Below are positions 1 through 64,000 of a stretch of 64,000 nt of DNA, in pieces. The stretch comes from Eledone cirrhosa (lineage: Eukaryota). A program made the translations under genes and the position numbers. The stretch spans positions 93,682,001 through 93,746,000 of the forward strand of contig OZ024740.1 of NCBI GenBank assembly GCA_964016885.1, written 5' to 3'. How positions within the stretch are numbered: position 1 is the stretch's first letter; each line of letters starts with the position of its first letter. The notes under the pieces were generated by a model. That model worked only from the letters and a program-made list of their open reading frames with translations. It had not been told where the DNA came from and made no database searches.

Positions 1-330
1 GGCTGAGTTGTAATGCACAAATAAGTCCTTGCACGCTGCCTTGCGGTAGAAGGTGGTGTTTATGTCTCCTTCTTCCGAGATGTTGATACGGAAGTCGAGG
101 AGGGCGAGTGACCCGTCTTCTCCAGGGTGTTCGATGGTGAAATCGACGTGATGGTCAGTGTCGTTGAAGATTTGGTGAATTTCATTCGCCATCTCCCTGG
201 AAGAAGTGAGTATCAGTATGTCATCGACGTATCTGGAGTAGAAGGCGACGGCGTTGGGTTGGCAGGTGTTGAGTGCTTTGCGTTCCAGGTGGTCCATGTA
301 CGAGATCGCAAGTATGCCGGACAGACGTGA
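1..330 (-). mobile_element. Penelope-like element reverse transcriptase fragment (runs off left edge)
   Basis: Manual minus-strand translation: ...LSGILAISYMDHLERKAL...FYSRYVDDILIL...VDFTIEHPGEDGSLALLDFRINI...TTFYRKAACKDLFVHYNSA = PLE RT motif C (YVDD), FTxE, LxxLD and thumb YRK motifs. Confidence 0.85.
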
Positions 331-824
331 CTATGTGTGTGTGTGTATGGGTGCGCGCGAGTGTGTGAGTGAGTGTGTTTGTGAATGTGTCTGTTGATTT
401 TTGCCATATAGTAGAATAGTTTAAGAGAAATTTGAAGATAATTGTATGATATGCACTCAATATTTTGAATTTGTCTACAGAATTCTCTAAACCTTTGTCA
501 CTTAGTAGAACCTTAAAGAATTTAGCTTTTAAATAATCTCCCTTTCCTTTAAATCTATCAACCACGACTGACCCCCACTGATCTTATAGGCACATGCTAG
601 CTTAAGAGAAACTTAATAATAAGGAGTGGCACCCCATCCTGAACCTGTTTATAGAATTATTCCTGCCTTTGTTACTCTAAAAATAAAAATAATCTGTAGC
701 TTTGTAGAATTTGCTTTTAATGAATTCCCTTTTCTATCAACCAATTACCTACACCCATCTCACTCCCCACCCTCTCCTACCACTTGAAGAGACCTATAAA
801 TACCATACTTATTTTTTGATACCC

Positions 825-875
825 AGATTCCTGATGATTTCTAAACAATGGAACAGTTCTAGTCCTATAGAATCT
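825..875 (+). ncRNA. Degenerate type I hammerhead ribozyme, family A (also at 31110-31160 minus and 31180-31228 plus)
   Basis: AGATTC-CTGATGA-TTTCTAAACAAT-GGAA-CAG ttctagtc CTA-TA-GAATCT; stem I AGATTC/GAATCT; followed by ...TATTAAAAC then (TA)n. Confidence 0.65.
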
Positions 876-1324
876 CATCTATATTAAAACTATATATATA
901 TATACAGTGAGAGAGAGAGATAAAGATTGAGGGAGTGAAAGAAATAAAGGAAAATAGAGAGATATGATGAGTGAGAGCAACAGAGAGTTATTAAAATAGA
1001 AAAGTAGATATGTTCATATAGATGTGTGTATATATTTGAGTGCTAGCTTTTCATTTGAAATCACTATTTGTTTGGGCATTACGTGTAGGAACTATACCAA
1101 AATTAAATGATGTGCTACATAGAGAATAATTTTGAACGAACGAATCCATTTTTGGTGTTTTCAAGTAAAAAAGGCGATGGGAGAGTTAAATAATATAACC
1201 TGCAACGAGGTATGCGTATCTAAACAAAATGGCGTGCTGTTGTCCCATGTGTATGTGTTTGATGTGTAGATGAGATTCTATAGGACTAGAAGTTTGTCCC
1301 ATGTGTATGTGTGTAATAGAGTGG

Positions 1325-1328
1325 ATAT

Positions 1329-1399
<71 letters not shown>

Positions 1400-1424
1400 T
1401 ATATATATATGTTTATATATGTAC

Positions 1425-1518
<94 letters not shown>

Positions 1519-1541
1519 GCATATATATATATGTTTATATA

Positions 1542-1575
<34 letters not shown>
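1325..1575. repeat. (TA)n microsatellite with an internal duplicated interrupted unit; representative of dozens of (TA)n/(CA)n/(GA)n tracts across the window
   Basis: Direct inspection; source of YI-repeat pseudo-ORFs. Confidence 0.95.
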
Positions 1576-1578
<3 letters not shown>

Positions 1579-1958
1579 GCATTTGAAAACATGTCAATGT
1601 GTGTATGCTAGTAATACATGGTATTGCTGCCTTCATAGCTACATCTTTTTTTATTATTATTTTTTTATAATATTTATTCGTTTTCTTTCATCTTGCTTGA
1701 GAGTTGCCGCCCATTTAGAAAACAGGTTTTCCGCTACCCTCTTAAGAGATCAATATTTTACAATATTTTTGTTGATACTTTTGGCTGATTTTGTTTGACT
1801 ACTCTCTCAAACGTCTCTTGTTAATCAAAACAATAGAAGAAAAAAATAAAGATCTTAAAACTAAAAATATATTTGTTGTTTCCTTTAGTGTACACATATC
1901 GAATAACTACATCTTAATACACCCCCAGCTACACATAACTGTAAATGATCCTACAACA

Positions 1959-2041
<83 letters not shown>

Positions 2042-4799
2042 CAGATACAATCGTGTACACACCTAAACAAGCACAAATACTACAACACATAGAATTTCGC
2101 TTGAAATGAAGTTACAATTTTATAAATAAATCTTTCTTCTGACAACAATAAACCTTTTCATCATTTGAAGATTTACATTTCATGAAAATACCAGAATGAA
2201 ATGTTTAACTGTGTAACTTGTATAAGGAGGAATCTTTATATACAAACTATGGAAGTGGGACAAAGAAACAGTAACATACACAGACACACATACATGCACA
2301 CACTCAAACACACATGCACATACAGACAAAAGGAAATTTAAAACCAAGTTAACACTCATACATTATCGCGCACATTTTCCATCATAAACACACAATCCTG
2401 ATTTATAACATGTTATTTCAATGCTTTCTTAACATTGCATATTTGTATATATATATATATATGTATATATACAAATATTCAATGTTAAGAAGGCATATAT
2501 ATATACACATGATAATATAAATATGTATATATATATATATGTATATATATACGAAGTAGACAAAGGGGACTGTTTCATCCGGAGTCTATTTACAATCATG
2601 AAGTACATGTCAACAGGTTATAGTTCACTTTGTTTAAAAACAATCGCTGTTATATATGTTTCAATACTAACCGTAATGCAACAGTTATGATCTCATCAGT
2701 CGACTAGAAGTGGAAAAGAGACAACATAAAAAAAAAGAATAATCACATACAGAGAAGTAAATATAAATAGAACAACTTATACGAAATCACATAATGGTAG
2801 ATCAAAGTATAATGCTCTAAAAATAATCAGATTTTATTTAGCGACAAATTTAGTTATATAGTAATAAATACTGCTCCTTATACAGTAAACTTTTTGAAAG
2901 CTCTGTTGACTGCTATTTATAGTTTTAATTTAGGCCTTTCAGTCGATATATACAAATATGGAAATCAAATCACCCAATCTCCAGAAGACTAAGTAGAGTT
3001 TCCTATATTGATTCTCTCTTATATTCATCCCGCTAAAATGATATATTTAAGAGTATGATTTCTAAATCTACGTGGACTGCTATCGCATTATATGCAAAGT
3101 CACTAGCTCAATGAAAATGGCTCATTAGCTGTAGAGGTTACAATCGACAACGACACAAGTCTTTCTGATACACACATTCTCGGTTCTATTTCTGAAGATT
3201 TAGAAATCTATGCACGTATTCATCAACCTTAAATGTGAAGCAGGTTGGCAATAATTTTGGAAAGGTTGAAACTGAAAGCAGGTAAAATCTAACTGAATAC
3301 GGACGGAAATTTGCTGTTTTAGGATGTGAAAATGTGAGAGGATTTTATTTATCTACTAAATGTTCACTATATTCCGAGTTGAGGATGTCGGAATGTTCGT
3401 TCGGTCATCTGAAAATCTTTCTCGGAATATATTGCACTTTGCTCTTATATATTGCACCTCCCTCTTGGGGTCTTAAACAGCTTGTGTGAGGCAGAAATGA
3501 ACCGTGTGCGTGAAACTGATTCAAGAGGTAGTGCAGAAGCTAACTGAACTTTCTCATACTATTCCAACGATCCAAGTTACCGAGTTCATTTGCAAAATGC
3601 ACAATAGATGTTCGACTATTCAGACGACTGTTCCCTGCATGGTCGACCTAAATATAGGACATACACAGGAACGAGGTTGATGTCAACATTAGGTGTTAGT
3701 GTGTCATCAATAGGAACTTGCGAGATTTTTTAGTAAAGAAATATCAGAAAGAGACAATGAATTAAAGTGGTAGTTAGTACTTATATCAGAAGCAGCGATT
3801 AGGAATGTCATTTCAAGCTATATTGATTCTTGAATTCTAAACAGAAAAATTACAATTTCGGAGAGAAAGAACTTCCCCATGAAATTAGGTGCCCTAGTTG
3901 CCGCTTGGTAACAAAGACAACATTCACTCTTACTGGTCGAAGTTTGGTGTCTCCCTCTCGAAGGAAATTGGTGTACAATGTCGTGGCAAGCCGGAGACGG
4001 AGAATATAGTGCATTAGAATACATAGATCAAGGGCCGAACTTGATTATCTATGGAAGATTCGAAATGCTACTGTTAATCGATGTAAAAAACAGCAAGACA
4101 AACTCCCTGGTCCGAAACACAAATATACCATGTTGTGTATTCTACCTTATGTGATAGACTCGTTCACTGATATCCACGCTGCTGGCAACTGGCATCTTAA
4201 AACGAAAATACATAGTTCTGTTAGTCAAGGTGTATGACCACAGATAAGGGAAGACGCAAACAATCTGATATAATTGAGAATATCAGTTAACTCGGCCCAA
4301 CACAGTTTTTAAATAGTTGTCTAAGGGGCTACAAAGAGTATATCATTAGATATATAAGTTACTCATATACAATGTATAAGTCATTTTGGAGTGACCATGT
4401 TAATTATATTTCTTGTTCAGGATGATGCGGATTACAGCTCCATATGCAAATGTAAAAATTAGTCGATGTTCATAGGTGTCAAAATATGTTTTTTAGCCTC
4501 CTTTGAATTCCAGCAGAAATCAAGGTAATGGGACAATTGCTTGGGTAAGGCCATCTTTCAGAAACGATTGTCGGTAATACCTCTATTCTCTGCTGGAAAT
4601 CGGTAGATGACGCTCTGCTATCAGTTTGCAAAAGTCATTGCTAAACACTTTCGAATGTTCATTCTTACATATACGTTATACCATTAAATATATAAAGCAC
4701 CCTAATATATATAGACTATGGTACGCGGCTTTATCTGCGCCAGAGTGTATACAAATACACATATGCATATATATACTTACACATTCACCTTTCCCCATC

Positions 4800-4895
<96 letters not shown>

Positions 4896-5010
4896 TTATA
4901 TAAATATATATATATATATATTTATTAAAATAACAGATTAAAGTTTAAGCAAAGAATCGCTGCTTATCAAGCCCTCTTTGGATTTTAATCTTCAATTTTA
5001 TTATTATTAC

Positions 5011-5061
<51 letters not shown>

Positions 5062-5149
5062 ATGATAATAAATGTGAAGACTAAAATCCAAAGAAGGCTC
5101 GATAAGGATAAATATATATCAAATATATAAGAACCGTAGAGCAAATATT

Positions 5150-5620
5150 TATTAAAATAACAGGTTAAACTTTAAGCAAATATCGCTGCTTTCACCCTTA
5201 ACGGGACCTTCTGAAACTAACAAAGTCAATCTGTAAACGCAGAAGTGGATATTTCAAAAAACGTTGCAACCGGAGGAAGATAGGAAGACGATACTTTGGT
5301 TCGTGGAAACGTTCGGTGGCAAAGAACGGGAAAAAATGATTATAATACGAATATAATACGTCATTAATAGGAGCGGAGAAAAACAATTACGCGCAAAGAC
5401 AGAACCACGTTTATGGTATAATAGAGGTCGTAGACTAATGTTCTCTTAGGTGGCGCATAGAGACGTTCTCTGGCAATGAACGAAAAAAACGAAGATAATA
5501 CGTCATATGTGGAGCGTGGAGAACAATAGCACGCAAAGACAAAACCACGTAAAAGGTATAGCAGAAGTCGTAGACGTAAATTCTAACTAGGAGACCGAAT
5601 TAATCTCCGCTACAGAGTTA
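5150..5620 (-). repeat. Repeat family C (putative PLE pseudo-LTR/3' UTR) with HHR-like motif at 5171-5216 and a ~142-bp tandem duplication
   Basis: 5150-5250 matches 47230-47330, 4922-4965 and 35013-35067; ATAATACGTC...GCAAAGACA.AACCACGT...GTCGTAGAC occurs at ~5353 and ~5495. Confidence 0.65.
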
Positions 5621-6169
5621 AGAACAAAGTAAATAAATACAATACAGAAGTAATAGAAATAAATAAATACATACACGCAAACAAATACGTACATAGACAA
5701 TCATACGCAAAAACTTACCATAGGTAAACAAAACCACGCACATATAAATATGTGTGTGTGTGTATGCGTGTATACAAATAAATAAATAATTATATAAACG
5801 TATATAAATAAATAAATACGTATATAACAAGCGCACACACATACCTACATATAAATGCACGAAGGTTCGGAGACGTAAGTCAACCAAAACATGAAGTACA
5901 TATATACACACGATCTATAGTACGATCTATACGTGGATATTTTACGTCTTGATGTGGGAGCTAAGTATATGTTTATACCTTTACTTATTTGCATAGGTAA
6001 GTATATATTACCCGTATGTTTGGTGAAGGTACGTATACCTTCTCGTACGTATATTTGATTGTTATGGCGTATAATTTTTTTATATATTCTGGTACATATG
6101 GTTCGGCTATGTGTATATATACGGCTGTTTTGCGTCGGCGTGAGTATGCAGGTTCGTACGTATGTAGGG

Positions 6170-6580
6170 CGTGTGTATATGTGTACTTCATGTTTTGGTT
6201 GAATTCTGCCAATATTACGTAAATATGACCCTCCCCAAGTATAACAATATTTGTTTCGACACACGATTTCATATCAAAAACCTCGCAAAACCAATTCATC
6301 GCCGTTATATATATATAAATATATATATATATATGTTACACTTGGTGAGGGTCATATTTATGTAATATTGCCAGAATTAATAACAGAACACACTGACTGT
6401 TTGGTTGGATTTCGCTTTTCGCTTCTCTGTCTTTTATATCGGTAATCTAATTTATTCGGTCACCAATGTTGCCATTGACTGACCAACGGTCAAAAATAAT
6501 AAAGATAAAATAGAGACACAAACACATATATCTAGTTTCTCAAAGTTGGTTCGTTCTTCCCCAAGTATAACAATATATAT
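6170..6580. repeat. Repeat family B in inverted arrangement (also 61450-61945; partial at ~23610-23660)
   Basis: ATATGACCCTCCCCAAGTATAACAATAT at ~6223 with its reverse complement at ~6335; the same unit occurs in both orientations at 61473, 61582 and 61874. Confidence 0.8.
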
Positions 6581-6601
6581 ATATATATATATACATATAT
6601 T

Positions 6602-6659
<58 letters not shown>

Positions 6660-6660
<1 letters not shown>

Positions 6661-6808
6661 AAATCTGCTTCGTAGGACCTTGCTATTTTCAGAGTCAGGT
6701 TCGATCATCACATCGATAGTGCCTCGAGTTGGTCGCCACAGAAAGGATTGTAATATGTCCAATCAATTCTTTTCGTCACAGCACTGATTCTCTTTTTTCT
6801 GTGATATA
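6660..6808. repeat. Dispersed repeat, reverse complement of ~35082-35215
   Basis: CAGAGTCAGGTTCGATCAT...TGGTCGCCA.AGA.AGGATTGTAATATG vs CATATTACAATCCT.TCT.TGGCGACCA...ATGATCGTACCTGACTCTG. Confidence 0.75.
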
Positions 6809-6809
6809 T

Positions 6810-6864
<55 letters not shown>

Positions 6865-7014
6865 TATCACGGTAAATGTATACTTTTAATTATTAAGTGT
6901 CTACTCTGCTTTCTATGGGCTATGGATTCCATACACTGGTTGTTTTTCCCTGCTTGAATGATGGCGCAATATTTCTCTCTATTGTGTGTATGTATACGAA
7001 AATACGTACAATAG

Positions 7015-7045
<31 letters not shown>

Positions 7046-7653
7046 GCACATACATATATATGCACGTATCGGTTTACCGAACATTTATTATAATGCTCGG
7101 TTTGTTTGTTTGTAAACAAACAGCCCGAATGACACCGTACAGTGTTTAAGCAACCACGTCACCTTTTTGTTCAACAATGACAGGGGAACGATGTACTAGT
7201 TTCAAGCTTATTAGCTATCGTCAGCATCGTATACCTTCCTTCCAGATGGTTGAACGTCTGAAAGTATATACTTTCCTTATGCATATTAACGGCTGAGCAG
7301 CCTAATTTGCATATCGAGTGAGTTCAGTCGGCCAGACACAATGAAAACGATAAATGGAATAGAATGAAACGAAATTTCATTTATCACTCCTAAACGGCAC
7401 TTACTTAAATCTAAGTATGTATGTATACGTATATAAATATATGTATACAGACGTACAGTAGTATGTATATATATACACACATGCACACATATGCAAACAA
7501 ACTGAGCATTATAATAAATATTCGGTAAACCGATAGGGAATATATATATGTGTGTGCATGTGTGTATACATATACATACTACTGTACGTCTGTATACATA
7601 TATGTATGTATGTATACATACATACATACTTACATATATATACATACATATTT

Positions 7654-7763
<110 letters not shown>

Positions 7764-8248
7764 GGTGATATCAGTGTACATTACTTTGTATCTTTGTAGA
7801 GCGCACAAATGGTGAAACGAAAAATAAATATATGCCAAATATAGTATCAAACTTATCGATAATCTATAAAAATGTTCCTCCCTTAAATATATTTAATTTT
7901 TACAGCAGCTGTGCTTGAAGATATCAATAATTCTGTAAAAATTTGCATTCATTCCCTGAGATTAGCTTCCAAATGGATGAAGTCACCGCGCATTTGATGT
8001 ACAATTAGAAATATCATAAATATTGATCAATTCAAAATTTACTGCACTGAAATTTTTGAGGAAAATTAACATATTCACTCAGATGCACGTGCATGTGTAA
8101 AAACACAATTTTAAATACACAGAAACACACAAAAACGCATACGCACACTCTCATACACAAATGCATACACACACGAAACACAAACATTTATATTTATATA
8201 TATAAATTTATATATATATATATAAACATATATATATTTATATATATT

Positions 8249-8331
<83 letters not shown>

Positions 8332-8733
8332 GATCGTTATGGCGTATTGATTGAAACAACTCAAACTTCTAACAACTTTATATCCAGGAGACAGTATTCA
8401 TGAATGTATGATACTTGGTATGACATTTAAATCGCTACGCATATAACGTATATCAGATTTCTTGACATAAATAATGCAAAATTCTACTGATAGATGCTAT
8501 AGAATGATGCAAAATACTTATATTTTTTATTATGATTTTCTTTTCATCTTTTACACAAATTAAAAATAAAATTTGAAATATATACATGTATACACACACA
8601 CGCACACACATACACACATATATAGACACACACACGCGCGCGCGCGCATGCAAACACACACACATATATAAACATATATGTATATTCCGTACATAAGTGT
8701 GCATGTTAGTGTGGTTGTCTGTTTTTGTGTCTT

Positions 8734-8828
<95 letters not shown>

Positions 8829-9096
8829 CGTGTATGTGTGTGTATGTGTGTTTGTGTATGTGTGTGTGTGTGGGGTGGGTGGGGCGGGTGGGGCGGGGGT
8901 GTATATGTGTGTGTATGTGTGCATGTGTTGCTTTATGTGTTTGATATTAGAAGTTCAACAGCCCTCGATATATTGAATGTCACTAAAATCTTGAAACCAC
9001 ATACATTTTCTTAGAAACAAATACACCTGGTAAACAGAATCATGCTACATATACAATCACAGTCATATTTGCCAGCCCCATCATGTGTTTATATAT

Positions 9097-9137
<41 letters not shown>

Positions 9138-11074
9138 AGCACATACATATATATATATATATATACGTGTGTGTGTGTCTTTGTGTTAATGATTTTATAC
9201 TTGCGTGTGAGTGTGAGTATGCATGTAAATGGATAGGCGTATTTAAGAGTGTGAATCAATAAGGGAGTAGTGAGTGATATATCAATGACGGGAAGTTTCA
9301 ATAGAAAATATTAACGTGATATATGTTGCTCTTTAGATTCCCCAATGGGTCAATAAACCTGCAATATTGCAGGCCCTGAGCAAACACTTAGAAGAGTAGA
9401 ACATTTCACATCCTTGACAGGAAACAATCCTTAAGGAAGTCATAACTTGCGAATGTATTAGGCAAATGTATATGCCAGGAAAGAATATTAAATCTGTTTA
9501 CCTTCAACCAGTACAGGTTGAACAGATACTTAATATCTGCATAGTAACAATACGATTAGTAATGTTTTCAACCAAGTCAACATTGAATCTTTTATGCATA
9601 AATCGGGACATACACTCATTATATTCCTACCTGAAAATGTTGTATGGATCTACAGACTTGAACATGACTTTGTTATCTCTCGTTAATATACATACGCTTG
9701 AAAATAAAATATGCGTCAATCATTTGTAGGAAAATATATTAGTATCATGCAGAAACGAAAATATATACCATAATCCATTGATTTATAAATTATAGAAATT
9801 TTATCTGTCATAGTTATTTATTCTATTTCTATAACAAACACATTTTGATATTACGTTAATTCCGTACACATGCGATAGAATGTAATATACATATTATGTG
9901 AATACTTTAAATGTTATATGTGGCTAAATTATCTTCGAGTTATATATGAATATATTGAACAGCATCGAAATGTCATTACAACTTCAAGAGAGAAAAGTTA
10001 TTTTCAAAAATCTATTTTTTATGGAATTGAAGTTAATGATTTTCGCTTTTTCAAATATCTCCCTGATTGAGGAATGCTGCAGCTGGCGCATTACAACACC
10101 AGCACCTGAAATTCTTGAGTAGCAAGAGTCGACTTGTATATGTAGACGATATGTTATTATTAACTCGTCAGAGGTTACTCTCCTACATATCTTAACTTTG
10201 AAAGTATTTACTATCTCTCCTCTGATATTTAGAGTCTGCCTGTATTGCAATTGGAGAAAGGAGACCTCTTTTTCAAGCCCATATTTATAATTGTCTTTCT
10301 TTATTCGGATGACCTTTTGATCACTTTATGGAACCAACGAGTACTCTAGCCATCAGGTGATCCACAAGTCGCTTTCTCTCGCAGCATTTAAGAGCTGAAA
10401 TAGAAAAGCAAACACAACCAGTAGGAATGTATAGGTAGTCACCGCGCCATATATATGAAATCGGTTGGCTTTGATTGTGGATCCAGCTGCATCAATTAGA
10501 GAGAGTTGCTTCTGACAGGGCTCGCTGAAAATGTAGGTTTAAGGATTATGAACACTTGGCCATCCTACGAAAGGTTGAGTGAAGAAGAGGAGAAGAACAA
10601 TATGACGAGTCTTTGCACACAATTGCAGCCGTCACTAGATATACGCATCTCCAAGCGTTTTGGGGTATGGGGAGGAAATTCTTGTGTCCTTTCGGAAGGG
10701 TCTATATGGAAGCAGAAGGTAAGGTTTTGGTGATGGGCTTGCCTAGGTTATGCCTTCTGGCTATTGGCAGTCTATGCTGCGACAGGTCCAGGATGGCCTG
10801 ATTTCTTCAGATTCCTGGAGAACAACAAGCAATACATATGCCCTCAAATACCATTCACATCTATGTTCTTTCCTCTAGATCCCCTGCCTACCCACACATA
10901 TTTTATTATTATCAATACCCTGTTTAACCTTAAACTTTCGGCTCCAGCCACTTTCCTGTCGTTAGAGGCCGGACGCCTTACAGGCCGTGCTACTCTCAAT
11001 GAGGTTATGAAGCTTGGCTTCGATACTAAATAGTTCCCCTCACAGCCCCGTTAGAGCTGGACCGAGTGGACGCC

Positions 11075-11600
11075 GAAAGGTGTCAATCGACTTGAAGGAG
11101 ACTTCATTTCCGGGAATCTGATCAAGTAGTGTTTGGTTCATCACGTCAACAGTGGCATTGTGTGTTGCCAAAATAGCTATCCCTTTCAGCCAGGTGTGAT
11201 CATGGAATCGTGATTCAAGGTCAGGAAATGCAGATGACATTAATACGTCAATGTTTGACACACAGTTCCCAAAAGGCAAACTGATATGCTCTTCATCCAT
11301 TCCAGGTGTAGTTCCGTTACCAACTTCCAGTAGATGTTTTGAGAAATCGATGGAATCTGCGTCACCATGCACATGCACTCTCATGTTGGAAGTTAGATGT
11401 AGTTTGTGGACATACTGCCATACGTAGAACGACTTGATGCATGCTTTCACTTAATCAGCTCTAATGCCTCTAGTGATAACATGAACAGTATGTCGGATAT
11501 CGCCAGCAGTACTGTCGATCCACCCATGACACGTGAGTTCTGACACAAGTCTTTGAGAATTCGATCCAGAGCCTCAAAGGCAGCCTTTTGACTCATAGTT
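11075..11600 (-). mobile_element. Helitron RepHel PIF1-type helicase fragment (degenerate)
   Basis: TMSQKAAFEALDRILKDL...MGGSTVLL..GDIRH..VITRGIRAD*VKACIKSFYVW...LTSNMRV...LLEVGNG...AILATHNATVDVMN...FKSIDT: PIF1/Helitron helicase motifs II-IV. Confidence 0.85.
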
Positions 11601-12630
11601 GAGAAGGAACTCCTGGAGAGATATTCCCTGTGTGATAATCAAAAACTCACACCCAGGGAAGTCGCTCAGCAGTATCGCAGTGAATCCATAGATGAAAAAC
11701 TGCATGGTTATCAGCAAAAAAATAATGCATGGATATGTTGCCAGGAAGCTCCAGAGTGAGAGTAGTATAGATAAGGAAAGTAGTCTATCTTGGACCAACA
11801 AAGATATATTGGCTCCCACTTTGAAGGATACGCTTTTGCAATCCAAGAACAGGAGATTAACACGAAATACCTGATAAATAAAATAGATAGGGATGCCAGC
11901 AAAACACCTAGATGTGATAACAAGTGCAGACTCTGCAGAACTAACATCGAGGCTATCACACATGCCATCAGCAGCTGTCGAAAGATGTCATCGCGGTACT
12001 ATCTACCTATGAGGCATGATGTAGTGGCCAAAACACTGTACAATGCACTTCGTAAAAAAATATAGCCCCGATAATAAACACATTAAAAGATACAACAATG
12101 TGGAAGACATCCATGTACATAATATGAAAGAGTACTGGTGGAATGTTCCAGTAAAAGCCCCAATAAAATGCTAGCATAACAGACCAGATATTATGATATG
12201 GGACAGGGAGAAGAAAGCATGCACAGTAATGGAAATAACTGCACAGGAGATGCCAATATAATATCAAAGATTAGCGAAAAGGAGGATATATGTATGCAGA
12301 ACTGATGAGAAATCTGCAGATACTCCTCCCTGATTACACCTCCAGATTTATGCCTGTGATTAATGGGGCACTGGGGTATGTTAGTAACTGACTCAATACA
12401 AATCTTGAGAAGCTAGGCTTCACAGGAACAGAAAGAAAACAACTAGTTAGGAAATTACAAGTACAATCCATTAATGGAACAGTAAAAATATGTAAAACAT
12501 TCAAACAATGTTGCATCTAATAACTGCATATACACATGTACAGATACAAAGCATATGCACATGCACACATACAACTATTGAGAGTATTGTGTCTATGTTA
12601 GAAACCGACTCTCTCTCTATCGGGTAAAAA
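11600..12630 (+). mobile_element. 5'-truncated R4/Dong-type non-LTR retrotransposon: CCHC knuckle plus restriction-like endonuclease (frameshifted)
   Basis: EGYAFAIQEQEINTK...CRLCRTNIEAITHAISSC...Y..RHDVV; then YWWNVPV...HNRPDIMIWD..KKACTVMEI...PVINGALG; stop at ~12520 and A-rich 3' end at ~12630. Confidence 0.85.
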
Positions 12631-12802
12631 AAATAATTTGCGAAATTATAAAACCTGAAGAACATACATACACACACGACGCTCAGCTTTATATAAGTGT
12701 CGTGTGTATGTGTGTGTGTGTGTGTGTGCTATGCGAGCGACGACAGAACAAATATATATAACACTTACAGAAAGTTAACTAAAGCTTGATGGTCCCTCTC
12801 TG

Positions 12803-12842
<40 letters not shown>

Positions 12843-13304
12843 AACTAACATAAACTATCGAGATTCGCATTTCGGCTCACGAAATAACGAAAAACAACCT
12901 CCGAGATGTGCGGCAAGTGCTCAATGATTCAGATCAACCAGAGCTATAACAATCGTTATAACACTTTAATTGTATCTCTCTCTGTATAACGGCCAATCTC
13001 TCTCTGCAGTGTTGTCATATAGGGAGTGAAGAGCGCCAGAGAGAGTAAAGCAGTTAAATTATAGAGAGGGGGAATGATATATTATAGAGAGAGGGAAGAG
13101 CGGCGTAGAGAGTAAAGCTAAGAAACTATAGAGAGGTAAAATCGATAGAAAAAAGACCGTTTCATTTTGCCCTAGAGACCACATTTTTCAATTTAGAGAA
13201 CCCCATGTGGACCTGTCACTTCCTGGGCACCTTTTACATTAATTTGTAAATTTTCATGACAATCAGAACATGCCTGTATCAGACAATTTTCGCCCATTTC
13301 ACAA

Positions 13305-14213
13305 TATATATATGTAAGTATTATTCTGTGCCTCTCTGTATGTCTGTTCTTGTGCATTCTCAAACGACTGGACCAAATCAAATTAAATTTTACAAGGTAT
13401 TAGACCCCGGGAGTAATATTTATTTTCATTTCGATTGAAAAATAGGTTATTTTAGATTAAATATTATACTATACTGAAGACGACGACCACGATGACGTCA
13501 CATTGTATGTGAGTTTGTATGTGTCCGTGAGTGTGTGTGTATTTGCAGGTTCGAAATATACGTTAGGCCTCAGGAAATTAAACACACATCAACACAAACA
13601 GATCCATATATGATGACAGAAAGTTGTCCGTGAATGTATGTATGTGGGTGTCTGTCTTATTATATGTATGTGAGTGTATGTGAGATTTGATATGTGTGCG
13701 AGTGTATGTCTGATTATTTTTCTTTTAACGTTAGGCTTTAGAGAATTAAACAGACACATACATATAGCGTTAGTAAGTTGCATACACATTATCTTCACAC
13801 ACTGACAATTAAACGCACAAACACCCATCTACACATACAGATACATATGTGATGACAGACAGGTGTGCCGAAATGTATATTTGTGTTTGTTTGTCTTAGT
13901 ATATATGTAAGTCTATGTGAGTGTCTGTGAGTGTATATGAGTGTATGTGAGTGTGTATGTGTATGAGCATCAATTTATTCATTTGCACATCCCCCAAAAA
14001 TAACACAACGAATATTATTTACCCCAAGGTGCTTCAAGTTCGACAGGTTTCGATTTTTAAATTCTATTATATTTAAAATGTTGTTGTTTTTTTTTCTCCA
14101 TAAAATGTAGATATTTTCAGGTAATTACCAGAAACAAAAACACATCATATTTATAGTTTACTAATCTGAATAAGAGCAGCAATAAACCGGGCAACGCTGG
14201 GTAATTCAGCTGG
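13305..14213 (+). mobile_element. Degenerate non-autonomous Helitron-like element
   Basis: 3' end ACCGGGCAACGCTGGGTAATTCAG-CTGG-T (hairpin plus CTRR|T); 5' region with TCTGTATGTCTGT and AACGACTGGACCAAATCAAATTAAATTT typical of such elements; internal ~200-bp inverted duplication 13500-13960; 5' boundary uncertain. Confidence 0.5.
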
Positions 14214-14629
14214 TATATATACATAACGAAGGAGTTGTGTTAAGGAACCAAATGGACCATAACGTCCAGAAATAGCCGTCGAAAGGGCTTGCGCTCTACC
14301 GTCGGGGTCATACATGTTCATTTTTATTTCAGAATTATTCCTAATTTTTCTTCTAAATCCCGACTGCTTTTTCGCCGATACATGTGCAACAATTCTGCAG
14401 TATAAAAGTGCATCATCGCTTTGAGGTTGATACGGGTGATCAAGAGTCCGCTTAGAAAAAAAGGACTGTTTCCTGAAGGGCTCATAGCAAGTGACAAAGT
14501 TTCAGATGTGGAGGGAGAGATTAACACATGATGCAGTGGTAAACAAATGACTGTTTCTTTCGTAGCAAGTGTGAATTTCTCGTGTGGCGAGTAGAGAGGT
14601 AAACACCTGCTACACTGGTTACAGAAGGG

Positions 14630-14768
<139 letters not shown>

Positions 14769-16848
14769 AATTGGGATATATTATTATTATCCTTTTACTA
14801 GGGACAATTAAACAGATTGGTATTTGCTAAAACTATTTGAAAGTCGAGACCACCTTCAATGATTTGGTTTTAATAGGAATCGCGCTAATTCCTAAGTGAG
14901 ATAGGTCATGAATATTCGAAAGAAATGTTATTCCCAGATTCTCTGCGTATTGATATATATTTAAACGTAAAATTATCCACGGTCTGTGCAATATATTTTA
15001 TTTTATTTTATTTCCTTACCAATTGTCTCATAGACTAATCAATGACATTTATTAACAATAGAACGTAGGAGAGATATCTGCTTGTGATATCTGCTGTGTG
15101 CTCGATTCATGATTGACGAGATTGTAATAAAGATAGATTATTAATTTTGATATTAACACAATTGAAATCATATACATTTGAATTATTTCATATATGGATA
15201 TTTTGAAATTGAGCTTGTTGCTCTCAGGACCAGTGTGCTGCACATTCAAACCAAACGAGAAAGGCATAACACACACAAATAAATTGAGATACATACTTAT
15301 AATATCACGGATGACTATTTATTAGAATTGATTATTTCATTATTATGTTTCACATTCAATTTTCCCTGCATCTGTCTAATTGACGGTCGAAATTTAAATG
15401 TGTGCATATATGTCAATATATTTAATCATATATAATTACAGACACCTACATATATACACATCATCAAATATATACACACGCGTTTCGTTATACCACATAA
15501 ACAATTGTCAGATCTGAATTTCGATAAATATAGCACGGTTTCAATCTGAAATGCTTTATAATATATCTGATGTATTTCCTCTTGACACTTATATCTCCCC
15601 GTTAAACGGCAATTATATAGACAGCGCCAATAATAGACATATTTATTCAAACTCTCACTTTACCATTAATCTCAAAAGTTTTTCTACTACGCTCCACTCA
15701 CACTGAAGTTAATATGTCTACTTATATTTCTAATTCCCGCTGTGTGATAAACGCAGACACACAAACTCTCATTCATCCTGGAATATATATTTATGTCATT
15801 TCTTTTGAAACACTCGTGTAAATTAAAGAGCTTGCTTTATGTAGATTTATGGCAAACATAATTAAGCATTTTATTTAAGTTTGCAGATTCAACATTGATA
15901 TCCTGTACAACTTTTATTGCTTTCAGATAATGTATTCAGTTAATTTGCTTATAATTTTCCACGTATAAAATAGAAACTATATCAATATTGTATCAATCGA
16001 AATAATTATGATATATTTAGCATTAATCATATATCAGAAAGCCATTAAAAGTAGAAACTAAAGTAAACAGCAATTTATTTATGTATTTCTATTGCTTGTT
16101 TTGGAAGAAAGTCAATGCCCATGGACTTAGCTGTTTCAGGTAAGATTCATTTTGATATTGTTCTACGTAAATTAACGCAATACGACAACTAGAAAAATAT
16201 AAGCGAAGAAAGAAAGCCGAAGTTATTGAGGGGTGGGATCGATAATCTAATGTAGTGGATAGCGCATTGTGTGCGCGGTTCCATACCATGTTGGAATCAG
16301 AATATTAGCCGCATCCAAAATGACGCAGCTATCGTCCTGGTGAAGGAAATGTTAAACAAAAAGACAAAACGATTGGTCGGTAGTCTGTATACGTGTGCAG
16401 ACAAAGGCAACATATCTGTGAGTAAATAGATGTCAAATTGCTTGAGTGATATGTTTGTAGAAGGGTTCTTACATATATGTACATGTAGACGCAATAACAG
16501 CGTTAATATTGTGGGTGACCAGTAATATGTGTTCATTATGTTTTCCCTAGCAACGTAATTTTGGGTCAATCCTTCAAATTTTCCATAACTATAGTCAGAT
16601 GGAGTTGAAATTTGACGTAGAATTTAGATTGCCATAAAACGAAATTGGAGAATAGGTATGACCGCCTTAACTAGCATTATATTAATTGAAACCACCACGA
16701 ATCTCCTCACCAGACTGCTGATTAAAAAAATACGCATCCTTTTTTTCTTCAAATAATAATCTGAGAAACGCGCGTGACAAATCAATAATCAATAAGAAAC
16801 ATATGAACATATAAACATGAAACACACACACTTACACGCACTTATATT

Positions 16849-16931
<83 letters not shown>

Positions 16932-16940
16932 ATATATATA

Positions 16941-17954
16941 CTAGCATCAGTACCCAGCTTTGCCTGGGTAGGTAAAATAATATTTACTTTGATGAAAAGG
17001 TATTGATCTTAGTGACTGCTTCTCGATGACTCATCTATGGCCACACACAGGCCATGCGGGGAGGGTGGTGATGACCTATATCACTGAGAAAGGTGGGTGA
17101 CTGACGAAGGGGTATGCTGGGGGAGGGTGGTAATGACATCTAACACTAAGCCAAATTTGCTCACGCTACTTGTTTGGAAACCGATGAATTCTCAAATACA
17201 CAACTAAAAGCTCAAACGACGTCAGTGCCCATTGTTTTGCATATGACCATCTATAAGGTGAGCAATAATAGGTCCTATCGTAGTATAACAGTTGAACCAA
17301 ATAAATTGATTTATGTGTGAGGTGGAGCTGAAGTTTCGAATTTGAACGAAACCGGTCTAAAAATGTGGGAGATAGAGACGAAAAGGCGGACATTTGAGCG
17401 AAAAGGTGGCATTTTCGAATATTTAAGCGGCTGCCACGCCGCTCCTGAACAAATAATCCAAAATCTAAACCCACTTAAGACGTAAAATCATCAGATCTAG
17501 CGTAGTGTAAAATTTGAACAAAGTGTGTTGATAATATGTCAGCTAGAGCCGAAAAGTGGAAATTTGTGTTGACAGTTTTTTTTTTTTATATTTAAGCGGC
17601 TGCCACGCCGTCCATGAACAATCCAAATGTAAAATATAAAGCTATTACAGGATGTGAAATGATAAATTCTATTTTGCTTCAAATTTTGAAAGAAATCCTG
17701 GAAAATATGTGGGAGCTAGAGCCAAAAATCTTATTTTAAGATACCTAAAAAAGGTGACCCCTCCTATCGTTTTTATCCTCAGAATGACCCCCGGAATAAA
17801 AAGAAACCGATACGCTGATATATGGAAAGACTCCGCGATGACTAATCTATGAGCCTGCAAAGTTTCATGAAAATCGGTAGTAAGATGTAGGCCCCTATAG
17901 GTAATACACAGACACACAGACACACACACATACTTAATTTTATATATATATAGA
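16941..17954 (-). mobile_element. Non-autonomous Helitron (~1.0 kb, both ends present)
   Basis: Minus strand begins A|TCTATATATATATAAAATTAAGTATGTGTGTGTCTGT and ends with hairpin TACCCAGGCAAAGCTGGGTA then CTGATG-CTAG|T; no TSD; internal direct repeat ATATTTAAGCGGCTGCCACGCC at ~17419 and ~17588. Confidence 0.85.
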
Positions 17955-18360
17955 TATAGATATATATATAACTTCGGTCCTAGGCAGAACGAAAATCCTG
18001 TTGATAAACTGAATCCTCCGTTCGATCAAGAATACCATGAGCTTGCCAGTCATGTAAGTCTGATATATGATATTTGATTTCGGATTCAAAGAAACACTCT
18101 AAACGATTAATCGTTTGATTTGTCCAGGTGTATTTTTCTCAACCTGATTAGTTCTATCGTTACTTTGGTCTATATATTGTGTGTTACATTCGCCTACCAC
18201 AATGTTCGATTTATCAAGCTATTTAAACGTATGTTATTACTCTAAGGCCATAACTTATCGAGTGCTTTGCTAAATCATCATTTCATATAAGTAGGCCGAA
18301 TTTAATTGCAAACCGCCAGAGATTAGATTCTACTATATTCCAATTATATATATATATATA

Positions 18361-18483
<123 letters not shown>

Positions 18484-18757
18484 CGTGTCTCTCGATTGTT
18501 TGTGACGAATTCTGCTCAACCTTATTTAGTCAAGGGAATTATGCAGACGCGAACTTATTGGGAAAGTGGTTGAGCTTTCTGTGGGTAGTTGCAATTTAGC
18601 CTTAATGTGCGACATGGGTTTCTAATTGATTTCAATTTGTATAAACCATGTTTTGCGGCTGAATAGAAAAGGTCAATGTGAGCGAAAGCGGTATATTCAG
18701 GGCTGCAGAACACCGCTTATTGCAATGTTTTAACATTGCACTCATGATAAACACATA

Positions 18758-18833
<76 letters not shown>

Positions 18834-18891
18834 CATACACACACATACACACACATACACGCACACCCGCACACACACACACCCACACACA

Positions 18892-18954
<63 letters not shown>

Positions 18955-18955
<1 letters not shown>

Positions 18956-19583
18956 GATGATGGCACATTTGATAAACGCTTGTTGTAAATGTTTTGCTGA
19001 TTGTTTCATCTTAATGTGGTTGATGTTGTTTCAGGGAGAGAGGGTGAAAGAAATGTTCAGAGATTTATGATCCAGTGACCTGTTGGCCGTTTGATAGCTA
19101 ATAGCAGTGCGATGGAGCTATTCTATATATTAAAATATAGGTGGTTCAGTACTAATTTTGGGATTGTTGATTCAATTCATAGTGGTTTAAAGTTTGTGAA
19201 TCTAGTACCTAATATGTCTACAGAACATAGATATTTCTATCTTGCTGTTAAGCAGCATCCCATCGTACCTTAAAATATGTAGTAGTCCTAAATTACAAAA
19301 CCCGCAGTGGGACATACCGTTTCTGTAAGCTTTTGTTACCGATAATTTTGACCAGCTAATCTTACATTCTAGGTTTCTGTCCTTAAGCTGCCAGATTTTA
19401 TTGGCAAGTGCCGTAGAGTTCTCCAGTGCACGGTTCTTCATGGAGTGTCTGTGGACTTACCACCTTTTCTTATACTTCCCAGACGTGGAACCTATGTAGT
19501 GCCAGGTAGAATTGCCTGAATTCACAGTACTCCGGTATACCATACTTCAATCCAGGCATCTATTCCGTAGTGGGCACTTATCC

Positions 19584-19587
<4 letters not shown>
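18955..19587 (-). mobile_element. PLE GIY-YIG endonuclease 3' fragment (Hydra-like clade) plus 3' UTR
   Basis: KCPLRNRCLD*SMVY...HYIGSTSG...STALANKIWQLKD...ISWS...AY...CGFC...LNSKIEISMFCRH. Confidence 0.8.
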
Positions 19588-19631
<44 letters not shown>

Positions 19632-19633
<2 letters not shown>

Positions 19634-21519
19634 GTGTTTCCCGATTATGAGCCATGGCTTATATTAATTTTTACTCCGAAATGTACCACTACGGCTTATT
19701 TTCAGGAAAGGGGGTTCATATACCGGCAAAACGACACTACGAAACTGAAAATTACAAATTCGCTAAGTGATTACGAAAGAACAATCGGCGTTTACGCGCA
19801 CTGTTTACTTGAAATATCAAATTTATTAAAAATTAACACAACCTTTAATCCAAAAACTAATGCGCGAAATAATCCACTAATTTATTCGAAAATAATCATT
19901 TCATCCCGCTCTGGAATATCAATGTTTTCCAAATCAGTGGATTCAATGATTCTTGTGGAATTTTCTTGTGACTCAATTGCCTGCAGAATGTTCGTCCGTA
20001 GTCCTTTCAATGGAGCGATAGAGGTCGAATTGAATGGAGAGTTCTTATCCAGATAACCTGCTCGTAGTGCATTCATGACACAGCTTTCCTTGATTTTGTT
20101 CTATGAATTTCTCACGAAAGTTCCCCTCTCACTTCTCGCCATTCTGAATTCGATATAGTCATTTATTTCCATGCGCACATGTTCCTTGAATGGTTTATTC
20201 AGTGCGATGTCAAGAGTCTGGAGAATGGCGGTCATTCCTGCGGAAATCATGATTAGATCGATTCTTCTTTCTGCAAGAATGTTCTTCCTATCTTTGGCGT
20301 GTTGCGGCTGGCTGAACCCGTGACCTCTTTTAGTTCCACGCAAAATCAATGGCAGCATGAAATCGACGCACTTCCTTAAAACAGCCTGTGTGCACCACGC
20401 CTTTTGATTTTCCAGAACACAGATACCAGAATCGCGTTCAATTGTATTTTGTTTGCCTTTTGTGAAAATAAGAGGTTGGGCTTTGCTTCCATCGAAACAA
20501 ATTGCTACGATATACTAAACTCGTGCACTTTCGTAACCAGTGCATGGAATGTAAAGTGATGACGTACCCCTTTGATCAATTGTAGATTGAGAGCTTTGAC
20601 ACATGAATACTGCTGTTTCATCCCCATCAATCATGTTGGAGAGACTGTAGATTAGAAAAGTATATTCCATCAACAAAATACTTAAATGCGAGTGCACGTT
20701 TAATCATCTCAGTATCGTCCAGTTTGAACATTGTTGTCGATCTTCTAAAAGAAAATTCGTGTCGCTGAAGGAAATTATCCAGCCAGTGTTTGGATGCTTT
20801 GAGTTCTCTGGAACTATACCAAAGTCTAGTGCATTTTTAAGGGCAAATGTTGGAATATCAGCCCTGTGAACAACCAAAGATCTATATCTTCTTTCAGCAA
20901 TCCATTCACGGATGGCGTCTTCCAGCTCAAAAAATATTGGTTGTCGACCAGATTGACGCTTATGTTTCTTTTCATTTCCTTCGTCCATGTCTTGGCTGAG
21001 TTTATCGTAGTCCATTCTCCATCTTTGAACCATTCAGATATACAGATTCTTTTCTTTCCAGGAAATAGTAAGATTCTTGCCCAGTGATTCCTCCACAATT
21101 ACTTTCTTGTACTCGATTGTATAACTCATCCTTTCTTTCATCTTGTCTAGGATGAAAATGATCTACTCCTCTGAAGTTACTGATAAGTCATTACTTCCGG
21201 TTTGTACCCGCATTTGCATAAACAATATTGATTGCACGCACTTTCCCCTTTCCTTTCGTTAATAATTTCATTATCGATTTTTTTCACTTGCGCGCATTCT
21301 ACAAACTTCCTATACACCCGCGTATCAATTAGTTTTACATTAAGATACAATCCTGTTCCATAATGGCTGATTGCGCCAATTTTCATACCTGGCAATATCT
21401 TTCTTTTGGCGTTCATTTTTGCTACATATTATTTTCGGGGCATGGCTTATATTAAATCCATCCTGAAATATAATGCTACGGCTTATAGTCTGGGGTGGCT
21501 TATAATGGGGGGAACATGG
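19632..21519 (-). mobile_element. pogo/Tigger-superfamily DNA transposon, near full length, transposase pseudogenised
   Basis: Imperfect TIRs CCGTGTTTCCCGATTATGAGCCA / revcomp CCATGTTCCCCCCATTATAAGCCA; left end after TA; subterminal direct repeats CATGGCTTATATTAA and CTACGGCTTAT; fragments MSYTIEYK, GRQPIFFELEDAIREWIAERR (CENP-B HTH), MIDGDETAVF and LQTLDIALNKPFK (DDE_1). Confidence 0.9.
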
Positions 21520-23649
21520 TTTTTCAAATTAAAAGTATGAGGAAATAATAGACACAAATGTATCTATTTTTTGACATGGAATTGCAAATGACCCGTCAGA
21601 AAAAAAGAAATGGAGGGGGCAGAAATTAAAATGTTGAACTTCAAAATGTATGTATTTTCAGGAGTAAAAACTCCTCTATATTCCGTACTATATATATATA
21701 TATATATATATAACTTTTTTACAGCAAAAGTCATCCATCCAAGGTTTTAGAATATCGTTTTAAATGAAAGAATATAATCTTGGGGCGAAAGGTATACAGT
21801 TATGCATGGATATTCTTCCGGAGATACTTCGTGAACTTTCCCGTCAAAAGATTCAGAGCATATTGATAGCCCAGGGACAGTCCAGCTTTATTGAAATATA
21901 GTCATCAACAATGTGATCAAATATGTCTGTATGTAACAATGTTTGAGTGCATGTTTGGATGTCGTTTTATGTGCGGATCTGTACGATTTGAATTATATAC
22001 GTCAGAGCCTTAACTGGTTGATTATTCTGAATGGACTGTTATTGGCCCTCCGAAGAATATTGGATGTTGGACTGACCTGTTGGCGATATACAGATGCCAC
22101 ACGGGTCAGAGTTAATCTCGTACACACATGGGTCACAAGCCCGCCGATGATTGTCCTATCAGGAACAAAGCTCCAGACGGTAACGGCCTATTGGATCTAG
22201 CAAAAGCATAAACCCACCCGACATGACAAGGCCAGACCCTTGATGATGCCTCAATGATCAGTGATAAGAATGACCCAAGCTCATCGAGCCAGAGTAATAG
22301 ATGATGAGATGATTGTTTTAATATTTGAACGGTTATATGTACATTTATTACGTTACATATTTCTGAATATGTAGCATATTTAACAAATATATTAATGGCT
22401 TGTTATTAAAATATACTTATATGATGATCTCTTTCCTTAGGCTACCTAGATGGTTTTGTTTTCTGTAACAGTTCGCTATGTAACAGTTCGATTATCATGT
22501 GGTTAAAGCTACAATCAAAATTTATAATTAAAACATAGATCTAAATATGTGTCTTTAATATAGTACAGCTGAGTGCAGATTTCCATAAAAGGGCATGTAA
22601 TCTTTGTCCTAACACTAATCTTTGTCTGATTTTATTGTGTATACATTGCTGTATTTATTCTTAATAAGAGTATATAATCCGAATCATTGCATATTCCGTC
22701 TGTTATGCATTTCTTCGAAGCTATCATTTATATGGATTGCATAATATAGTATACAGGCATACATATACAAACAGACACACACACACTCACATACACACAT
22801 GCAAAAATACAGAGGGTCACACGTGGGACACAGAAACACACATACATATGCTCGCAGACACACACACACACGTACATATAAATTTAAAAATGTGTATAAA
22901 TTCAGAGACATGAAACTCATACATGAATACTCATGTCTAAGATTATATAAAATGTATAGATATATACATGTAATAGAATAATTATAACTGAAATAGAATT
23001 AATAAATACATATATAATATTTATTTCATAATGAATAGTTATTATTGAAAACAAATGTATTACCGCTGCCTTGGTATACAGTAACAATATGGAAACAAAA
23101 GACAAAAAAAAACAAGAGCATATAGGAGTATGACGTTTGATTCGACACTATTAATACAAAAATGGTATAATAGAAACTATAATTCAAAACATTTTTTTAA
23201 AAGAAATATTAACACTATTATTGGAAAAATATTAATTTCCTTGGAACGTAGGTTAGTATTATACAAAACGTATGACCATTCTTGTGAATATGATACAGCA
23301 GGTATTCATTGTTTACATTATTACAATGGGGCCTCATATGCGTAAGTAGTTTAGAATATCTCATAATCTTACAATTCTATAGCTCACTATTTTCCCTGCG
23401 CTCAATAGTGACAATATTACGTGAGTTAACTATTGCAAAATTTATCTTAGAAATAGATAAATAACTGAATCTTTATATCCAGTTCGGTCTGAGGCGTCAT
23501 TATAGTATTCAGCAGTTTGCTGATCTTACCAGAACAAAAGCTTTATTATAAAGAATACTGATAAAGTTTATACATATCAAACATGTTAGAGCAATATATA
23601 CATATATGAATTCTGGCATTATTATTACAACGTGACCCTTTCACCCAAT

Positions 23650-23709
<60 letters not shown>

Positions 23710-23712
<3 letters not shown>

Positions 23713-24004
23713 AAAAAAAGATGAAATCGAAAATGCAACTGGAGTCTTATTTTTTTTAAAAATATATATATTTATTTGGTTCCTTTACCGGTTTCGCAGT
23801 TCTTCTGCTTTTCAAAAGTAGAGTTGAGATGGAGGGTCTGTGGTTTTTCTCACATCAGATGTGAGAAAAACCACAGACCCTCCATCTCAACTCTACTTTT
23901 GAAAAGCAGAAGAACTGCGAAACCGGTAAAGGAACCAAATAAATATATATATTTAAAAAAAAAATAAGACTCCAGTTGCATTTTTGATTTCATCTTTTTT
24001 TCTT
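23710..24004. repeat. Near-perfect ~295-bp palindrome (centre 23857) made of two head-to-head HHR-bearing units
   Basis: ...TTTTTCTCACATC-A-GATGTGAGAAAAA...; arms differ by only a few bases. Confidence 0.95.
23896..23931 (+). ncRNA. Minimal type I hammerhead ribozyme with U3:A8 core (mirror copy 23783-23818 on minus)
   Basis: CTT-TTGAAAA-GCAG aagaa CTGC-GAAA-CCGG-TA-AAG; stems I and II pair; palindromic ACCGGT at stem III. Confidence 0.75.
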
Positions 24005-24064
24005 TGTAGTTTCACTACTGTAGGACACCTCGGTCATTTTTCATTTTGTAAAAAAAAACCTCAC

Positions 24065-24137
<73 letters not shown>

Positions 24138-24138
<1 letters not shown>

Positions 24139-24350
24139 TAAAACCAAGGTACCCCGTACGGTCTGGAATGGAGTAGCGTTCCGGATGCGAGGGCATACCC
24201 GGCTGGAAGTAGAAAGTGCCGATTATGCCTACACGAGGCAATGGAGATAGTTAGACTGAAAGATGACGCGGTCAACCTGAAGTCTGAAATTATCATGACC
24301 TGCAGACACCAGAGAAGATGCACATTTGCAGCATGGAATCCTCCGGGTAG
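24138..24350 (+). mobile_element. PLE endonuclease C-terminus (Hydra-like), missed by the ORF track
   Basis: Manual translation NQGTPYGLEWSSVPDARAYPAGSRKCRLCLHEAMEIVRLKDDAVNLKSEIIMTCRHQRRC, same W..AY..CxLC..E..I..N..E..CxH pattern as 19202 and 43730. Confidence 0.75.
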
Positions 24351-24955
24351 CACAGGGCAGGGGTATGAGACCGAGTACGCACAGTCCCGAGCCGCCCAAC
24401 GGGATTAAGTCACCTGACACCATACCCTATGACATTATACGCCCCGTGTCGCAAACATAAATAAACCAGGTGCATACCAGTCCGCGCACGCATCATTCAG
24501 CAGTTAAATCGCCTATGCCGGGACCGACTGACACGGAGTCCACTGTCGTTCAGTCAAATACCCCAAACATATAGAACAGCACACCCCGACCACAGTGACA
24601 TACCTGAAGGTGCCCGAGCCAAGCGTCCCCATGAATGTGTACCCCGTTAATCGTGAATATATACTCTACACATGTTCCACTTTGGAACAATTATTATTAT
24701 TGTTGTTGTTCTTGTTATTGTTGTTTGTTCTATACACGGACCTAAGTTTACACCTCATACTACCTGCGTGTAGTATATCATATGAATACACGTAACTTAT
24801 CCTTAACCTCCCCCCTTTTTTTATATATCTCCTTGTGAAGTTATATACAGATTTTAATGTATTTTAACATAGTGTACATTCATTTTATTTCATTATCTTA
24901 TTGTTTTTATATGTGTGTTTATGTGTAGACCTGTGCGTATGTATATGTGTGCGTG

Positions 24956-25000
<45 letters not shown>

Positions 25001-25332
25001 GTGTGTGTGTGGGGGGGGTGTAGGTGTGCATGTGTACGTATATGCGTGAGTTTATATATGTGTGTGTGTTCATGCATGTACATGTGTGTACATATGTGGG
25101 TGTGTGTATATATATGTATATATATATAGCTGTGTATGAGTATGTGTGTGTGTATGTGGGTGCGTATGTATGTTTGTGTGCGTGTGTATATATGTGTACG
25201 TGTCTCTATATATTTATATGTATATGTATGTGTACACCTCACATCAATGTGTAGAGATGGAATATATATTCATTTTATTATATATTATTTTATCATATAT
25301 CTATTATATATATATATGTATATATATATATT

Positions 25333-25449
<117 letters not shown>

Positions 25450-25571
25450 GTGTGTTTGTGTGTGTGTGTAAATAAATGAAGTAATTCCGTCGGAAATTCC
25501 AGGAAAAAGAGTGCTCTATGTAGGTAACAGAGCTTAATAGTTATGTAATAAACAACATAAGGCAATTATTC

Positions 25572-25625
25572 CATTTACCAGTGGTTTCTTAAAAGCAAAA
25601 AAATGTCTTTTCAATCATCAGAATG
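25572..25625 (-). ncRNA. Canonical type I hammerhead ribozyme, intact core (inverted partner at 25654-25707 plus has GUG at the cleavage site)
   Basis: Minus strand CATT-CTGATGA-TTGAAAAG acatttttttg CTTTTAA-GAAA-CCACTGG-TA-AATG; lies in inverted repeat 25539-25741. Confidence 0.8.
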
Positions 25626-27144
25626 AAAAAACCCTGGTCTCCCTGGATTTTTTCATTCTGATGATTGAACGCAATTTGTTTTGCTTTTAAGAAACCACTG
25701 GTGAATGGAATAATTGCCTTATGTTGTTTATTACATAACTATATATATAAATATGTATATATCATATTGTATTCTATATTGTTATTTTATTGTATATTGC
25801 ATTTTTATTGTATGTTGTATATTTATTTTACGGTTTTGTTTATATATGTGTATGTGTGAGCTTGTGTGTGTAAGCACATATCCATATGTGCATGTGTGTA
25901 CATGTGGGTGTCCGTGTGCGTATGTGTATATATATATATGTGTGTATGTGTGTGTATATGTATATATGTGTATGTATGTGTATATGTGTATGTATGTGTA
26001 TGCATATGTGTGTGCGTATGTGTTCGTCTGTGTTTGCATGTGTGTGTGTGTGTGTACACATATATACAGATGTGTGTATAAGCGTGTATGTGTATGTGTA
26101 TATATATATATGTATATATGTATATGCATACATATATGTATATATGTATGTGTGTGTGTATGTATGCGTGTCTATGTGTGGGTGTCTATCTACACACACA
26201 TGTATATCCATGGTGTGTGTATCTTTCAGTTGAGGGGGCGTACGTACACCCACATAGGATGGGTTTGTATATAAGTTTATATGCGGGTACATGTAATTGT
26301 GTGTAGATATATGTACAGGTCTGTATCTGTGCGTGTATGTGTGCTTATGAGTTTGGAAGTGTGTCTGTCTGTGATGCCTATCCATGAGGATATGCCTGTA
26401 TGTGTGAGAGTGTGTCTATGTATGTGTCTGAGAGTGTTTGTGTATATATGTGCAGATGTGTCTGAACGCCGATATGTGTCCTTGAATGCGTGTACGTGTG
26501 TGTCTGCGCGAGTGCGCACGTGTGCGTGCGTGTGAGACCGGATGTAAGGGGCTGTATAGGTAGGTGCCAATAGGCATGTGGGTGTGGGTGTACTTGCGTA
26601 TGTGTAAGAGAGGAGGGTGTGTGTGTATATATATGTGCATGGGGGTATGTGTGTCTACACATGTGTGCGTACATATGAGTATGCATGCATGTGCATGTGT
26701 GCCTGCGTCTGTGTATATGTGTGTTGGTAGTTGTGTGTGTGTGTATACGTGGGTAAATACTCGGGAGTGTGAACAGACGTGTGAGATACCAACCCAGCAT
26801 GGCTCCATTGAAGTGTGAGGGACGGAATACGGCTGATAACCAGTGTAGCAGTAAATAGTGAACAGAATGTATGATGACGTAGAAAAACAACAGCCAATGG
26901 CATGACAAGAGTGGAAGATGTTATTTTTTCAGGTGGCTTTTGATGATAACACCCCAATGAGAGAATTTGCTCCGAAAAGATTTCATGTGTCCCAAGGAAC
27001 CTGCAGCCGAAGAATCAGCCAGATCCATACAGTGATAATGTCTCAAGCTATCTGCCGGCGAAACAATTGTAACACGCAATAAACTGAGTCCAGATGCCAC
27101 ACTGATTTTTAGTTTTCTTATACTCTCTCTCTATATATATATAT

Positions 27145-27876
27145 TAGTAAAAAGGAAAAGAAAATGCTGACAAATATTCCCAGTGAAAAATAGTTTAATT
27201 ATGAATAAGTATAAATTAGTCATAATTATTAGTTAGTGTTCAGTTTTAGGTTTAAGTTTCTACCGGTTACACATTTCTTATGCTTTTCAAAAATAATTTT
27301 GAGATAGAGTGCTACACACACACAAACACACACATACACACACACACACTCACACACACACACACGTATTTGTCTTAATAGACACATGAACTGTTGACCT
27401 CTCAACATGACTGCAACTCAATCAGGCGGAAAAGGGCACTCTTCGACAAACCTACAAATGGCGCGAAACCAGTTCGCGCTAAAATCAATTTAAACATTCA
27501 CGTGACCTCTACCAACCAATTCAGATTGTTTTGACTGTAAGAATTTTTGCAACACGAATTGGCACAACATTTATAGTGCTTAATCACGTGACATTCAACA
27601 ACCAACCAAATCTTAATAGATCCCAAGACACTTTTTTCACATAAAACAGGAGGAATTTCCAAAACAGATCAGATTAGAGCAAATATCACGAGCACTCTAT
27701 CTCAAAATTATTTTTGAAAAGCATAAGAAATGCGCAACCGGTAAAAACTTAAAACTAAATCTGAATACTAACTAATACTTATTACTAATTTATACTTATT
27801 CCTAATTAAACTATTTTTCACTGGGAAAAATGTGTCAGTCCTTTCTTTTCTTTTTTACTAATATATCGTGTGTCAC

Positions 27877-27880
<4 letters not shown>
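27145..27880. mobile_element. Neptune-family pseudo-LTR pair: short inverted copy (27145-27312) plus longer direct copy (27313-27880)
   Basis: Homologous to 34400-34942 and 51690-52582; HHR variant at 27711-27746. Confidence 0.85.
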
Positions 27881-27942
<62 letters not shown>

Positions 27943-27973
27943 AGATTTGAATGGATACAGTTTAGTTGAAAGG

Positions 27974-28073
<100 letters not shown>

Positions 28074-28223
28074 ATATTAACAAAATAGAGAGTATCTATT
28101 TTGTTAATATTTGAATTAATAGTGATAACTCTGGAAAATATTTCGGTAGAGTGCTTCCAATCTACTGTAAAACTCATTATTTGATGTACTCATTGAATCT
28201 TGTTTAACTCTTTTATAAATATA

Positions 28224-28299
<76 letters not shown>

Positions 28300-28302
<3 letters not shown>

Positions 28303-29135
28303 TAATAAAATAATGAGTAAACAAAGAAACAGTTCCTTATATTAAAAAATTCATCATTTTACGATGGTTTCTAGGATATATATGTGTTAGAGTTGGTATG
28401 CATATTCTATAGATCTATGTACAATATTTATACAAACTATCAGAGGGAATATACATACCTACACTTATATATATGCTGTCTTCAGAAATAATGATATTTG
28501 TTTATTGAAAAAAACAAAGATTCAATACAATAGGTCTGTTTGGGAACAGGTTTTGAATTGACCAATATAGAGATAGTGAGGGTCACGATAGTAATATAGT
28601 AGTAGAAGAACCTTTAATTATGGGTAGGGGAAGGTAGATTTCAGTTTGGGATGGAAAAGAATATGATGAATGAAGGATTATTTTAGGGAAGAAATAGGTC
28701 TTATGCTGACCTCATAAATAATTTGATTTGTTCATTGAATAAAACCAACAAAGATCTAATATATTCTGTCTGTTTGGTAAGAGGTTTAGAATTAACCAAT
28801 AGAAAGTTAATAATTGGCCAAATGGTAAAATAGTAATAATTGAAGCTTATTGTAGGGGTGAAAATAGGTCAGATGGTCAATAAAAGGTATACAAGCAGTT
28901 GTTGTTATAAAATAGTAATGCCAGTACAAATATCTAAGGTGACTAAAGTTTTAAGATAAGAATGTTAGTGAAAAAAATACATATATGAAAAGAATATGAA
29001 TTAATTTAATTGATGCGTATATTTATATTGATAAAATTATACTAATACATATAGATATGATAAATAAGAGTTAGATGCAGTTGAAAAGTGCTGTTAAAGA
29101 TGAGGGGAAATTAAAAAAGGATATAAAAATAATAT

Positions 29136-29168
<33 letters not shown>

Positions 29169-29197
29169 CATATATATACACATACACACACATATAT

Positions 29198-29235
<38 letters not shown>

Positions 29236-29319
29236 GTATATAAATATATATATATATACATGTATATAGACATACACACACACATACACACATATATATA
29301 TATATATATACATACACAT

Positions 29320-29392
<73 letters not shown>

Positions 29393-29712
29393 GATATATA
29401 CATGCATACATACATACATACACATATATATAGACACATATATACACTTATATATACATATAATTATTGGGGGGGGATTACATTTATTAGTGAGAAATAG
29501 TAAATATATATAGTTTTCAAGGAACATAGAGTCATAACCTGAAGTTAAAGCATTATATATGTTTACTTAATGGTATCAGTTTTAGGAAATTATATTTGTA
29601 AGAAGGAAAGCAAAATTATGTAGTTCATCAGTAGTAGAATATTAATTATATGTATATATAAGTGTATATGTGTGTCTATATATATGTGTATGTATGTATG
29701 CATGTATATATC

Positions 29713-29791
<79 letters not shown>

Positions 29792-29883
29792 ATGTGTATG
29801 TATATATATATATATATATATGTGTGTATGTGTGTATGTGTGTGCGTATGTGTATATATATGTATATATATATATATATATAA

Positions 29884-29945
<62 letters not shown>

Positions 29946-29963
29946 ATGTGTATATATATGTAT

Positions 29964-29997
<34 letters not shown>

Positions 29998-30965
29998 ATT
30001 ATTTTTATATTCTTTTAATTTCCCCTCATCTTTAACAGCACTTTTCAACTGCCTCTAACTCTTATTTATCATATCTATATGTATTAGTATAATGTTATCA
30101 ATATAAATATACCCATCAATTAAATTAATTTATATTTTTTTCATAGATGTATTTTTTTCACTAACATTCTTATCTTAAGATTTTAGTCACCTTAGATATT
30201 TGTACTGGCATTACTATTTTAAAACAGCAACTGCTTGTATACCTTTTATTGACCATCTGACCTATTTTCACCCCTAAAATAAGCTTCAATTACTACTATT
30301 TTACCATTTGGCCAATTATTAACTTTCTATTGGTTAATTCTAAATCTCTTACCAAACAGACAGAATATATTAGATCTTTGTTGGTTTTATTCAATGAACA
30401 AATACAATTATTTATGAGGTCAGCATAAGACCTATTTCTTACCTAAAATAATCCTTCACTCATAATATTCTTTTCCATCCAAAACTGAAATCTACCTTCC
30501 TCTACCCATAATTTAAGGTTCTTCTACTACTATATTACTATCTTGACCCTCACTATCTCTCTATTGGTCAATTCAAAACCTGTTCCCAAACAGACCTATT
30601 GTATTGAATCTTTGTTTTTTTCAATAAACAAATATCATTATTTCTGAAGACAGCATATATATGTGTAGGTATGTATATTCCCTCTGATAGTTTGTATATA
30701 TATTGTACATAGATCTATAGAATATGTATACCAACTCTAACACATATATATCCTAGAAACGATAGTAAAATGATGAATTTTTTTAATATAAGGAACTGTT
30801 TCTTTGTTTATTTATTATTTTATTAATTTATCTTGACTCTGTATTCCGTTTATTTTTCAACGAAATAGTTTTTGAATGCATCTTCTCTTTTCATGATATC
30901 CGGATTACATTGAGTTCTTCATACGGATTGGACACTACCTTAAATTTTTGGTAGATTTTTCTACA

Positions 30966-30966
<1 letters not shown>
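28300..30966. repeat. Large inverted repeat with ~1.2-kb arms (28300-29465 / 29643-30830; right copy continues to ~30966), putative PLE 3' UTR/pseudo-LTR
   Basis: Arms are reverse complements including internal microsatellites; same family as 45460-46088; carries the giant-stem-II HHR. Confidence 0.9.
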
Positions 30967-31368
<402 letters not shown>

Positions 31369-31385
31369 AGGCTACACAACAGTTA

Positions 31386-31492
31386 GTTCACCGTACCGAG
31401 AACAATTGTTTCACCTTAGCGTATCCTCATCTCATAATGATTACGAGCTGAGGATCTGCTAAGGTTAAACAATTATTCTCAGTATGGTGAAC
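31386..31492. ncRNA. Inverted pair of minimal HHR units, each copy mutated
   Basis: Minus GAG-ATGAGGA-TACGCTAAGGT-GAAA-CAATTG-TT-CTC (31398-31433); plus GAG-CTGAGGA-TCTGCTAAGGT-TAAA-CAATTA-TT-CTC (31445-31480); consensus of the two is canonical. Confidence 0.7.
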
Positions 31493-31598
31493 CACTTCAA
31501 CCTAACTTGTCCCATGGACTGGGTGTTCTACTACTACGGATATTACATTCCAATGTTCTACCTCTATATATATATATATTTATATATATATATATATT

Positions 31599-31680
<82 letters not shown>

Positions 31681-31685
<5 letters not shown>

Positions 31686-34600
31686 ATAGAGGTGTTACAC
31701 ACAAGGACAGACAAAAACAGAAGCCAAACCTCAACAAGAAAGAATGGCAAGAATTAAATAGATTAAAAACCGACAGAACCAATTAAAGAGGCTGATAAAG
31801 GGAGTACAGTAGTCCTAATGGAGACATAATTCTATATCAACTTAGCGCTCTCCACCTTGGAAAACGAAACATACTACGAAAAGGGTGAACACTACAATCA
31901 ACAGAAAATTATGAGAAACCTAAAAACTCTGATCAACCAATACAAAGAAGGACTCACTAACAAGGAATTCAGCTTCATCAAAGACTTCACAAGTAAATCC
32001 AGCCTTTTCTACGGTATCCCTAAAGTACATAAAAGCGAATTAATAAGTAAGGCATGCAAGGAAGCCACATACATAGTCATCAATGTCCCCTCACCCAATG
32101 ATCTCATATTAAGACCTATAATAGCAGGCCCCGCTTGCGAAAGCCACCGTCTTAGCAACTTCATTGATACCATTCTCAAGCCTTTTCTCAAATACATCAA
32201 AAGCTATATAAGGGACGACCTAGATATGCTCAATCACCTCCCTAATATGCCATTTTCTGAACAAACCCTACTAGTGACGTTCGATGTAGTCAACTATACT
32301 CCAACATCCCCCACAACCTAGGAATAGAAACTATCCAATTCTGGCTGGATAATTACCACAATGAACTCTCACCACGCATCAAAAAATAATTCGTGATATA
32401 GGGACTCAAATTTATCTTGGAGAACAATTACTTCGTTTTCAATAACAAACCCTACAGGCAGAAATCTGGGACCGCTATGGTAACGAAAACAGCCCCCACT
32501 TATGCCAACCTAGTCATAGGATACCTGGAAATCACCCTCTACACTAAAGTCCTAAACAAATTTGGAAACACTCTCCACTTACACATAGAAAGGAACTGGA
32601 AGCGATAACTAGATGACTGCTTCATTCTTTGGCAAGAAAACATCGAGAAACTTAAAAAATGTCACACCCTTATAAATGGGCTCAACACGAATATTAACTT
32701 CACGTTGGAATACAGCCATCAACAACTCCCCTTCCTCGACATCCTCATTAAATCCATAACAAAACATAGAAACAGACATATACTACAAGCCCACAGACTC
32801 CAAGCAATATCTTCGTTTCAACTCTTGCCACCCTAGACACGTTAAAATTAATATTCCCTACAACTTAGCCAAGAGAATTTGTACTATAGTCTCCAATAAA
32901 AACACCTGCTATTTACGGCTACAAGAACTAAAGGACACACTCATTAGCAGGGACTACCCTGCATCACTAATTGACAATGGAATCCAACGTGCCCTAAAAC
33001 TCAGTACCCAGGACCTTAGACACCCTAAAGTAAATCGACCGAAACTAAAAGCTCTTCCATACATCTCCACACACAACCCCCTCAACAATGAGGCCTTTGC
33101 CACCATCCTCCAGAACATCCCTATGTTGAAAAAGGACCATAGAATGAACCAAATCCTACGAATACACGATATCATAAAGAGCAAAAGACAATCTAAGTCA
33201 ATGAAAAACATCCGAACACATGCCAAAGTACTACCAACCACAACAACGAAACCCACAGTAAAAAAATGCGATAGACCCAACTGTGGCATTTGCATCAACC
33301 TAATAGAGGGTTCGGAATTCTATTTCAAAGAAGGACAACGTTTTATAGTAAAACACAATTTCACATGCGCATCAGAAAATATAATATATGTATTAACTTG
33401 TTCAGGTTGTCGAGAACAATACATATGCCAGACTAAAAACAGCCTCCGCTAACGCATGACTGCCCATAGATCCCAAATTAAAATACCGGAATACAAGAAA
33501 ATACCACTGAGTGAACACATTGATACCTGTGCCGCCCAAAACCATCCCGACTTCAGAATCTTTCCCCTCTACATATTTAAAGATAATGCCACCCACACCC
33601 AGCGCATCAGCAAGGAATCTTACTTTATTAACAAATACAGGACCCCTTCTAAACACTTCTCCCTAAGAGGAACCCACAACATACACACGTCAACATACAT
33701 ACCTACATCAGCATACATCTCTACCCACGTATAAACACAATGACATACATAAACACACATGTTCTATGGTGCAACACAAATATACACAAATTTGCATACC
33801 ATTTGATGCCTATAGATATAAACGTGCGAACACACACACATACATAAACGCACACATGCAACACTGATGGGCACATACATATTTGGGCACAGGTATTCCA
33901 ATACGGCAAGGCCTAATGTATTCACCTTGAAGTACGTACAATCTGGACACACTCCAGATACATATTTGTGCACAGGTATTCCAGTACAGCAAGGCCTAAT
34001 GGATCCCCCTTGCAGTACGTACAATCTGAACACACTCACACACACCTTGGTATTATGCCAATACTATATATCATTTCACGCCTTTTATTATTAAGGTTTT
34101 TGATGTTCTATTGAGAGAATCGATTTTACTGATCATATCGAATAATGTACACCATTTTACCAGAAATAAATACTGGTCCAGCCACACACACACACACACA
34201 TTATCACACACACACACATATATATACACACACACACACGCGTACATTAACATACAAAGAGACATACACACACACACACACACTTCTCCGTATGAGACAA
34301 GAGCTGACAAATATATGTTAACATGTTAAAATATCCCCCACACACTTACAGACACATTCCTACTGACCATCCCTCTACCACAAATTACTCTGCTACACAC
34401 ACACACACACACACACACAAACATACACACTTGTCTTAATAGGCATTTGAACTGTCAACAGGCTGCGGTTCGCACACACATCCCTGCTGACCATTATCAC
34501 GACAACGAACCTCTTTACTACTACTACTACACACGCACACGAATATTTGTTGTGAAATACTTATTTCTCAGTCAGCCGACACAAACCTACATTTGGCGCA

Positions 34601-34938
34601 AAATCAATTTCTTACATTCACATGACCTCTACTGACCAATCAAAATTGTTATGACCACAATCATTTTTGCAACACGAATTGGCGCAAAACTTATTTTAAT
34701 ACCGCTGGAGCCACTTTTTTAACATAAAAATAGGTAGACTTCCCAAAAGTAATCAGATCAGAGCAAACATCACGGACGTTCTATCTCAAAATTATTTTTG
34801 AAAAGCATTAGAAATGCGCAACCAGTAAAACTTAATACCAAAACTGAATACTAACCAATACGATTACTATTTCTCACCTATTCCTAATTAAACTATTTTC
34901 CACTGTGAACAATTTGTCAGCATTTTCTATTCCGTTTA

Positions 34939-34942
<4 letters not shown>
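31681..34942 (+). mobile_element. Neptune-type Penelope-like element, 5'-truncated: RT, Zn linker, GIY-YIG and long 3' UTR/pseudo-LTR (pseudogenised)
   Basis: ADKG, FYGIPKVHK, LRPIIAG, VTFDVV, YRQKSGTAM..APTYANL, WKR..DDCF, LPFLD, YYKPTD; CDRPNCGIC...FTCASENIIYVLTCSGCREQYICQT...R..AH..LSEH; ORF ends ~33665; both ends abut (TA)n. Confidence 0.92.
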
Positions 34943-35020
<78 letters not shown>

Positions 35021-35354
35021 CAACAGATTGAAGGTTAAACAAAGAATCGCTGCTTTCATCCTTAACGTATATATATATATATCACATAAGAAATGGAGAA
35101 TCAGTGGTGCGACGAATTAAAATGTATTAGGCATATTACAATCCTATCTCTGGCGACCAGCTCGAAGCACTGTCGATGCCATGATCGTACCTGACTCTGA
35201 AATCGCAAGATCCTCAGATAACTATTGATTCTTCAAAGCAGTGTTTCCAGATTCGTCGCACCAGTGATTCTCCCTTTCTTATGCGATGTTACACTCTGCT
35301 CAGTAAGAGCATCCAGTGCTCCAACGGCCAACCCTTTAAGCATCCCACACCAAT

Positions 35355-35427
<73 letters not shown>

Positions 35428-35719
35428 GTATATATGTATTATATATATATATTAGAAAAGGGACGTAAGGTTCTATGCAAAACAGTCGATATAGAAAATG
35501 ATCATGTTGGAATTTTGAAGAATACATTTTCTTAATTTTCCAACACAAAGGGATCTGTGACAGACAAGATGAAAAATAACACACTCAAACACGCACCCTC
35601 CCCCTCCTCCTGACACGCACACGTGTGCACTGATAAAGGGACTGTGGCAGACATACTGAAAACACACACACACACACACATGTATGTATTGTTATATATA
35701 CACCCTCACACACACACAC

Positions 35720-35774
<55 letters not shown>

Positions 35775-37221
35775 GAACAGTTATAGATAGATAAATAGAT
35801 ACATAGATTGACAGAATTGGGTTTCTATAGCATCTTTAAATAAGTACGTGCGTGAAATGGATAACTTGGAGCTATAAATCTTCTGTATTTTGTCTTTTAG
35901 ACTATTGTTAAAGAATGGTTAATTTGTTGTTGACCCAAATAACATAACAGTTTCAATAACATAACTTTAAATCAATGTCAATTTTATCTTGTACTAATAT
36001 TCCCCATTCTTTAGTAGAATGCACCTTTAAGAATAGCAAAATTAATTGATATTCTATTATTATCTTTTCTACATACTCCAATATTTTTCTGATATTCTGT
36101 TTTGAAAATGTTGATATTGTCATATTTTGGATTACATCTTTTTACAGTTGAATACATTTTGTAATAGAGACCACTCATCCATGAAATGAGATCTTAATGG
36201 TGTCTATTTCTACACCGATTGAAAATAAAACGAGTAACGTGTGTCCGGTACCAGAATAGTACATAGTATATACATTCGGGTTGAATTCATCATTTCTTAA
36301 TCACGTGTTTCAGCAGTTAAATTTAGAGCTAATACGTGTCTTTGAAGATAAATATCGAAAAAGAGGAAATTTGCTCTTTCATATTTTGAAGCAATTACGT
36401 CCCTTCCTTCATCTATTTCATGCACAAGAACATTGAGTAGATAAGTTTATTTATTTCAATAATATCTCCCTTACAAGGTATTCTAAATCCATTTCTAATT
36501 CTTGATACTGAGCGTTTTCACACGATTATCTTCTCAACGTTTCTCCCAATAAACCCATTTAACTACAGAAGAACAGTAGCCTTATCAAAAAATAGTTGCT
36601 GATAACTTTGACACAAATGCATCATTGTTGCACTTGAAGTAATTATATCAGGCGTATGGCATGGTTCTATTATTCCGGTAAATATTTATTAGTAGAGTAA
36701 AATATGGATTAAACGTATGCTGGGATGGGTCGAAACGTGATCTAAATCAACCATTGCCCGATCCATTCTGCTTTGGATATGATTCTACTTCATAAAATAT
36801 TAACGTTACTAGCAGAAAAACCACGATTAGGGTGGTTTTCTGCTGGCATGTGTAGTGTGTATATTGATATCATACGCAGGTATATATACATCTAGATATG
36901 ATACATCAAATAAAATCGTAATTGACAATATATAATACAGAGAAATTGAACGAATACTGCGTTACACTGTCTTATTTAATCAGTAACGTAATCCATGATA
37001 CATTAAAAAAGACGATATTATATAAAAACTGCATTCGGAGAAAATTAGTGACAGAACATTAGTATGTTTTTTTAAGCGATGACCAACGGAAGTGTTGACA
37101 TTTCAGAAATGTTAAAGAAGTGAATCTTTAAGTAAACAAAATATATTTAATCAACAGCCACGGAATTTAGTAGATACATTATGCAATATTTATTCATTAT
37201 TTATTCAAAGTAATAAATAAA

Positions 37222-37335
37222 GTTCAAATACCTCCGAGGTTAACTTTGCCTTTCATCCTTACGGAGTCGATAAATAAAGTACCAGTAATGTACTGGGTAA
37301 TTGCTGGCCTTGTGTCTACAGTAGAAACAATTATT
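37222..37335 (+). mobile_element. 5'-truncated tRNA-derived Meta-SINE-type element
   Basis: B-box GTTCAAATACC followed by GAGGTTAACTTTGCCTTTCATCCTTACGGAGTCGATAAATAAAGTACCAG (Meta domain-like, recalled from octopus SINE consensus) and an ATT-type tail. Confidence 0.75.
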
Positions 37336-37946
37336 TATTCAAATTAATCCAACTTATTTTACTAATGAGATAAACAAAAATTATAAACCGTACGCAGTCC
37401 CACACTCCTTATTTTATTATTGTTTAGATTTGTGGTGTGTGATAACCTAACGCGTATTCGAAGAGAGTGACTCAGAATATGATCATTAGGCCCTAAATAC
37501 TAAACGACATCCTCCACCGCGTTCCTATCTCTCAACATAGATTAACTTCTGACATCATATATCTTCCAGAGGTACATGCTTTGAGATATACAGATTCAGA
37601 ATTACAATGTTTTCGATTATACTCCTAAGACGTAAATATTCCAGGATGCTTATTGTGTCTCATTAGTTTATAAGAGATGTGTTTACCATAAACAAGGATG
37701 ATTTTTGTTTTTAAATTTCGACTTTTTAAATATGTTTTACTGATAAATATGTATGCAGTAATATCATATTACAACAAGTAGATCGTTTTAAGTATTATAT
37801 ATTAGTGTTAAACTATATATAATCTAGCGAAGCCTAGAAATCGGGTAACGCATAATAAAACCGAATTTACTTCACTTATAATAAAGAAAGACACTGAATA
37901 CGTATTATAAATAATTGCATCATCGTATATTGTATATAACTATATA

Positions 37947-38318
37947 TAGGGTGAGTCAAAATTATGTTAATACTACTGTTGTGCTTTTCCCGATCAAACA
38001 TTTCCTAATCGTTGGATAGGTCGCGGTGGACCATTGGCATGGCCTGCAAACTCCCCTGATCTGACACCCTGTGACTACTGGTTATGGGGCATGGTAAAGG
38101 AGCGCTTGTATAGCAAACAAGTTATAGACATTGAGGAACAGAATACAAGGTCTCATATCAAGTATTCCCCGCGAAATGTGATTCAAGGCACTAAATTGTA
38201 CTATTGATCGCTGTTTTCTGTGTATTGATCATGCTGGTGCCCGGGCTGAGACTGTTCAGTAAATTCTGAATAAATGATTTCTCCAATACTAGTGTTAACA
38301 TAAGTTTTACTCACCCTG
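37947..38318 (+). mobile_element. Internally deleted Tc1/mariner (rosa/maT-like) element
   Basis: ~29-bp TIRs (T/C)AGGGTGAGT.AAA.TTATGTTAA.ACTA with TA TSD; residual coding FPNRWIGRGGPLAWPANSPDLTPCDYWLWGMVKERLY. Confidence 0.9.
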
Positions 38319-40673
38319 TATATATTATGCATATAACAATAATCCAGCAGGGCCTCAGCCGGATCGCTGGAACAGGTAAAAGAGTAAAAGAGTATATGCA
38401 TACAAATATTAATTTTTTTAATAGAATGGAACGTAGTAGGTCGACAGAGAATTTGGCCACTGAGATTTGGAAAAGAAATATATATATTTTTAATAGTGAG
38501 AGGTATGTGTATATGAGTGTCGATTGTGATTACCCTTTGAAATGTAAATAAATATGATTTCGAAACACAAGCTATACTGCTTAAGAAGCTAAAAGCAGAC
38601 AGAAAAAACTTACTTATATACATACAGGATTAGAAGAAAATGTAAAGTAAAGGAAATATTATATTGATACATGAAGGCGGTATATTAAATTGGTATTTAA
38701 ATTTGTCTAATTACTTCCACTCACACCACCGACACGATTCAGGGTTCACGTACATGAGCGCTTGTATCTCTTGCGCGCGCGTTTTTGATCGAGTGTCCAT
38801 CATTGCTGAGTCTGTGTTGAAAGTTTCCTAACATTTACACCGTCCCTGCCATTTGCCGGCTCTATCCATCTCCATGCATGTAGTGATTTCACAACTTGTA
38901 GCTTAGCCGATTTTGTTTGTACTACCATATCGTCGAATCAGAAGCTAAGCCTTTTCTCTTAAGATTACACCATGTAACAAAATATTAATCAGTGTACATA
39001 ACGCTGTCTATTCATTTCTACACAATACGAAGCGGCTACTCATATGTGTGTGAGTATGGATGTATATGTAAATGTTTATATATACATACTTGTAGATATC
39101 CTTACGTTGGACATTTCACGCGCTCACACTCCCTCACAAGTCCACACTATCATAGCAGCAAGTCTGCCACGGACTCCCACCCATTCTTCAAGCATACGGA
39201 CACACATACAGGCATGCCCACAGTAAATCTATTTTATGCACAATGTACCCCATGAGTAGACAACCTCCAAAATAGTGTCTAAATAGTTAAATGCTTTTTC
39301 TGGCTATTTCAAGCGTTAAATATATATATATTTCTTCAATATATTGTGTCATTTGCTTTGTTAATTCTGTTTACCTTTTACACGCACACACACTTATACA
39401 CACACACACACACCACACACACACACACCCACACACACACACACACACACACATGTATATATATATATATATATATATATACGTTCAAGTGCGTGCGCGC
39501 ACGTGTGTGTGTGTGTATGTGTGTGTGTGTGTGTTTACGAATAAATTAATAACGATATTATTTAATCAAATAATACAATTTCAGCCACGGATGAGTATAT
39601 AGACAAAATCGCAAACATATACGTGCATTGTTGCGTTAAGTGAATCTGTCTCTGCTTGTGATGTAAATGTGTATGTGCGCAATTGAGTGTACTCGTATTT
39701 GTGTACATATGTTTGTTTATCGATGGGCGTGACTATATATGAGCACGTTACACACATAATCAGTAAATTTAGACATGTTTATGAAATGTGGTAGTAAAAG
39801 GACATTTTGAAAACATTACATATATTTATAAACAATACGTATTCCTGTGAGAAGACACCTGTGAATGCTATTGCATCGTTGATTAAACCCTAATTAAAAG
39901 TAAACTATCTGTCTCTACGATACACTTTATAATTAGTTTAATTATATCATCTCAATATTTTACGTTCCTGAAACCAATAAATATTAATCTCATGAATTAC
40001 GTTGGAAAACAATATATTATTTCGTACATTTAATTAATTATATTACAAATATTTTAATATTCATGTAACATTATTTACATAAGGATCCAAGTTATCACCA
40101 ACAGATGTTGTCTATTAGGTGTTTTACAATTTGTATATTATTATGAACTACATGAGGCATATTGATAACATTATCATTAGAAATTGCTGCAGCTCATGAT
40201 TTATCATAGATGTGAAGAAAAACTTCACGGGGGTGGCACACTTGATAAAATATGTGATGCTTTACGTTATCGATCCGAAAATGATTAAGGATATATTTTT
40301 CATTCGTTGATTCGTTTCATTAATGATGCTTCAATAGAAGTGTAAATCGTTACTCTTACATATAAATGTTGTATCTATGGAAAAGTAAATTTTGAGGGAG
40401 ATTTTGCTTGTAGAATATTGTTTGTCAACAATATACATATACGCACAAACACAGCAATGCACTAGTATAAATATTAAAATAAACTATAATTAGCCTGGTG
40501 TTGGTAAAGTCGACAACATTATTTAAAACAATGCACTGGTCTCCACGACTGGAACTACTAAAAAATTATAATAGATTTGATACCATCATAGAATTTCGTA
40601 ACGAATATATCTCATAGACACTGGCGTATGTACTGCTAAATAGGGCTATACGTATTTTAAGGAAATTCCCTAA

Positions 40674-40729
<56 letters not shown>

Positions 40730-41660
40730 TCGTTTTATTAAAGTTAGATAGCGAGTCTTCTGACACTAGAGTTTTTTCAGTTTATCCAGGGTAAGCAGGT
40801 GAAACCCCAGGGTAAATCTCACCTTAATGAAATGAATATGAAAATGCTAAGTTCGGTAATGAGTACACTTTTTTTATAGTCTTTTCAAACACTAACCTCA
40901 TACCATAATTCTTTCTTTGATTAATTCTTTATATGTTTTTCAAACAGAAACCTCACCCATTTTCATTATTTCATTAATTCTTTATAGCGCAACTCCCATT
41001 TAACGACGTCTAAACAGCTTACAAATAAGCCCCACCCCAAACTAGCATAACCTACCTCCCTTATGCCCCCCCTCAATCCTTTCCACTGATTCTTCCGTGA
41101 CAAACTGATGACCAGTATAAACTCCCCTACCCCTAGTACAACACCGAACCCTTTCATGTTTCATCACACACACACACACTCGCATTCACAGCACACACAG
41201 CACCTCCGTTTCACCACGTACACGCCAATATATCTATGACAAGCCAAAACACCTTACACCGCAACTGACAGCAGTCCATCACTCACCACTATCACCTAGT
41301 ACTATGTTATCACACATGCCAAAATATTCCGCATAGCTAAACCACCATTCAAAACAACATAAATTGACCCCATATAAACGCGAAATGTTACAGGCATTTC
41401 TATGCTGTATATTTTCATTATCACATTACAGCAACAGAGGTCCGATGAGCTTTGGTTTTCAGAGTTGGGCCAGATCGATACAGATTGAACCTTGAGCTGA
41501 TCAATAGCACCAATGATTAAAAGTGATGAAGGCTTAACACATCGTCCTTGTATTATTATATTTACACTCTGTTTAACTCTACACCTCTCTACTGACATGA
41601 ACCTAAACATCAAGCGCTCACCTAGGTGAACCTAGAGTAACTTGACGTTACACTCCCTGG

Positions 41661-41805
<145 letters not shown>

Positions 41806-42872
41806 GAGAAAGAGAGAGAGAGACAGCAACATAGAGAGGGGGATGAGACAGTTACTTCCACATTAGTAGCAAACCATACCCATGACTCATCTTTGGACTG
41901 AGTGCACTTCATATATATATATTTATAGCACTGCATATATTTATTAATTTATGTGTGTGTTCGTATGTGCATATGTCCCTATTTCTAATGATGTGCTCCT
42001 TTTAAGTTGTTTTATAATGCTCTCTATTAATTGAACTGCTGCTGTTAATTTTCACTTCATAGCATTCTTTATATCTGACATGAAGAAAATGGTGTGCTTA
42101 TAGTCAAAATGGCTTCATAGAAACTTGTAGGATATTAACATAGGTGAGTATACTCATATCATATACCTAACAGTATCTAATCAATTTACTTGTATAAAAC
42201 TGGTGAAAATACAAACAATATCGTTTTCTTTTTTTCATTGTATATTTCCTACCATTGTGTTTTTAGAAAACGTCATCGTTCTATTGCATTTATGTACATA
42301 CAAGTGGCTCCATATCCACTTTTAATAATTCAACTAATAACTTTGGTGGAATTGTTCAAACATAGCCCATCTCTTAGGTTTCTTTTCCTTTCACGATGTA
42401 AATAATAATTTCCTTTTGAAGTAAAACATTTCTTACAATGATAAAATCCAATACTGCTAGTGTAGGAAATAATATATAATTTGAAATATAATTCATTTTG
42501 ACATCAATGAGAAAATATAAAATATATTTCTTAAATCACGTCCTGAAAAATGATAAGAAGAGGAAATCATTGAAATAAACAATTAAACATCATGTGTTAT
42601 TTGTTAATATTTGTCAAAATATGTAAGTAAACAATTTTCTATGAAATATACACAATTATGTAATACTTAACTGCAAAACAAATGTGAATCGATATAAAAC
42701 AAATTTAAAATAGAATATGGTGCTTTATGCTATTTCTTCCGTTGTATAATTTCATTTTTGCAGACAATAACTATAACATAAAAGAATAGTTTTTCAAGTA
42801 ATTCGAAACTATTTCAACTTTCTTCTTTCACTCACCACTCTCATCCCTTTTCTGTATATATATATATATATA

Positions 42873-43533
42873 TGAATGTTTATATAGTGTATTTTGCGAT
42901 ACACGGTATGCTTAATTAAAAGCATTTTGGAGACCATACGGTATTGTTTTAAAATAGTGAAAATGTCACTTATTAAAATCTTCAGCAAACAGTGGGGATA
43001 AACTGACAGAGCTCTGTTCGCGTACTTTTTGGTACTTATCAAAGTTCACCACTCATCCTGTTTGCTGACAATTATGTGTGTTGGATTCTGATAGAATTCC
43101 AGTAATAAACAGGAACTGATTATACAAAGCGGTCGCCGCTCCAGCAGAAATTGAAAATTAAAATTGATGCTCTGAAATAACGATATATATATGAATGTAT
43201 ATATAGTGTATTATGCAATACACTGTATGCTTAATTAAACACATTTGAAGACCATCCGCTATTGTTTAACAATAGTCACAATGTCACTTATTTAAATCTT
43301 CATCAAACGGGAGATAAACTCACAGAGCTCTGGATCTGCGACCGCTCCGTATGATCAGTTCCTGATTATTACTGGAATTCTATAAGAATCAAACACACAT
43401 ACTTTTCAGCAAACATGAGGTGTAGTAAACTTTGATAAGTACCTAAAAGTACGAAAGAGACCTCTGTCAGTTTATCTCCCCTGTTTGCTGAACATTTAAA
43501 TAAGTGACATTGTCACTATTTTAAAACAATAGC

Positions 43534-43535
<2 letters not shown>
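42873..43535. repeat. Tandem plus inverted array of a ~270-bp unit (42873-43145 and 43192-43330 in one orientation; 43330-43535 inverted)
   Basis: Direct comparison; CTGAAGA followed by the TAAGTGAC/GTCACTA hairpin on the outward-facing strand. Confidence 0.8.
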
Positions 43536-43572
<37 letters not shown>

Positions 43573-43597
43573 AATTTATATATAAATGTATACACAT

Positions 43598-43645
<48 letters not shown>

Positions 43646-43665
43646 TGATATATATATATATGTAT

Positions 43666-43728
<63 letters not shown>

Positions 43729-43729
<1 letters not shown>

Positions 43730-44950
43730 GTATTTTGGCTCCACTTCCACCTCCTTTAAAGCTCGTCTTTATAATCATCATTCGTCTTTTAAATACCAAC
43801 TTAAAAGAACAAACACGGCTCTCTCAGAATTCATATGGTCCTTGAAAGACAACAATATTAAATATAACATCTCTTGGAAAAAGGTTTCTTCTGCTTCTAC
43901 ATACTTGAACAGTTCTCTATCCAACGCCTGCAATCTCTGTCTAAATGAAAAATGTACCATTATATCTAATTTAGATTCTATAATAAATAGACGCACTGAC
44001 TTGTTTACTATCTGCTTGCATACATTCCACAGAACTTTCCATAAATTATACAACTAATATCCTAAACTTTATCGATTCAGATCCTTTTCTCAAAGGCACA
44101 TATATATATATATATATATACTTCTTTAAAAATATACCCATCTTTCTACCTTATTTCAAAGTTATTTATTATACATTATATAATACTTGTTACTCATTCT
44201 ATATCACTCCTATTTATCACTTCCCTTTCTTCCTTCTCCTTTTCTTTTCTTTTTCTTCTAATTTCTAACCCCTAAACTGTACCTTTTCTCACTGTGCCTA
44301 ACATAGAAACAATTATTACACAATACTAAATATTCTTACTTTATATCACCTTGAAAAAATCCTTCGTAAACATAAACATTTTTTTTTACGTTAGATTATT
44401 CATCCTCTATTCATTAATTTGTTCTCACTTTCATCTAACTTATTCATGCTCATCTCACAATATACCCTTACTTACATTTCTTTTGTTTTTTTTTAATAAT
44501 ACATATCAACATTTTCTTTCCACCGCACATATTAAACCCTTAAATATTATTCTTAATACATATTAACATTTTCTTTCCATCGCACGTGTTATTAAACCCT
44601 TAAATATTATTCTTAATACATATTAACAATTTCTTTTCATCGCACATATTATTAAATCCTTCAATATACAAACCTTAACTTTACATTATTTTTCTCTTCG
44701 TTAATTTTCAAATTCTTTTAATTTATACATTATCTTCCAACGGTTTTTCAACCTCTCTATGTAAAACAATATATTTTTCTCAGTTATAAAAGCTATCTCT
44801 CTCTCTCTATCACCCATCTCTCCTCCTATCTCATCCTTCCTCATTATACTCCTCCCCCACCAATTTTTACTCCCATCTCCTCCTCTTTTTCATCCTTTCC
44901 AACCCCCAACCCCCTCAAAACATTTTTTTCCCTATATCACACATCAATCT
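43729..44950 (+). mobile_element. PLE GIY-YIG endonuclease 3' fragment (Hydra-like) with pyrimidine-rich 3' UTR
   Basis: [21 protein letters not shown]...[12 protein letters not shown]...ISWK...[12 protein letters not shown]...[12 protein letters not shown] (stop 44057); three ~60-bp tandem repeats at 44505-44670; UTR extent uncertain. Confidence 0.8.
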
Positions 44951-45126
44951 AAAACTACTGTTCATATGTTGATTTAAAACTGCACTATCCACAAGTGTGT
45001 TTAACCTTCATATCATGTCTTCCTATTTTATCTGATGAAAAAACAAATGTTATTGCATGAAGATATTTGTTTTTGAAATGCGCATAATAAAATACATGGA
45101 ACTCATTTAACCATCTTTTGATATTA

Positions 45127-45235
<109 letters not shown>

Positions 45236-45369
45236 TATATATATATATGAATATATATATATATATATCAATGTGTATTATTAAATGATCATTGCCAGTG
45301 TCCGACGAACCTGCAGTTCCAAAATCAGACAGATCAATACAATGTTCGTGTCTCGAGCTGTCTGCCAGC

Positions 45370-45425
45370 GAAACAATTGTATCACACAATAAACTGAGTG
45401 CAGATGCATCACTGATTTTGCGTTT

Positions 45426-45464
<39 letters not shown>

Positions 45465-46163
45465 GATAGATCTACCAAAATATACGGCAGTGTCCAATCT
45501 GTAACTCAATGTAATCCAAATATCATGAAATGAGATGTGTTCAAATTTGTTTTCGATGAAAATCACAGAAAAACAGAGTCAAGATATATTAATAAATACA
45601 AGAAACAGTTCCTTATATTAAAAAAATTCATAATTTTACGATCGTTTCTAGGATATATATGTGTGTGTTGGTATGTGTATCATATATATCTATGTCAACA
45701 TTTTACAATTCAGAGGGAATATACATACCTACACATATATATTTGTTGTTTTCTTTCAATAAACAAATATCATTATTTCTGAAGACAGCATATATATGTG
45801 TAGCTATGTATACACCCTCTGATAGTTTGTAAACATTTTACATAGATCTATATAATACACATACCAACACACACATATATATCCTAGAAACGATCGTAAA
45901 ATGATGAATCGTTTAATATAAGGAACTGTTTCTTTGTTTTTATTCATTGTTTTTATTAATATGTCTTGAATCTGTTTTTCTGTGATTGTGATCTAAAAAA
46001 AAATTTGAACACATCTCATTTCATGATATTTAGATTACATTGAGTTACAGATTGGACACTGCCGTATATTTTGGTAGATCTATCTACATATATATATATA
46101 TATATATACATAATATAAAACGAAAAATCAGTGGTGCATCTGCACTCAATTTATTGTGTTACA

Positions 46164-46170
<7 letters not shown>
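45370..46170. repeat. ~800-bp composite palindrome (centre ~45765) spanning two repeat families and (TA)n tracts
   Basis: 45460-45745 is the reverse complement of 45790-46088; 45372-45432 is the reverse complement of 46112-46168; 45308-45430 matches 26996-27120. Confidence 0.9.
45770..45907 (+). ncRNA. Type I hammerhead ribozyme with ~100-nt stem-loop II
   Basis: TCATTATTT-CTGAAGA-[101 nt; CAGCATATATATGTGT...ACACATATATATCCTA]-GAAA-CGATCG-TA-AAATGATGA; 9-bp stem I; also at 30635-30776 (+) and ~28353-28495 (-). Confidence 0.7.
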
Positions 46171-46238
<68 letters not shown>

Positions 46239-46322
46239 ATATATACAAATATGTATTTATATATATATATATACACGCATTTACATACACATGTACACAC
46301 ACACATGCACGCATACACACAT

Positions 46323-46373
<51 letters not shown>

Positions 46374-46618
46374 TGTTATAAATAACATTACATAGTTATT
46401 TCAGTTACCAAATGTTGAACGAAGACAGGATTCGGTCGTCAGAATGAACATTTATTTAAATAAATGTTCATTCTGTGTCAACCTTGTCTGTTTTCGAGAA
46501 ACCTTTGGTAAATGAAATAAATATTTACGTTGTTTATTAAATAACTAAAAAAGCTCTGTAGCCTATATAAAACACTCTATTTCCCTTTACATTTCCTACG
46601 GAAACATTTCACACACAA

Positions 46619-46650
<32 letters not shown>

Positions 46651-47489
46651 GTGTGTAAGAGGTAAACAGAAATAACAACACAATCAGTACAGTATATGGA
46701 AGGTATATATTAGGTTAATGCTTCATATAGCAGGAAGAGGATCTTAACGTTTCGCACGCTAGTCCTTCACCAGCAGAAACAATGAGAAATAAAATAGATT
46801 GAGAGGACCGGCGGGTTTGAAATGGAAAATATGTCTTCAGATAAAAATAACAGATCCATTCATGTTGACATCTCTATATTTAATTGATACAGCTTACCAC
46901 GTCGTATATGTGTTACAGCAGTACACATTCAAAAGGGATCAATTTACATAATACTATGTAATATAATTAAATTAGTCTGAAATAAAAACATAAAAATCAT
47001 TAGAACAGAAAATAAAAATGTATATTTTAGTCAGTATTGTAATAATGTCTGCAGTATCATTGACGAAAATGCGATAGGATTGTCTATCCATCGAAAGACA
47101 CACACACACAAGCGCACGCACACACACACACGCGCGCACGCGCACACACATACACGTGCGCACACACACACACACACACATACACACCCATACACGCATA
47201 CCCACACACACATATATATATATATTAATTTATTAAACTAACAGATTAAAACTTTAGCAACGAACGCTGCTTTCACCCTTAACGGGATATTCTGAAACTA
47301 GAAAAATCAATCTGTGAACGCCGAAGTAAATATGTCGAATGTGGGCTAATAAATGTAATTATTTCACCTGGTTTATGATAAGGGTAATATAAGTCTTTGT
47401 TAAAATCTAGTGTAACGTCCTGGAAGTTTACTAGTTCATGGTTCGGCTCGATGGTGATAGAGAGACGGTTATTTTTAAAGAATCTATCA

Positions 47490-49570
47490 TAAAAAATCTA
47501 CCATTCCTATCCTGGTCAGGAAGGCCCACCTCAGACTCCTAATACAGAGTGTCAACTCTTTCCTCCGAAGAATACGATGGAAGGCCTTCCACCTCAACTG
47601 AGCGGGTGCTGCTGACGCCGGAAGTACAGCAAACAGATAAGGATTTACCACCTGCAAGAACCCTCCACACAACATCCTGCTGGACCATTTTGAGAAAGAA
47701 CTATTTAACTTCGTCAGGAGCATTAAATTCAAAAACTATTATAGACACAACAATAATTTCCTCACAAAATTTGCAACAACTTAAAAAAAAATGTAAGGAT
47801 CGCCACCTCTTACATGTTATGTCTGACAAAACCAAAAGTCTATACACCATGACTCCTGAAACTTACAACTCTTTCCTTCTTAAGGAACTATAATAAAAAC
47901 TATTTAAAAAACTATACCCTCGAATGTAAACTTACTTAACCGAAAAGCCCACGTTCTGGTTAATGACTTGCATCTGAATAGTTTCACCCACCCTTATGTA
48001 CCTACAACCCCTAGCTTTTCTCTCAAGGATCCCAAGCTAAACTTTATTGAGGACCGATCTGTTAGACTTATAAGCCCAACTACATCTGACTTGGGTCGTA
48101 TCAGTATGAACATCCTCGATAGGATCATCCCTGGGCTATGAGATGATATCACCTACCAGCTGTGGTCTAACACCGGCCAAGTCATCAGATGGAACTCCGA
48201 TTGTTCTCCGATGGTCCTCCATGAGGTTCCTCCAATTTGACATTGACAGCTACTACGCTTCAATAACGCCGCACTGCTTAACAAAGCATTAACCCTAGCC
48301 AGCACTAACTCTGATATAACCAATAACGAGATTGACATCATACTTATGGCTAGGCACACCATCATTGAATTCAACTGTTGATTCTGGACTAGAAAGGACA
48401 GAACAGACAACTTCGACATAACTATGAACTCAAGCGACTCTGCGCAAATCACCGATTTAATTGGAATCTACCTATTACATAACATCAGAGCTGAAATCCA
48501 ACCCTTTCAAGGCTGAATATATAGGGACGACGCCCTATTTGTAGTCCACAATTGCACTAATCGAGGCATTGATTTGCTCAAAAAACAATTAGATAGATTC
48601 TTTAAAATTAACGGTCTCTCTTTCACCATCGAGCCGAACCATAAAGTAGTAAACTTCCTGGACGTTACCCTAGATCTTAACAATAGCTTATAATACCCTT
48701 ATCATAAACCAGGTGAAAACCGGATGTCATCTGAGCAGTCATCAAGTCTATCTCATATAGGATCTCCATGCTATTCGCGAATGAGGAGATATTTATAAAT
48801 CATGCGGCATATTATAATAAAGCTATTTCTGAATCTGGTTATGAACAGTCCATTTCCTACATACCTGAAGGCCATAACACAGCACTTCACCACAACCATA
48901 ATAAACTTAACACTGGAACAAGAAATACTTTAGCATATAGCCAGATTCGCCGGAATTTTAGCAGTAACAGCACCTATACAGGGAACATTAATGGTGGCAG
49001 CGGCCTACTTCCCACTCCAAGTAGCAGACACAAAATCAACCCTAGAATAGGGATGAGTAATGGGATGACAAATAACAAATGCCCAGGTAATAATGACCAT
49101 ATGAAGGCCCCTGCTAACTCTAATAAAACCCCTAGAAGGAATAGGCCTAGAAATTTCACCTGGCTTAACCCCATATTATCATCTAACTTAGCCACTAATA
49201 TCCTTAAACACTTCTTCTCTATCCTATCTAAACATCCCCCCTCCCAACCAAAGATATTACAAACTCTTTAATATAAACAACATTAAAATCTCATTATCCA
49301 CAACACCTAACCTAGCTAGCCACATCGCATATAGTAACCGTCATAAATTAAGACAGTATAACACCCACACCGCGGTACCACCACCCTCCTCAAATACACC
49401 ACGCCACTACACCAATACTTATTCTAGTAGCATACCTCCCCCATATAATCCTTCTAGCACACACCAGCCGCATAGTTTAAACAACCCTACTCTCACTAAC
49501 CGCAGCAGTAACTGCAACTGCCGTTACCCTAATACATGCCCACTAAATGGACAATGCCTTACACCCAATA
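47490..49570 (+). mobile_element. Hydra-like Penelope element ORF (N-terminus to linker; EN missing), pseudogenised
   Basis: STIPI...LRRIRWKAF; SDKTKSLY; FSLKDPKLNF...RLISP..DLGRIS..ILD; FLQFDIDSYY; FDITMNSSDSAQITDLIGIYLL; IYRDDA; VNFLDVTLDL; RNFTWLNP; KLFNINNIKIS; CNCRYPNTCPLNGQC; broken at a microsatellite. Confidence 0.88.
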
Positions 49571-49596
49571 TATATGTATGTAAATATGTATGTAAG

Positions 49597-52616
<3,020 letters not shown>

Positions 52617-52633
52617 TACATATATATATACAC

Positions 52634-54712
52634 AATATGTTGAAAGGTTAACACACTAGAGAGAGATACAGTGCGCTATCAATAAAACAGGGAAAAAGCA
52701 CCACTGTCTGGAATCTATAACCTATGAAAGGCAGACTATAGACACGATAATTAAAAATATAAATTAAAGCGTAAATAAATACATCTATAACTATATAACA
52801 CACGTACCAATCCAAGGCTATACATTTCAGACAACACTAAGAGAATTTTAAAGTGACTGTCCAACTACACGTGGGAGAGAGAAGTCACAGCGTTTTTAAG
52901 GGCAGTGGCCTCTGAGGGACGAGATGCTAGAAAAGGCAGCCCAAAACCACTCAGAGAAGGGTGCTCAACCAAACAGAGTGAGAGGAAAAACTTTTATAAG
53001 TGCGAAATATCCCGATAAATTAACGGAACGATAGACTCTCGCCATTCCCTGTAATTAATGTGCTCAAAACCTGAGCTCTTGAAAATAGAATATGTTGAAA
53101 AGGTAACACACTAGAGAGAGATACAGTGCGCTATCAATAAAACAGGGAAAAACAACCCGTGTATGGAATCTACAACCTATGAAAGGCAGACTCAGACTCA
53201 GACTCAGACTCAGAAGCCCCCGCGTCTTGCGGCGCATGAGGCAATCATAATGTTCCACCGCGTTCGGTTCGCAGCCAGTTGCACAGCGTCACGCCATTGT
53301 CTGTTTGTCGCTCGCAGGTCCCTCTCAACTGTCTGTCGCCAGTTCATTTTGGGTCGCCCTCTCCTTCTGCTTCCCTGTGGGTTCCATTTAAGTACTTGGT
53401 TCGCCAGTCTCTCCGGGGGAAGTCTCAAAGCGTGCCCAAACCAGCCCAGGCGTCGCTTGCAGATGGCAGAAGAGACTAGCTGCTGGTTGGTGCGGTTCCT
53501 GACTTCCTGGTTTGTTACCTGGTCACTCCATTTAATCCCCAGGATCTTTCGCAGACACCTCGAATCGAATGCGTCCAACTTCTTCTCTTGGTGGTCTTAA
53601 GGTGTCATGTTTCACTTCCGTACAAGAGTGTGGACAGCACGTTGCTGTTGTAGAATCTCATCTTTGTTTTGAGGGTGAACTTCCTGCTCTTCCAGATCTT
53701 GACAAGCCGGTTAAATGCTTATGAAGCCTTTCCCATTCTCCATTGCAATTCACTGTCCATGGCGCCCCCATTGTCAATGGAGCTTCCCAGGTAGGTGAAG
53801 CTGTCCACTATCTCCACGTCCCCCTGTGCAATGAAAACACTAGTTGGTGATGGGAGTGTCCCAGATAACATGCTTTTGGTCTTCTTAGCACTGATATTGA
53901 GACCTAAGCTTCCTGCTTCGACATTGATATTGTTCATAATGATTTGCAGGTCAGCTGTGCTCTCTGCAAGTGCAACAATATCATAAAAGCAGACTAGAGA
54001 CACGATAATTAAAAATATAAATTAAAGCGGAAATAAATACCTCTATAACTATATAACACACGTACAAATCCAAAGAGATCTGTTACGCCAGTAAATTGTT
54101 GACAGAAATGAAATAACCAGGGTTCTTCATGGTGTGTAATGCTATACATTTCAGACAACACTAAGAGAAATTTAAAAGTGACTGTCCAGCTACACGTGGG
54201 AGAGATAAGTCACGGCGTGTTTAAGGGCAGTGAACCAGTGGCCTCTGAGGGACGACCTGCTAGAAAGGGCAGCCCCAAACCACACAGAGAAGTGTGCTCA
54301 ACAAAACAGAGAGAGAGAAAAGAATGTTATAAGGAACGAAATATCACGATAAATTAACGGAGCAATAGACTCTCGCCATTCCCTGTAAATAATGTGCTCA
54401 AAGGAGAGGAAATCCCGAGCTTTTAAAATAAAATATTTTGAAAAGGTAACACACTAGAGAGAGATAAAGTGCGCTATCAATAAATAGGGAAAAAGCACCA
54501 GTGTATGGAATCTATAACCTATGAAAGGCAGACTATAGATACGATAAATAAAAATATAAATTAAAGCGTAAATAAATACCTCTATTACTAAATAACCCAC
54601 GTAAAAATCCAAAGATATATTGTATTTTAAAGAGCTCAGGATTTCCTCTCCTTTCAGCACATTATTTACAGGGAATGCCGAGAGTCTATGGCTCCGTTAA
54701 TTTATCGTGATA
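52634..54712. repeat. Tandem array of a ~455-520-bp unit (2.4 copies) plus terminal inverted piece, interrupted by a LINE
   Basis: ACACACTAGAGAGAGATA.AGTGCGCTATCAATAAA at ~52651, ~53106 and ~54449; 54622-54712 is the reverse complement of 54342-54433. Confidence 0.85.
53192..53982 (-). mobile_element. 5'-truncated RTE-clade LINE with (AGTCTG)n tail and TSD
   Basis: DIVALAES...GLNISAKKTKSM...FTYLGS; YNSNVLSTLLYGSET; DAFDSRCLRKILGIKWSD...RRLGWFGH...GRPKMNW; TSD-like AT.AAA(G)GCAGACT on both sides. Confidence 0.9.
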
Positions 54713-54744
54713 TATATATATATAGATATATAAATGTATATATG

Positions 54745-55040
54745 TATAAGCCGGGTACAAACCCGAGATCCCTGGACGAGTTCTCTCCAGCGATCTCTGT
54801 CCCTCATCATCGCTGCCATGTCCTGAACATTAATCAGTATACACTTAGGATGAAACACTCAGAGCTGTATGGGAGCATCCCAAATGTCAGCTAAAAAGTG
54901 ACACAGAGGACACTGGGGTTAGCTGGGCATGCTCACCGACATCCAGATTTGACATTGCACTCAGAAACACTAGAAGAGAAGGCCAAGTTTAAGGTACGTT
55001 GATGCCCTAAGGACAGACACTGGTCTGTTGGAGACGCAGG

Positions 55041-55042
<2 letters not shown>
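54745..55042. mobile_element. Short RTE LINE 3' fragment with internal inversion (same family as 63290-64000)
   Basis: 54745-54825 matches 63291-63371 directly; 54823-55042 matches 63367-63610 in reverse complement. Confidence 0.85.
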
Positions 55043-55074
<32 letters not shown>

Positions 55075-55164
55075 TGCCCACCTCGTTATCGAGTATGGCC
55101 ATTACACGAGGAGAAAAACAAATATATATATATATTAATAAATAAAAAAAATAAAAAAATAAAA

Positions 55165-55200
<36 letters not shown>

Positions 55201-55384
55201 ACATACATATACATACATACACACATATATATATACACACTACACACATATACATTAATAACAATAATAATAACAACAATAATAATAACGACAACAACAA
55301 CAATAATAATATACATACACACATATATATATACACACGCATGCACACACTTAAACATATCTATACACACACACACACACGATA

Positions 55385-58300
55385 GCAATTAACAGCGCTG
55401 CGATCGAATGTGGCTTTTTAGACCAGCCAATGATCTAAAATGTCTTGCACAGAGTCGGCAACCAAAACATTCACTGGGAATAGCCGGCTGTGGTTGAGGT
55501 TCATGTACTTTCGCATGTCGCTTGAGCCCTCCTGCTGATTTACATTCTCTACCAGATGTTTGGCAAGCATGATGAGTAGCATCTCCAACAGCAGCCTGGT
55601 AGTCAACCGCTGGTCTTACTTTATGACTGCGAAGATGACTTTCGAGTCCAGCTTTGATTAGGCAGAGTCTCGGACAGACGCTGCATTATAGCTCCATAGG
55701 AGGATCCTCGCCGTCTGGAAGTGCAACAGCAATGCCCTTCCTCACATCCCGCTTTACTTTCTCGTTTGCGATTCGAGATGCCTCAAAGGCAACTTTTCCC
55801 TCATATACAATCTTTCTTCATTTATTACGATCAGCAGCAATAGTTTCCCATCTATCAGCAGAGATATTAGCGTCTTTCAAAGAGGCTTTCAAGGAATCCT
55901 TATACCTCTTTTCTGGTTTATGTGGCGGTCGTTTTCCTTTAATCAACTCTACATGAAAGAGATGTTTCGGTATTCTAGAATCCTTCATCCTGGATAGGTG
56001 ACCATTCCAACGGAGTCGTTGCTTAAGCACAAGAGCCTCTATACTGTCACACATAGAGCTTTCCAAAATCTCGACATCACTGATGTGGTCCCTCCAGTGA
56101 ACGCCATGGATCCGTGTGAGACACATCTGATGGAAACGCTCCAATTGCTTAAGGTGGTGTCGATATGTTACCCACGTCTCGCAGGCATAGATAAGACAAG
56201 AGAGCACACATGCCTTGTACACCTTTACCTTTGTCCTCCTGCATATGTCTCGCCGACCCGAGAGTCGCCTTTCTAGCTTTCCGAAAGCATCACTTGCTTT
56301 CCTAATCCTAAGTGAGATTTCACTGTCAAGGTTGCCGTATCGATTGACAGTGCTTCCCAGGTAGACAAACAGATCAACCACTCCAAGTCGTTTACCATAC
56401 ACATAGATATTTGGTTCAGTGTACTGCTTACCAGGGGCAGGTTGGTACATGACGACGGTTTTCTTGAGACTGAGAGTCAATCCTAGGGCAGTGCAAGCGT
56501 CAGAAAATGCATTCAAAATGTGTTGCATATCAGTCTCTGTGTGCGCTACAAGATCGCAACATCTGGATACAAGAGGTCTCTTATGATTGACGTAAAAAAT
56601 GTTGTCTTTACAGCAACGCGCCTGATGTTAAATATGCTGTCTGGGGTTCGATATCGGATGTAAACACCATGCTCGCAATTCCTGAATGCAATACAGAAAA
56701 CCATTGCAAAGTATATTGCAAACAGGGTCGGTGCTGGAATATCCCCCTGTTTCACTCCATTTTTTACTGAGATAGGCTCCGACATGTTACTTCCGACATT
56801 AACCCAAGCCTTCATGTCGTCATGGAAATACCTAATTAAAGCAAGGAACTTATCAGGGCAACCAAGTTTCTGGAGAACCTTCGATAATGCATCTCTGTTA
56901 ATATTATCGAAAGCGTTTGTCAGATAGACAAAAACTAGATACAGATCCAAACCTTGTTCCATGCAGTTGCCCTGGAGCTGTCTAGCTGAGAAGATCATAT
57001 CAGTAGTGCCGCGTCCAGCACGAAAACCAGATTGACTCTCAGGAAGAAGACAATATGCAATGTGTCAGCAGACGGTCCAGAGCAGCCTACAAAAAACATT
57101 CTCTACGACAGAAAGCAATGATATACCTCTGTAGTTCTCACACTCATTCCTGTTACCCTTTCCCTTGTACAAAACCGACCACCATTACTGCATCTCTTCA
57201 GTCCTCAGGTACGGATTCATTAACCCATATGCTGTCAAAGATAGAGTGAAGATGTTGCGGGAGTCTCTCACCACCATATTGTAGGAGCTCAGCATGTATG
57301 CCATCCATACCTGGAGACCTTCCACTGTTCAGCTTCGAGATAGCCACTGCAACCTCCACAAGCGTTGGAGGTTCTGCGAGAGCTACTTTCACAGAACTTT
57401 CTGGAATGAGATTGAGGAAATCTTCACTGACGACAGACGGCTGATTCAAAAGATCATCAAAGTGAGCTCACCACCTTCGTAGAATTTCCTTGTGAGTCAC
57501 GAAGAATTTCTTTGCCATCCTTGCTGCGAAGCGGTGTCACCAGAGAAGACGGTCCATAAACCTCACGCAAGAAACTGTACAACAGTTTTGTGTTATTGGA
57601 ATCTGACGCAGTTTGTATCTCACCAGCCTTCTCACTCCACCACTGATCCTTCATCTGAGAAAGACTCCGCCTAACACGTGATTTTACATCCTTGAGTTCC
57701 TCATGCAACGTATTCCTCTCCTGTGTTTTTGCCGTCAAGTAGCCAGACAGAGCACGCCTCTTATCAGCCAACATGTCTTCTATATGTACATCATTCTCAT
57801 TGAACCAGTCCTGATATTTTCTCTGCACCAATCCCAGAACACGCCTGCCTACATCATAAACCGACTTTTTAAGGGTCGGCCAATCCTCACCAAGATCTGC
57901 AGCACGCATCTCTTCTTCGAATGTCCTCTTCACATGTTTATCCTTAAGACGAGCAGCATTCAATATGTTGGGCATGGCAACACCAGGAGCCCGGATTTTA
58001 CGTTTAGTGATTAGTTTCACTTTTGCGCGTACCAGGCGGTGGTCCGTCCAGCACTCAGCTCCTCGAAGAGCAGGAACACACTTCACATCCTGTCTGTCAC
58101 GCATCCTGACTAGGACGTAGTTCAAAATATGCCATTCCTTAGATGCAGGATGCATCCATGTGGTCTTGAATTTGTTCTTTTGTTGGCACATGGTGTTGCT
58201 AACACGCAGATCCAGCTCCTCACACATCTGCAGCAGGAGCATACCATTGTTGTTACACTTTCCCGCCCCATGCCTTCCGATTACATTCCATGTGTTAAAA

Positions 58301-58870
58301 TCCCTACCCACTCTAGCATTAACGTCACCAAGTACGATGACTTTGTCTGCCTGAGGGTTATTAAAACTCCTTTCAAGGCATGGTAAAAGGACACTTTTTC
58401 TTCATCGACAGAATTCATAGTTGGAGCATACACACTCACCAGGGCCGCATATCTTCCTTTGTCCAGCGGAATTCTCATGGACCTAAGACGCGCACTAATC
58501 CCAACTGGGTATTCTTATAATGTATTCACAAGAACTGTCTTAACAGCAAATCCTACCCCAGCCTCTCTTCTGGTTCCTTCATCTCTTCCTTTCCAGAAGA
58601 ATGAATATTTTCCACAAAATTCTGTAAGATGACCATCTCCAGCTAACCTCGTCTCAGATAAAGCCATGATGTCAAGATCGTAACGTCGAAGCTCCTTTGC
58701 AACAAGAGCAGTCCTTCGTTCAGGACGCTCCAATGTATCCCTGTCAAGCAGCGTCCGTACGTTCCAGCAGCCAAGACTAAATGGCTTCTTTGGCTCTATT
58801 ACAATGGCACGATGACGAGCGGGCCCTGGCTGTGATAACCTATGGCCCCTGCGCTTTTTGCCAATTATCT
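55385..58870 (-). mobile_element. Near full-length RTE/BovB-like LINE (APE endonuclease + RT + C-terminal C2H2 fingers), pseudogenised
   Basis: WNVRTLLDR...PERRTALVAKELRRYDLDIMALSETRL; SVYAPT; TTWMHP; CWTDHRLV; ESQSGFRAGRGTTDMIF; GVKQGD.PAPTLF; FVYLGS; LIYACETW; (GT)n tail. GC-rich 58995-59282 may be its displaced 5' UTR. Confidence 0.93.
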
Positions 58871-59474
58871 TTTTTGTTCCAGAACCTAAATTGCCAATTA
58901 TCTATTTTATATTGTTCTGGAATATCATTGAATTGGAAAATAAAAAGTAATAATAATAGTAACAATAATAATAATAATTATTATTATTATTATTATTAAT
59001 GCACTCGTGCAATGCCTGTGAGTGACGAATATTTTTTAAAGTGAGGATAGACTGTGCACTGAGCCAATCGCACTCTCTGAGCACAGTAGCCATGACCCGA
59101 AAAGAAGAAAAAATCAACATCATCGGTAACTACTGAGCCGCAGGTTTTATGTCGGAGTTAACCCAGTTTCCTGTGATGCCTTGTCCAAGAAGAATGCCCT
59201 GACAAAGGCTAGGGGTTCTTCACTCCCAGTGGTTTAACTGCGCGATCGGGCATCCAGCCCGTTTATTTCCCTGTCCCCGCGCAAAAAAACAAAAAAAAAA
59301 CATAATTATTGACACTTATACGCACGACATACACACATACGCATACATACGAGCGCTCACACACGCATACATTCGCGCGCACACACATATATATATATAT
59401 ATACACACATATATACACACATACACACACACATATATATCTATATACACATACATACATACAAGCATATATAA

Positions 59475-59511
<37 letters not shown>

Positions 59512-59660
59512 CATATATATACATATATGTATACACACACACATATACATATATATATGTATATACTTACATATACATGCTTGAACATACACACATACAT
59601 ATACATATATATATAACACATATATACACATACATACATAGATATATATAATTATTTTCA

Positions 59661-60990
59661 ATGATCATTAAAACGTCCCCAGATGTATGTAACAGCACGG
59701 AGGATCTCCTCAGCAGAATCGGCGTGAGTAACCGATCTGGGGACCTAACAAACTGCATAATAGGCAGTATGGATGTTGTGTCCCTGTATCCATCTATTGA
59801 CGTGGATTTTGCTGTGGAGAAATGCGTAGAAATGATCAGCGAGAGCAAGGTTGAGTTCCGTGGGATTGATACCAGTGAGCTGGGACTTCTACTTAAGCTT
59901 ACCTATAGTAATAGTTACCTAGACACATATGACCTTACCAACCTGTGCCCTACACGACCAGCAAGAGGCAGACCACCTACCATTACCTCAATGGCCAAGA
60001 AAACCCACACAGATAGATGGAACGGGTGGACCAGAGCCATACGGACACCCGAAAACCATGATGAACTGAAGAAAATGATTGCACATGCGGTAGGGGCCAG
60101 CATAAAACTAACCCTTAAGGAACATATGTTCAAATTTAATGGAAAAACATATGCCCAAGAGGAAGGAGCAGCCATTGGTGTTAGCATTGCAGGCGACATA
60201 GCTAACTTATTCATGGTATGGTGGGACAGTAGACTTAAACTTAAACTTAAATAACAATTAGAAGACAGCTTAACCCTGATAATGTACTCCCGCTACGTAG
60301 ATGATATAAACATCGTAGTTAAGAAACCCCCACTAGAGAACAGTCAGGAACTAGAGAAAAACACAATGGAAAGCATCCAGCAAATAGCAAACTCCATCCA
60401 CCCGAGCATTAGAGTTACTATAGACTACCCAATTAGACACCCCAACCATCGATTACCTGTACTAGACACAGAGCTCTGGTTCGATACCATTAACAACCAA
60501 AAACAAATCCTCCATTCTCATTATGCCAAACCCATGACTTCCAAACATATGATCCACCGAAACTCGGTCATTTCGGACCATACCAAAATCAACATACTGA
60601 TTGCGGATTTGGTACGGGTGATGAGAAATGTGTCCCGCATGTGCAACCCCGAAGAACTAGAGAGACACATACAACACTTCATCCACCGTATGAAGTTCTC
60701 TGGCTGCAATCAGAGAGATAGAATCAGAGTGTATAGAGGAGCCAGAACCAAATGGGAAAAAATGGTAAATAATGACATAAATGGGACCTGCCCCTTGTAT
60801 AGGAGCAAATTTTGGAATAGAATAGAAAGAACTAGGAACAAGGCTAATAGAATTAACTCATGGTATGATAGCAATAAATACCAGAGTGTAATGTTCATCG
60901 ATACAACCCCTAGAGGTGAACTAGCCTACAAATTTAGAAGGGCCGTAAGAGAACATAGAAATAAAAATAGAATCTACACACAGAAAAGAT
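59661..60990 (+). mobile_element. Penelope-like RT (fourth type) with a long insertion between motifs A and B'; one in-frame stop; truncated before EN
   Basis: GSMDVVSLYPSID...FKFNGKTYAQEEGAAIGVSIAGDIANLFM...YSRYVDDI...LPVLDTELW...HYAKPM...VMFIDTTPRGEL; ORFs 59661-60254 and 60282-61085 are in the same frame. Confidence 0.88.
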
Positions 60991-61299
60991 TTAGACAAAT
61001 TACAGAGGCAATAAACATAAAAGAATTACAACCAAAATTAAATAGAAAATATGAGTGGAACTGCAACATCACAACTTACAATTAAGGACAAAATGAAAAC
61101 ACACACACACATAGAACAAACAACCAACCAACAACATGTAAATAAATAAATAAATAAACAAATAGATAAATGAACATAAACACACACAGACACCCGGATG
61201 TGGCGCATGCGCAAACTGAGCACACAACACACACACAGAAACAAAATGGCGTAGGACAGAACAAAGGAGTGGCACGGAGACAAAGAAAGGAATCCCCAC

Positions 61300-61340
61300 T
61301 CACTGAAGAGGTCAAATAGTGTGTGACGAAATGACTATGA
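61300..61340 (+). ncRNA. Minimal type I hammerhead-like motif downstream of the PLE RT
   Basis: TCA-CTGAAGA-G-GTCA aatagtgtg TGAC-GAAA-TGAC-TA-TGA; stems I and II pair, stem III degenerate. Confidence 0.6.
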
Positions 61341-61945
61341 CTATATATAAACAACTATCTGTTTGTGGAACCAACCAACCAACCAGAAATTTATAAATTC
61401 GTAAATTTGTAAATTTATAAATATATAATAAATTGAAGTGAAAGCAACTGGTGCGTGTGTTTCTTATTGGCAACATGACCCTCCCAAATATAACAATATC
61501 GGTTTAAAAACACGATTTCAGATAAAGAATCTTGCTAAACAAATTCAGAGACGAAATATATATATAGATATATATATATATTGTTATACATGGGGAGGGT
61601 CATATTTGTGTAATGATATTGCCAGAATTAATAACAGAACACACTCACTGTTTGGTTGGTTTGACGATGTTGCAGATGTGCAACGAAATAACTTTGTTAG
61701 ACTATATATATGTGTTTCTGTCTATATTGTATTCGAATTTTTGATCCTTGGTCAGACAATCGTAACATTGAGGACCGAATAAATTAAATTAACCGGTATT
61801 AAATACAAAGAAGCCAAAACCAACCAAACATTAAGTGTGTTCTGTTATGAAGTCTGGCAATATTATTACACAAATATGACCCTACCCAAGTATAACAATA
61901 TTTGTTACGACACATAATTTCATATACAAAACCTCGCAAAATTAG

Positions 61946-63192
<1,247 letters not shown>

Positions 63193-63245
63193 AATAAACA
63201 TTTATTGTACTGCCTCTCTGTTATGTCTCTGTTCAAATTTTTCAT

Positions 63246-63277
<32 letters not shown>

Positions 63278-63289
63278 TTAATATATATA

Positions 63290-64000
63290 TCTAAGGCGGG
63301 TAAAATTCCCGAGATCCATGGACGAGTTCTCTCCAGAGGTCTCTGTCCCTCATTATCGCTGCCATGTCCTGCGTCTCCAACAGAAGTGTCTGTCCTTAGG
63401 GCATCAACATACGTTAACCTTGGTCATCATCTTCTAGTGTGTCCATGTAGGGGCTCCCAAAGGAGCACTGAGTGCAATGTCAAATCTGGATGTCGTTGAG
63501 CATATCCAGCTAACCTCAGTCTCCTCTGTGTCACTTTTGAGCAGACTTTTGGGATGCTCCCATACAGCTCTGAGTTGTTCATCCTCAGTGTATACTGATT
63601 TAATGTTCAGAGCCATCCTCAACATTGTCGTGTAGCACCCATCCACCATCTGAGTGAGTTTCTTGATCAGTGTCCAAGTCTCAGGCCCATACAGCAGCAC
63701 AGACTCCACTACATCAATGAAGAGGCGGACTTTCAAGACTCTACGAATGTCCGACATCCACACCGATCTCAAGCTGTGGCACGCAGCCCAGGCCTTGCTC
63801 TTCCTCTCAACCACATCATCTTCCGTATTCCCAATCTTTGCTCCCAATTACAGGAAGCCCTCAACCACTTCTAGCGGCTTCCCGCCTACATTAGTGATCC
63901 CCTCTGGCTTCTTAACATTCTCTACCAGATATTTTCTTTTAGTCTCATTCATTCTCAGCCCACACTCATCGACACAGTCTCAAACTCCCGCATCAAATCC
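63290..64000 (-). mobile_element. RTE-clade LINE 3' fragment (runs off right edge)
   Basis: RKSKAWAACHSLRSVW...KVRLF..VVESVLLYGPETWTL...VDGCYTTMLRMALNI. Confidence 0.85.

What the first reader, a model, noticed from the sequence alone, without database searches (positions are those of the whole stretch)
27711..27746. Neptune pseudo-LTR carries a doubly variant HHR core: UUGAAAA...GCAA (U3:A8 plus C13)
Seen: TTT-TTGAAAA-GCAT aagaa ATGC-GCAA-CCGG-TA-AAA. GCAA rather than GAAA is shared by the copies at 27711, 34795, 49879 (minus) and 52424; the fifth copy (~27258) has GTAA, consistent with CpG-type decay. Established: C3-G8 is a tertiary Watson-Crick pair and U3:A8 is a tolerated swap; A13 is nearly invariant. 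Inference: C13 was present in an actively amplifying master, so it is either a new functional core variant or shows cleavage is dispensable for this family.
Basis: partly seen in the sequence, partly recalled or inferred. Interest (0 to 1): 0.75.

Follow-up and report, generated by a model that had tools for sequence, protein, structure and literature searches.

The report
Worn hammerhead in active Penelope-like retrotransposon
The motif is the hammerhead-ribozyme remnant in the tail of a very abundant, recently active Penelope-like jumping gene; its odd C at core position 13 is fixed across about 11,000 copies and is likely a tolerated weakening of self-cutting rather than a new catalytic design, though cutting was not tested.

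Summary
The sequence is as described. TTGAAAA-GCAT-loop-ATGC-GCAA occurs four times in the window (none expected by chance), plus one decayed inverted copy.

[quoted passage not shown] The motif is about 1.0-1.2 kb past the ORF and about 220 bp before a (TA)n-flanked end.

- **C13 is fixed in family A.** Genome-wide, 10,966 exact copies carry C at position 13 and 153 carry another base.
- **A sister family keeps the normal core.** Family B (55% protein identity) has the homologous motif with U3:A8 but canonical GAAA: 12,495 of 12,555 copies. It differs by compensatory changes in helices I and II, so C13 is derived.
- **C13 sits in a young lineage.** Nine of ten fetched copies with 784-962-codon open frames carry it, and their ORFs are a median 99.7% identical.

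U3:A8 in such elements is already published. Whether C13 still allows cleavage is untested. Published evidence that cleavage is not needed for insertion, and an alternative fold in family A, favour a tolerated defect.

This scan flagged the same motif before on another piece of this genome.

The parts
27711..27746 (+). Hammerhead-like motif, copy 1 (U3:A8, C13; loop TAAGAA sublineage)
27440..27945 (+). 5'-truncated family A 3' end that holds copy 1; it ends in a short GTGT..ACAC tail, then (TC)n/(TA)n. The start is approximate.
   Evidence: 27470-27574 and 27626-27938 match the 34590-35015 copy
27132..27313 (-). Inverted partial family A 3' end with the decayed motif (ATGTGTAACCGGTAG, about 27258-27293)
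   Evidence: 90.9% to 27691-27866 in inverted orientation
31782..33641 (+). Frameshifted, 5'-truncated RT-linker-GIY-YIG coding region of a family A PLE copy
   Evidence: tblastn: 86-94% identity to family A protein, 55% to family B, in three frames
33642..35015 (+). 3' untranslated region of that copy, ending at (TA)n; motif copy 2 lies at 34795-34830 (helix III mutated to CCAG)
49677..50995 (-). 5'-truncated family A copy (last codons of the ORF plus 3' UTR); motif copy 3 lies at 49879-49915. It is one arm of a head-to-head pair.
50995..52630 (+). The other arm of the head-to-head pair. It holds about 123-bp tandem repeats at 51866-52362 and motif copy 4 at 52424-52460 (helix III mutated to ACGG).

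Best explanation
The motif is the minimal type I hammerhead position in the 3' untranslated region of a high-copy Penelope-like retrotransposon family. Its C13 is likely a tolerated, activity-weakening substitution that became fixed because self-cleavage is likely not limiting for this element's copying.

Shown:
- The motif's place in the element.
- Homology to a sister family with the normal GAAA.
- Fixation of C13 in about 11,000 copies.
- Its presence in near-identical copies with open RT-EN frames.

Inferred:
- C13 lowers cleavage.
- The element is reverse-transcribed from RNA that is not cut at this site. Copies run about 220 bp past the site to a (TA)n-flanked end, so a weaker ribozyme costs nothing and may even help.
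- The motif may persist for a non-catalytic reason, or simply because the lineage is young.
For: **Anatomy.** The motif lies about 1.0-1.2 kb 3' of the stop of an RT-CX4CxxC-GIY-YIG ORF in 7 of 7 family A loci examined and in the window copy at 31782-35015.

**Sister family B.** It has 55% protein identity and the homologous motif at the same place with U3:A8 and GAAA. In L032 two direct copies flank a 938-codon frame.

**A versus B.** Core, G10.1-C11.1, the ACCGGT palindrome and A17 are identical. Helix II pair 4 is T-A in A and G-C in B. Helix I pair 2.3-1.3 is T-A in A and C-G in B. Both are compensatory changes.

**Fixed states.** Family A has 10,966 C against 153 non-C. Family B has 12,495 A against 60 non-A, of which 11 are C. 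No canonical C3-G8 family with this helix III exists: 105 hits against 154 for the reversed control.

**Activity with C13.**
- At least four loop and flank sublineages share it.
- In the EN-protein search, over 130 of the 150 scored hits (of 19,042 first-look candidates) had one identical score, and 17 had a 784-codon open frame.
- Nine of 10 fetched copies carry the GCAA motif, with median ORF DNA identity of 99.7%.

**Weak fold.** Helix I in A is three A-U pairs. Predicted folding puts U3-A6 into an alternative UCAAAA/UUUUGA hairpin, whereas the family B dimer folds into the hammerhead dimer.

**Literature.**
- Mutation of A13 gives 10-100-fold inhibition (PMC4075628, passage citing earlier mutagenesis).
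- PLE minimal hammerheads cleave poorly in vitro (PMC4209133, full text).
- Catalytic hammerhead mutants did not affect insertion by a Poseidon PLE in vitro, and no RNA-seq reads ended at its site (PMC11167929, passages).
Against: - No cleavage assay or RNA end data exist for this element, so loss of activity is inferred only.
- The motif minus loop is about 89% identical between A and B, against 60-75% in the 100 nt upstream and about 35% downstream. In the flank-anchored sample no sublineage shows a shared change in core or stems, while the loop and 3' flank vary. This is what a still-selected structure would look like, although the excess is not significant and the anchoring flanks are equally conserved.
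- A13 is reported as less critical than G5, G8, G12 or A14 (PMC4075628), and the Poseidon hammerhead is protein-assisted (PMC11167929), so a C13 core could retain useful activity in vivo.
- A census of copy 5' ends beside the predicted cut site showed the same local share at the site in A (11 of 18 loci) and in B (about 30 of about 48 loci). It gives no sign that C13 changed anything.
Confidence: 0.6

Rival explanations
1. The U3:A8 plus C13 core is a working hammerhead variant. It would still cut, perhaps only as a dimer and with help from the element's protein, and would be kept by selection for RNA processing.
For: - The rest of the core, both G10.1-C11.1 and A15.1-U16.1, the helix III palindrome and H17 are intact in the family state.
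- C13 persisted through several sublineages and into a lineage with open frames.
- The motif is the best-conserved part of the 3' UTR between families A and B, and conservation stops at the predicted cut site.
- A13 mutants are reported as 10-100-fold down, not dead (PMC4075628).
- A PLE hammerhead needed protein to cut (PMC11167929).
Against: - A13 is near invariant in natural hammerheads. No A13C natural variant was found in the papers searched or listed among the tested natural variants (PMC3088659, section 8).
- Helix I is only three A-U pairs, and an alternative hairpin competes for U3-A6.
- PLE minimal hammerheads are already poor cutters (PMC4209133).
- Copies extend past the site, and only 6 copies in the genome end at A17 next to (TA)n.
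Confidence: 0.2
2. In both families the conserved block serves a non-catalytic role. It could be an RNA dimerisation site through the ACCGGU palindrome, a binding site for the element's protein, or part of an internal promoter. Hammerhead chemistry would then be irrelevant, so position 13 is free to vary.
For: - The conserved A-B block is about 135 nt long and extends 100 nt upstream of the motif, well beyond any hammerhead.
- Predicted dimers of both families pair through ACCGGU.
- Hammerhead mutants did not change insertion in vitro for a Poseidon PLE (PMC11167929).
Against: If position 13 were free, family B would not hold A13 in 99.5% of 12,555 copies; yet that figure mostly reflects youth, not selection. 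No direct evidence for any of these roles was obtained. The core letters that a dimerisation or binding role would not obviously need are also conserved.
Confidence: 0.15
3. The likeness to a hammerhead is a chance feature of one amplified repeat and has no ribozyme ancestry.
For: Rfam finds no hammerhead here, at gathering score or at E up to 10. All 11,000 copies descend from one sequence, so copy number adds no independent support.
Against: Rfam equally misses the family B motif, which has a published-type core, so that negative is uninformative. The motif sits where canonical endonuclease-bearing PLEs carry hammerheads (PMC4209133, PMC8557442). Families B and C in the same genome have GAAA with different, still complementary helix II sequences.
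Confidence: 0.03

Closest known systems
Minimal hammerheads of metazoan Penelope-like elements, including the U3-A8 variant of Schistosoma Cercyon (Cervera and De la Pena 2014, PMC4209133; full text read)
   Same: Type I layout with open helix I, a G10.1-C11.1 pair, a tiny palindromic helix III suited to dimers, a short helix I, location in the terminal repeat or 3' end of PLEs, thousands of mostly solitary or inverted copies, and U3-A8 covariation.
   Different: C instead of A at position 13. No unpaired base between positions 9 and 10.1. Helix I is only three A-U pairs.
Family B of the same genome
   Same: Same element architecture and (TA)n-flanked ends. The motif is at the same place. Core, helix III and cut site are identical, and both have U3:A8.
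   Different: GAAA rather than GCAA. Helix II is GCAG/CTGC and helix I is CCTT/AAGG. Protein identity is only 55%. Its predicted dimer fold is the hammerhead dimer.
Poseidon PLE of Anolis carolinensis, PAc (PMC11167929; passages read)
   Same: A PLE whose hammerhead is not needed for insertion in vitro and leaves no RNA-seq ends at the cut site. Reverse transcription starts inside the RNA, leaving a tail signature.
   Different: PAc has a canonical C3-G8 core overlapping the ORF start, and its dispensability was shown by engineered mutants. Here a natural core change is fixed in a high-copy family and nothing was assayed.
Naiad and Chlamys PLEs without canonical hammerheads (Craig et al. 2021, PMC8557442; passages read)
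   Same: Very high copy numbers without a consensus hammerhead, and (TA)n insertion bias.
   Different: Those have an N-terminal endonuclease. This family has the canonical C-terminal endonuclease and a recognisable hammerhead one base away from consensus.
Natural hammerhead core variants (Perreault et al. 2011, PMC3088659; section 8 read)
   Same: Rare natural departures from the core exist, including U3-A8 and an inserted U13a in the GAAA strand. Some retain activity.
   Different: A13C is not among the variants described there.

Membership tests
Hammerhead ribozyme (minimal type I, PLE type) | 5' core strand CUGANGA, with C3-G8 or covarying U3-A8 | tested here: met
   TTGAAAA gives U3, U4, G5, A6, A7, A8, A9. 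U3-A8 is a published natural covariation (PMC3088659, PMC4209133).
Hammerhead ribozyme (minimal type I, PLE type) | 3' core strand G12-A13-A14 followed by A15.1 | tested here: not met
   GCAA has C at position 13, in 10,966 of 11,119 otherwise exact copies.
Hammerhead ribozyme (minimal type I, PLE type) | Helix II closed by G10.1-C11.1 | tested here: met
   GCAT(T)/(A)ATGC forms 4-5 pairs. The fourth pair covaries with family B's GCAG/CTGC.
Hammerhead ribozyme (minimal type I, PLE type) | A15.1-U16.1 and a short palindromic helix III, then H17 | tested here: met
   ACCGGT is a perfect palindrome and is followed by A17. Predicted dimers pair through it.
Hammerhead ribozyme (minimal type I, PLE type) | Helix I between the 5' flank and the sequence after the cut site | tested here: inconclusive
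   Only TTT/AAA can pair in family A, against CCTT/AAGG in family B. Folding prefers an alternative hairpin in A. Published PLE examples go down to 2 pairs (PMC4209133).
Hammerhead ribozyme (minimal type I, PLE type) | Self-cleavage after position 17 | not testable with these tools
   No RNA run with raw reads was available. Genomic end censuses did not discriminate.
Hammerhead ribozyme (minimal type I, PLE type) | Match to Rfam hammerhead covariance models | tested here: inconclusive
   There is no hit for family A, and none for family B's consensus-type motif either. The models do not detect this open, minimal form.
Penelope-like element, canonical EN+ (Neptune/Nematis-type) | Single ORF with RT followed by a C-terminal GIY-YIG endonuclease | tested here: met
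   Pfam RVT_1 and GIY-YIG hits in that order. The window copy matches across 31782-33641.
Penelope-like element, canonical EN+ (Neptune/Nematis-type) | CX2-5CxxC linker upstream of GIY-YIG (Neptune and Nematis, per PMC8557442) | tested here: met
   KKCDRRDCGIC in family A and KKCGRSNCGTC in family B.
Penelope-like element, canonical EN+ (Neptune/Nematis-type) | Tandem or inverted partial copies forming pseudo-LTRs | tested here: met
   L032 has a direct upstream partial copy at 97.9% identity. Inverted arms lie in the window at 27132-27866 and 49677-52630 and in L062.
Penelope-like element, canonical EN+ (Neptune/Nematis-type) | Placement inside the Neptune clade on an RT tree | not tested
   No reference PLE proteins were at hand, so the clade name rests on the linker alone.

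The most novel reading that the evidence does not exclude
A hammerhead with C at position 13 (together with U3:A8) is catalytically competent in vivo, perhaps only as a protein-assisted dimer. It has been maintained by selection through several waves of amplification of an active retrotransposon. That would make it a natural core variant outside the accepted hammerhead consensus.
Probability: 0.17. Interest if true: 0.65.

Novelty: new variant of a known kind. Interest (0 to 1): 0.42.

Why it matters
What hammerheads do for Penelope-like elements is an open question. Here nature has run the comparison inside one genome: two related, very successful families, one with the normal GAAA strand and one with a substitution at a near-invariant core base. 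The substituted family has spread to about 11,000 copies and still has near-identical copies with open frames.

If C13 cripples cleavage, this is in-genome support for the in vitro result that cleavage is not needed for PLE insertion. If C13 still cuts, the accepted hammerhead consensus used in genome searches is too strict. Either way, CUGANGA...GAAA descriptors and Rfam models miss tens of thousands of such motifs in this genome.

Tried and rejected
- **Rfam.** The scans found no hammerhead in the window. A control on family B's motif was also blank, so the result says nothing. A wider Rfam scan of eight loci was swamped by microsatellite matches to microRNA families.
- **RNA evidence.** No RNA holder was listed. 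Laying contigs of four runs gave cover only from one run of unknown kind, and contigs cannot show RNA ends.
- **5' ends at the predicted cut site.** Copies starting at or within a base of position 1.1 next to TA-rich DNA exist in family B (388 overlapping rows; about 30 of about 48 loci in the first 100 rows) and in the young family A sublineage (51 rows; 11 of 18 loci). The local share is the same, the TA before the site invites microhomology with the (TA)n target, and numbers are small. I draw no conclusion.
- **3' ends at A17 joined to (TA)n.** Only 6 in the genome, 1 of type A and 5 of type B.
- **Test for extra constraint on the motif among family A sublineages.** There were 0 shared substitutions in about 50 nt against roughly 3 expected from the upstream flank. 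This is not significant.
- **Pfam on 28 window ORFs.** It found only a LINE near 56.5-58.9 kb. The PLE coding region showed up only by tblastn.
- **Lunse, Weinberg and Breaker 2017 on PLE hammerhead variants.** The paper could not be read; it may describe related core variants.
- **Hammerhead deep-mutagenesis paper (PMC9901934).** The text gave no value for A13C, and I did not open its supplements.

Full report
**Observation.** The stretch 27711-27746 reads TTT-TTGAAAA-GCAT-AAGAA-ATGC-GCAA-CCGG-TA-AAA. The pattern TTGAAAAGCAT-N(3-8)-ATGCGCAA occurs at 27714, 34798, 49888 (minus strand) and 52427, against none in 100 shuffles.

A fifth, inverted copy near 27258-27293 reads ATGTGTAACCGGTAG. It has two C-to-T changes. 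The one at 11.1 is in a CpG. The one at position 13 is not, because C13 is followed by A. Two of the four good copies have a mutated helix III palindrome (CCAG at 34795, ACGG at 52424).

**Mapping onto hammerhead numbering.**
- 5' core strand: U3, U4, G5, A6, A7, A8, A9.
- Helix II: GCAT/ATGC, closed by G10.1-C11.1.
- 3' core strand: G12, C13, A14.
- Helix III and cut site: A15.1-CCGG-U16.1, a perfect ACCGGT palindrome, then A17.

**What the repeat is.** Pfam on 28 long open frames of the window found only a LINE. A GIY-YIG search of the window's own 3.0-Gb genome returned over 10,000 first-look candidates. In the fetched loci the motif lies on the coding strand, about 1.0-1.2 kb past the end of an ORF with RT and GIY-YIG domains.

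The ORF has a CX4CxxC stretch just before the endonuclease. Craig et al. give this linker as typical of the Neptune and Nematis clades (PMC8557442, passages). tblastn then showed that window 31782-33641 is a frameshifted, 5'-truncated copy of this coding region. The stretch 33642-35015 is its 3' untranslated region, ending at (TA)n.

The other window copies are 5'-truncated 3' ends. The pair at 49677-50995 (minus) and 50995-52630 (plus) is joined head to head. A short inverted arm at 27132-27313 faces the copy at about 27440-27945. Partial tandem and inverted copies of this kind are the usual PLE pseudo-LTR arrangement. I did not make an RT tree, so 'Neptune' rests on the linker alone.

**A sister family gives the polarity.** The same loci revealed a second family, B, whose protein is 55% identical to family A's. 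At the same place in its 3' region it carries CCTT-TTGAAAA-GCAG-AAGAA-CTGC-GAAA-CCGG-TA-AAGG. In L032 two direct copies of this motif, 4,979 bp apart, flank a 938-codon frame. The upstream one belongs to a partial tandem copy that is 97.9% identical.

A and B share U3:A8, the whole 5' core strand, G10.1-C11.1, G12, A14, the ACCGGT palindrome and A17. They differ at:
- position 13;
- the fourth helix II pair (T-A in A, G-C in B);
- helix I pair 2.3-1.3 (T-A in A, C-G in B).

The last two are compensatory changes. A single copy of a third type (TTGAAAA-A-AGCAT-ATA-ATGCT-GAAA-CCGGTA), also about 220 bp from a (TA)n-flanked end, again has GAAA. Since hammerheads in general and both relatives have A13, C13 is the derived state.

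**Genome-wide counts.**

| Pattern | Count |
|---|---|
| Family A exact motif, C at 13 | 10,966 |
| Family A exact motif, A, G or T at 13 | 153 |
| Family A anchored on flanks only | 10,183; 97 of the first 100 rows have C13 |
| Family B, exact helix II | 12,555; 60 lack A13, of which 11 have C |
| TTGAAAA...GAAACCGGTA (looser) | 17,544 |
| Canonical CTGANGA...GAAACCGGTH | 105, against 154 for the reversed control |

Each family's state at position 13 is therefore fixed, and U3:A8 is ancestral to both.

**Was C13 in an amplifying master?** Yes.
- The flank-anchored sample shows several sublineages. They differ in loop 2 (TAAGAA, TTAGAA, TTTAGAA, TTTGAA) and in the A/T-rich stretch after the cut site, and all carry C13.
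- A search with 150 residues of the family A endonuclease scored 150 of 19,042 candidates. More than 130 of those had one identical score, and 17 had an open frame of exactly 784 codons.
- Of ten such loci fetched, nine have the GCAA motif 0.9-1.1 kb past the frame. Their ORF DNA is 98.6-100% identical pairwise, with a median of 99.7%.
- Older copies are more diverged. L045 is 94.5% identical to this young lineage in the ORF and about 83% in the last 350 bp. The window copy at 27711 is 81% identical.

So the state persisted through appreciable master-lineage change. I did not check start codons, so 'open frame' is all I claim.

**Does the C13 motif still work as a ribozyme?** Nothing here measures that.

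For a tolerated defect:
- A13 mutations are summarised as 10-100-fold inhibitory (PMC4075628, passage).
- PLE minimal hammerheads cut poorly even as dimers (PMC4209133, full text).
- In a Poseidon PLE, catalytic hammerhead mutants did not affect insertion in vitro, the ribozyme needed protein to cut, and no RNA-seq reads ended at the site (PMC11167929, passages).
- In family A, helix I is reduced to three A-U pairs. Predicted folding places U3-A6 in an alternative hairpin (UCAAAA/UUUUGA). The family B dimer's minimum-energy fold is the hammerhead dimer.
- Copies of both families extend about 180-270 bp past the cut site to their (TA)n-flanked end, so the copied RNA was not cut there. Only 6 copies in the genome end at A17 next to (TA)n.

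For retained function:
- The motif without its loop is about 89% identical between A and B. Identity is 60-75% in the 100 nt upstream and about 35% just downstream, with the drop right at the predicted cut site.
- No family A sublineage shows a shared change in core or stems.
- That excess is not significant, and the wider conserved block suggests some other role as well.

**Attempts at a natural experiment.** I counted copies whose 5' end lies next to TA-rich DNA within 14 nt upstream of a post-site anchor.
- Family B gave 388 overlapping rows. In the first 100 rows I made out about 48 loci, about 30 of them starting at position 1.1 give or take one base. At least nine of those are unambiguous.
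- The young family A sublineage gave 51 rows and 18 loci, 11 of them starting in the A run after the site.

The local share is the same in both families. The TA just before the site could also favour joining to the (TA)n target. The census therefore neither shows nor excludes cleavage, and it shows no effect of C13.

**Databases and prior notes.** Rfam has no hit for either family's motif. Standard searches therefore miss this class.
- U3-A8 is published both in general (PMC3088659, section 8) and for PLEs (PMC4209133).
- I found no paper with 'A13C' and hammerhead.
- None of the passages I read from the papers listed for hammerhead, A13 and G12 mentions a natural C13.
- I could not read Lunse et al. 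2017.

I treat it as a lead and not as support.

**Verdict.** The motif descends from a hammerhead in a canonical endonuclease-bearing PLE. C13 is a derived state fixed in a large and recently active family. Most likely (about 0.6) it is a tolerated weakening, in a system where cleavage is not limiting. A working C13 core remains possible (about 0.2) and can be tested directly with simple constructs.

Noticed in passing
Genome pairs such as L062:1031 (minus) and 1112 (plus); 6 pairs among the first 100 rows: Family A motifs often occur as inverted pairs exactly 111 bp apart. In L062 this is a fold-back. One arm starts 35 nt and the other 45 nt upstream of U3, and only one arm carries the extra 3' tail. 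Family B pairs have variable spacing (51-156 bp).
   Followed up: partly
L032, L045 and relatives; window about 34695-34830: Between families A and B a block of about 135 nt is conserved (60-75% identity). It runs from about 100 nt upstream of the motif to the predicted cut site, where identity falls to about 35%. The upstream part has no assigned role.
   Followed up: partly
Window 27856-27880 and 49700-49745 (minus); L037, L039, L043; family B 3' ends: Some copies carry an extra terminal piece with a GTGT..ACAC inverted repeat (A: CTTGTGTGTTACACCTC; B: CTCGTGTAGGACACCTC) before the (TA)n. Others stop earlier at ACCAATATATA. This resembles the one-sided tail described for PLE insertions.
   Followed up: no
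Genome: A class of copies of both families begins at or within one base of the predicted hammerhead cut site, directly next to TA-rich DNA. In family B at least nine of about 48 loci seen begin unambiguously at position 1.1.
   Followed up: partly
Window 51866-52362, also 50000-50260 and 34593-34685: The family A 3' UTR holds a variable number of tandem units of about 123 bp.
   Followed up: no
Window 56549-57064 and 58518-58901 (minus): A LINE-type element with RVT_1 and an Exo_endo_phos endonuclease.
   Followed up: no
Window 60090-60596 (plus): A weak tblastn match (27% identity) of the family B reverse transcriptase. It points to another, distant RT-bearing element.
   Followed up: no
Genome, rows: G10.1 is changed to C (3 rows) or T (2 rows) in 5 of 100 flank-anchored family A copies from different sublineages. 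This is more often than any other single substitution in the motif.
   Followed up: no
Genome: A small family of about 70 copies reads CTGATGATATCACCGGATTCATACGGAAACCGGTC. It has both hammerhead core strands but no obvious helix II.
   Followed up: no
L031, L034, L035, L046, L047, L049: Other PLE copies with C-terminal GIY-YIG (open frames up to 1,096 codons) show no recognisable hammerhead-like motif within 3 kb downstream. Long microsatellites follow several of them.
   Followed up: partly
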